A stretch of DNA of 64,000 nt. Origin: Dicyema japonicum. Its lineage: Eukaryota; Animalia; Dicyemida. The translations under genes were made by a program, and so were the position numbers. This document shows positions 1 through 64,000 of this stretch, in pieces. Under the pieces are notes generated by a model. That model was not told the DNA's origin. It was given only the letters and a program-made list of their open reading frames with translations, and made no database searches. The DNA is taken from NCBI GenBank assembly GCA_011109175.1, contig RDEW01000006.1, forward strand, positions 1,324,133 through 1,388,132, given 5' to 3'. Position 1 is the first letter of the stretch; the number at the start of each line of letters is the position of its first letter.

Positions 1-3000
1 CTATACAATTATATTATGAATTTTATCTTAGACATGAACGTTAGACCTAGCACATTATTATTGTAATAAGTGTCGATTAGTATAACGATTTGAATTCAAA
101 TCTTTAATAAAAATTAAGCTTACTATTTAGCTATAAATAATAACCACCTGGAATAAATCTAAGACGCCTATACAAATATATTATGAATTTTGTGTACGAG
201 ATAAAAGTTAGACCTATAGTTTTATTATTACCATAACTGTCTACCTGTATAACAATTTGAATTCAAATCTTTATTAAAAATTAAAGCTTACTATTTAGCT
301 ATAATTACTCACCACCTGGAATAAATCTAAGACGCCTATACAAATATATTATGAATTTTGTGTACGAGATGAAAGTTAGACCTATAGTATTATTATTGCA
401 ATAAGTGTCGATTAGTATAACGATTTGAATTCAAATCTTTAATATATATTAAGGGTTACTATTTAACAATATATAATAACTACCTGGAATCAAACTATTA
501 CGCCTATACATTTATATTTTGAATTTTATCTACGAGATGAAGGTTAGACCTATTATATTATTATTGTAATAAGTGTCGATTAGTATAACGGTTTGAATTC
601 AAATCTTTAATATATATTAAGGGTTACTATTTAACAATATATAATAACTACCTGGAATCAAACTATTACGCCTATACATTTATATTTTGAATTTTATCTA
701 CGAGATGAAGGTTAGACCTATTATATTATTATTGTAATAAGTGTCGATTAGTATAACGGTTTGAATTCAAATCTTTAATATATATAAAGGTTACTATTTA
801 ACAATATATAATAACTACCTGGAATAAAACTATTACGTCTATACATTTATAATTTGAATTTTATCTACGAGATGAAGGTTAGACCTATTATATTATTATT
901 GTAATAAGTGTCGATTAGTATAACGGTTTGAATTCAAATCTTTAATATATATTAAGGTTACTATTTAACAATATATAATAACGACCTGGAATCAAACTAT
1001 TACGCCTATACATTTATATTTTGAATTTTATCTTGGAGATGAAGGTTAGACCTATTATATTATTATTGTAATAAGTGTCGATTAGTATAACGGTTTGAAT
1101 TCAAATCTTTAATATATATTAAAGGTTACTATTTAACAATATATAATAACTACCTGGAATCAAACTATTACGCCTATACATTTATATTTTGAATTTTATC
1201 TTCGATATGAAGGTTAGACCTATTATATTATTATTGTAATAAGTGTCGATTAGTATAACGGTTTGAATTCAAATCTTTAATATATATTAAGGTTACTATT
1301 TAACAATATATAATAACTACCTGGAATCAAACTATTACGCCTATAGATTTATATTTTGAATTTTATCTACGATATGAAGGTTAGACCTATTATATTATTA
1401 TTGCAATAAGTGTCTAGTAGTATAACAGTTTGAATTCAAATCTTTAATAAATATTAAGCTTACTATTTAGCTATATATAATGACTACCAATAATCAATCT
1501 ACGACGCCTATACAAATATATAATGAATTTTGTTAGGAGATGAAGGTTCGACCTATAATTTTATTATTGCAATAAGTGTCGATTAGTGTAATGATTTGAA
1601 TTCAAACCTTTTATATCTTTTAAAGCTTACTATTTAGCTATATATAATGACCACCTGGAATTAACAATTACGCCTATACAAATATATAATGAATTTTGTC
1701 TAGGAGATGAAGGTTCGACCTATAATTTTATTATTGCAATAAGTGTCTAGTAGTATAACAGTTTGAATTCAAATCTTTAATAAATATTAAGCTTACTATT
1801 TAGCTATATATAATAACCACCTGGATTAAATCTAATACGCCTATACAAATATATTATGAATTTTATACGAGATAAAAGTTAGACCTATAGTTTTATTATT
1901 GCAATAAGTGTCGATTAGTATAACGATTTGAATTCAAATCAATATTATAATTTAAGGTTACTATTTAACAATATATAATAACTACCTGGAATCAAACTAT
2001 TACGCCTATACATTTATATTTTGAATTTTATCTACGAGATGAAGGTTAGACCTATTATATTATTATTGTAATAAGTGTCGATTAGTATAACGGTTTGAAT
2101 TCAAATCTTTAATATATATTAAGGGTTACTATTTAACAATATATAATAACTACCTGGAATCAAACTATTACGCCTATACATTTATATTTTGAATTTTATC
2201 TACGAGATGAAGGTTAGACCTATTATATTATTATTGTAATAAGTGTCGATTAGTATAACGGTTTGAATTCAAATCTTTAATATATATTAAGGTTACTATT
2301 TAACAATATATAATAACGACCTGGAATCAAACTATTACGCCTATACATTTATATTTTGAATTTTATCTACGAGATGAAGGTTAGACCTATTATATTATTA
2401 TTGTAATAAGTGTCGATTAGTATAACGGTTTGAATTCAAATCTTTAATATATATTAAGGTTACTATTTAACAATATATAATAACTACCTGGAATCAAACT
2501 ATTACGCCTATAGATTTATATTTTGAATTTTATCTACGAGATGAAGGTTAGACCTATTATATTATTATTGTAATAAGTGTCGATTAGTATAACGGTTTGA
2601 ATTCAAATCTTTAATATATATTAAGGTTACTATTTAACAATATATAATAACGACATGGAATCAAACTATTACGCCTATAGATTTATATTTTGAATTTTAT
2701 TTACGATATGAACGTTAGACCTATTATATTATTATTGTAATAAGTGTCGATTAGTATAACGGTTTGAATTCAAATCTTTAATATATATTAAGGTTACTAT
2801 TTAACAATATATAATAACGACATGGAATCAAACTATTACGCCTATACATTTATATTTTGAATTTTATCTTGGAGATGAAGGTTAGACCTATTATATTATT
2901 ATTGTAATAAGTGTCGATTAGTATAACGGTTTGAATTCAAATCTTTAATATATATTAAAGGTTACTATTTAACAATATATAATAACGACCTGGAATCAAA

Positions 3001-3870
3001 CTATTACGCCTATACATTTATATTTTGAATTTTGTCTAGGAGATGAAGGTTAGACCTATAATTTTATTATTGCAATAAGTGTCGATGAGTGTAATAATTT
3101 GAATTCAAACCTTTTATATATATTAAAGCTTACTATTTAGCTATATATAATAACCACCAATTAACAATCTACGACGCCTATACAAATATATAATGAATTT
3201 TGTGTACAAGATGAAAGTTCGACCTATAGTTTTATTATTGCAATAACTGTCTACGTGTGTAATGATTTGAATTCAAACCTTTTATATGTATTAAAGGTTA
3301 CTATTTAGCTATATATAATAACGACCTGGAATCAAACTATTACGCCTATACATTTATATTTTGAATTTTACGAGATGAAGGTTAGACCTATTATATTATT
3401 ATTGTAATAAGTGTCGATTAGTATAACGGTTTGAATTCAAATCTTTAATATATATAAAGGTTACTATTTAACAATATATAATAACTACCTGGAATCAAAC
3501 TATTACGCCTATACATTTATATTTTGAATTTTATCTTGGAGATGAAGGTTAGACCTATTATATTATTATTGTAATAAGTATCGATTAGTATAACGGTTTG
3601 AATTCAAATCTTTAATATATATTAAGGGTTACTATTTAACAATATATAATAACGACATGGAATCAAACTATTACGCCTATAGATTTATATTTTGAATTTT
3701 ATCTTACGAGATGAACGTTAGACCTATTATATTATTATTGTAATAAGTGTCGATTAGTATAACGGTTTGAATTCAAATCTTTAATATATATTAAGGTTAC
3801 TATTTAGCAATATATAATAACACTGGAATCAAACTATCGCCTATACATTTATATTTTAATTAATTTTTTT
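1..3870. repeat. Tandem satellite array, 167-168 bp AT-rich monomer, ~23 copies, open at the window start
   Basis: The anchor GTGTCGATTAG recurs at 405, 573, 741, 908, 1075, 1243 etc. (period 167-168). Each monomer contains TTTGAATTCAAA. A degenerate last copy extends to ~3990. Confidence 0.98.
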
Positions 3871-4084
3871 TAGAATTAATAGTGAATATATTCTAATATA
3901 TTATTATTTGGAATCCAAACTACGACGCCTATACCAAGATATTGAAGATTGTATTTTAGCTATTCACCATAGACCTATAATAGTTTTATTTATATGAGTG
4001 CAAATGATTTAGAAGTTTATCTGTTATACAGTCTGTCTTATATGAATCACGGTTCCTATCGATTTTCTCCAACAATTAACAATA

Positions 4085-5868
4085 CAGTAGGACCCCGCCC
4101 CAATCAAACCCCGGCCCTGGAGCACCCTCTGTATTTGGGGTGATTTTTTAAATAAATATAATTATAAGTGATCTTTTACATTTTTTCACATTTTTCGTTC
4201 AATAAATTCAAAATAAAAACCCCGCTTTTTGGGGCACTTTATAGAAAATTTAAAAATCTATTATTTAATTTTTATCTTTAATTTATTAATTTTCAAATAA
4301 TTGTCAGCATGCCTGCGAAGCTTAGTCGTCATTTGAAACAACATATTTTTGATTCTTTAATAAATCAAAATATGTCAGAAAGAAAAATATGTCGATTATA
4401 CAAGATTGGAAAAGGAACTGTTTCTCGAATTAAAAAAGAAATTGGAAAGGACAATATTTCGTTAAACAAAGAAGTATTTTTCGAGGAAGTTTCATGCAAG
4501 AAGTTTGAATCCGACCTTTCTATTCAAATTGATCGATAGTATTCGAAGTCTTCAACAATTTGAGAAAAAAATGGGATTTCAGTATCTGGATGTCTCCTCA
4601 AAAATATTGCAAAAAAGATTGCTGCCAAATTTGAGTTTAATGATTTCAAGGCATCAAATGGATGGCTTGATCGATTTAAAAAGCGACATGAATTACTATT
4701 CAAAGTAATTTCGGGTGAAAAAAACTCATCCGACAAAAAAAACTTAAAGAGTTTTTTAACAATTACGACAGTTTATTTGAGGAATACGATAAAAAAGATA
4801 TTTTTAACTGCGACGAAACTTCTCTTTTTATTAAAAAAAATTCATGTAGATCATTTGTCTCTTCAAATGATGATTGTTTTGGTAAAACGAAAAGTAAAGA
4901 ACGAGTTTCAGTTCTTTTATGCTGCAGCCGTGAAGGCGAGAAATTAAAACCCTTGTTATCGGGAAATTCAAATCCCCAAGATGCTTAAAAAACATAAATA
5001 CAGAAGATTATGGGGTATATTTTGTTGGGTTAATTTTAGGTTCTATATACAGCTTCAAAAAATGCATGGATGACGATGGATATTTTTGATACATGGCTAC
5101 AAAAAATAAACTTCGAAATGGTTCAAAAAAACAGGAAAATTTTGATTGTTATGGATAATGCACGTTGTCACAAATGTCAGGAATATTCAAACTTATCATT
5201 TCTTAAACTTCCTAAAAACACAACAACACTTCTTCAACCTTTAGATATGGGGATCATAAACTCATTCAAATCATGTTATAAGAATGTTCTTTATGAAATG
5301 ATATGTGATGCCCTGTTGAAGATCAATATGAGACAAGTAGTCTCATTTGTGGGAGAAGCATGGACTCGTGTAACAAAAACTACAATATTGAATTGTTGGA
5401 AAAAGATAAATGAGCAAAGAACATTTGTCCATGAAACAAATTCAAAAAAAAGAATCCGAATTAATTGATGAACATATTTCAGATTTAACAGAACTTGAAA
5501 TAAATGGAATAGAAGACAATGAGGCTTTGTATAATGGAAATAATGTGATGGATGGGCTATATTTAAAAGATACAATAAAAATTATGAATAATCTTGAATC
5601 TTCATTATTTAACATTTGTCCTGAAGGCCTTAAAGAATACTATGAATTTAGGATTAAAATTTCAAAAATGCTAAGAAACAAATATTCCATTGGGAACAAA
5701 ATAACTGATTATTTTTCATAAATAAATTGATTCCTTTTTGCAATATGAAGCAAAACATTGTATTGTAAAAATAATTATTTAAAAATACGAATAGAGAGGT
5801 TAAAAATGTAACAATTTAGTATACTCTCTATATTTGGGGCACTTTTCTATTGGGGCGGGGTCCTACTG
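4085..5868 (+). mobile_element. pogo/Tigger-family (Tc1/mariner superfamily) DNA transposon, full-length copy
   Basis: 20-bp TIRs CAGTAGGACCCCGCCCCAAT (4085-4104) and ATTGGGGCGGGGTCCTACTG (5849-5868), flanked by TA at 4083-84 and 5869-70. Contains an internal transposase. Confidence 0.95.
4309..5721 (+). pseudogene. pogo-type transposase (HTH + CENP-B-like HTH + DD29D), frameshifted as given, with a 25-nt intron at 5015-5039
   Basis: Motifs ASNGWLDRFKKRH, IFNCDETSLF, KERVSVLLCCS, ASKNAWMT, MDNARCH and LLQPLDMG; 29 residues separate the 2nd and 3rd catalytic Asp. Several 1-nt indels, mostly in homopolymers. Confidence 0.9.
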
Positions 5869-6059
5869 TACATTTATTTTCTCACAACTTTTCGAAATTA
5901 GCATCATGACATTTAATTTTGCAATAGAATCTGCAAAATCATTTTTCAACATCGTTTTCGACATTTCTTTAGCAATTTTCAATTTAGTTTTGTAATCCAT
6001 TACCACAACAAAAATGAAAATTGAAAATAAAACAAAAATCACAATTTTTTAAGATTAAT

Positions 6060-6300
6060 ATTAATTCAAAAAACACAATTTATTCTTTATTTTAAACTGC
6101 CATCCATCCAAAGTGGACTCCGCCGACATTATCGACGTTGCGTTGTCTCTCTCTATTTCAACAGATATCAACTGGAGTAGCCACCCGTCTCACGTCGTCG
6201 TGGCTTTTTAGTGTAGCTAAGCTTCCAAGTTTCTTTTGGCTGTTGACTTCACAATCATTGGACTATGACAGATCGCTCACCATCATGAAATAATGTACTC
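6060..6300 (-). mobile_element. 3' end fragment of a CRE-clade non-LTR retrotransposon (repeated at about +9.87 kb and +19.7 kb)
   Basis: Minus strand reads WLLQLISVEIERDNATSI, like the CRE C-terminal WL..RISxAIQRGNA. Its tail closely matches 49380-49450. Confidence 0.65.
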
Positions 6301-6499
6301 ATGGTTTAATCGACCTTTCCGAACCTCATTGTTCCCTTTAGAAGCGAATTTGAAACTTGAATTATTAAGATTAATGAGATGGTAAAAATGTTTACTTTTA
6401 ACCAGGATAAGTGTATGAGTGTTTTACATAGAGTTTGTTGTATTGATCAAATTACCTTGTCTTGTCTCTATTGGAAAGTGACTCCATTAACAAATGAAT

Positions 6500-8680
6500 A
6501 TTTTTGTGCCTATTTCTCATTCGTGAGGATAATGAAATCTATGGTTTAGACATTAAGGAAATAATCAATTAATATAATCTGACCACTAATTGGCGATATG
6601 AGTTTTTGTTTATTTCACTAATGCAAAGATATAAATGTTAGAACTATTTAAATACATTGTATGTTCTAATAAAGCCGGTTTCAATTTCAAATACATAATA
6701 GAGCCAGGCAACAGTCAACTTATCCTCATCCCCCTTCTCCGCCTCTCAATTAGTTTTTTCTCACTTTTCTCCACATTCTTATGGGTTTTAATCTGTAAAT
6801 AACTGCAAAATTTTACAAAAAAATAAGTTTAAACATGTTTTTATAGTGGGATCTTAATGTTATTCGTAAGATGTTGCTGATCTCAGTTGTGGAGTGAATG
6901 ATAATAGTAAAAATAGACTTTTGATTCGAACGTAATTGTTATATATTCCGAGTTAATTCGCAAAATACATTAAACTATGGAAACTTGTATTGTTTGATTT
7001 GTTTTGAGATTTGCTTTAATAGTCGAAGGATCAAATCACGGAAGCTTTGAAACCACTTCTCAGAGTAATAAAAGCCAAAATATCGACTAAACATGATATG
7101 ACTAACAAATCCCCTGGAATATGTCAAACTGTAAGTTTATTAGTGATTTAGTCTCAAACAAAATCGATTTTGAATAAATATTGTACTTTATCCAAAATAA
7201 TAGTCAAATGGAAAAGAATGTGTTAATTGATTTAATTTACAGTGCAAATGGTTCGTATAGTGGAAGTCCGAGCAAGGATGTTGATGAGGATTACTCCACT
7301 TGCTTCCTGTTTAGGTCCGAGAATAAGCACGTAAAGTTGAAAATACTAAAGTTTAATTCTCTTGACTACAATCGGAGTACGTACTCTTCTGTAAAACTAT
7401 TAATAATCCAGACATTCATGGACAGAGTCAGAGAAGCAATCAGATACATTCCTTCAGTCAGAAGTCGACAAAAAAACGAACTTGTATAATATTCACTCAT
7501 TTCAGTTATTTAGTATCGTTAGAGATAACAGTAGGGAATTTAAAAACTTTTCTTTTGAAATCCAACGAAATATCATCGACAAAAGTACTTTCATGGAGTA
7601 ACCACATTTGTTTACTTGAAGGTACAAGAAAAATACAAAATTATTCGCAAATAAGGGGGATGTTTACTATCTCTCATTTTTTGTAATGGGAAGAGGTTTT
7701 ACTTTTAAATATTGCAAGTCAAGAAAGTCTACAAAGAGAATAATGAGTTATTGGAGACAGGGTCAATGCTCGGAGTATTATTCTTAATTAGTGAGTAGTT
7801 TGAAGAGATTATGTGCAACAAACAGAGGGAGTATACTGTGGTTACAAAGTCTGATTGCATAGTTCTTCTACTCTACATTAATGTTAGATTATTAATCATT
7901 TTAGGATTTCAAAAATATTTTTAAGACTAACAGCTTATCAGAGATCACATACTCGTATTGGTCTTTATGTAGTCTAGCGAGGAAGTATATGATTCTGTGA
8001 TCAGAAAATTACATCAAAAATATTCCCAAAAGTGGTATTTATTAGATTATCGGTAATATTCTTGTTTATTTTAAAGAAAAAACGAAATTATCTCAGAAAA
8101 CATTAAACATTCGAAATGGATTTACGTCATTCTATATGTGACTGTAGATGTAATTTTAGGGCAATGCTAATCTTGTCTTTAAAGTAAGTGAATCCACTGA
8201 GTTTAAGCAAACAGATATGAAGGACTTTAACAAATGTCGACATAACAATTGCTTTGACTTTCTGATTGATTCTACATTCTGTACTTTCGTGTTAAATAAA
8301 GACAGATCGCCCCGAGAGATTATATAAAAGATCGAGAACTGCATATGGTGGTAGTAAACGTCCGGTTACTGCATTTTCGTATAATAGAGAGAGGAGTGTA
8401 GTTAATAATAATTTATATTTTACTCTAAGAAGACTGAAACCATATAATGTATTTGTAATTCTCTTTGTGTCATAATAGGGAATTTGTGATAAAGAATCTA
8501 ATATAAATATATTAATGATAAGTGACCAGTGTAAAGTACTCCATATCAGAAAGGAGGTATTGGAGTCTGAAACTGATGTTTTATTTACGAACTTTTTAAA
8601 ATCTAATGTATTTTTCTTTTGATATTTTAGTGGGTTCCGTTACCGTGGTTTAATGCAATATTATTTTCTTCCCTTTAATA
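6500..8680 (+). CDS. Possible micro-intron gene or pseudogene with CUB-like motifs; copies at ~16370-18550 and ~26220-28400
   Basis: Removing three GT-AG segments of 21, 21 and 23 nt gives an open frame from ~7022 to ~7380. CUB-like end motifs AGFNFKY (~6674-6694) and GRGFTFKY (~7690-7712). I could not assemble a complete model. Confidence 0.35.
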
Positions 8681-8899
8681 AACATTTTTGATTAATTAAT
8701 TATAAATTTAATTTATCATAAAATTTAAATTTAGTCCACAACTCTTTATAGATTATTAGGACTGGAAGGTTTTCCAGAATGCCCGATATAAATGAATGTG
8801 ATGTTTGGAATAGACTCACTTTGACCTTGTAAGCTGAATATTCCTTAATTATACTTTAACTCTTAACCTTTCTCAGTTATGTTTGGAAATATTAATGAA

Positions 8900-9560
8900 C
8901 AAATACTTTTCAAGACCTATTGAGGACAACCGGCTATTCAAGTACATTTTACAATGAGGGGGCTGCCAGAGAAATAGCTTCGGGTTGGGTGATAAAATAC
9001 TCGATTCTTCTTAATTATTTGGGATGTCGAGAGGCTGGTTTTTTTTGCCGACACATAATACTTTCCGAACCAAAAAGCTCCTGTAGCGCGCTTTTTTCTC
9101 CTAGTTTAACGTCTTTAAGAACTGTGCCTTCATGATCAATCGTAAGTACCAGGTAGCGTAGTGAGCGCACTCTCAGCACTCTAAGCGAGTGTAACTTATT
9201 ATGGTGCTGTTTATTCGACTAATTTTAGGAGTTCGACTTTTCTGCGGAGTGCTGATTCCCCACCGGTTACACCAGTCTTGGGCATACGTAATGTATTCTC
9301 TGAGTCTCCTTAGGTTAGGTTTGAGTTGCCAGACATGTCTATTAATAGAATATCATTCACGTAGATAAATAGTTTTGAGTTCTGGTCCTGTGGGATTGGA
9401 AAATCTGACATAAGTATATTACAAAAGAAAGGACTCAAGACAGAGCCCTGTTGTATGTATCTTGCAAATGATATCTTTTCAGATATAAATCCTTCAACTC
9501 TCCCTTTGACTTTTTTCCCATCAGGAAATCCTTCAACGTAAAAATATATATTATTGAATA
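8900..9560 (-). mobile_element. Degenerate LINE RT fragment, same family as 10400-12960 (also in units 2 and 3)
   Basis: Frameshifted QQGSVLSP..FNILMSDFPIPQDQNSKLFIYVNDILLIDMS parallels PQDSVLSSLLFNILSDFPTPSDPNSNLSIYADDILIMDMS. Confidence 0.7.
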
Positions 9561-9899
9561 ATCGCTGAGACCAGTTTTGATAGGAGGGCTACATACCATA
9601 CACCTGGGGTCGACTGGCTTTTTGTCTTCGCGGGCCAAAATTTTATTTTTATGAGATGCGGCCAAAGGAGAAAAATTTTTAAATTTTCAAAGAAATGAAT
9701 TTATTTTTTAATAAAATATTAACGTCTACGTTAATCTCACTAATATATCGTTAATATGTTAATCAGTCATTCTCGTTCTTAGACAATTTTCACATTTTCA
9801 ATTTTAAGAATAACTGATTTCGCAAATATGAAACATCATAATTCTTTTCCTCAAGAAAAATTATGACATCATCCCGATATAAAATAGTCTCTTGAAAAC

Positions 9900-10390
9900 C
9901 CTCTGTTAAGCCATCTGACATTACAAAATATAAGAGATCTCCATATTCTGCTTTAGTATTACAATTTGTCTATCTGCCGATGATTTAAGCCGTGGGATCA
10001 AATACAATTAGCTCTCTTGGTCTACTCTAGGAGGGATAAGATCTTCACCCTCTTCGGAAAAGAAGAACCACCCCTTGCATGGCTAACGTGTAACTTTTAT
10101 GTACATAGAACTGAGTGCAAAGCTCTGTTTCTCTTCTCCTTATGTCGTCCATGTAATCTCCTGCATGTCCATAGTCAACCCCCATTGTTTATTCCCAGTG
10201 TGTATTCTTGTTTAAGGTGCTTTTCACATTATTTATTCGGAGTCCGCATGATTTTTCAACATAGAATTTTAACCCTCTCATGATGCACCATTGCTTAATC
10301 TAGTCCACATACTCCCGGATTCTTCCTTCAGATATAGAAGATTTTAGAGATGTGTCCATCACAAACGTTTTTTCAATGTTTGGTCTTGTG
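9900..10390 (-). mobile_element. Degenerate LINE fragment downstream of YADD, same family (also in units 2 and 3)
   Basis: EGRIREYVD*IKQWCIMRGLKFYVEKS aligns with ERRHKIFIDQVQGCCVRRRMKLSTEKS of the 10689 ORF. Confidence 0.55.
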
Positions 10391-10399
10391 AAAAAACTT

Positions 10400-12960
10400 G
10401 AAAAACTTTATTTCAAAACGGGATTAGGAGTTAGGTGTAGGGGAATTTAACGAGCCCGCCTTTGCGGCTTTGACACTTTTGACGTCCCCCGTCTCCACTA
10501 TTAATTCGCGTTCTAGCGTAGGACTCCATAAATCCTGTTTTCCACAATCTTCTTCACTGGGGCAAGAATCCCGTCCTCTTCAGTACTCAAGACGTAGTCT
10601 TCTGCACGGGGCTAACTTTATCGCTGATCTTCTAGATTTTTCCAGTTGTGACAATATTCTTTCCCTTTTCATGGATAGGTACTACGCTTCACATCCATAT
10701 GAGTTTCGGTAGGATTATTTTCATGAAAATGAAAATGCAGATCTCCGTACTGACTGTCATCTTGCGTGTGCAGAAGAACGCTTGCAGCGCCTTTTTCCTC
10801 CTCAGCTTGATGTCCTCCATATTTGAGCCTTCCTGATCGACTACTACACCCAGGTAGCAAAGCGAGCGAACTCTTGCAAATCCTAGCCTATATGACTGTA
10901 CATGATGGCTTCGTAAACAGCTGATTCTCATAAAGTTTGACTTCTCTGTTGAGAGTTTCATCCTTCTCCTGACACAACAGCCTTGAACTTGGTCAATAAA
11001 TATCTTGTGTCTTCTCTCGGAGAGCGTCGACCTCCCAGACATATCCATGATTAGGATGTCGTCCGCGTATATTGACAGATTCGAGTTTGGGTCCGACGGA
11101 GTTGGGAAGTCTGATAAGATGTTAAACAGTAGGGAGCTTAGGACAGAGTCCTGCGGAACACCCTTCTTTAGTAAAACGTCTCCGGATACATATCTTCCAA
11201 TGCGCAATTGAGAAGTCCGTTTCGTTCGTTTAACCATATGAATAGTTATTTTGGAATATCTGCAGCCACAAGCCTTGACAGGAAGGCATCATGCCACACG
11301 CTTTCAAAGGCCTTGGATAGGTCCAGACGTACCATGTTTATTTATCTCTTGAATCCGTACAAGGAGGAAATCGCTCTCTTCTATTTGCCGATTCAACCTC
11401 TTGAAGACAATTCGCTCAGCAATCTTGGAGATCGACTATATGAGGCTGATCGGCTTATAGTTGAGAGGGTCCTTCCCCGAGAATTATCCTGACTACAGTT
11501 GTTTTCCAGTGTCTTGGGACATATCCGTGGTCAATGCTTGCGTTGAACAAGTTCTTCAGGACGAGCAACAAGGCCTCCGTGTCTTTTTTAAACATCCTCA
11601 TGCTAACGTGATCATGGCCCGGAGCATTTGCTTTGTATGTTCTGATTGCATCCACGACGTCCTCTACGGTGATTCTCATCCTTGAGGTCGTTCAGATAGT
11701 AATTACAATGTTCTTGTGAAGTCTCCAACTCCTCACATGGGATCAACACTATTGGGTTTAGTCCTACTGTCTTTTAAAGATTTCCTGGGTTTCTGCAGAC
11801 TGCGAGCTGAGAGTTGTTCAAGATGATCTTCTTTCACTTTTCTTCTGACCAGTTATTCTTTTATAGGTTCTCTAGAAGGAGAAACCTTTGGCGTCCAGTT
11901 TGCTTTCCTCGACCCTACATCTTCTCTCCAGAGCCAATCTTGTTCTCTTTCGGTGGCTCGTTTGGTAATCTTTAGTCAATCGGTCAGAGCCATTCGGTCT
12001 ATTCGGTCAGCACATCTTCTTAGCTTTGATCAACCCCAAGGTAATGAATGAAATGTCGATATTTTTCTTGCGGCTTCCATTCGAGAATTTTCTTCTTGGC
12101 ATATAATAGCAAATATCTCTCTATGACGATTGCAAGATTTCGGTACATATTATCGGTTACTTAGGTTCCTCCGTCCAACTTTGAAGGTTTCTTGTGAGGT
12201 AATTTCGGTAGTATTCCCAGTCGATTCGTGACATGTCATATCTCATGAATACTGTTTCTGTGACATATGGAGTTAGGGGTAGAACTAGTTTTTGAAAAAT
12301 ATGATCACTGCCGATGTTCCACATGATCCTCGACCTCTCCACGTAAGTGCAGAGTGATGGTGATATTAGGAACACACAAAGCATGTCTCCTCAGTGGTAA
12401 GAAGAGTGATTTGGCTCCTCCAACATCATGATTTTGAATCCGGATTTCTCACCCAGGATTTCTAGTCTTCGTCCGTTCCCGTTAGTTCTGTAGCTTTTGT
12501 AGTTGACGTTCTTGGCGTTTTTTTAACATATCGTTACTTTCGAAAAAATTTTATGATCTGTGTAGAACAATTCTGATGTCCTTCGAATACATCCTTCCAA
12601 AGTGTATCCACGAGGCACAGCAGTGTATTTTAATAGAGACGAATTCGCATTTTGGCCGTGATTATTTTCTGGATCCGTATTTGTAGGTCATCACTGTAGA
12701 ACAATGTGGTTCCAGTGCTTCCTTCCACAGTATTTCTATAGAGTCGAATCCCTTCAGCGAGTTTTGGTCTTTTAAATTATTAGACATGAAAAACCTATAG
12801 TTGGCCCAATCCAAATAAGAAATGTTGAACCTCAAGAAAACATTTATCATAATATCAGGTCTCATACTAATAACTAGGGCAACCAATTGCAATAAATTAC
12901 AATTATTCCAAAGACAAGAGTAACCAAACTAACTAACTCCTTAATCCTGACTTTTTCCAG
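10400..12960 (-). mobile_element. APE-endonuclease LINE ORF2 remnant (EN+RT); copies at ~20280-22840 and ~30115-32700
   Basis: EN motifs LWNNCNLL..RPDI, VGDINAK (intact only in unit 3, ORF 32106-32339) and IGSDH. RT motifs NAPGHD, KAFESV-like, GVPQDSVLS and YADD. Stops and frameshifts present. Confidence 0.9.
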
Positions 12961-13109
12961 CATTCCAGAACTTGTCTCCAAGCAACGACATTTCTCCGGG
13001 AAGAATAGTTGGATCCTCTTGATGCCGGCCAGGTATTAGACGTCTCCTCAGTAAAAAGGATCCAATGACGCCATCGAAAAGAAGGAAAATAATTTTTGAC
13101 ACACTATCC

Positions 13110-13382
13110 TTATGGCGCCACGCCGCCATAGCAATAAATTACAATTAAATATAATGTAATAATGAGCCAGCTCCTATCTCTCTTATCGTTTTTCTTCTTA
13201 GCGATGAGCGAGCCGATCCTGTTTAGCAGGGTCATTGACCTGCTACTAAAGATTCCTCTCGTTTCAACTCCAACTGGTTCGAAGATGAATTGTCCATCAA
13301 GACATGCGTATTTTTTTATTTTTAGGGTCTCAGCCTTCTCAAAAGCAGAATAATAATTAATTTTAGTTATATTTTTTTCCAA
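13110..13382 (-). mobile_element. CRE-clade 3' (restriction-like endonuclease end) fragment; copies in units 2 and 3
   Basis: KKYACLDGQFIFEPVGVETRG...LLNRIGSLIAKKKNDKRDRSWL parallels the C-terminus of the 38475-38657 ORF. Confidence 0.75.
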
Positions 13383-14083
13383 TTATTATAAAAGAATTTT
13401 TTAAACAACTGTGTGTGTGGTGTTTAGCGAAAATCTCAGCTGGAAAATAAAGAACGAAAAGAAGACGAAGTACGAGGAACAAAGCCAGTAAGAACAACTC
13501 ACGCATGTCTCTTATGTGGACAATCGTGGAGGATCGGATCAATGGTTTCATGAGGAGATCAAAGATCCAGGACACGTATATAAAGCTGGGAGAAACGTTC
13601 TGAAAAAAAATTTAAAAATTGAGGAAGGGTCCAGGTGTGGACTCCAAGCTTTAGGTTAGGACTCAGATATAACACTCTCCAAAAAACTCCTAACTCTTTT
13701 GTTAATAAATCGTTAATTCTTCTAATTTTTTTGGACAATCGAATATCAGCAAATTTGAATTAACTGCAAGCCATGTGAATAATTTGTCGACTTGGGCTGT
13801 ATCAAAATGACTAAAGCTTGCGCCGAGACGTTGTCGAATTGGCTGTGGCCCTCTTGTATTTGTAAGGAGGTCGCCAGGCGGGAAAAAATAGCTCAGTCAA
13901 ACTTTACACTGCCACATACTGACCACACTCCCTTGAAGATCTCGAACCTCCGGAAAGCCAGGAAGATCCCAGTAAAAATCCTTAATGGAGTACGAATTGC
14001 CGCAGCATTGTGTCTTTCAAATGCCATTGATCACGCACCGTCCTCTGACAGTTGCGAATCCTGGCTAAAACTTATATGCTTTT

Positions 14084-15740
14084 ATAGAAAATTTTAAAAA
14101 TCTTCTATAGAAAATTAAAAATCTATTATTTAATTTTTATCTTTAATTTATTAATTTTCAAATAATTGTCAGCATGCCTGCGAAGCTTAGTCGTCATTTG
14201 AAACAACATATTTTTGATTCTTTAATAAATCAAAATATGTCAGAAAGAAAAATATGTCGATTATACAAGATTGGAAAAGGAACTGTTTCTCGAATTAAAA
14301 AAGAAATTGGAAAGGACAATATTTCGTTAAACAAAGAAGTATTTTTTGAGGAAGTTTCATGCAAGAAGTTTGAATCCGACCTTTCTATTCAAATTGATCG
14401 ACTAGTATTCGAAGTCTTCAACAATTTGAGAAAGGATGGGATTTCAGTATCTGGATGTCTCCTCAAAAATATTGCAAAAAAGATTGCTGCCAAATTTGAG
14501 TTTAATGATTTCAAGGCATCAAATGGATGGCTTGATCGATTTAAAAAGCGACATGAATTACTATTCAAAGTAATTTCGGGTGAAAAAAACTCATCCGACA
14601 AAAAAAACTTAAAGAGTTTTTTAACAATTACGACAGTTTATTTGAGGAATACGATAAAAAAGATATTTTTAACTGCGACGAAACTTCTCTTTTTATTAAA
14701 AAAAATTCATGTAGATCATTTGTCTCTTCAAATGATGATTGTTTTGGTAAAACGAAAAGTAAAGAACGAGTTTCAGTTCTTTTATGCTGCAGCCGTGAAG
14801 GCGAGAAATTAAAACCCCTTGTTATCGGGAAATTCAAATCCCCAAGATGCTTAAAAAACATAAATACAGAAGATTATGGGGTATATTGTGTTGGGTTAAT
14901 TTTAGGTTCTATATACAGCTTCAAAAAATGCATGGATGACGATGGATATTTTTGATACATGGCTACAAAAAATAAACTTCGAAATGGTTAAAAAAACAGG
15001 AAAATTTTGATTATTATGGATAATGCACGTTGTCACAAATGTCAGGAATATTCAAACTTATCATTTCTTAAACTTCCTAAAAGCACAACAGCACTTCTTC
15101 AACCTTTAGATATGGGGATTATAAACTCATTCAAATCATGTTATAAGAATGTTCTTTATGAAATGATATGTGATGCCTATGATGCCCTGTTGAAGATCAA
15201 TATGAGACAAGTAGTCGCATTTGTGGGAGAAGCATGGACTCGTGTAACAAAAACTACAATATTGAATTGTTGGAAAAAGATAAATGAGCAAAGAACATTT
15301 GTCCATGAAACAAATTCAAAAAAAGAATCCGAATTAATTGATGAACATATTTCAGATTTAACAGAACTTGAAATAAATGGAATAGAAGACAATGAGGCTT
15401 TGTATAATGGAAATAATGAGATGGATGGGCTATATTTAAAAGATACAATAAAAATTATGAATAATCTTGAATCTTCATTATTTAACATTTGTCCTGAAGG
15501 GCTTAAAGAATACTATGAATTTAGGATTAAAATTTCAAAAATGCTAAGAAACAAATATTCCATTGGGAACAAAATAACTGATTATTTTTCATAAATAAAT
15601 TGATTCCTTTTTGCAATATGAAGCAAAACATTGTATTGTAAAAATAATTATTTAAAAATACGAATAGAGAGGTTAAAAATGTAATAATTTAGTATACTCT
15701 CTATATTTGGGGCACTTTTCTATTGGGGCGGGGTCTACTG
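14084..15740 (+). mobile_element. pogo copy 2, lacking the left TIR (cut by the duplication junction); transposase 14174-15594, intron 14881-14905
   Basis: Near-identical to 4241-5868; right TIR at ~15722-15740 followed by TA. Confidence 0.93.
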
Positions 15741-18700
15741 TACATTTATTTTCTCACAACCTTTCGAAATTAGCATCATGACATTTAATTTTGCAATAGA
15801 ATCTGCAAAATCATTTTTCAACATCGTTTTCGACATTTCTTTAGCAATTTTCAATTTAGTTTTGTAATCCATTACCACAACAAAAATGAAAATTGAAAAT
15901 AAAACAAAAATCACAATTTTTTAAGATTAATATTAATTCAAAAAACACAATTTATTCTTTTATTTTAAACTGCCATCCATCCAAAGTGGACTCCGCCGAC
16001 ATTATCGACGTTGCGTTGTCTCTCTCTATTTCAACAGATATCAACTGGAGTAGCCACCCGTCTCACGTCGTCGTGGCTTTTTAGTGTAGCTAAGCTTCCA
16101 AGTTTCTTTTGGCTGTTGACTTCACAATCATTGGACTATGACAGATCGCTCACCATCATGAAATAATGTACTCATGGTTTAATCGACCTTTCCGAACCTC
16201 ATTGTTCCCTTTAGAAGCGAATTTGAAACTTGAATTATTAAGATTAATGAGATGGTAAAATGTTTTACTTTTAACCAGGATAAGTGTATGAGTGTTTTAC
16301 ATAGAGTTTGTTGTATTGATCAAATTACCTTGTCTTGTCTCTATTGGAAAGTGACTCCATTAACAAATGAATATTTTTGTGCCTATTTCTCATTCGTGAG
16401 GATAATGAAATCTATGGTTTAGACATTAAGGAAATAATCAATTAATATAATCTGACCACTAATTGGCGATATGAGTTTTTGTTTATTTCACTAATGCAAA
16501 GATATAAATGTTAGAACTATTTAAATACATTGTATGTTCTAATAAAGCCGGTTTCAATTTCAAATACATAATAGAGCCAGGCAACAGTCAACTTATCCTC
16601 ATCCCCCTTCTCCGCCTCTCAATTAGTTTTTTCTCACTTTTCTCCACATTCTTATGGGTTTTAATCTGTAAATAACTGCAAAATTTTACAAAAAAATAAG
16701 TTTAAACATGTTTTTATAGTGGGATCTTAATGTTATTCGTAAGATGTTGCTGATCTCAGTTGTGGAGTGAATGATAATAGTAAAAATAGACTTTTGATTC
16801 GAACGTAATTGTTATATATTCCGAGTTAATTCGCAAAATACATTAAACTATGGAAACTTGTATTGTTTGATTTGTTTTGAGATTTGCTTTAATAGTCGAA
16901 GGATCAAATCACGGAAGCTTTGAAACCACTTCTCAGAGTAATAAAAGCCAAAATATCGACTAAACATGATATGACTAACAAATCCCCTGGAATATGTCAA
17001 ACTGTAAGTTTATTAGTGATTTAGTCTCAAACAAAATCGATTTTGAATAAATATTGTACTTTATCCAAAATAATAGTCAAATGGAAAAGAATGTGTTAAT
17101 TGATTTAATTTACAGTGCAAATGGTTCGTATAGTGGAAGTCCGAGCAAGGATGTTGATGAGGATTACTCCACATGCTTCCTGTTTAGGTCCGAGAATAAG
17201 CACGTAAAGTTGAAAATACTAAAGTTTAATTCTCTTGACTACAATCGGAGTACGTACTCTTCTGTAAAACTATTAATAATCCAGACATTCATGGACAGAG
17301 TCAGAGAAGCAATCAGATACATTCCTTCAGTCAGAAGTCGACAAAAAAACGAACTTGTATAATATTCACTCATTTCAGTTATTTAGTATCGTTAGAGATA
17401 ACAGTAGGGAATTTAAAAACTTTTCTTTTGAAATCCAACGAAATATCATCGACAAAAGTACTTTCATGGAGTAACCACATTTGTTTACTTGAAGGTACAA
17501 GAAAAATACAAAATTATTCGCAAATAAGGGGATGTTTACTATCTCTCATTTTTTGTAATGGGAAGAGGTTTTACTTTTAAATATTGCAAGTCAAGAAAGT
17601 CTACAAAGAGAATAATGAGTTATTGGAGACAGGGTCAATGCTCGGAGTATTTATTCTTAATTAGTGAGTAGTTTGAAGAGATTATGTGCAACAAACAGAG
17701 GGAGTATACTGTGGTTACAAAGTCTGATTGCATAGTTCTTCTACTCTACATTAATGTTAGATTATTAATCATTTTAGGATTTCAAAAATATTTTTAAGAC
17801 TAACAGCTTATCAGAGATCACATACTCGTATTGGTCTTTATGTAGTCTAGCGAGGAAGTATATGATTCTGTGATCAGAAAATTACATCAAAAATATTCCC
17901 AAAAGTGGTATTTATTAGATTATCGGTAATATTCTTGTTTATTTTAAAGAAAAAACGAAATTATCTCAGAAAACATTAAACATTCGAAATGGATTTACGT
18001 CATTCTATATGTGACTGTAGATGTAATTTTAGGGCAATGCTAATCTTGTCTTTAAAGTAAGTGAATCCACTGAGTTTAAGCAAACAGATATGAAGGACTT
18101 TAACAAATGTCGACATAACAATTGCTTTGACTTTCTGATTGATTCTACATTCTGTAATTTCGTGTTAAATAAAGACAGATCGCCCCGAGAGATTATATAA
18201 AAGATCGAGAACTGCATATGGTGGTAGTAAACGTCCGGTTACTGCATTTTCGTATAATAGAGAGAGGAGTGTAGTTAATAATAATTTATATTTTACTCTA
18301 AGAAGACTGAAACCATATAATGTATTTGTAATTCTCTTTGTGTCATAATAGGGAATTTGTGATAAAGAATCTAATATGAATATATTAATGATAAGTGACC
18401 AGTGTAAAGTACTCCATATCAGAAAGGAGGTATTGGAGTCTGAAACTGATGTTTTATTTACGAACTTTTTGAAATCTAATGTATTTTTCTTTTGATATTT
18501 TAGTGGGTTCCGTTACCGTGGTTTAATGCAATATTATTTTCTTCCCTTTAATAAACATTTTTGATTAATTAATTATAAATTTAATTTATCATAAAATTTA
18601 AATTTAGTCCACAACTCTTTATAGATTATTAGGACTGGAAGGTTTTCCAGAATGCCCGATATAAATGAATGTGATGTTTGGAATAGATGCGTCTCACTTT

Positions 18701-21700
18701 GACCTTGTAAGCTGAATATTCCTTAATTATACTTTAACTCTTAACCTTTCTCATTTATGTTTGGAAATATTAATGAACAAATACTTTTCAAGACCTATTG
18801 AGGACAATTGGCTATTCAAGTACATTTTACAATGAGGGGGCTGCCAGAGAAATAGCTTCGGGTTGGGTGATAAAATACTCGATTCTTCTTAATTATTTGG
18901 GATGTCGGGAGGCTGGTTTTTTGCCGACACATAATACTTTCCGAACCAAAAAGCTCCTGTAGCGCGCTTTTTTCTCCTATTTAACGTCTTTAAGAAATGT
19001 GCCTTCATGATCAATCGTAAGTACCAGGTAGCGTAGTGAGCGCACTCTCAGCACTCTAAGCGAGTGTAACTTACCATGGTGCTGTTTATTCGACTAATTT
19101 TAGGAGTTCGACTTTTCTGCGGAGTGCTGATTCCCCACCGGTTACACCAGTCTTGGGCATACGTAATGTATTCTCTGAGTCTCCTTAGGTTAGGTTTGAG
19201 TTGCCAGACATGTCTATTAATAGAATATCATTCACGTAGATAAATAGTTTTGAGTTCTGGTCCTGTGGGATTGGAAAATCTGACATAAGTATATTAAAAA
19301 AGAAAGGACTCAAGACAGAGCCCTGTTGTATGTATCTTGCAAATGATATCTTTTCAGATATAAATCCTTCAACTCTCCCTTTGACTTTTTTCCCATCAGG
19401 AAATCCTTCAACGTAAAAATATATATTATTGAATAATCGCTGAGACCAGTTTTGATAGGAGGGCTACATACCATACACCTGGGGTCGACTGGCTTTTTGT
19501 CTTCGCGGGCCAAAATTTTATTTTTATGAGATGCGGCCAAAGGAGAAAAATTTTTAAATTTTCAAAGAAATGAATTTATTTTTTAATAAAATATTAACGT
19601 CTACGTTAATCTCACTAATATATCGTTAATATGTTAATCAGTCATTCTCGTTCTTAGACAATTTTCACATTTTCAATTTTAAGAATAACTGATTTCGCAA
19701 ATATGAAACATCATAATTCTTTTCCTCAAGAAAAATTATGACATCATCCCGATATAAAATAGTCTCTTGAAAACCCTCTGTTAAGCCATCTGACATTACA
19801 AAATATAAGAGATCTCCATATTCTGCTTTAGTATTACAATTTGTCTATCTGCCGATGATTTAAGCCGTGGGATCAAATACAATTAGCTCTCTTGGTCTAC
19901 TCTAGGAGGGATAAGATCTTCACCCTCTTCGGAAAAGAAGAACCACCCCTTGCATGGCTAACGTGTAACTTTTATGTACATAGAACTGAGTGCAAAGCTC
20001 TGTTTCTCTTCTCCTTATGTCGTCCATGTAATCTCCTGCATGTCCATAGTCAACCCCCATTGTTTATTCCCAGTGTGTATTCTTGTTTAAGGTGCTTTTC
20101 ACATTATTTATTCGGAGTCCGCATGATTTTTCAACATAGAATTTTAACCCTCTCATGATGCACCATTGCTTAATCTAGTCCACATACTCCCGGATTCTTC
20201 CTTCAGATATAGAAGATTTTAGAGATGTGTCCATCACAAACGTTTTTTCAATGTTTGGTCTTGTGAAAAAACTTGAAAAACTTTATTTCAAAACGGGATT
20301 AGGAGTTAGGTGTAGGGGAATTTAACGAGCCCGCCTTTGCGGCTTTGACACTTTTGACGTCCCCCGTCTCCACTATTAATTCGCGTTCTAGCGTAGGACT
20401 CCATAAATCCTGTTTTCCACAATCTTCTTCACTGGGGCAAGAATCCCGTCCTCTTCAGTACTCAAGACGTAGTCTTCTCATGCACGGGCTAACTTTATCG
20501 CTGATCTTCTAGATTTTTCCAGTTGTGACAATATTCTTTCCCTTTTCATGGATAGGTACTACGCTTCACATCCATATGAGTTTCGGTAGGATTATTTTCA
20601 TGAAAATGAAAATGCAGATCTCCGTACTGACTGTCATCTTGCGTGTGCAGAAGAACGCTTGCAGCGCCTTTTTCCTCCTCAGCTTGATGTCCTCCATATT
20701 TGAGCCTTCCTGATCGACTACTACACCCAGGTAGCAAAGCGAGCGAACTCTTGCAAATCCTAGCCTATATGACTGTACATGATGGCTTCGTAAACAGCTG
20801 ATTCTCATAAAGTTTGACTTCTCTGTTGAGAGTTTCATCCTTCTCCTGACACAACAGCCTTGAACTTGGTCAATAAATATCTTGTGTCTTCTCTCGGAGA
20901 GCGTCGACCTCCCAGACATATCCATGATTAGGATGTCGTCCGCGTATATTGACAGATTCGAGTTTGGGTCCGACGGAGTTGGGAAGTCTGATAAGATGTT
21001 AAACAGTAGGGAGCTTAGGACAGAGTCCTGCGGAACACCCTTCTTTAGTAAAACGTCTCCGGATACATATCTTCCAATGCGCAATTGAGAAGTCCGTTTC
21101 GTTCGTTTAACCATATGAATAGTTATTTTGGAATATCTGCAGCCACAAGCCTTGACAGGAAGGCATCATGCCACACGCTTTCAAAGGCCTTGGATAGGTC
21201 CAGACGTACCATGTTTATTTATCTCTTGAATCCGTACAAGGAGGAAATCGCTCTCTTCTATTTGCCGATTCAACCTCTTGAAGACAATTCGCTCAGCAAT
21301 CTTGGAGATCGACTATATGAGGCTGATCGGCTTATAGTTGAGAGGGTCCTTCCCCGAGAATTATCCTGACTACAGTTGTTTTCCAGTGTCTTGGGACATA
21401 TCCGTGGTCAATGCTTGCGTTGAACAAGTTCTTCAGGACGAGCAACAAGGCCTCCGTGTCTTTTTTAAACATCCTCATGCTAACGTGATCATGGCCCGGA
21501 GCATTTGCTTTGTATGTTCTGATTGCATCCACGACGTCCTCTACGGTGATTCTCATCCTTGAGGTCGTTCAGATAGTAATTACAATGTTCTTGTGAAGTC
21601 TCCAACTCCTCACATGGGATCAACACTATTGGGTTTAGTCCTACTGTCTTTTAAAGATTTCCTGGGTTTCTGCAGACTGCGAGCTGAGAGTTGTTCAAGA

Positions 21701-23959
21701 TGATCTTCTTTCACTTTTCTTCTGACCAGTTATTCTTTTATAGGTTCTCTAGAAGGAGAAACCTTTGGCGTCCAGTTTGCTTTCCTCGACCCTACATCTT
21801 CTCTCCAGAGCCAATCTTGTTCTCTTTCGGTGGCTCGTTTGGTAATCTTTAGTCAATCGGTCAGAGCCATTCGGTCTATTCGGTCAGCACATCTTCTTAG
21901 CTTTGATCAACCCCAAGGTATGAATGAAATGTCGATATTTTTCTTGCGGCTTCCATTCGAGAATTTCTTCTTGGCATATAATAGCAAATATCTCTCTATG
22001 ACGATTGCAAGATTTCGGTACATATTATCGGTTACTTAGGTTCCTCCGTCCAACTTTGAAGGTTTCTTGTGAGGTAATTTCGGTAGTATTCCCAGTCGAT
22101 TCGTGACATGTCATATCTCATGAATACTGTTTCTGTGACATATGGAGTTAGGGGTAGAACTAATTTTTGAAAAATATGATCACTGCCGATGTTCCACATG
22201 ATCCTCGACCTCTCCACGTAAGTGCAGAGTGATGGTGATATTAGGAACACACAAAGCATGTCTCCTCAGTGGTAAAGAAGAGTGATTTGGCTCCTCCAAC
22301 ATCATGATTTTGAATCCGGATTTCTCACCCAGGATTTCTAGTCTTCGTCCGTTCCCGTTAGTTCTGTAGCTTTTGTAGTTGACGTTCTTGGCGTTTTTTT
22401 AACATATCGTTACTTTCGAAAAATTTTATGATCTGTGTAGAACAATTCTGATGTCCTTCGAATACATCCTTCCAAAGTGTATCCACGAGGCACAGCAGTG
22501 TATTTTAATAGAGACGAATTCGCATTTTGGCCGTGATTATTTTCTGGATCCGTATTTGTAGGTCATCACTGTAGAACAATGTGGTTCCAGTGCTTCCTTC
22601 CACAGTATTTCTATAGAGTCGAATCCCTTCAGCGAGTTTTGGTCTTTTAAATTATTAGACATGAAAAACCTATAGTTGGCCCAATCCAAATAAGAAATGT
22701 TGAACCTCAAGAAAACATTTATCATAATATCAGGTCTCATACTAATAACTAGGGCAACCAATTGCAATAAATTACAATTATTCCAAAGACCAAGAGTAAC
22801 CAAACTAACTAACTCCTTAATCCTGACTTTTTCCAGCATTCCAGAACTTGTCTCCAAGCAACGACATTGTCTCCGGGAAGAATAGTTGGATCCTCTTGAT
22901 GCCGGCCAGGTATTAGACGTCTCCTCAGTAAAAAGGATCCAATGACGCCATCGAAAAGAAGGAAAATAATTTTTGACACACTATCCTTATGGCGCCACGC
23001 CGCCATGGCAATAAATTACAATTAAATATAATGTAATAATGAGCCAGCTCCTATCTCTCTTATCGTTTTTCTTCTTAGCGATGAGCGAGCCGATCCTGTT
23101 TAGCAGGGTCATTGACCTGCTACTAAGATTCCTCTCGTTTCAACTCCAACTGGTTCGAAGATGAATTGTCCATCAAGACATGCGTATTTTTTTTATTTTT
23201 AGGGTCTCAGCCTTCTCAAAAGCAGAATAATAATTAATTTTAGTTATATTTTTTCCAATTATTATAAAAGAATTTTTAAACAACTGTGTGTGTGGTGTTT
23301 AGCGAAAATCTCAGCTGGAAAATAAAGAACGAAAAGAAGACGAAGTACGAGGAACAAAGCCAGTAAGAACAACTCACGCATGTCTCTTATGTGGACAATC
23401 GTGGAGGATCGGATCAATGGTTTCATGAGGAGATCAAAGATCCAGGACACGTATATAAAGCTGGGAGAAACGTTCTGAAAAAAAAATTTAAAAAATTGAG
23501 GAAGGGTCCAGGTGTGGACTCCAAGCTTTAGGTTAGGACTCAGATATAACACTCTCCAAAAAACTCCTTAACTCTTTTGTTAATAAATCGTTAATTCTTC
23601 TAATTCTTTTGGACAATCGAATATCAGCAAATTTGAATTAACTGCAAGCCATGTGAATAATTTGTCAACTTGGGCTGTATCAAAATGACTAAAGCTTGCG
23701 CCGAGACGTTGTCGAATTGGCTGTGGCCCTCTTGTATTTGTAAGGAGGTCGCCAGGCGGGAAAAAATAGCTCAGTCAAACTTTACACTGCCACATACTGA
23801 CCACACTCCCTTGAAGATCTCGAACCTCCGGAAAGCCAGGAAGATCCCAGTAAAAATCCTTAATGGAGTACGAATTGCCGCAGCATTGTGTCTTTCAAAT
23901 TCCATTGATCACGCACCGTCCTCTGACAGTTGCGAATCCTGGCTAACTTATATGCTTTT

Positions 23960-25583
23960 ATAGAAAATTTAAAAATCTATTATTTATTATTTAATTTTTA
24001 TCTTTAATTTATTAATTTTCAAATAATTGTCAGCATGCCTGCGAAGCTTAGTCGTCATTTTGAAACAACATATTTTTGATTCTTTAATAAATCAAAATAT
24101 GTCAGAAAGAAAAATTATGTCGATTATACAAGATTGGAAAAGGAACTGTTTCTCGAATTAAAAAAGAAATTGGAAAGGAAATATTTCGTTAAACAAAGAA
24201 GTATTTTCGAGGAAGTTTCATGCAAGAAGTTTGAATCCGACCTTTCTATTCAAATTGATCGACTAGTATTCGAAGTCTTCAACAATTTGAGAAAATGGGA
24301 TTTCAGTATCTGGATGTCTCCTCAAAAATATTGCAAAAAAGATTGCTGCCAAATTTGAGTTTAATGATTTCAAGGCATCAAATGGATGGCTTGATCGATT
24401 TAAAAAGCGACATGAATTACTATTCAAAGTAATTTCGGGTGAAAAAAACTCATCCGACAAAAAAAACTTAAAGAGTTTTTTAACAATTACGACAGTTTAT
24501 TTGAGGAATACGATAAAAAAGATATTTTTAACTGCGACGAAACTTCTCTTTTTATTAAAAAAAATTCATGTAGATCATTTGTCTCTTCAAATGATGATTG
24601 TTTTGGTAAAACGAAAAGTAAAGAACGAGTTTCAGTTCTTTTATGCTGCAGCCGTGAAGGCGAGAAATTAAAACCCCTTGTTATCGGGAAATTCAAATCC
24701 CCAAGATGCTTAAAAAACATAAATACAGAAGATTATGGGGTATATTGTGTTAATTTTAGGTTCTATATACAGCTTCAAAAAATGCATGGATGACGATGGA
24801 TATTTTTGATACATGGCTACAAAAAATAAACTTCGAAATGGTTCAAAAAAACAGGAAAATTTTGATTGTTATGGATAATGCACGTTGTCACAAATGTCTG
24901 GAATATTCAAACTTATCATTTCTTAAACTTCCTAAAACACAACAGCACTTCTTCAACCTTTAGATATGGGGATCATAAACTCATTCAAATCATGTTATAA
25001 GAATGTTCTTTATGAAATGATATGTGATGCCCTGTTGAAGATCAATATGAGACAAGTAGTCATTTGTGGGAGAAGCATGGACTCGTGTAACAAAAACTAC
25101 AATATTGAATTGTTGGAAAAAGATAAATGAGCAAAGAACATTTGTCCATGAAACAAATTCAAAAAAAGAATCCGAATTAATTGATGAACATATTTCAGAT
25201 TTAACAGAACTTGAAATAAATGGAATAGAAGACAATGAGGCTTTGTATAATGGAAATAATGAGATGGATGGGCTATATTTAAAAGATACAATAAAAATTA
25301 TGAATAATCTTGAATCTTCATTATTTAACATTTGTCCTGAAGGCTTAAAGAATACTATGAATTTAGGATTAAAATTTCAAAAATGCTAAGAAACAAATAT
25401 TCCATTGGGAACAAAATAACTGATTATTTTTCATAAATAAATTGATTCCTTTTTGCAATATGAAGCAAAACATTGTATTGTAAAAATAATTATTTAAAAA
25501 TACGAATAGAGAGGTTAAAAATGTAACAATTTAGTATACTCTCTATATTTGGGGCACTTTTCTATTGGGGCGGGGTCCTACTG
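23960..25583 (+). mobile_element. pogo copy 3, lacking the left TIR; transposase ~24035-25436, intron 24740-24759 (20 nt)
   Basis: Near-identical to 4241-5868; right TIR ends at 25583 followed by TA. Confidence 0.93.
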
Positions 25584-28500
25584 TACATTTATTTTCTCAC
25601 AACCTTTCGAAATTAGCATCATGACATTTAATTTTGCAATAGAATCTGCAAAATCATTTTTCAACATCGTTTTCGACATTTCTTTAGCAATTTTCAATTT
25701 AGTTTTGTAATCCATTACCACAACAAAAATGAAAATTGAAAATAAAACAAAAATCACAATTTTTTAAGATTAATATTAATTCAAAAAACACAATTTATTC
25801 TTTTATTTTAAACTGCCATCCATCCAAAGTGGACTCCGCCGACATTATCGACGTTGCGTTGTCTCTCTCTATTTCAACAGATATCAACTGGAGTAACCAC
25901 CCGTCTCACGTCGTCGTGGCTTTTTAGTGTAGCTAAGCTTCCAAGTTTCTTTTGGCTGTTGACTTCACAATCATTGGACTATGACAGATCGCTTACCATC
26001 ATGAAATAATGTACTCATGGTTTAATCGACCTTTCCGAACCTCATTGTTCTTTTTAGAAGCGAATTTGAAACTTGAATTATTAAGATTAATGAGATGGTA
26101 AAAATGTTTACTCTTAATCAGGATAAGTGTATGAGTGTTTTACATAGAGTTTGTTGTATTGATCAAATTACCTTGTCTTGTCTCTATTGGAAATTGACTT
26201 TATTAACAAATGAATATTTTTGTGCCTATTTCTCATTCGTGAGGATAATGAAATCTATGGTTTAGACATTAAGGAAATAATCAATTAATATAATCTGACC
26301 ACTAATTGGCGATATGAGTTTTTGTTTATTTCACTAATGCAAAGATATAAATGTTAGAACTATTTAAATACATTGTATGTTCTAATAAAGCCGGTTTCAA
26401 TTTCAAATACATAATAGAGCCAGGCAACAGTCAACTTATCCTCATCCCCCTTCTCCGTCTCTCAATTAGTTTTTTCTTACTTTTCTCCACATTCTTATGG
26501 GTTTTAATCTGTAAATAACTGCAAAATTTTACAAAAAAATAAGTTTAAACATGTTTTTATAGTGGGATCTTAATGTTATTCGTAAGATGTTGCTGATCTC
26601 AGTTGTGGAGTGAATGATAATAGTAAAAATAGACTTTTGATTCGAACGTAATTGTTATATATTCCGAGTTAATTCGCAAAATACATTAAACTATGGAAAC
26701 TTGTATTGTTTGATTTGTTTTGAGATTTGCTTTAATAGTCGAAGGATCAAATCACGGAAGCTTTGAAACCACTTCTCAGAGTAATAAAAGCCAAAATATC
26801 GACTAAACATGATATGACTAACAAATCCCCTGGAATATGTCAAACTGTAAGTTTATTAGTGATTTAGTCTCAAACAAAATCGATTTTGAATAAATATTGT
26901 ACTTTATCCAAAATAATAGTCAAATGGAAAAGAATGTGTTAATTGATTTAATTTACAGTGCAAATGGTTCGTATAGTGGAAGTCCGAGCAAGGATGTTGA
27001 TGAGGATTACTCCACATGCTTCCTGTTTAGGTCCGAGAATAAGCACGTAAAGTTGAAAATACTAAAGTTTAATTCTCTTGACTACAATCGGAGTACGTAC
27101 TCTTCTGTAAAACTATTAATAATCCAGACATTCATGGACAGAGTCAGAGAAGCAATCAGATACATTCCTTCAGTCAGAAGTCGACAAAAAACGAACTTGT
27201 ATAATATTCACTCATTTCAGTTATTTAGTATCGTTAGAGATAACAGTAGGGAATTTAAAAACTTTTCTTTTGAAATCCAACGAAATATCATCGACAAAAG
27301 TACTTTCATGGAGTAACCACATTTGTTTACTTGAAGGTACAAGAAAAATACAAAATTATTCGCAAATAAGGGGATGTTTACTATCTCTCATTTTTTGTAA
27401 TGGGAAGAGGTTTTACTTTTAAATATTGCAAGTCAAGAAAGTCTACAAAGAGAATAATGAGTTATTGGAGACAGGGTCAATGCTCGGAGTATTTATTCTT
27501 AATTAGTGAGTAGTTTGAAGAGATTATGTGCAACAAACAGAGGGAGTATACTGTGGTTACAAAGTCTGATTGCATAGTTCTTCTACTCTACATTAATGTT
27601 AGATTATTAATCATTTTAGGATTTCAAAAATATTTTTAAGACTAACAGCTTATCAGAGATCACATACTCGTATTGGTCTTTATGTAGTCTAGCGAGGAAG
27701 TATATGATTCTGTGATCAGAAAATTACATCAAAAATATTCCCAAAAGTGGTATTTATTAGATTATCGGTAATATTCTTGTTTATTTTAAAGAAAAAACGA
27801 AATTATCTCAGAAAACATTAAACATTCGAAATGGATTTACGTCATTCTATATGTGACTGTAGATGTAATTTTAGGGCAATGCTAATCTTGTCTTTAAAGT
27901 AAGTGAATCCACTGAGTTTAAGCAAACAGATATGAAGGACTTTAACAAATGTCGACATAACAATTGCTTTGACTTTCTGATTGATTCTACATTCTGTAAT
28001 TTCGTGTTAAATAAAGACAGATCGCCCCGAGAGATTATATAAAAGATCGAGAACTGCATATGGTGGTAGTAAACGTCCGGTTACTGCATTTTCGTATAAT
28101 AGAGAGAGGAGTGTAGTTAATAATAATTTATATTTTACTCTAAGAAGACTGAAACCATATAATGTATTTGTAATTCTCTTTGTGTCATAATAGGGAATTT
28201 GTGATAAAGAATCTAATATGAATATATTAATGATAAGTGACCAGTGTAAAGTACTCCATATCAGAAAGGAGGTATTGGAGTCTGAAACTGATGTTTTATT
28301 TACGAACTTTTTGAAATCTAATGTATTTTTCTTTTGATATTTTAGTGGGTTCCGTTACCGTGGTTTAATGCAATATTATTTTCTTCCCTTTAATAAACAT
28401 TTTTGATTAATTAATTATAAATTTAATTTATCATAAAATTTAAATTTAGTCCACAACTCTTTATAGATTATTAGGACTGGAAGGTTTTCCAGAATGCCCG

Positions 28501-31500
28501 ATATAAATGAATGTGATGTTTGGAATAGATGCGTCTCACTTTGACCTTGTAAGCTGAATATTCCTTAATTATACTTTAACTCTTAACCTTTCTCAGTTAT
28601 GTTTGGAAATATTAATGAACAAATACTTTTCAAGACCTATTGAGGACAACCGGCTATTCAAGTACATTTTACAATGAGGGGGCTGCCAGAGAAATAGCTT
28701 CGGGTTGGGTGATAAAATACTCGATTCTTCTTAATTATTTGGATGTCGGGAGGCTGGTTTTTTGCCGACACATAATACTTTCCGAACCAAAAAGCTCCTG
28801 TAGCGCGCTTTTTTCTCCTATTTAACGTCTTTAAGAAATGTGCCTTCATGATCAATCGTAAGTACCAGGTAGCGTAGTGAGCGCACTCTCAGCACTCTAA
28901 GCGAGTGTAACTTACCATGGTGCTGTTTATTCGACTAATTTTAGGAGTTCGACTTTTCTGCGGAGTGCTGATTCCCCACCGGTTACACCAGTCTTGGGCA
29001 TACGTAATGTATTCTCTGAGTCTCCTTAGGTTAGGTTTGAGTTGCCAGACATGTCTATTAATAGAATATCATTCACGTAGATAAATAGTTTTGAGTTCTG
29101 GTCCTGTGGGATTGGAAAATCTGACATAAGTATATTAAAAAAGAAAGGACTCAAGACAGAGCCCTGTTGTATGTATCTTGCAAATGATATCTTTTCAGAT
29201 ATAAATCCTTCAACTCTCCCTTTGACTTTTTTCCCATCAGGAAATCCTTCAACGTAAAAATATATATTATTGAATAATCGCTGAGACCAGTTTTGATAGG
29301 AGGGCTACATACCATACACCTGGGGTCGACTGGCTTTTTGTCTTCGCGGGCCAAAATTTTATTTTTATGAGATGCGGCCAAAGGAGAAAAATTTTTAAAT
29401 TTTCAAAGAAATGAATTTATTTTTTAATAAAATATTAACGTCTACGTTAATCTCACTAATATATCGTTAATATGTTAATCAGTCATTCTCGTTCTTAGAC
29501 AATTTTCACATTTTCAATTTTAAGAATAACTGATTTCGCAAATATGAAACATCATAATTCTTTTCCTCAAGAAAAATTATGACATCATCCCGATATAAAA
29601 TAGTCTCTTGAAAACCCTCTGTTAAGCCATCTGACATTACAAAATATAAGAGATCTCCATATTCTGCTTTAGTATTACAATTTGTCTATCTGCCGATGAT
29701 TTAAGCCGTGGGATCAAATACAATTAGCTCTCTTGGTCTACTCTAGGAGGGATAAGATCTTCACCCTCTTCGGAAAAGAAGAACCACCCCTTGCATGGCT
29801 AACGTGTAACTTTTATGTACATAGAACTGAGTGCAAAGCTCTGTTTCTCTTCTCCTTATGTCGTCCATGTAATCTCCTGCATGTCCATAGTCAACCCCCA
29901 TTGTTTATTCCCAGTGTGTATTCTTGTTTAAGGTGCTTTTCACATTATTTATTCGGAGTCCGCATGATTTTTCAACATAGAATTTTAACCCTCTCATGAT
30001 GCACCATTGCTTAATCTAGTCCACATACTCCCGGATTCTTCCTTCAGATATAGAAGATTTTAGAGATGTGTCCATCACAAACGTTTTTTCAATGTTTGGT
30101 CTTGTGAAAAAACTTGAAAAACTTTATTTCAAAACGGGATTAGGAGTTAGGTGTAGGGGAATTTAACGAGCCCGCCTTTGCGGCTTTGACACTTTTGACG
30201 TCCCCCGTCTCCACTATTAATTCGCGTTCTAGCGTAGGACTCCATAAATCCTGTTTTCCACAATCTTCTTCACTGGGGCAAGAATCCCGTCCTCTTCAGT
30301 ACTCAAGACGTAGTCTTCTGCACGGGGCTAACTTTATCGCTGATCTTCTAGATTTTTCCAGTTGTGACAATATTCTTTCCCTTTTCATGGATAGGTACTA
30401 CGCTTCACATCCATATGAGTTTCGGTAGGATTATTTTCATGAAAATGAAAATGCAGATCTCCGTACTGACTGTCATCTTGCGTGTGCAGAAGAACGCTTG
30501 CAGCGCCTTTTTCCTCCTCAGCTTGATGTCCTCCATATTTGAGCCTTCCTGATCGACTACTACACCCAGGTAGCAAAGCGAGCGAACTCTTGCAAATCCT
30601 AGCCTATATGACTGTACATGATGGCTTCGTAAACAGCTGATTCTCATAAAGTTTGACTTCTCTGTTGAGAGTTTCATCCTTCTCCTGACACAACAGCCTT
30701 GAACTTGGTCAATAAATATCTTGTGTCTTCTCTCGGAGAGCGTCGACCTCCCAGACATATCCATGATTAGGATGTCGTCCGCGTATATTGACAGATTCGA
30801 GTTTGGGTCCGACGGAGTTGGGAAGTCTGATAAGATGTTAAACAGTAGGGAGCTTAGGACAGAGTCCTGCGGAACACCCTTCTTTAGTAAAACGTCTCCG
30901 GATACATATCTTCCAATGCGCAATTGAGAAGTCCGTTTCGTTCGTTTAACCATATGAATAGTTATTTTGGAATATCTGCAGCCACAAGCCTTGACAGGAA
31001 GGCATCATGCCACACGCTTTCAAAGGCCTTGGATAGGTCCAGACGTACCATGTTTATTTATCTCTTGAATCCGTACAAGGAGGAAATCGCTCTCTTCTAT
31101 TTGCCGATTCAACCTCTTGAAGACAATTCGCTCAGCAATCTTGGAGATCGACTATATGAGGCTGATCGGCTTATAGTTGAGAGGGTCCTTCCCCGAGAAT
31201 TATCCTGACTACAGTTGTTTTCCAGTGTCTTGGGACATATCCGTGGTCAATGCTTGCGTTGAACAAGTTCTTCAGGACGAGCAACAAGGCCTCCGTGTCT
31301 TTTTTAAACATCCTCATGCTAACGTGATCATGGCCCGGAGCATTTGCTTTGTATGTTCTGATTGCATCCACGACGTCCTCTACGGTGATTCTCATCCTTG
31401 AGGTCGTTCAGATAGTAATTACAATGTTCTTGTGAAGTCTCCAACTCCTCACATGGGATCAACACTATTGGGTTTAGTCCTACTGTCTTTTAAAGATTTC

Positions 31501-33529
31501 CTGGGTTTCTGCAGACTGCGAGCTGAGAGTTGTTCAAGATGATCTTCTTTCACTTTTCTTCTGACCAGTTATTCTTTTATAGGTTCTCTAGAAGGAGAAA
31601 CCTTTGGCGTCCAGTTTGCTTTCCTCGACCCTACATCTTCTCTCCAGAGCCAATCTTGTTCTCTTTCGGTGGCTCGTTTGGTAATCTTTAGTCAATCGGT
31701 CAGAGCCATTCGGTCTATTCGGTTAGCACATCTTCTTAGCTTTGATCGACCCCAAGGTAGTGGGTGAAATGTCGATACTTTTCTTTCTGCTTGCATTCGG
31801 GAATTCCTTCCTGGCATATAATTACAAGTATCTCTCTATGACGATTGCAAGATTTCGGTACATATTATCGGTTACTTAGGTTCCTCCGTCCAACTTTGAA
31901 GGTTTCTTGTGAGGTAATTTCGGTAGTATTCCCAGTCGATTCGTGACATGTCATATCTCATGAATACTGTTTCTGTGACATATGGAGTTAGGGGTAGAAC
32001 TAATTTTTGAAAAATATGATCACTGCCGATGTTCCACATGATCCTCGACCTCTCCACGTAAGTGCAGAGTGATGGTGATATTAGGAACACACAAAGCATG
32101 TCTCCTCAGTGGTAAGAAAAATGATTTGGCTCCTCCAACATCATGATTTTGAATCCGGATTTCTCACCCAGGATTTCTAGTCTTCGTCCGTTCCCGTTAG
32201 TTCTGTAGCATTTGTAGTTGACGTTCTTGGCGTTTATGTCGCCCACCAGAATTAACATATCGTTACTTTCGAAAAGTTTTATGATCTGTGTAGAACAATT
32301 CTGATTTCCTTCGAATACATGCTTCCAAAGTGTATCCACGAGGCACAGCAGTGTATTTTAATAGAGACGAATTCGCATTTTGGCCGTGATTATTTTCTGG
32401 ATCCGTATTTGTAGGTCATCACTGTAGAACAATGTGGTTCCAGTGCTTCCTTCCACAGTATTTCTATAGAGTCGAATCCCTTCAGCGAGTTTTGGTCTTT
32501 TAAATTATTAGACATGAAAAACCTATAGTTGGCCCAATCCAAATAAGAAATGTTGAACCTCAAGAAAACATTTATCATAATATCAGGTCTCATACTAATA
32601 ACTAGGGCAACCAATTGCAATAAATTACAATTATTCCAAAGACCAAGAGTAACCAAACTAACTAACTCCTTAATCCTGACTTTTTCCAGCATTCCAGAAC
32701 TTGTCTCCAAGCAACGACATTGTCTCCGGGGAAGAATAGTTGGATCCTCTTGATGCCGGCCAGGTATTAGACGTCTCCTCAGTAAAAAGGATCCAATGAC
32801 GCCATCGAAAAGAAGGAAAATAATTTTTGACACACTATCCTTATGGCGCCACGCCGCCATAGCAATAAATTACAATTAAATATAATGTAATAATGAGCCA
32901 GCTCCTTTCTCTCTTATCGTTTTTCTTCTTAGCGATGAGCGAGCCGATCCTGTTTAGCAGGGTCATTGACCTGCTACTGAAGATTCCTCTCGTTTCAACT
33001 CCCACTGGTTCGAAGATGAATTGTCCATCAAGACATGCGTATTTTTTTTATTTTTAGGGTCTCAGCCTTCTCCAAAGCAGAATAATAATTAATTTTAGTT
33101 ATATTTTTTCCAATTATTATAAAAGAATTTTTAAACAACTCTGTGTGTGGTGTTTAGCGAAAATCTCAGCTGGAAAATAAAGAACGAAAAGAAGACGAAG
33201 TACGAGGAACAAAGCCAGTAAGAACAACTCACGCATGTCTCCTATGTGGACAATCGTGGAGGATCGGATCAATGGTTTTATGAGGAGATCAAAGATCCAG
33301 GACACGTATATAAAGCTGGGAGAAACGTTCTGAAAAAAAAATTTAAAAAATTGAGGAAGGGTCCAGGTGTGGACTCCAAGCTTTAGGTTAGGACTCAGAT
33401 ATAACACTCTCCAAAAAACTCCTTAACTCTTTTGTTAATAAATCGTTAATTCTTCTAATTCTTTTGGACAATCGAATATCAGCAAATTTGAATTAACTGC
33501 AAGCCATGTGAATAATTTGTCAACTTGGG

Positions 33530-34440
33530 CTGTATCAAATGACTAAAGCTTGCGCCGAGACCCTGTCGAATTGGCTGTGGCCCTCTTGTATTTGTAAGGA
33601 GGTCGCCAGGCGGGAAAAAATAGCTCAGTCAAACTTTACACTGCCACATACTGACCACACTCCCTTGAAGATCTCGAACCTCCGGAAAGCCAGGAAGATC
33701 CCAGTAAAAATCCTTAATGGAGTACGAATTGCCGCAGCATTGTGTCTTTCAAATGCCATTGATCACGCACCGTCCTCTGACAGTTGCGAATCCTGGCTAA
33801 AACTTATATGCTTTCCACCTGTCGCACTCGGAATACCTACAACGGAATCTGATGACAATAATATAAATAAACAAACTCTCGGCTCAACTTATCCGTGAAA
33901 CTGAAACGAAGCATAATGAATTTTAGCAGTCATAACATACACGCAGTACTTGAACAGCCACTCAATTCAATGAGGTCGAAACCAGAGGAGCACACACTAA
34001 AGATGTCCCCAACAAACTGAAGGAGAGAGTAAACCGGAAACTTATGGAGGGCGGGTTATCACGTCCGATGGACACAGTATTGTCTTGTACTCCCGAGGTT
34101 CTGAATACCTTAATACTGAAGCACCCAGAGGCACTGACAGACTATGAAAAGTTTTTGAGTCCTGAAGGAACTCCGGAAATAATCATATTGAATCCGAAGT
34201 GCGCCGCGGAGGCTTGGAAGGGTTACGTCCTGGTCATATTAAGGACCTTACGTCTACTTACACCTCGGAAGCTTATCGATTACAAACTTAATCAGAAAAA
34301 TAGTTAACGGCGACATCCCAGAATATGCTCTTCTCAACAAAGCTAAAAAAACCAAATGGGGAATCCGTCCCATAGCGGTCGGGAACTATTTCAGAAGACT
34401 TGTAGCGAAGGTAGCATCGACCCTGGTCTATAAAACCTTA
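33530..34440 (+). mobile_element. CRE-clade retrotransposon, 5' part of the RT ORF; truncated copies at ~13790-14083 and ~23670-23959
   Basis: ..ESWLKLICFPP.. followed by GIRPIAVGNYFRRLVAKV (~34340-34410), typical of RLE-type RT N-terminal regions. Confidence 0.75.
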
Positions 34441-35639
34441 ATCAATCATGAAATTAACAACTTAATGTCCTACTACGTCAAGGTCAGTCAAGGACTTTAT
34501 ACGTTCTGTCGACAATCTCATCCCTTTGTCTGAAGTAATCTCTCAGGAAATAATTAGAAATGCTATTTGATTCTTAATGCGTGTTGTTCTGATGTGTTTC
34601 CTCAATTTTCTTGAACGCCTATTACCGTCATTGTCTATTATTATTAAAAAGCACTTTCACAGAACCAAAGAACGTTACATTAACCAAGGTCCCGTTTGTG
34701 TCATACGTTTCGATTTTGCTTCACTAGGCATCGCCCTCTGCTTTGCGTATCTGTCCGTAGTTCATTTTCTATTAACAAGGAAAATATATATAAATAGAAT
34801 ACATTTCAGAAGCTTGATAAACTAAAACGTTTTTTAGCTTTCTACTACCCTATATCCGTGATACGCTCCTCATACTTGTCCCTAATAAGATCTTTTCTGA
34901 CCTGCCATCGCGTAGGTCCCAACATTTCTTCAAAATTGTTAGAAAGTTTATTACTAAAGAATTAAACACACTCGTCATCTGACTTTTATGAAGATCGAGG
35001 GAACTGTTTATATAAAATATTAAGGACAGGTTTTTCTTCAATGGAGTCTGACTTTTAAATTATTGTCTAAATACGGATTTATAAATATTTATTTAATCAA
35101 TATTTCATTGATTATTGATATAATATATTAAATTGCGTATTGTAACTGATTTTGGTAATGTACGGTTCATCCAAGTTTGATGATTTTAACAACGATTACT
35201 TTGAGGATAATAATGATAGGATTTCACTTACAAATTATTTAAGATCACGTAGACGGGCACTCGGTAATATTTTTGATCAAGTTAACACCAGTCATCTTCT
35301 TCCCACTAACAATCAGAACTCTAACAATATTTTTAATGATAACTTAGTTTAATAAAGTTGAGTTACTAATATATTTAAGGAGTTTTGCAAAATAATTAGT
35401 TTTCATATTGTTAATCCATCTTTTCTTAATATTATTTTTACTTTAATGGAGAATCATCCTACTTGTTCAGATTTCACATAAATTCTTTCAATTTGGTCGA
35501 ACGGAATTTATACATTCATTTCACATTTTCTCTGTTAAACCTTCTGGTTTCCCGATTCCATCTCCATAAGTAGTAAGAAGACAAGGGCTTTCATGAGACT
35601 GATGTTTAGTATAATACAGGTTGCCACCTCAACTTTCTG

Positions 35640-37250
35640 ACCAAGTAATTAATAGTTTTAACAAAAACATAGCCTGTCTCTCAATATTTTATATAATGTG
35701 ATTAATAGAAATGTCTCTTTATAGAATACTCCCAATTTCAAATAATTGACATTATTAACGAATTATAAGCGATTCTATACGTGTCGAAACTCCACGATTC
35801 TCATATTATCTTTCTATCTGTCAGTCTCCAGGACTACTGAGGTCTTCACTGTCCGTTAGTGTTCACTGGTCTCTTTCCAGGACTTTGGAAGATTTTTGCG
35901 TGTCCCAAATTGCTTTCATTAAGGAGTCGAGCGTTTTTCCATCGATTTTCAAGATTTCCTATGTCCCAGGGATGTACGTAAGGATCGGTTTTACGAAAAC
36001 CTATACAACCTGAATAATGGGAAGACTGTCTTTGGATCCATCCTTTCATAAGCTTTTCATAGTCACCGTAGATAACAATTTTCATCTCACAATGTCTTCG
36101 GAGTCCCCGGGAATGGTGTCAAGCTTTATGGTCTTTTTCCAGTTTTCGGTACTGTGTGGTTCTATCCGTTTGATCTTGACGATATAAGTTTTTGTTTTAT
36201 AGATCAATATTAGAGTGACCGAGTCTAAGGAAATTTTCCACTGCTTTATTGAGTTTTTCCCGACAGTCAGTATCGAACATTCTGGTTATGTTAATTCCAA
36301 GAATAGTCTTTAAACTTTGAAATCTTTGCTGAATAGCACAATGCCACCTATAGCACCATACTAAATCAACTTTTGATCTCTCAGTCCTGAAACCACTTTG
36401 GCTTTGGGCCAAGTATCCGTTTACTGGCTTTTAAAACCTAAACCAAAAGACTGATTGACATCCCATAAATATTTCCATTCAATGTTTGATTACTTATTTT
36501 CAATTCTCTTAGATAAAAATTTGATTTATCAGAAAACCAGTGTTAATAGCATTCTCTACGGTTTGTCTTGAAATTTTAATTTCCATAAAGGATAAAGCTT
36601 CTAATTTAAGAGGATTTCAGATATGATCTTAGTTTCGGTTATTGAGATACTATGGAGACTTGGCTATTTAAAGGAAATGTAATGTCCGAGATGCTCCCGG
36701 ATTTGTCTAAACCTTTGGGGTTAATTGTGCCAATGAGGATTAGGCAAGTTTTTGTATATTCTTTCGATTTGAAACTGCTAATATTCTGCATAATTTTCTA
36801 AAACGAAAACTCTCATGTCAGGGATATCGTTCAGTAAGATGTAGGGGATTCCTTCAGTTTTCCAGGCTTTGGAATAGGTATAATATTAAGTTATTCAATT
36901 TTCTAAGAGTTCATGTCTGAGGAGAGATTAAAATAGAGGCAATCGATCTGATCGAAATGTCTCCAAAATACTTTGAAAGAATTCCATGAATAAGACCTTT
37001 TAATAGATTTTATTATTTGTGTACCTAATTCTGGGTAAAAAGATCGACGGTTGTTTTGGATACAAAATTACATAAACGACAGGAATATGCTTTTGAGAAG
37101 TCTTAGTGGCTTACAGAGATGTAATAGTTTATCTTATATTAGATTGATTTTATATGTTTAATAGTCTTCCAAAATATGCTCATGAATTTCATTTGTCCAA
37201 TAGATAATAATGATAGTATATTCTTTAAAATTGTTTAAAATATAAAATTT
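35640..37250 (-). mobile_element. Highly degenerate APE-type LINE lying between the two CRE segments
   Basis: GTINPKGL..IVSITETK (EN start, ~36620-36740) and QSGFRTERSKVD...INITRMFDT (RT, 36197-36412). Confidence 0.6.
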
Positions 37251-37270
37251 AGTCTTTAATTTTCCGGCAT

Positions 37271-38720
37271 TTGGAAGTGATAATTCCAGCACTGTTGGAA
37301 GCTAGACTGGAATTAAATTACACTAAATGCGAAATCTACAATTCGGACTTTCAGAAGAAAAGTATTCAAAAGCTTTGTTATGTTTCCACACCCGATGAAG
37401 AACTTATATTCCTCGGATCCCCAATCACCATAAATGCAATGGGTTACTCGGAGAGAGAAAAAAACACTGTTACTCGGAGAGACTCTAAACCGCTTGTGTC
37501 TACTTGACATGCATACAACATTATTCCTCCTGAAAAACAGCATCAACGTACAGAGGCTTGCACATGTCCTGAGGACTGCTCCTTATTTCACCCTGTGTGA
37601 CCAACTCGCACAGATTAACGAGATCTTCCGTACAACAGCGGAACGTATCTTCAACGTCCGGTTCGAGGATTACTCATGGAAACAAGTCACGCTTCCAGTG
37701 AGACTCGGAGGACTTGGATTTCGGAACTTTGTGGACCTTTCTCTCCCTTCATACCTAACATCGCTATTGGCTTGTAACTCCCATGTCAATAAGATTCTAC
37801 ACTCTCTACCTGAATTCTTTATTGACAAGGACGCCGGCCATCTCGTGAGGCATGGAGCCACACTTATCGACTTTCCCTGCCTTTCTCATTTTCTCAGCGG
37901 GGCTTGGACTATGCTATATGCTGGAATTCTTACAAAGATTTGCTAGTATCATCTAGTCAACATCGCCGTGCCTGTTTGTTGTCGGGGGAGTCTTCCGAGA
38001 GTGGTGCCTGGCTCAACACCATTCCCAATGGAGTTCTGGGTACCTTCCTGGATGATGAATGCGTCCGTATTGGGATCTCATTGCGACTGGGATCAAAAGT
38101 CTGTGTTTCATATTTGTGCCGATGCGGAGACCAGATCGAGTGCTTTGGCCTACACCCATTCTCTTGCAGGAAGAGTACAGGCAGATTTCCCAGACAAATG
38201 ACATTGAACGAAGTCATTAGGCGACCATTGGACGCCGCCGGACACCCCTCCATGCTCGAACCGGTCGGTCTTTGCAAGCGGGATGGGAAACGACCAGATG
38301 GGATGACAATCTTCCATTTTGAAGACGGGAAACTTCTTGTCTGGGACGTTACCTCACCGACACGTTTTCCTCTTGCAACCTACTCCAGAGTGCCTCTGGA
38401 GCTTGTTTTGCTGCTGAGAAGGCCGAGAAGATGAAACGGGAAAAGTACGCGGTCCTACGCAAGGATTTTTTTGTTTGTCACTGGCTATTGAGACGTTTGG
38501 TTCCCTTGCGCCTGCGACGCTGGAATTCTTGAGTCGTCTAGGGAATCGGATCGCTACACGAACAGGAGACCCTCGTGAGCGCTGCTGGTTATTTAAGCGA
38601 ATCTCGCTCGCTATCCAGAGAGGGAATAGCCACGCAGTCAAGGCAACCGCTATATAACCGTTTACTCTTTTCTTTCTTTAAATGATTATATATTTACATT
38701 TACGTCTTTAATTAAACATA
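37271..38720 (+). mobile_element. CRE-clade retrotransposon, 3' part (RT thumb, Zn knuckle, restriction-like endonuclease)
   Basis: LELNYTKCE, QVTLPVRLGGLG, CRCG...HPFSC, RPDGMT..LVWDVT, LAIETFG, RISLAIQRGN; AT-rich 3' tail with AATAAA. Confidence 0.88.
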
Positions 38721-38739
38721 TTATATAAATAAAGTGTTA

Positions 38740-40240
38740 CGCAAGTATGTAGCGAGTTAGTAAGAGTCCTAGAGGAACACGAAGGATATAAGTATCTGGG
38801 TGTTACCGAATCTCCAAAGTTCCTTATAATTCCTGAGACAAAGCGACAAATTACTGAAGGCATCCGTAAAAGAGCAGCGTTATTGTGTAAGACGTCTCTA
38901 AATGCAAGGAATTTGTTCCTAGCATTAAATGAGTATGCTGTCTCGCTGCTAAACTACTACATAGGTGTTGTGGAGTTTGAGCCCAAAGAGTATGATGAGA
39001 TGGATGTTATGATCTGTGGAGTACTCAGAGAGAACCATGTCCATGTGCTGGCAGCCAATAAGGAGAGACTATATTTACCCCGTGATAAATTCGGCCGTGG
39101 ACTATGTGGAGTAGTCCAACTAAGTGAGCGTATCCTAATGCGAATGCACGACACCCTGATAGCTGGGTCAAGTGTGTCTGCTAGGAAACACGCCATAATA
39201 ACGACCGAGAAAACACGGGCAACCCACCTAGGCACTATCAGACCTTTTTTGTCTGCTAAGTATGGTGTTGATGATGGTGGGCTAGTAAATGTGAAGGCGC
39301 TGATCGAATTACAATATAATAATTTGATGGAAAAGATCAACTTAAAAAGCCTTCATAAGGTCCTCCTCAGAGCATTGGACAACCCACATGTCGACTTTAA
39401 GTCGTCGACAATATGGCTAAAATACAATGACAACTAACCTCGATCGGAGGCGCTGTACACGTATATGCAAGACCGCAATATCTTTTGTGTCGATCAACAA
39501 ATACATGTCCCCACTGTAAGTCAAGGAGCATGTCGGTTGATCATTTAGCCACTTGATGTGGATCCATGCTCTGTCACGACTATGTGTGGAGGCATAACGA
39601 GGTAGTAAGGAGTCTTCATCTTTTACTATGCAATAAGTATGGTGTTTGCCACACCAGAAAGTTGCGGACTCATAAGGTGCAATCTGTAGTAGAGAACACC
39701 AGGGTCCAAATTAAGGTAGACAGTGTTATCCGTACCTCGGAGCTAGTCAAGCACAATAAACCGGACATTGTGGTACACGATAAGGAGTCTGGCCAAGTCT
39801 TTATCATAGAGGTTGGCATCACGTCTCAAGACCGTTTGCATACTGTGGAGGTGGAGAAAAAAAGGAAGTATGACTTTCTTGCAAACGAGATGGGGCAGAT
39901 GCTTGGTTGCAAGGTCCTCGTTATTCCTATAGTAATGACGTGGGAAGGAATTGCAACAAAGTACCACAAGGGTCATCTGAAGCAGTTGGGTTAGATAGGA
40001 AGCTCCAGGCCTATTTACAGTCCACTGTGTTAAAGCGGACCCTAGAGAGCCTGACACTGGAGTATAGGAGACAGAGCCCTGAGATGCCATATGGGCAGAG
40101 GATTCAATTGGACAAGGCGCTCTCGGATTTGTTTCAGCAACCAGAATCGAACTTGTCTGAGGAGGCTGGCGAACAGACAGGCGAGGAAGGTTGTTGATTA
40201 TTAAATATATTAACTTTTTTATTGTTTGTTAAATAAAGTG
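38740..40240 (+). mobile_element. 5'-truncated R4/Dong-like non-LTR retrotransposon with restriction-like endonuclease
   Basis: RLYLPRDKFGRGL, DYVWRHNEVVRSLH, HNKPDIVVHDK, IIEVGITSQD, EKKRKYDFLANE, IPIVMTWEG; one stop and frameshifts. Confidence 0.88.
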
Positions 40241-40489
40241 GGTATATAAAGTGTTATAATGTCAAATTTTGGGTAGTGTCAAAATTGGTGAAAAATTTTT
40301 TTTTAATTTTTACGAATTTTACGAAGAGAAAATTTTAGTTTTGGACCAATTTCTCCAAAAAGTATCAGAATTAATTGCATACATTGAGTTATATCCACAC
40401 GTGTCGACTGAATGGGGAATAGTTTTTTCAGTGTCTATATTATTATTAGCACTTTCACGAGAAGCATAATATTTATAGCTCCGCATGTG

Positions 40490-40590
40490 CAGCAAAAAAT
40501 ATAAGAGAAAGAGTTAGCTTGCTCCAAGCTTTTCTGTCCTTAGCCAGATCCCTCAGTGTCTTATACACTTTAATAAATAAAATATTTTAA
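40490..40590 (-). mobile_element. Possible short RTE-like LINE 3' remnant
   Basis: Minus strand reads YKTLRDLAKDRKAWSKL, resembling the RTE C-terminal A.DR..W motif. Very short. Confidence 0.3.
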
Positions 40591-40623
40591 ATAAATTCCA
40601 ATTAATTCAAATTTAAAATTAAT

Positions 40624-42092
<1,469 letters not shown>

Positions 42093-42229
42093 TTTTTACT
42101 GAATTAGATTAGGTTTTACTGTAATTATGAACTCAACGTCATATTGCCTGCAAAATATAATTATTAATTGTTAAAATGACGACACTAATTAACTTGTATA
42201 TATAATTGTAGATTTACTATCATGGATAA

Positions 42230-44260
42230 ATGGCCAAATATTTTACTAGGTTGTCTTCGCAGGATATTGATGAATACCCACAATTTGATATTGTTCACAA
42301 ATTACCAAAACTTCCTCTTCCTCAAATTAATTCTACTATAAGTAAATACATTCAAGGATTGGAACCTCTTTTGAACCAAGATGAGTTTAATCAAGTCAAG
42401 AGTTTCGCAGATAATTTTTTAAAATCTCCTAAAATTGGACAAGTAGCATTTTTTCTTCAACAAGAATTCCAAAACACAGAAAACTGGGTAGATAGTTATA
42501 TATTTGTAAGGCAATCAAACTATGGAGAGAACATTTTTATTTAAAAAATAGACAAAGCTTACCTGTAAATTCAAATCCATCGTTAATTTTACCTCCACAA
42601 AATTTTGAAAAAAGGGAAGATTTCATAAAGTTTAATTGTTAGTTATTAAGTTATCTCTGCAAATTTATTATGGGGATTATAGAATTTATAGAAATGCTAA
42701 AAAAGTATATATTTATAATAATGAAAGAGGATTGGTAACTGTAGATAGAGCAAACACAAGAGAGAAGGGACAGCCTCTTTGTATGGATCAGTACAATAAA
42801 TTATTCAAATCATATAGAAAACCAGGAATTTTAATAGACTCCTGTAAAATATATTCTATTTATGAACCCAATCAACACATAGTAATAATTCATAATAATA
42901 ATGTATTATATTATTTATTATAGTTCTACAAAATTAATGTTTATAGGAATTATGAAATAATATCCTTACAAGAACTAATTATGGTGGTATCATCCATAAT
43001 GACTGAGCAAGACGTTGGTCCCCCAATAGGAGTTTTGACTAGTCTAAATAGGGATCAATGGGCTAGCTTGTATGAAATGCTTAGAGATAGTAATAAAATA
43101 TTAAAATTAGATTTAATCAATTCTAATTCAATAAAGGAAATCGAAAAGAGTTTGTTTTTGGTTGGAATTGACGGGGATATTGAAACAAATTATAATTCAG
43201 AAATAGCCAAGCATATGTTGCATGCTTATTCAAACTACAATACGTGCAATAGATGGTTTGACAAAACACTACAGGTTATTTTTAATAATATTTTAGATTA
43301 TTGCATCCTCTAATGGATATTTTGCAATTAATTATGAACATTCTGTCGCTGAGGGATCAGTTTTAATAAAAATGGTAGAGCATATACATAACTACATGTG
43401 GGAATTTATAAATATTTAGGAATCAACTCTGTGTAACTAATATTACATGTGTTTACACTTTGGAAAGATTAACTTGGGATCTTCCAGAGTGGGCAGTAGA
43501 CTCAATAAATAAAGCAATTGAGCAATCTAAAAGAATAAAGGAAATTTTTGATTTTGTTGTATATACTTACGAGGAATATGGGAAAGATAGGATTAAGGAG
43601 TTCAAAATGAGTCCGGATGCTTACATTCAACTTTCATTACAATATGCTTATTATATGTGTGAATTGTGATTAAATTAATAGGACTCATGGAAGGATGGTG
43701 AACACATATGAAAGTGGCTCTACTAGGAGATTTAGACTGGGAAGAGTTGAAAACATTAGATCTGCTACCAGTTCTGCTTTAGAATGGATATTATACCCAA
43801 ATAAAGTTTTTTATATAATATTTGAAGGATTTAACAAAATATAATTTATTTAAATGTGCCATGGAACACCAAGTCATGCTTATGACTGATGCTGTACAAG
43901 GAAAAGGAATTGATTGTCATTTATTGGCAATAGAACAGGCATCCTACAAATTTGGACTGGAAACTGATTTATTTACACACTCTTCCTATAAAATGTTTAT
44001 AAACGACTTTATTCTATCGACTAGTCAAGTTAACATATTTATTGTTTGTAGAATTTAGTATCCGGAGAGGGATTTATGTGTTATGGGCCTGTACAACCTA
44101 ACGGATATGGAGTGTCATACAATCCTCATTCTTCATGTATTATGTTTTGTATTGCTTCTTTTGCTGTTAGATTTGTGTATATTTGTAGAACAACTGTGGT
44201 TTAGCAGAAAATATAAAATTAGCACTAAATGAGATGGGAGCTTTGTGTAGTCTTTATTAA
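42230..44260 (+). CDS. CHAT: Choline/carnitine acyltransferase family, choline-acetyltransferase-like, multi-exon
   Basis: [30 protein letters not shown], catalytic YEHS (His at 43339-41), [42 protein letters not shown]. Family assignment is secure; ChAT versus CrAT rests on motif comparison. Confidence 0.75.
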
Positions 44261-44325
44261 TTATATAACAATTATGTTGTCAAGCAACCAAATTAATTTT
44301 AATATCTAAGCTGGTAATTAAGTTG

Positions 44326-46975
44326 ATGAGTGAACAAGATTCTGTAAATACTGAAGATTTCGCCTATCAATTCGAACAGGTCTGCAATGACGGCTTGTTG
44401 GAGGGTAAATTTTAATATTATCAAGTAAATCATAATCTCTTTTATTCTACACAAGATGACCCAATAATTAATAATGCAGACGTGGTTGATGTCCACCAAA
44501 ATACTTGGTCATTAAAGACGGATGATGGTTCTCCTAATATTTATTAATGAGAATCAATCATAAGTGATGCTGCAACCATGCAGAAAATGTCCAAGAAAAG
44601 TTCATTTAAACAGGATTACGAAATTGTAATATTTTATTAATAAAAAGACACTGGATGACTCACCACATAAACCACCTGTAAATTAGTGACTAATAGTAGA
44701 CTGAATCATCAATGACTAAAAGAGACATTATGAGGGTACAACGAGAGTTAGATAATATTTTGTAATATTAAATGTTATTTAAGAATCAAAAAGAGTTTTG
44801 AGGAGGAAAGACTATGTTCTATACAAAATGATATAAAAAGGGAACGTCAGGATCTCCAAAGATATGCAACCCAAATCCAGGATATTGAAGATGCCATTGA
44901 GTCCAAGAGAATAGAATTGGATAACCTTACATCATGTGACATTGTAGTTTTCTAATTATTAATTAGGATAAACTGAGAGATGAAAATCAACTCATGAAAG
45001 TAAAACTGTCCAAAATGGAGAATATTGAAGATAATGAGGAAACCAAACTCAAAATCCGTAAACTTGAGAGCGCGCACAGACAGTCTATTGTTGAGGAGAA
45101 GACAAAATGTGAAAATTTAGAAAAGGTAATGATTACTTGTGAATAGACACTCAAAACAAAATCAGAACTGTTCAAAAGGAGAGAGGATGAACTAGAAAAA
45201 ACAAATAAGAGTTTAAAGAGTGAATGTCAATCAAGTGCTAATAAAATAAAAGAATTAGAACAAGTCATCGTTTAGTTTATTCCTAGAATATGGAATCCAG
45301 TAGAATTGAGAAAAATTTACTCAAGGAAACTGTTGCCCGTCTTGAACAAGAAAATAAAGATTTTTGGCATAAGATGGAAAAGGATGAAGCAGCAATGGCT
45401 CTAATGATATCACGTGGGCATGATAGTTCACTGTTGGAAGCAAATGTGCATTTTCTTATGGACGAACGACAGAAATTGAACGACAAAATAAACAAATCGA
45501 ACTCTATTAGGGAAAGGGAACTGGAAAAGATAAAAAATTTGGAGTCAACTATTACTAAAAAGGAAGATTCCATCAAATCACTTATGGAAACTAATTCCAG
45601 TAATGAAAAAGAAATATTCAGACTTTCTCAGTCTAATGAGGCATTTAAGAATGAGTTGGAATTAAGTAGATCTCATTACCAAAATCAGATATACGGTATT
45701 CAAATTCAAAATGATGCCGAAAATACAAGCAGGTGGACTGCATTAAAGAAATATTATGAAGAATTATACAGTAGATACCAGATAGAGATGGAAAATAGAA
45801 TGAAAGAAGCAAATGAAAAGCATAACATTGAGTTACAGGTGGAGGAGTTTGATCATTTCAGAGTAAGGAAAATACAATATTACAATTGAGTAAAGAGATT
45901 GGATTGAATCGTAATAAAATGGAACAAGAGGCAATAAGACATGCAAATGACAGAGAATTATTGGTTATTTGCTAGACTCATACTAGATGAGAGAATGGGA
46001 AACTTTAATTCAAAATGAAAAAAATAATAATAATACTTTAATTATGGAGTTTAAAGAAAAAATTGAAGATTTGAAGCAGAAATTGGAAGATGTTACAAAA
46101 CGAGAAATGGAAAAACACGTAAATCTTCAAAACGAAGCAAAGAACCAACAAAAAATAATTTTTGAGTTGGAAAATAAATTGGAAAGAAAAAGCAAAGAAA
46201 TGGAGTTTGGAATAAAAAAAGCCCGTAAAGAGGCAATAGAGGAAGTTAGTAATGATGTAAGCTGTACACGTACTAACATGGAAAAAATAAATATGGTTTA
46301 TTATAATTAACATAGGAAAGGAACACAATTCAACAGTTTCCAGTTTGTTAGACAGTCTGAGGAGACAGGAGACTGAGATTATATCACTTAGGAGTTTATT
46401 AAAGGAATCAAAATCACGTGGAATACCTAACCAAACGAATGAACGGGAAATTAATGAATTAAGCACTCAATGTCTTAGAATGTCAAGAGTTTTGAATAAT
46501 ATGACACATTTGGGATGTCCTCAATTGGAGACATCAAAGGTAAATGTTGGGACAGTCTCCGAACATTTACGGATTATTATTGCAAGACTTGAAGTATTAA
46601 ATGACAAGAGGAATTATAATTTTGCTGTAAAGAGTGGGCAATCCAATATGCAGGTTTATAATATTTAATGTGTAGATTTTGATCAAACAATTATGTCACG
46701 TGTCTTTGAATCTCCTAAATTTGATGTTACCATTAAAGTAATATTTAGGAGAGTCTCAATAAACAAGGCAACATTAAATACACAATCATATTCACGGGCA
46801 CTTAAGGAATTGGAGTTTGAACTCTACAATATTGAGATGGTATGGTTTAATAATCCACGTGTAGTGCTATGGAGGGAGTGGACGTCATTTTAGAAATTTT
46901 AGTCTTCCAGTCAATAGTAAGGAGATTGTGGATGTTTTGGTTGAGCTTAAAGAATGTGTGACTGAGAAATATTAG
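44326..46975 (+). CDS. Long coiled-coil protein of unknown family, multi-exon; may be fused to the downstream TBC ORF
   Basis: E/K/Q-rich ORF pieces (45290-45889, 45987-46310, 46345-46668) are joined by 21-25 nt GT-AG segments, e.g. 45126-45146 and 46840-46864. Start and end are predicted by eye. Confidence 0.7.
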
Positions 46976-46999
46976 TTTTAATAAATATTACTAAGCAAC

Positions 47000-48018
47000 A
47001 TGCCTGTCGATAAGTTTGGCTTTGTAGATTCTAACAATTCCCAATTAGAAATAAAAATAAAACCAAGACTAACAAAACTTAAAGAAATTAAGTATTATGA
47101 TGCTTTCAGTGGAAATATCAAATTTATAGAAAAGGTAGTATTTTAACATATATAGGTTAAACTATGTAGAAGAGGCATTCCTAACTCAATTAGGGATTTT
47201 GTGTGGTCTCGCTTACTAAAAGTTGGACAAATTAGAGAATGTTACTCTGAGGATTATTTTGTTAACCAAATTATATAAAATAGAATAAATTGTGTAATAT
47301 AGAATCCGAATACTCTGACATTATAATGAATGATGTAAAGAGAGAGATTCCTAATCATATTTACTTTCAGAAAGACAAAATAGGGTTTTAGTAATAATAA
47401 TAATAAGACAAATGACTTTGTATTCAATATTGAATGCATTTGCTAATCACAAGCCTGAGGTTGGATATTGTCAAGCACAATGCCCAGTGGGGGCACTTAT
47501 TGTAACTAGATTTCCAGCAGAAAGTGCCTTTTGGATATTCGTGGCCATTTATGATAATATATTAAATGGGTACTATCTACCAAACTTTGTAAATTGTAAT
47601 ATGTATTATAGAGTTATGAATTTAATGACATTAAAACATTATTTGTGTTTGTCAAACATTTTAAAAATATTAACAAAAAGATATTAAATATTAAAGTAAT
47701 AAATATTATAAATTGAGGATAAATTAGATATTGATTTTAATAGTCTTTTTATTGATTGGTTTGATTGCATTTTTATTAGGACTCTACCATGGCCAACATT
47801 ATTGAGAGTCTTAGATATGTTGTTTTGTGAAGGTTTATATATTTATTATTTTAGGAAAAATTGTTTTGTTTAGAACATCACTAACTCTCATTAAAATAGG
47901 AGTCAATAATGGACGACTTGATAATATTGAAAGTGTTTTCTTTGCTTTTAAAAGAATTCCAGTAAATTTACTTAATGAAAATAATTTTATTAAAGAATAT
48001 TTTAATGTTAAAATATAA
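47000..48018 (+). CDS. TBC1D10: TBC-domain RabGAP, TBC1D10/EPI64-like, multi-exon
   Basis: [28 protein letters not shown] (family signature), [24 protein letters not shown]. Confidence 0.85.
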
Positions 48019-48029
48019 TTGTAATACTT

Positions 48030-49360
48030 TTTCTTATTCCAAATGTTAATCCAATAAAGACATTCCTCATTGAAATTAAGGAAAACCTTATCTCCTTTGA
48101 TATTTCTATGGAATCGTCTTCTATTCAATTCGCAGACTCTTCTAAATCCCTTTCCCTATTCATAAACTCAATTTTTCTCTATAATCTTTATTTGATCGAC
48201 CATATTAAGAAACCCTCTCGAATTCTCTTCTCTTTGATTTTTAAGACCACATGAGCATAAAGTATTTTTTCGTCAAATTGCTCTCCCGTGAATTTCACTA
48301 GCCGTTTGAATTTGCTTAAGTGTAGTGAGTTTGCTATCATTGACTTTTCCGAATTACTGTTAGTGCTATTCTTCTTAGTAATAACCTCATAAGTGCACTG
48401 CCTAGCATCGGAATTATCTCCGGGTGGTGCTGCGCGGTTAATTGGTTGAAGTTTTCTTCTTGTTTGTCTGTTCCTCTTCTCTCTTCCTATTAGAGTGGCG
48501 TCATGTGATCCACCTGTCTAGGTGACGCCCAGTGCCAGGCCGGCACGAAAAAGGATCATTTGCTCTCCCCCACTCCACTGTAGGGGTTTCCACGACTGTA
48601 TGTAATGGACGTCTTACCCTTTATGTTGATTCCGGATGGACTCTGTTTCTGTAAAAGTGGAAACTGGATACACTTAATTAGTTGGTTACTTTAACTTCTT
48701 TCTCGGTGTATCCGGGGTTAATAAATTAAAAAATAAGTGCACTGCCTAGCATATGTGATATCAGTGATATCTTTAATTTTCAATTTGGTAGCTGAACTTC
48801 TCAAAGTATTTTCCAAAAAAAATTTCAGCCATCTGTTTTTCCTCAACTGGAAGGCACAACTTGGAGGAGAGCAAGCACTTAAAATTGGTAACGGATTTCG
48901 ATATCCTAAATCTTAAGTTAAAAGCGTTTGTAATCAGAAGTCAACCACCGAGGGGAATTCTCTTAAATCTGGATTTGCCGAGTCGAAGACTTCCACAGAC
49001 ATTTTTTCTGGTCCACTATCTGAATTTTGTCAACTAGACATTGCAGAGAGAGACGTTCTTTAAGGTCAGTATTGACAACTCGCGTCATGGGCAAATCATG
49101 GACCACATTCTCCATATTCCTTTTGTTTTTTCTTTTAGTAAATTTCTCAGATAGGTCTAATATATTGATTTCCTTATGTTCAAATCAAAAACACATAAAC
49201 ATATTTTAATTAAGTGTTTTTTAAACGTACTTCACTCAACACTTTGGTAAATATATAGATTCTTTAGAAACACTTTTCAAAACAGTTTCCTTCGATATTC
49301 GATCTTGAACAGATATGAACTAGTCTCTTGGAAATAAACTCCTTCAGATAGATGTAACGA
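48030..49360 (-). mobile_element. Degenerate N-terminal fragment of the R4-like family, split by a 324-bp insertion
   Basis: Removing the insertion and one TSD copy restores DITYARQCTYEVITKK; ELNRRRFHRNIKG...YWINIWNK follows downstream. Confidence 0.5.
48409..48732 (+). mobile_element. Short retroposed insertion (5'-truncated LINE or SINE) with a 20-bp target-site duplication
   Basis: ATAAGTGCACTGCCTAGCAT occurs at 48389-48408 and 48733-48752. The insert ends in AATAAA plus an A-tract, and its 3' ~60 nt match the LINE tail at 53102-53162 (minus). Confidence 0.85.
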
Positions 49361-49369
49361 ATTTGTATG

Positions 49370-49685
49370 CAAACATTTATTTTATTAAAAACACAAATTT
49401 ATTCTTTTATTTAAAACTGACATCCATCCAAAGTGGACCCCGCCGACATCCCGCAGATTCCTGGACTCGTTTGACAATTCCGTTGATTGCCTTGTGTCTT
49501 GGGAATCGTCCTGCACTTCTTCGACAAGAGAGGGCGTGGTGTCCAAAACAATCGACGGTTGCGTCACACCGGCATTTGTGAGTCCGGCAAATCTCCAGTC
49601 CAAGTCTGGTGGAGATGCCGATGCGGACAGTGTCGTCGTCAAGGTGGGTCCCGACACTGCCAACTGGTATGCAAACTATAAACAA
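49370..49685 (-). mobile_element. Internally deleted CRE 3' fragment
   Basis: LGTHLDDDTVRIGISTRLG..CRCD..HALSCRRSAGRFPRH matches the 37904 ORF, then jumps to the tail shared with 6060-6130. Confidence 0.8.
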
Positions 49686-49796
49686 TAAAGTCTTTAAAAC
49701 AAGTTACTACATGAATAATACTAATGGTAACCATAGTAATAATTCCTTAGTAATAAGAAAACCCATTAACAACAATTAGTAAATCAAATAAGTAAA

Positions 49797-50066
49797 TCAT
49801 CCAGATTTGAAGAGGAGAATGGCCACTTGTCCACAATAAAAGTAAATAAAATGTTTAGTCTCGTGGGTCACATAGCTTCCAAAATTCCTTCCAACAACAC
49901 AATGCCACGTTGGAGAATACTTTTTATCAAACTCTTTCTTGATGTAAGCTGAAATATCCTTTTCAATGTTATATTTTTCTAAAGCCCGTGTAGCACAGTC
50001 AATGGCATCCTGTTGCATACTCTCAGTCATATCAACATTCTTGACAACAGCCTTCTTATCAGACAT
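49797..50066 (-). CDS. DYNLL: Dynein light chain LC8, intronless, 89 aa
   Basis: Full-length conserved sequence: [65 protein letters not shown]. Confidence 0.97.
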
Positions 50067-50159
50067 TTCTCACTAAACGATTAAACTAATTTATTCATTT
50101 TTTGTTTCATATTAACTAGTTGGGTCGCAACATTACTATGGAAATTATTGTCGATTAAA

Positions 50160-52400
50160 TTTATTAATACCATGAATCACCGACTCAATGAAGGAGACTG
50201 GTGATCTCGGCCTCCTTAACCACCCTCCTCATCCTTTCTCGGTCCTCCTTTCGACAGCCGACACATTTCCTTTATGGGCGAATTACTTTTCGGAAGTTTT
50301 GAGCATTCGACTGAGCTCCCGTTCTCTTCACGAGTTCCTCGAACGTGGTTTGGCTTTAGTTGCGAGGCGGACCTTTGTAGGACTTTCGTTACTATCTCTT
50401 GGAGGAATTTATTTTCTTTAGATTAATATAGGATTGGTTAGTACCCATGCCGCAGCAGTAGATTGGTATAGGTTACTTTTGTAGTATCCAAGTAGCGTTT
50501 TTATAATGTTTAGTTTTCGCTGGTAAGGGGAGATTAGTGGGTCATATGTGACCCTTAGTATTTTGGTTGAATTTGTGGAGGGGATTGTTTTTTCATTTAG
50601 GTTCAATGAAGGTGCCGAGTTTGTAAATTTTCTATAGGAATTAAAAATCATGGAGCACTTGTGTGTAATTGGTTCCTCGTAAGCTAACAGTCAGGTTGTC
50701 CAGTAACTCTTGTAAACGAGTACCCGCTGCGTGGATACACTGGTCTCTTGTTGTCAGGATTATATCATCAGCATAAGCAAGGAACAGACTATAGTCGTCG
50801 TTCATAAAGAGGTTAAAGAGAATGGGTGATAGAAGGGATCTTTGCCCCCATTGGGCAGAAATTTGGTGACAAAAAATATTTTAATGTGAAATTGCTCTTC
50901 CAAATTTTTAAGATGTTTGGAATGTCAGAGCCATAAATCTTCCTAGTGAGCAGTTTCCTCGTATCCAGTCAAAAGCCTTCTGTATGTCAATAAAAATAAA
51001 CTTTGTAAAAACGCTAATTTTCATAGAGTGTGGATCGAGTTCATACTCTATGAAAAGATTGTAAATTTTGGTCAAGGCCAAGATGCTGTAGGGGCCTATC
51101 TTCTTTAGTATTATAGAGGGGATTCCATCTGGACTACTTGCGTAAGACGATTTCTGGTTTTGAATCGCCTTCCACACGACGTCCATTGAAAGATTGTTCA
51201 TGGTTGCGTCGCGTTTTGATTTTAATTAAGATGTGGAAGGTCCCTCAATTTTCTGGTGAGGAATGAAGCTCGCAGAGGAATAAACTTTCATGATCTTGTT
51301 TAAAAAGTTTTCGCAAGAAGGCGGTAAAGCCCCGAAGAGTATTCCACATTTTCGTGAGAGGAGGAGTGTTTGTTTAGGGTTTACATAAGGTTATTCCAGT
51401 CTTTTTCCTGTTTCATCTTAGCTTTGTATCTGATCTCTCTCCAAGGCTCGGATCCTCGTCCTGGTTTCCCAAGATTGTTTCTGTAGGCTTTTTAGGCAAT
51501 TTCTTTCCTTCGTAAGTGAGTCGGATGCGCGGGAAGGCTTCTTCGTGATGTGGGTTGGCTTTCTTTTGATAAAAGTTCTCATGCCCTCACACACTACACC
51601 ATTGAAGTAGAGTAACGCGTTATCGGGAGAGTTGAAGTTTTTTGAATCAAAACCATACAAGTAGTCGACAAAGTGTGAAAACAAACTCCAATTGACATTT
51701 TTGTACTCTGACCGTAACATTGGTTTCCTTTCGATGGAAACTCTTCCTTTAAGTAATGATGATCGAGTTATGGTCACTGGTAGTGTCGTATGACACTGAC
51801 CAATTGATTAGAGCGACATTTTTTGGGGAAGCAAGCGTCAGGTCTGGGAAGGACGTCCTGTCGTTTGCTCTGTAAGGGGTTCTGGTATTGAATATTGGAT
51901 TGTTAATATATCATCGTCGATAGCAAGTGAATTCTTCTGGCGTCTTCCGGTTGATTTTTGAACCACGTCTGATGTTTCGCGTTCTTGTCTCCACATTTGG
52001 TCGATATTTGACAGAGAATCCTTTGGTGCACGAACTTGGAGGAGGTACATAGATGTTCAATACAGTGAGGTATCTAATGTTGGTTGAAATTAAAATTGTG
52101 ATGTATTCAACGGGATGGGGAAGTAGAAGTGTACATTCTCCGTGAAAAGGATTTCCTTCTTGATAAATTGATGACTCCACCTCCGCGACCAAAAGGGCGG
52201 TCATGTCGAATAATTTTGTAGCCTGGAAAAACAGGGGAGGGTGTGGAGGAAGATAGTATTGTTTCTTAAAGTGAGAAAATGTCTATTCTGTTTTTTTCAG
52301 ATAGTCTCTGAGCTCCAGGATTTTTTCTCTTTTTCCGTTAATGTTTAGTTGTAAGAAGAAAAGGGTTATTGGTGTCCCGGGATTTGGGTTTATATCTCTG
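50160..52400 (-). mobile_element. Degenerate APE-type LINE ORF2
   Basis: GG..TALLV, NIYVPP, SDHNS, SSPDGIP, FIDIQKAFD, YADD (~50760-50775); the tail ends near AATAAA at ~50160. Confidence 0.8.
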
Positions 52401-52479
52401 GAGAGCATCGGCAGGACTTCGGCCAAGTTGGGTGAGAGATGGGTCGTCCAGGAAGGACAATCTTCTTGAAGGGATTGAG

Positions 52480-52740
52480 TTATTATTATAACCCCGGGAA
52501 CACAGGAAAAAAGAAAAAGTTATCGTCTAATTAAGTGATCCCGGTGTCAGTGCGTCCTCCTTTGTTTCGACTTTGCAATTTTTTATAATCGTCCAAAAGA
52601 GAGAAGGTTTGATCTCAAATTTGCGAGCATACTCCTGGTAGGCAAGAAACTCATCTTCAAGGGGGCTACCAGAAGATCGCACCATTTTCAAGAATTTTCT
52701 TTGTTTGTCACCGAGATGTTCCATAAATTTTTTGAAATTT
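52480..52740 (-). mobile_element. Short LINE 3'-end fragment
   Basis: Tail GGATCACTTAATTAG...TCCCGGGGTTAT is similar to the tails at 53102-53162 and 48665-48726. Confidence 0.5.
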
Positions 52741-52779
52741 AAACTTTATGAATGTATAGAAACAACCGATGTTTTAATT

Positions 52780-52979
52780 CATTATAACCCATCTCTTATT
52801 CACCCTAACACATTCTCTAATTCAAAAACTCCTAATTACCCTAATCCATTCTCTAATTCACCTTAATCCATCGTCTAATACACTCAAATCCATTCTCTAA
52901 TACACCATAATTCATTCTCTAAGATACCTTAACTCTTTCTCAAATAGACCCTAATTCATCTTTTTATTCACCCTAATTA
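52780..52979. repeat. Degenerate 22-bp minisatellite, ~8-9 units, consensus ~CACCCTAATCCATTCTCTAATT
   Basis: Successive units such as caccctaacacattctctaatt, caccttaatccatcgtctaata and cactcaaatccattctctaata. Confidence 0.8.
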
Positions 52980-53099
52980 ATCCGAAAATCGGAACATGTT
53001 TTCGGACAAAATTAAAAATTTCGTTTTCCCCCGAAAAGAAGCCGGTAATTATTTGTTTTAGAATGATAAGACTTATCAGCCCGGACGTGATACTATACG

Positions 53100-55494
53100 A
53101 CATTTATTAACCCCGGGATCACCGAGAAAGACAAAGTAAAGTCAACTAGTTAGATGATCCCATTCCCGCAACCAAACGTGTCATCCTAAGCATGTGCGTC
53201 TCCATTGTTCACATTGTCGAACGGAAATTCCTTCTTTGATCCTTGCAGAAGAAGCCGATTGGGGAAGGAAATTTCTTAGCCAACCAATTTTCTTTTGCAA
53301 GGAACAGTGAGAGGCTTAGTGCGTCCATCTTCCTCGCAAGTGCGTAGAAATCCAGAACCACATCTACGAGTTGTAGATTCCGTTAGCAGGGTAGGTATTT
53401 CTCTTTCACATTGTGGTCCATGCATACGTGTTGTTTTCCTTTGTAGTAAGTTTAGTTTTTGTATAGTGGTTTCTGATAACGCGAATCTCCAGGCAGCAGA
53501 GGCATATTCCACAGCCGGCGCAATTGTCTGGCAGTATATGGTTTTGATTGCTTTATTCATATTCGCTGGGGTCTACTGGATGAGGGCCCGTGTGACATTT
53601 AATTTCTGTAGTCTTTTAATGAAGACTTGTTTGGCATGGTAGGTATAATTAGCAGCCTGTCGTATGTCACTCCCAGGATTGAGGGGTTTCTTGTGACAGA
53701 TATCCGAGTATGTCGATAAAGATTTCTGGTTCTTTGGACCGCCGGTCGGAGGTGAATAGAGTGCATGATGATTTTGGAGCTGATACCGAGAGACGGTTAG
53801 CTATCAACCAATCGTGGATACTTTCTTATGTGCGAGTGAGACTGCTTCTGATGTCGAACTGCTTCTTGTTCCAATGATGATATCGTCAGCATAAGAAAGC
53901 AGTAGGAAGTCCTTGTCAATGTCTGCTGGCAGGTCTTGGAGGAAAAGGTTGAATAGAGTGGGGGATAAAGGCGAACCTTGGGGCACTCCGTTTGGTAGTA
54001 ATCATGATCTGTGATGGCCACAGATGACCCTCCCACGTCTTCCAGACAAAAAATTGGCCAGCCATAGCTTCAAGTTAGGGCGAATTTTTGAATTAAATAT
54101 TTTTCCAATTAAATGTTTCTTCGGTACTGAGTCAAACACCTTGTTGATGTCAATCGAGACCATTGTTGTCCGCATGTGTTTTTGGGGTAGTGTTGAGACT
54201 GTCTGCAGTGAACTGTGAAAGTGTTGATAAGAAAGTCGTGGTTGATCTTCCAGAGCGAAATCCGTGTTGGAAATTCGATTGAGTAATAGGAGTAATTTCA
54301 GATAGGATCAACTTTTCCAACACTTTTGATATAGTAGAGGTCTATGAGATTGGTCTGCATTAATTGCGATCTCCTTTTGGTTTTCCGGTCTTATGAATTG
54401 GAGTGATGAGCAAGTTCTTCCATATTTGGGGGATAGCGTTCCAGTTTACGGACAGGTTAAAAATTTCTTATCAGTCTTTTAAATGGCCACACTGATGGTT
54501 TTTGCGGCTTCATCTATCGAACTTATATGAGATGATAGTCTTTTGATCAAGTCCAGGTCTACGAAGTCAGAGATGCCAGACCAGTCAACCTTCTTATAAT
54601 TCTTGAAGCTTTTCATTTCGGTCAACAATGTCCGGCGTCTCCGAAATTCTCTTAACGTAAGAAGGATGGGATTATGGTCGCTGGAGAGACCATAGTTCAC
54701 ATCCCATTTAGTGATTCCTTCTAAAGAGGTGAACATAGGGTTAAATCAGGAGAGGTGTAGCTATCAGTGCTCCTTAAAAGGGTTCTTGTGTGTAATTTAG
54801 GTTCATTCAGGACAGACATATCAATAACACCATTTGCGATGAACTAGCCTCGGGTGTCAGATGACTGTGAAGCTAGTCAAACGAGGTGTTAGGCATTTAT
54901 GTCACCGCATATTAGTGCGTTCATAATTACTGAGAGGCAGAATATATTTGAGGTGTAAGATTTTGGTCAGGATCCTTGTGAAGGAATAAATAGGTTAATC
55001 AAGTTAATCAAAAAAGACGAGTATAGCTCCATTTTGATGGTGATATGCTCCATGGTATCAGCTGAGTCCAAAAGTTCTGAGGTCCGCCGACTCACGTCAA
55101 TGAAAGGTATACCGTTTTTAATAATTGTGAGTAGTCCTCCACCTGATCTTCCTTGACGATCCCGGGAATGAGGGTTTTGGCGTGGAGGATGAGAGCTTGT
55201 ACTCATGGATAAGAGCGAGGTCAGCTCGAGTTGTGGAAAGAGCTCGAAATTCCAGGATCTTCCTTTTAATTTGTGTTTAGTTGAGAATTATTAAGTCTCC
55301 GCGTGGACCAGGGTTTTTTCCATGTCATACAAGACGGAGTCGTTGGCATATAGCTTGCGGGAACCCCCAAAAGGTGGGGAGAAGTTATTGGCTCTTTCTT
55401 TCCTCTCCGGGATGAATGTCACCTTATATGGTGAGCCATTACTATTATTTATATGACTTTTTATTATATATTCACTTTGTGTATTTTCTAACAT
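53100..55494 (-). mobile_element. Near-complete but frameshifted APE-type LINE (I/Jockey-group-like)
   Basis: GRSGGGLLTIIK, SSDHNPI, GFRSGRSTT, SIDINKVFDSV, PQGSPLSPTLFNLF, SYADDI, APAVEYASAAW; 3' AATAAA at ~53103. Confidence 0.9.
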
Positions 55495-55529
55495 ATATAA
55501 TTAATAATAATATAATTTAAAATTAGTTA

Positions 55530-56031
55530 ATGGTACTGCAGTTTGTGTCAAAGACTTCTTTATTGTTCAGTAATATCCCTCTCCAATTTGCATTAATTCC
55601 TATTGGTAGTTATTACTACTAATGAATAGCTCACAGAGTCTCAAATGCTCCCAGACGTAGAAGAACAAATGTAACAAACTTGAGTCGTCGATTGGCCATG
55701 TCAGGACACAGAGATAAATTCATATTAAATGATAAACTGACTGTATGTCCATTCTGTAATTCATTCCACGAATCCAATACACTTTGCAGTATTATTATTT
55801 GTTTGTTTAGATTATTGTTGGAGTAAAATACAAGGGGTAACTAAGAGAATGCAGAATGCTGTCTCTAATGAGTACTATTACAACTGTGCTAATAGAGATT
55901 TGTGTTTTGTATTTGATGGGGAGGACGTGCTAATGGAGGATAAAACACTTTATGTGAAAATGAAAGGGAAAAGACCTCACGTGTTTAATCGTTTTGATAA
56001 TTATAATTCAATTTTGAATAAAAATAAATAA
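55530..56031 (+). CDS. MRPL32: Mitochondrial ribosomal protein bL32m-like, 3 exons
   Basis: Removing introns 55606-55629 (24 nt) and 55789-55810 (22 nt) gives one ORF with APRRRRT..SRR, VCPFC...TLCNYCWSKI (four Cys) and C-terminal KRPHVF. Confidence 0.8.
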
Positions 56032-56129
56032 AATTATCCCAAAGACTAAAAACTAATTAATTCCTTGATTTGACGCGTTATTATTTAATTTTCCGAAAAG
56101 GGAACATGAAATATGGAGTAAACTAACTA

Positions 56130-56990
56130 ACTGATCTCTGTACACCTCAAAAGGATCGAGAGGTTTTTCGTATGTTCCTCCAGAGTACCCACGGCTTTCC
56201 TGCACCGACGACGATCACCTTTCATTAGATTTTGAAGAGGGGTGAGGTTTTTTTTCAATTTACGTGTATTTGAGGCTTCTAGTCTTTAATGGAAGAAAAG
56301 AATTGTTTCGTGACCACACAGACCGATGAAACCGGAACCGTCTTTTACGATTGAGGCGTAGTCATGCATTGGGGGAGAAAGATCGGGAGGTAGATTCGTT
56401 AGACGTACCAATTTGGCTGTTAGGGAATTGATATTGTACAAATTTGATATTGGAACTCCATAAGCCCATGAAGCACAAGCATACTCAACCGTCGGTTTTA
56501 AAAGTTGATTGTACAAGACGACGGTTCCACGCCCTATCTTTCTTTTCTCTGATGAGTTTTGTTATTCTCTGATTTAAACATTTTATATTTTCCAAATCAG
56601 AAGAGGTTTGTTGATTATTCGTCTTCAGGAGTTTCTTTGATTGATGAGGAGACGAGTCTCCGAGTCCAGAGTAGTCTTGTAGAATTTGTAAACTGCACGT
56701 GGGACAAACACCATTTTTTCGAAAGAGTCGATAATTAGACTCTCCCTCTTGTCTGCCGACTGGGTACTGAACCATTGGGGATGTTTGATGTCGAACACGG
56801 GGGTGCTTCAGTATAACGTAAATGCAAGAACAGTGATTCAAAAGACGTTTTCCGGGAAGCTGAGGTCGATTATATAACACGTCGCAAGGGAAGAAATTGT
56901 CTTCCAGAGGAATGAATAGATGAATCCTTTTAAGTTTTACAAATGTTATATTCAAACTTATAATAATATGACTCCTTCAACCTCCTATTG
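56130..56990 (-). mobile_element. Internally deleted APE-type LINE fragment
   Basis: Linker region (NQRITKLIREKK) is joined to the C-terminal YNQLLKPTVEYACASW. Confidence 0.6.
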
Positions 56991-57049
56991 ATTTGGTAAC
57001 TTAAAAGGAAATTTTAAGGAAGAGAGAAAGAGAATAGTTATTTAGCACT

Positions 57050-58120
57050 TGTGTCAATAGACCTAAAAGAATGAGTCCTACAACGAGTGATTTATTACTT
57101 AATATCTGTGTAGTCCAACTAAGTGTGCTATGGTCAACTTCACGGTGGAAGACATGACGCCTTGCAAGACCCAAGTTGCTAAATTCGTAGACAACTTGAC
57201 TGTGCTGATGATCTCAGTCTACTCTGCTATGAGTGCGATTAAGATCGCTAACGTGTTATTTCTCTACGACCAATCAGGATATATGAGGATGAGGATCGGG
57301 TTTCTTTCCGGCTTGGATTTTACAGCAACTCTGACAAGATGGCCTTTGTTGAAGCCATGAACGGTGCCTTTCCCTTTGGACCGAACAGAAAACAGTTCAG
57401 AACGATTACCACAAAACCATCGGAGATTGTAGTAAAGAACCAATCCTTCTGGAATGAGGACAACGACTTCCTGGACTACCTACAGGAGATGGCTCCTAGA
57501 GTGACCAGAGAAGGACAGACGATGCCAATGGAGAAAGCGTTAATCGGTAACAAATCAGAGACCATCACTAGTCCGTTTTGGTTTCTCCATTGGAAGAAAC
57601 GTGATCATTTTCGAATGGATGAGAAGAGGGCCGCTGATCTGCTATAAGACCAACACTGAAATCAATAAGGGAACTCCGCTGAGAATAATCACAGAATCAG
57701 TGAAACCGACAAGAGAAGAATGCGCCGCGGCTGCCACTGTAACCACATTGTTCTGCATTGATGACCTACAAATACAAAACCCGAAAATTATCAAGTGCAC
57801 ACAATGCGAATTTATTAATCTTACCTAAACTGTTATTTTTTACGAGAATAATTCTACCGAAACTGTTATGTGGATGCGAAGCGTGGTACTTATCCACAAA
57901 AAAGGAAAGAATATTGTCACTACTGGAAAATCTAGAAGATCAGCGATAAAGTTATCCCCTGGCAGAAGACTACGTCCTGGGTACTGAAGAGGACGGGATT
58001 CTTACCCCAGTGAAGCAGATTGTGGATAAAAGGATTCGCGAAATCCTATGCTAGAACGCAAATTAATAATGGAGACGGATAACTCCTAATCCCGTTTTAT
58101 AATAGTTTGTCAAGTTTTGT
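57050..58120 (+). mobile_element. Degenerate LINE of the same family as the 10400-12960 element
   Basis: LVSIDLK and IILPKLLCGCEAW. 57950-58100 (GCAGAAGACTACGTC..GTACTGAAGAGGACGGGATTCTT..AACTCCTAATCCCGTTTT) matches the reverse complement of 10410-10620. Confidence 0.75.
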
Positions 58121-59019
58121 CAAGAAAATGGTTATAAACAATAAGGAGGAGTACTGGTCTAAAGGGGCGGGGACCAGATTACTACACTTGTAAAAGAGAG
58201 CACGAACACCAGAGATATGATACGTTGCAGAATTTCGCTACAGTGACAGATATCTCCTTTAAAGACCGCAGAGTTACCGGCAAGATCCCTCATAGTATGG
58301 TTAACGGAGGATTGTTAACCCGCATCAATAAGACTGTGACCTTGCAGTGGAGGCTAAGCCAATAGGGTCATTGGGTGATATCTCTCTAGTATTGTATGCA
58401 AGACAGGTCACCTATGAGGAATCGACAGACAAGCCCACACCATACAGTAAATGAGAAAGCAGATATGTGCCATTATTGTTCGGAGACAAAAGAGATGGAA
58501 GCACCTGAAGAGCACATAAGTAATGTGCCGAGAGGGGTTAAAGGAAAAGCACCGCATATAGAGGGAGGGGTATTTAGTAAACGCCGTGTTCCCAAATGAG
58601 TCCTCAAAGAGCTGTGGAGGGCAAAGGCTTATTTAGAGAAGGCATACTATTGGAAAAAAACTATACCCGTGAAAGTAAGAGAGGAAATAATATGTTTGAA
58701 TTTAATCGTGGATTGTTTACTACACGAAAATGGCTGTAGTGCGTGTCCCCAGGAGGACGTGGAAATACTTTCCTCATGGGGGATTATGTGGGAGGCTAAA
58801 CCACGCAGTGGAAATGTGTGCACTGTCTCATACAGCACCGCTCTATTCCTGGTAATCTTGCGGAATTTTCGATTTCTAGAGAAGGAATGAGATGGCTTTG
58901 ATTGGAAAACGACCTGTGTAGATAAAGTGTATAATTTATCAAAAAATGTACTTTAATGAGTCTTATGTCGTTTAATAAAAAATATCATTAACCAAAATAC
59001 GATTCCTGATTAAATCCTT

Positions 59020-59330
59020 ACTGGTACGACTTATTTGATCCCAAAGTGGCTGATGGAATTCTCTCAGAGAATCGGTTGGACACTATGAAAAATTCAGGTG
59101 GCAAAAGAGTAAGTTTTGATTAAAAGTGTCTTTACATGGAAACTCATTTTTGTCCATGTGGATTGATTATTCAGTCGATCATTCTTACCTTGTCTAATGT
59201 CTACACTGTCTGCGTATGCCTATGTTGTTAATCAGTTGCTGTGATGAATAGGTGGAGTATTCATCTGAACTATAAGCACGGAATGAACTATAAGAGAGGT
59301 CTGAGGTTGCACAGGCGAGTCCAAGCTATG
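59020..59330 (+). mobile_element. R4-like RT fragment
   Basis: TGTTYLIPK, ILSENRL, MWID..SVDHSYL, RWSIHL; heavily decayed. Confidence 0.5.
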
Positions 59331-59349
59331 CCAGGACTTTTATAAGAAG

Positions 59350-59760
59350 CCGCAAAATAATGGCCTCTTTACTTTTTTTGTTAATCCCTCAAAAACTCCT
59401 TTATCCCTGATCTGTTTAACCTCTTTCTGGTCGATCCCCGACTCTTGGATCAGATGATGTTCTACTCTTTATGTGGATGATATTGTGTTGCCTTCGCAAG
59501 ATCAGGATATCCAGAAGGCCACAAAAGGAATGCAAATTAACCTGGACCGTCTTAACGCCTGGATAATGGAAAACCGGCTCGTGGTGAGTGCAGAGATGTC
59601 GTTTACGTCACTTTACATCTGACAAAAGATTAGGAAGAAAAATAGTCACCTTGAAGTTAAACAAGGTCGGCATCCTTTTCAAAAGATGTCAAAGGATCTT
59701 GGGTGTGACAATTGATATTCATCTCTGTCTGACACCACACGTAGAAAACATCACAGTACT
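59350..59760 (+). mobile_element. APE-LINE RT fragment
   Basis: LSPDLFNLFLVD, YVDDI, LDRLNAW, ILGVTID. Confidence 0.65.
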
Positions 59761-60660
59761 TTAGCATGACATTTACGTCCCTAGATGCGACAACTATGTC
59801 ATCGGCATAGGAAAGTAGCATGTCATTATTATTCATAGGAACGGGGAGATCAATCAGAAACAAATTAAAGAGGATTGGTGATAAAGGAGATCCCTGGGGT
59901 ACACCATTGGGTAACAACCTCGATCTGGAACTCTTGTTTCCGCACACTTTCCCTCGGCGGCCACTTAAGAAATTTGCTATCCATAACTTTAGTAGTGCAT
60001 CAATTTTTGTCAAAAATAATTTTTGTATGAGGATCTTCCTTGGAACAGATTCGAATGTTTTTTGAATGTCAATTATACATATGACCGATTTTCCTGTTTG
60101 GGCTTGTCCTTGTGTCCTTCAGTTATGAACTTTATTAGTGTTATTTGGAAGGAGGTTTGTTGATAATCCTTCCTTGAAGCCATTCCCCGACAAAACACAT
60201 ATAAGGGAGACTGGTCTGTAAGAGCCGGGATCGTTCTTCGGTCTTCCCGTTTCAATATTAAACGAATTTCTAATAGTTTCCATAAAGTCGGTATGGATTT
60301 ATATTCAGCGATGTGTTGTAGATGATTGTCAATGCATTTATTGATGTTGGGTCCAAGTGTTTCAGCAGAATAAGAGGAATTCCGTCTGGGCCACATGAGT
60401 TTGTTTTTATCTGATTCGATATTGCTTTGGATACATCTTTAGGAAGAAAATAAATCAGCGGGGCCATTTTGGATAGCTTTCTTTTTATTTTCGGTTGTGT
60501 TAATCTTTTTATAGGAATGTGACCGATTCGGATACAATTTCATAAATTTATTCAGATTGAGCTGGCACTTTTCTTTGTTATCTTCGTATTCTGGGTTCTT
60601 CAGACGCCTCAACATCTTCCACATGTTGGAATTTGAGGTAATGATGTAGGAATTAAATGG
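59750..60660 (-). mobile_element. APE-LINE RT fragment, tail-to-tail with the previous one
   Basis: SCGPDGIP, NFLSGR, GVPQGSPLSPILFNLF, SYADDI. Confidence 0.85.
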
Positions 60661-60890
60661 AACAAAGTACCACAAGGGATATCTAAGCCAGTTAGGAGTC
60701 GATGAAAAGCTCCAGGCCTATTTTAAAGCAAATCCTGAATAAAAGAGGCAGAATTAGGAAATGTAATATGGGAAGAGGGTTCAATTGGACAGTACGCTCT
60801 CTAAGCTGTTCCGGAATTAAATAACCTGACGAGCAGGCAAGTAGGAAGGTTACTAAATAACGTTTTTTTGTTAAAGTATTGATTGTTAAA
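60660..60890 (+). mobile_element. Second 3'-end fragment of the R4-like family
   Basis: AACAAAGTACCACAAGGG...AAGCTCCAGGCCTATTT matches 39955-40016, and TTCAATTGGACA matches ~40104. Confidence 0.75.
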
Positions 60891-60981
60891 TAATACTCAA
60901 TTATTGGTATATTATTGCTTAGAACCTAAATCATAGCAACAAATACTCAATATTTTTATAAATCGTCGTTTGTTATGATAA

Positions 60982-63900
60982 ATGTACTTTCCTAGTAATA
61001 GAGTTGATAATAAAGTCCAAATAATGAAAAACTTTCAATCATTATACCAAGTTTATGCATATTAATACTTAAGTTAGCTAGAGATGGAAGTGAAAGTGAA
61101 ATATTAGATTGTATTAGAGAAATGTCTAATTATATGTCTTCCAATAAATTTATTAAGACTATAAACAAACTGGATGATAGTGGACAAAGTCCTCTTCACT
61201 GTGCAGTTCGATCTAATAATCTTCATGCAATTGAAATTTTACTGAAAAGTGGAGCAGGTTCTATTATTTAATAAGAAAGATGTCAATTGTTTGGGGGAGG
61301 ACGATATTACACCGTTAATGACTGCTGCTAGATCGAGAAATGAAGGGAAAAGTCCTGATGTACTAGTGAATTATAAAATAAAGGAAGAGAAAATAGATGA
61401 AACAATGACATTTAAAAAGCTTATATCTTACCAAGCTAATATTAACCAAACGGACATTTATGGACAGGGGCCTATACATTATGCTGTTATGAGAAATAAT
61501 GCTAATTTCCTTGAACTTCTCTTACAATGCAGTGATCTTATAACTGATGTTTTAATATTTATTATTTTAGTTAAAAGATAAGCAGGGAATGACTCCAGTA
61601 CACTTTGCAGCCGTGTATGGACATTATGATATGATGACAATGTTGGTTGACCATGGAATAAACCTTTTAACCTTTGATATATTCTGTCAAACACCACTCC
61701 ATTTGTCCGCTAGTGCACAGGATGATAGAATATGCAAATTGGTTCTCAAAACACTGAAAGATAATTATCCGACTGATTTCCTATCTGTATTTAAATTATA
61801 AAATTTAGATTTTGGATATGAAGGATGTAGAGACAAAGACCCCATTGCACATTGCCATAGAAAAGGATAACTTTAATGTTGCCAAAATGTTAATATCCTG
61901 GGGATCTGACTGTAATAAAACATCATATGGAGATAACTATCCCATTCATTTGGCAGCTAAAGGAAACTCTGTCGAAATTATTAATCTCCTTATTTCTTCT
62001 AAAATTTACATAAACAGTAAAAACATCAAATTAGAAACTCCTCTGCATATTGCTGCTGCATTTGATAAACCACAAAATATAGAAATTTTACTAAACAAGC
62101 ATATATCACTATTATTGTAGTAAAGCCAAAATTGAAGAGAGGGAAATTGATAGATTTACTCCATTAATGCTGGCAGCTTCATTTGGCAATCTAAAATCAG
62201 TAGAAATATTACTGAAAAACAATGCCAGAATACCAAATGTGGAGAAGAATGATAGAAATTCAATATTTTTAGCATCACAGGAGAATCAGAGTGATGTTTT
62301 AACTGTTTAATTTTCGGTAATTAAGATGTTATTGGAATATTGTGGGAATGTGGTCAAGAAATTTTATATTAATTGTACTGACCGTTTTGGAGAGAATCCT
62401 CTACACAAGGCTAGTGAGAATGGATATTGTAGAATTGTCCAAGTTTTGTTATTTCATGAAAATATAGATTCTATTAAATCATGGGGCAAATTCATCAATT
62501 AAAAATGATAATGAACAAACAGCCATGCATTTAGCTGCTCAGAATGGGTTTATAAGGTTAAAATAATATTATATTTCAGAGTTGTCGAAATCCTAGCAAA
62601 GAATGACATTACACTAATCCACGGGGAAGATGAAAATTCAAATTCTCCATTGCACTTGGCTGCCCAAAATGGACATAAGGATGTTGTAAAGTTTCTAATT
62701 GAGAATAATGCTGATATTGAAGCTAGGTCATATTTATTATTAATTAAAGGAATCAATTCTTATGGACACCACTAGACTGTGCTGCCCACAATGGAAATGT
62801 TAAAGTATGCAAAATTCTGTTGGAAGATGACGCTCCAATAGACGCCAAGGACAGAGCGAGTGTTAATATTATTTTTAATAAGAGACAACTCCTCTTCATT
62901 TGGCCTCAGCAGCAGGACATAGTGATGTTGTAAGTCTGCTTATTGAAGAAGGTGCTGACGTTAGCATGAAGGATGCAAACGGGTTCAATTCCTTAGATAG
63001 AGCTATTCATAACAATCACAGGTTGAAGTATTTGAATAAAATAGGGAAGTGGCTCAAACTATTCTCAGTTCTCCCAAGTGGCGTGAATCATTAAGAAATA
63101 AATATTATTGTCAAAATAGGAAGGAAATAATAACCCCAATGAGAGAGTTAATACAGAAAATGCCAGGTACAATAATGGTATGTAATAGATGTTGCTTTTA
63201 CTGTTTTGTCATCATCAATCACAACCAACAATAAATCTAATATTGACCCTGACCAATCTGTTATGTACAATTATGAATTTTTGGATGACATGTTCGTTAA
63301 TTGGTCGGAAGGGGATAATCTTAGTCTGGAGGGTTAAATTTAATATTAATTTAAGATTTTAATGAAATAAATAATCAAAAAATAATCAAAAAATAGTACA
63401 TACTCTCGAATGGATGGTCAAATACAAAAAGAAGGAACTTTTAGGGCATCCACTGTCACGAGAATTAATACATACAAAGTGGGTCAATTATGGACAATAC
63501 TTCTTTTATGTTAATCTCACCTTGTCATTATTATTTACAATTTCACTGACAACATTCTTGTATTTGTCAAAATCACCAAAGTTTTAAATATAATAATAAA
63601 TAGTCTTCAGAACACATCAATTACAGGCTGTCATTATGGATTTATTTCTACAAATGCTGAATACATGGGCACAATCTTCAAATATGCTGCGTTTGTGGTT
63701 TCTGGGTGCTTACTTTTGAGGGAGGTACTATATTATTTAATAAGGATATCTCAATTTATTAGATCACCGTTTAAATATTTTTCATTTGTTAATTTGATGG
63801 ATATTTCCTCATTTTGTTTATGCATATCATCATTGTTGGATGTCAGTGCATGCAATAAGCAAACGGGAATTAGAGAAGTTTGTTAATTTATTAACATAGA

Positions 63901-64000
63901 GTTGGCAGTGGCAGTTGGCTTGTATTTCTGTGTTTTTAGGATGCATGAATACTATTCTCATTATGCAAAAAGTATCCATGTTTGGTATATATGTCGTAAT
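60982..64000 (+). CDS. TRPA1: TRPA-family ankyrin-repeat cation channel, 3' end outside the window
   Basis: Many ankyrin repeats (TPLMTAA, TPLHLSA, TPLHIA, SPLHLAAQNGH, TPLDCAA), linker TPMRELIQKMP, then hydrophobic TM segments including WQWQLACISVFLGC..IMQKVSMFGIYV; many 21-25 nt introns. Confidence 0.85.

What the first reader, a model, noticed from the sequence alone, without database searches (positions are those of the whole stretch)
46973..47002. 21-nt segment carrying a stop codon and a poly(A) signal; its removal fuses the coiled-coil and TBC ORFs in frame
Seen: the coiled-coil frame ends ...AAA TAT TAG (46973-75). The G of that TAG starts GTTTTAATAAATATTACTAAG (46975-46995), a 21-nt GT-AG segment shaped like the other introns and containing AATAAA (46980-85). 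Splicing it out gives TAT TAC AAC ATG CCT GTC GAT, in frame with the TBC1D10-like ORF. Inference: one locus could make a coiled-coil-only protein (retention plus polyadenylation) or a coiled-coil-TBC RabGAP fusion (splicing), a binary switch encoded in 21 nt. I do not know of an N-terminal long coiled-coil on TBC1D10 proteins. The reading depends on the predicted 25-nt intron at 46840-64.
Basis: partly seen in the sequence, partly recalled or inferred. Interest (0 to 1): 0.75.

Follow-up and report, generated by a model that had tools for sequence, protein, structure and literature searches.

The report
Tiny spacer that looks like an intron
In the octopus parasite Dicyema japonicum, 21 bases between a coiled-coil gene and a RabGAP gene could be read either as a gene spacer or as one of its tiny introns; sequence alone cannot decide, and nothing shows it is a special switch.

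Summary
The letters are as described: TAG at 46973-75, a 21-nt GT...AG segment at 46975-95 holding AATAAA, and ATG at 47000. Removing the segment keeps the frame. The genome is the Dicyema japonicum assembly (67.5 Mb, 377 scaffolds; 19-25-nt introns).

The segment's features carry little information:
- All six 3n introns among 34 confident local introns hold an in-frame stop.
- AATAAA is expected by composition in about 6% of introns.
- The segment's splice-site score is below 33 of 34 true introns and equals that of decoys.
- Three certain introns nearby are also followed by ATG within 4 nt.

Tight co-oriented gene pairs are normal here: spacers of 137 and 65 nt in this cluster, and 36 nt between IFT20 and a tRNA endonuclease gene, whose spacer looks much like this one. 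A chance in-frame bridge at a 24-nt spacer has a probability of 1.4-3%.

The link between the upstream 36-codon exon and the coiled-coil gene rests on weak introns. At least six consistent gene ends exist.

No RNA or orthologue was reachable. My odds:
- Two genes: about 0.55.
- One spliced coiled-coil-TBC gene: about 0.28.
- A regulated switch: about 0.1.

Public RNA-seq would settle it.

The parts
46975..46995 (+). The 21-nt GT...AG segment. It is either most of the 24-nt spacer between two genes or a micro-intron.
   Evidence: Read. Interior G+C is 0.06. Splice-site score with length is 8.0, in the lowest 9% of true introns, and 66 decoys in 8.4 kb score as high. Without GT/AG and length the score is -1.7, which is neutral between intron and decoy.
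46973..46975 (+). TAG stop of the 36-codon frame-1 block. Its G is the first base of the GT.
46980..46985 (+). AATAAA hexamer, 5 nt after the stop
   Evidence: The same hexamer is seen in 2 of 34 true introns, and 5.6% is expected by composition. It also lies 6 nt after the IFT20 stop in a verified 36-nt gene spacer.
47000..48018 (+). TBC RabGAP gene: 7 exons and 6 introns of 21-23 nt, 294 aa if it starts at ATG 47000, stop TAA at 48016-18. The Arg finger (I-x-x-D-x-x-R in ..IIMNDVKRE..) and the Gln finger (Y-C-Q in ..GYCQAQ..) are present.
   Evidence: Gene model. Pfam RabGAP-TBC E=8.3e-11 on exon 47409-47588. Best PDB sequence matches are RABGAP1L, USP6NL and RABGAP1. The Atlas gives TBC clusters.
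46865..46972 (+). 36-codon block that ends at the TAG: the putative last exon upstream of the segment
   Evidence: Codon score is +0.09 bits/codon, in the top 5% of chance ORFs and the lowest 18% of true exons. The part 46904-46972 scores +0.22. G+C is 0.33. There is no family match.
46749..46839 (+). Frame-0 coding block (..RVSINKATLNTQSYSRALKELEFELYNIEM), probably an exon of the coiled-coil gene
   Evidence: Codon score is positive. It is reached from the coiled-coil frame through two good introns.
46654..46675 (+). Excellent 22-nt intron at the end of the clear coiled-coil reading frame. Alone it shifts the frame.
   Evidence: Score 14.7, better than 91% of true introns. Interior G+C is 0.11.
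46726..46748 (+). 23-nt intron candidate that restores the frame together with the 22-nt intron, leaving a 50-nt exon at 46676-46725
   Evidence: Score 11.6. The middle exon has a poor codon score, -4.9 bits. The resulting chain is a consistent ORF.
46840..46864 (+). It is weak. Alternatives are 46878-46902 (25 nt) and 46884-46902 (19 nt), or no splice with a stop at 46891-93.
   Evidence: Scores are 3.6, 7.0 and 5.8, against a minimum of 7.2 for true introns. Interior G+C is 0.33, 0.29 and 0.13.
44326..46653 (+). Coiled-coil gene: the secure part, about 12 exons and 11 introns of 20-25 nt, with no family match
   Evidence: Model. The true frame was picked in all exons by a leave-one-gene-out codon model. 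Pfam, PDB, the Atlas and the homology search gave nothing specific.
40624..44260 (+). Context: NDR-type kinase (40624-42092) and carnitine acyltransferase (42230-44260) on the same strand. Stop-to-ATG spacers are 137 and 65 nt.

Best explanation
The 21-nt segment is most of an ordinary, very short AT-rich spacer between two separate genes of a tightly packed, co-oriented gene cluster in Dicyema japonicum. The upstream coiled-coil gene ends at TAG 46973-75, or already at TAG 46891-93. The TBC RabGAP is translated from its own ATG at 47000 as a 294-aa protein that begins three residues before the conserved D-K-F-G-F start of the domain.

The GT arises because a TAG stop is followed by the T-run with which such spacers begin. 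The AG sits 4 nt before the ATG. That the two lie 21 nt apart and in frame is coincidence. If RNA polymerase reads through, the spliceosome may remove the segment now and then and produce a minor read-through fusion, but that is not the purpose of the element.

Shown: the sequence facts, the tight spacing of unrelated genes in this genome, and the lack of information in stop, AATAAA and shape. Inferred: the transcript ends and starts, and the absence or rarity of splicing.
For: (1) Tight co-oriented junctions between unrelated conserved genes are real in this genome. In the same cluster, the NDR kinase to carnitine acyltransferase spacer is 137 nt and the acyltransferase to coiled-coil spacer is 65 nt. 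Elsewhere, the IFT20 stop is followed after 36 nt by the ATG of a tRNA-intron endonuclease whose Pfam match starts at residue 1. A 60-nt spacer precedes UFC1, whose Pfam match starts at residue 4. Earlier scan notes list more such pairs (22-38 nt), which I did not verify.
(2) The spacer here, 'TAG ttttaataaatatt...', resembles the verified IFT20 spacer, 'TAA ttttaaataaataaatatt...', including AATAAA 5-6 nt after the stop.
(3) The ATG sits exactly at the start of the conserved TBC region, in a CAAC-ATG context shared with UFC1.
(4) The segment's splice-site score is below 33 of 34 true introns. It is followed by C, which none of the 34 true introns is.
(5) The upstream exon chain needs an intron weaker than any confident one.
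(6) TBC1D10-type RabGAPs are not known to carry a long N-terminal coiled coil.
Against: (1) A chance in-frame bridge of this quality has a probability of only 1.4-3%. Neither of the two other junctions of the cluster can be bridged.
(2) Inside transcribed gene bodies, GT-AG plus 19-25 nt plus interior G+C of 0.12 or less is almost diagnostic of an intron: 20 true introns against 1-2 exonic decoys. The segment meets all three criteria.
(3) Codon usage and G+C stay exon-like right up to the GT.
(4) A 24-nt spacer is shorter than any spacer I verified myself (36 nt).
(5) A Met just after an acceptor is not rare: 3 of 34 exons.
Confidence: 0.55

Rival explanations
1. The segment is an ordinary, essentially constitutive micro-intron of one long gene. 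That gene encodes a protein of about 1,073 aa with an N-terminal region, about 650 aa of coiled coil and a C-terminal TBC RabGAP domain. The in-frame stop and AATAAA are just the AT-rich content of the intron. The Met at 47000 is an internal residue, or a relic of a former gene start if the fusion arose when a spacer turned into an intron.
For: - GT-AG, 21 nt, interior G+C of 0.06 and frame-preserving removal.
- A consistent 1,073-1,074-aa chain exists.
- In gene bodies such AT-rich GT-AG segments are nearly always introns.
- All 3n introns carry stops.
- Certain introns at 45964-86, 45264-86 and 47385-407 are followed by ATG within 0-4 nt, the last with the same geometry inside the conserved TBC domain.
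- Chance bridging has a probability of only 1.4-3%.
- Codon score is exon-like on both sides.
- Other RabGAP families combine coiled coils with TBC domains (own knowledge: TBC1D2, EVI5, RABGAP1).
Against: - Low splice-site score, and a C after the AG.
- The reading needs a further intron weaker than all 34 confident ones.
- The ATG falls exactly at the domain start.
- The architecture is unknown for TBC1D10-type proteins.
- No relative or transcript was found.
Confidence: 0.28
2. This is the reader's model: a competition in 21 nt. If cleavage and polyadenylation at the AATAAA wins, a coiled-coil-only mRNA results. If splicing wins, the stop and the poly(A) signal are removed and a coiled-coil-TBC fusion is made. 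Both products would be functional and the ratio regulated. A variant adds a third product, TBC alone translated from ATG 47000.
For: - All elements are present at the stated places.
- The combination of an old-looking stop, an ATG and a frame-preserving GT-AG is best explained if both readings are in use, since no coincidence is then needed (reasoning).
- Competition between splicing and polyadenylation is an established mechanism at composite terminal exons (PMC4227790, PMC2926593).
Against: - AATAAA is expected by chance in 5.6% of such segments and is seen in 2 of 34 ordinary introns.
- There is no evidence of either transcript end.
- Cleavage 10-30 nt after AATAAA would fall at or beyond the acceptor, leaving almost no room for regulation.
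- There is no conservation data.
- The upstream gene model is ambiguous.
Confidence: 0.1
3. The exons at 46693-46972 are not the tail of the coiled-coil gene but the N-terminal exons of the TBC gene itself. On this reading the start is ATG 46693 and the protein has 381 aa. The coiled-coil gene ends at TAA 46666-68, 24 nt upstream. The 21-nt segment is then a plain internal intron, and no coiled-coil-TBC fusion exists.
For: - The chain is a consistent ORF.
- Frame-0 coding potential starts near 46678.
- TBC1D10-type proteins usually have 50-100 residues before the D-K-[FY]-G-F motif (own knowledge).
- The scan for 'stop, short gap, ATG' lists 46666/46693 as a non-bridgeable pair.
Against: - It treats the excellent 22-nt intron at 46654-75 (score 14.7) and the 23-nt intron at 46726-48 (score 11.6), which together restore the frame, as chance decoys.
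- It still needs the weak 25-nt intron and a 24-nt spacer.
Confidence: 0.04

Closest known systems
Operon-like or very tightly spaced tandem genes of compact eukaryotic genomes
   Same: Unrelated genes lie on one strand with stop-to-ATG distances of tens of bases: 24-137 nt here and 36 nt at IFT20/tRNA endonuclease. A poly(A)-type hexamer sits right after the stop, and an AG lies just before the next ATG.
   Different: No spliced leader or polycistronic RNA is reported for dicyemids in the searchable literature. One verified spacer (before UFC1) has no AG at all. How downstream genes are transcribed is unknown.
Read-through ('conjoined gene') transcripts, in which the intergenic region is spliced out (PMC5053695)
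   Same: Two adjacent, similarly oriented genes, where removing the intergenic stretch would give an in-frame chimera.
   Different: In the known cases a normal exon of gene 1 is joined to an exon of gene 2 over kilobases, skipping the terminal and first exons. Here the whole spacer itself would be a 21-nt intron, and both full coding regions would be kept.
Composite terminal exon / intronic polyadenylation switches (e.g. Flt1/sFlt1, PMC2926593; PMC4227790)
   Same: A stop codon and a poly(A) signal lie just inside a retained intron, so splicing and 3'-end formation would exclude each other.
   Different: Known switches use introns of hundreds to thousands of bases with mapped poly(A) sites and regulators. 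Here nothing but the hexamer is seen, and it is expected by chance.
Micro-introns of Dicyema japonicum (PMC6736024, PMC13644364, PMC6543705)
   Same: GT-AG, 21 nt, extremely AT-rich, with an in-frame stop as in all local 3n introns.
   Different: The flanking and internal positions score below 33 of 34 confident introns, and the base after the AG is C. Removal has not been shown.

Membership tests
Spliceosomal micro-intron of D. japonicum | GT...AG ends | tested here: met
Spliceosomal micro-intron of D. japonicum | Length within the local range (19-25 nt in 34 confident introns) | tested here: met
   21 nt
Spliceosomal micro-intron of D. japonicum | AT-rich interior set between exon-like flanks | tested here: met
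   Interior G+C is 0.06, against a mean of 0.13 for true introns and 0.33 for exonic decoys. Verified gene spacers are equally AT-rich (0.14-0.25).
Spliceosomal micro-intron of D. japonicum | Splice-site neighbourhood like that of confident introns | tested here: inconclusive
   The score is below 33 of 34 true introns. The density ratio true/decoy is 0.7-1.06. C follows the AG, which happens in 0 of 34 true introns.
Spliceosomal micro-intron of D. japonicum | Coding sequence of one gene on both sides, joined in frame | tested here: inconclusive
   The join is in frame. The downstream exon is certain. The upstream 36-codon block is only weakly coding-like, and its link to any gene needs weak introns.
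Spliceosomal micro-intron of D. japonicum | Removal seen in RNA | not testable with these tools
   No transcript or protein of this locus is in the reachable collections.
Composite terminal exon / intronic polyadenylation switch | Functional poly(A) signal and cleavage site inside the retained intron | tested here: inconclusive
   AATAAA is present, but it occurs in 2 of 34 ordinary introns and 5.6% is expected by composition. Cleavage sites cannot be tested.
Composite terminal exon / intronic polyadenylation switch | Both mRNA forms exist | not testable with these tools
   No RNA data could be reached.
Tight tandem (operon-like) gene pair | Two complete, unrelated genes on one strand separated by less than about 150 nt | tested here: inconclusive
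   This holds for the neighbours (137 and 65 nt) and for IFT20/tRNA endonuclease (36 nt). For this pair it depends on whether the segment is spliced.
Tight tandem (operon-like) gene pair | Polycistronic precursor or trans-splicing | not tested
   No report was found in the literature searched. No spliced-leader gene was sought.
RabGAP-TBC domain protein | Match to the TBC domain model | tested here: met
   PF00566 E=8.3e-11 on one exon. The genome-wide scan lists this locus at 69.5 bits.
RabGAP-TBC domain protein | Catalytic Arg finger (IxxDxxR) and Gln finger (YxQ) | tested here: met
   ..IIMNDVKRE.. in exon 47284-47384 and ..GYCQAQ.. in exon 47408-47588 (translations).
TBC1D10/EPI64 subfamily | Closest to TBC1D10 rather than to other TBC families | not tested
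   Motifs (DKFGF, GYCQAQ, RTLPW) fit my recollection of TBC1D10. The PDB holds no TBC1D10; its best matches are RABGAP1L and USP6NL. Full-length relatives could not be searched because exon-sized queries are barred by length.

The most novel reading that the evidence does not exclude
In a genome whose spliceosome accepts almost any 19-25-nt AT-rich GT...AG stretch, and whose genes sit tens of bases apart, an intergenic spacer has become a working micro-intron. The same 21 bases would then end one mRNA (stop plus poly(A) signal) or, when spliced, weld a coiled-coil gene to a RabGAP gene. This would be a live example of gene fusion by 'intronisation' of a spacer, with the old stop and the old start codon still in place.
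Probability: 0.12. Interest if true: 0.7.

Novelty: new member of a known kind. Interest (0 to 1): 0.35.

Why it matters
If the segment is spliced, D. japonicum would have a RabGAP with a long coiled-coil arm. It would also be an unusually clear case of two neighbouring genes joined through a spacer-turned-intron, which bears on how fusions arise in compact genomes.

If the segment is not spliced, the finding is one more example of very tight gene spacing in this animal. That spacing does not appear in the papers I could search. It raises the question of how downstream genes are transcribed when only 24-36 nt lie between a stop and the next start.

Either way, gene models in this genome cannot be trusted without RNA evidence, because in-frame GT-AG paths are cheap.

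Tried and rejected
- **Ciliate code.** My first thought was a ciliate with TAA/TAG as sense codons. I rejected it because conserved genes end at TAA/TAG (dynein LC8, kinase).
- **Homology searches.** The word search with the 184-aa coiled-coil exon and with TBC exon 4 found nothing. The single length-blind search, spent on TBC exon 1, gave only four low-complexity hits. An exact look-up of the LC8 protein found no record.
- **Family assignment of the coiled-coil exons.** Pfam, PDB and the Atlas gave only generic coiled-coil noise.
- **Second copy.** The locus is single-copy, with no haplotig or paralogue.
- **Supplementary tables.** Those of the genome paper hold no TBC entry.
- **Spliced leader in dicyemids.** I had recalled one from memory. 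It is not in the Pax6/Zic paper nor elsewhere in the library.
- **Greedy longest-ORF parsing.** I rejected it as evidence because it also jumps the true TBC stop. It finds about 960,000 parses of the 680-nt region.
- **BARD1-UGCG 38-nt pair.** A CD20-family search for another noted cluster found nothing.
Full report
**Organism and setting.** The window has standard-code genes split by 19-25-nt GT-AG introns. Its assembly has 67,542,437 bases in 377 pieces. That matches the published Dicyema japonicum genome: 67.5 Mb, 377 scaffolds, mean intron 38 bp (PMC6736024). It is the only animal outside myxozoans with such short introns (PMC13644364). Earlier scan notes reached the same identification.

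The finding lies in a cluster of four genes on the + strand, flanked by transposon-like DNA:
- An NDR-type kinase at 40624-42092.
- A carnitine acyltransferase at 42230-44260.
- A coiled-coil gene from 44326.
- A TBC RabGAP at 47000-48018.

Rfam finds nothing in the window.

**The observation.** The sequence facts are correct. TAG is at 46973-75. GTTTTAATAAATATTACTAAG is at 46975-95. AATAAA is at 46980-85 and ATG at 47000. Removing the segment gives ..[13 protein letters not shown].. in frame.

The TBC gene is secure. It has seven exons and six introns of 21-23 nt. Pfam RabGAP-TBC scores E=8.3e-11 on a single exon. The best PDB matches are RABGAP1L, USP6NL and RABGAP1. Both catalytic fingers are present. 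I could not test 'TBC1D10-like' with tools. It fits the motifs as I remember them.

**How much the segment's features say.** I took 34 confident introns from the four genes. All are GT-AG, 19-25 nt long, with a mean interior G+C of 0.13.
- Only six have a length that is a multiple of three, and all six carry an in-frame stop.
- AATAAA occurs in two of the 34, and 5.6% is expected from composition.

So a stop plus AATAAA in a 21-nt AT-rich segment is unremarkable.

A position-weight model with length gives the segment 8.0 bits. That is in the lowest 9% of true introns scored leave-one-out, and 66 decoys in 8.4 kb reach it. Without GT/AG and length the score is -1.7, below 33 of 34 true introns. 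The density ratio of true intron to decoy is 0.7-1.06. None of the 34 introns is followed by C, whereas this one is. Shape is therefore neutral.

On the other hand, within gene bodies GT-AG plus 19-25 nt plus interior G+C of 0.12 or less picks 20 true introns and only 1-2 exonic decoys. If the segment lies inside a transcript with exons on both sides, I would expect it to be spliced.

**The upstream gene model.** A codon-usage model picked the true frame in 34 of 34 exons with its own gene left out. By it, 46678-46839 (frame 0) and 46865-46972 (frame 1) look coding. They fall in the top 4-5% of chance ORFs and the lower quarter of true exons.

How they hang on the coiled-coil gene is unclear:
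- The best intron in the area is 46654-75 (22 nt, score 14.7). Alone it shifts the frame.
- Together with 46726-48 (23 nt, score 11.6) it restores the frame. That leaves a 50-nt exon with a poor codon score of -4.9 bits.
- The alternative 42-nt intron scores 3.6.
- Its substitutes at 46878-902 and 46884-902 score 7.0 and 5.8.
- Every confident intron scores at least 7.2.

At least six self-consistent ends of the coiled-coil protein exist. They give 698, 715, 758, 777, 778 or 779 aa. Two fused chains of 1,073 and 1,074 aa exist as well. So does a 381-aa TBC protein starting at ATG 46693.

With loose limits the 680-nt region has about 960,000 canonical parses. With strict limits it has 46, of which 12 reach the TBC start in frame, all through the 21-nt segment. 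The two neighbouring gene junctions have none.

**Chance.**
- In simulations of a stop, a 24-nt spacer of spacer-like composition and an ATG, an in-frame GT-AG bridge arises in 1.4% of trials at the observed score or better. It arises in 3% at score 5 or better.
- A Met within the first three codons of an exon occurs in 3 of 34 exons.
- Three certain introns mimic 'stop, short gap, ATG': 45964-86 (ATG at +0), 45264-86 (ATG at +3) and 47385-407 (ATG at +4). The last lies inside the conserved TBC domain and has the same geometry as the candidate.

**Tight gene spacing is normal here.** Within the cluster the stop-to-ATG spacers are 137 and 65 nt. Following leads from earlier scan notes, I verified two more cases:
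- The IFT20 gene (about 135 aa; Pfam on exon 1) ends 36 nt before the ATG of a tRNA-intron endonuclease. The endonuclease's Pfam match starts at residue 1.
- UFC1 starts 60 nt after an upstream ORF.

The IFT20 spacer, 'TAA ttttaaataaataaatattgtttctgagtggaggtg ATG', closely resembles 'TAG ttttaataaatattactaagcaac ATG'. Both have AATAAA 5-6 nt after the stop. None of the five verified spacers can be bridged. All five follow TAA, so no GT arises. Spacers of 22-38 nt reported in other notes were not verified. One of them (BARD1-UGCG) I could not confirm.

**Weighing.**
- Two genes: this needs a spacer of 30 nt or less (my guess is about 0.1 of tight pairs) and a chance bridge (1.4-4%).
- One gene: this needs a novel coiled-coil-TBC architecture (prior of a few percent), a Met by chance (about 0.09, or 1 if it is a relic of a recent fusion) and a low-scoring intron.
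- Both readings need one weak intron upstream, unless the coiled-coil gene ends at TAG 46891-93. In that case the spacer is 106 nt and the 36-codon block is noise.

These rough numbers give about 0.55 for two genes (including the early-stop variant). They give about 0.28 for a constitutive intron in one gene and about 0.1 for a real switch. A few percent go to the reading in which the upstream exons belong to the TBC gene itself.

'Arose by chance' and 'is spliced' are not exclusive. A chance GT-AG in a spacer is how a fusion would begin.

**What could not be done.**
- No RNA, protein or orthologue of this locus could be reached.
- There is no second copy in the genome.
- Searching or folding the joined coiled-coil-TBC protein was left out. 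Local scripts only checked frames, lengths and short junction peptides.
- A genome-wide base rate of tight junctions could not be obtained.

**Comparison with known systems.** The fusion reading is a miniature of read-through 'conjoined gene' transcripts (PMC5053695). The two-gene reading belongs with operon-like tight tandems. No spliced leader or operon is reported for dicyemids in the searchable literature.

**Verdict.** The letters are real. The special meaning given to them is not supported by anything beyond their presence. Public RNA-seq would decide within minutes.

Noticed in passing
window 40624-48018; L002 (minus strand) 1946-1987: Operon-like packing: four unrelated co-oriented genes with 137-, 65- and 24-nt stop-to-ATG gaps. 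Elsewhere, the IFT20 stop is followed after 36 nt by the ATG of a tRNA-intron endonuclease. Such spacing is not mentioned in the dicyemid genome papers I could search.
   Followed up: partly
window 46654-46748: An excellent 22-nt intron (46654-75) breaks the frame unless a 23-nt intron (46726-48) is also removed. That would leave a 50-nt exon whose codon usage looks non-coding, while the other frame looks coding. Possible causes are an assembly indel, a 42-nt intron or overlapping reading frames.
   Followed up: partly
window 40765-47854 (34 introns): Introns whose length is a multiple of three are under-represented (6 of 34, P=0.035). All six carry an in-frame stop. No intron is followed by C. 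This resembles the pattern known from ciliate micro-introns.
   Followed up: partly
window 43090-43110: A 21-nt GT-AG segment made only of A and T lies in frame inside an exon of the carnitine acyltransferase gene. It is either an unrecognised intron or a decoy the spliceosome must ignore.
   Followed up: no
window 1-34000 (e.g. 7150, 17023, 26866): The G+C profile repeats every ~10 kb. Identical 53-nt strings recur 9,873 and 9,843 nt apart, which suggests a tandem array of ~9.85-kb units carrying transposon-like ORFs.
   Followed up: no
L005 (minus strand) 1030-1431 and 1615-1917: A 38-aa stretch is duplicated in tandem inside a UFC1 exon, and another (about 43 aa) inside the gene upstream. 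These may be assembly artefacts from merged haplotypes, or real micro-duplications.
   Followed up: no
G000:C1:2282351-2282839 and 2293114-2293602: The HOGA1-like (DHDPS family) exons occur twice with identical scores, 10,763 nt apart. This is a recent segmental duplication or an assembly duplication.
   Followed up: no
An earlier scan note reports this palindrome as strongly over-represented in this genome.
   Followed up: no
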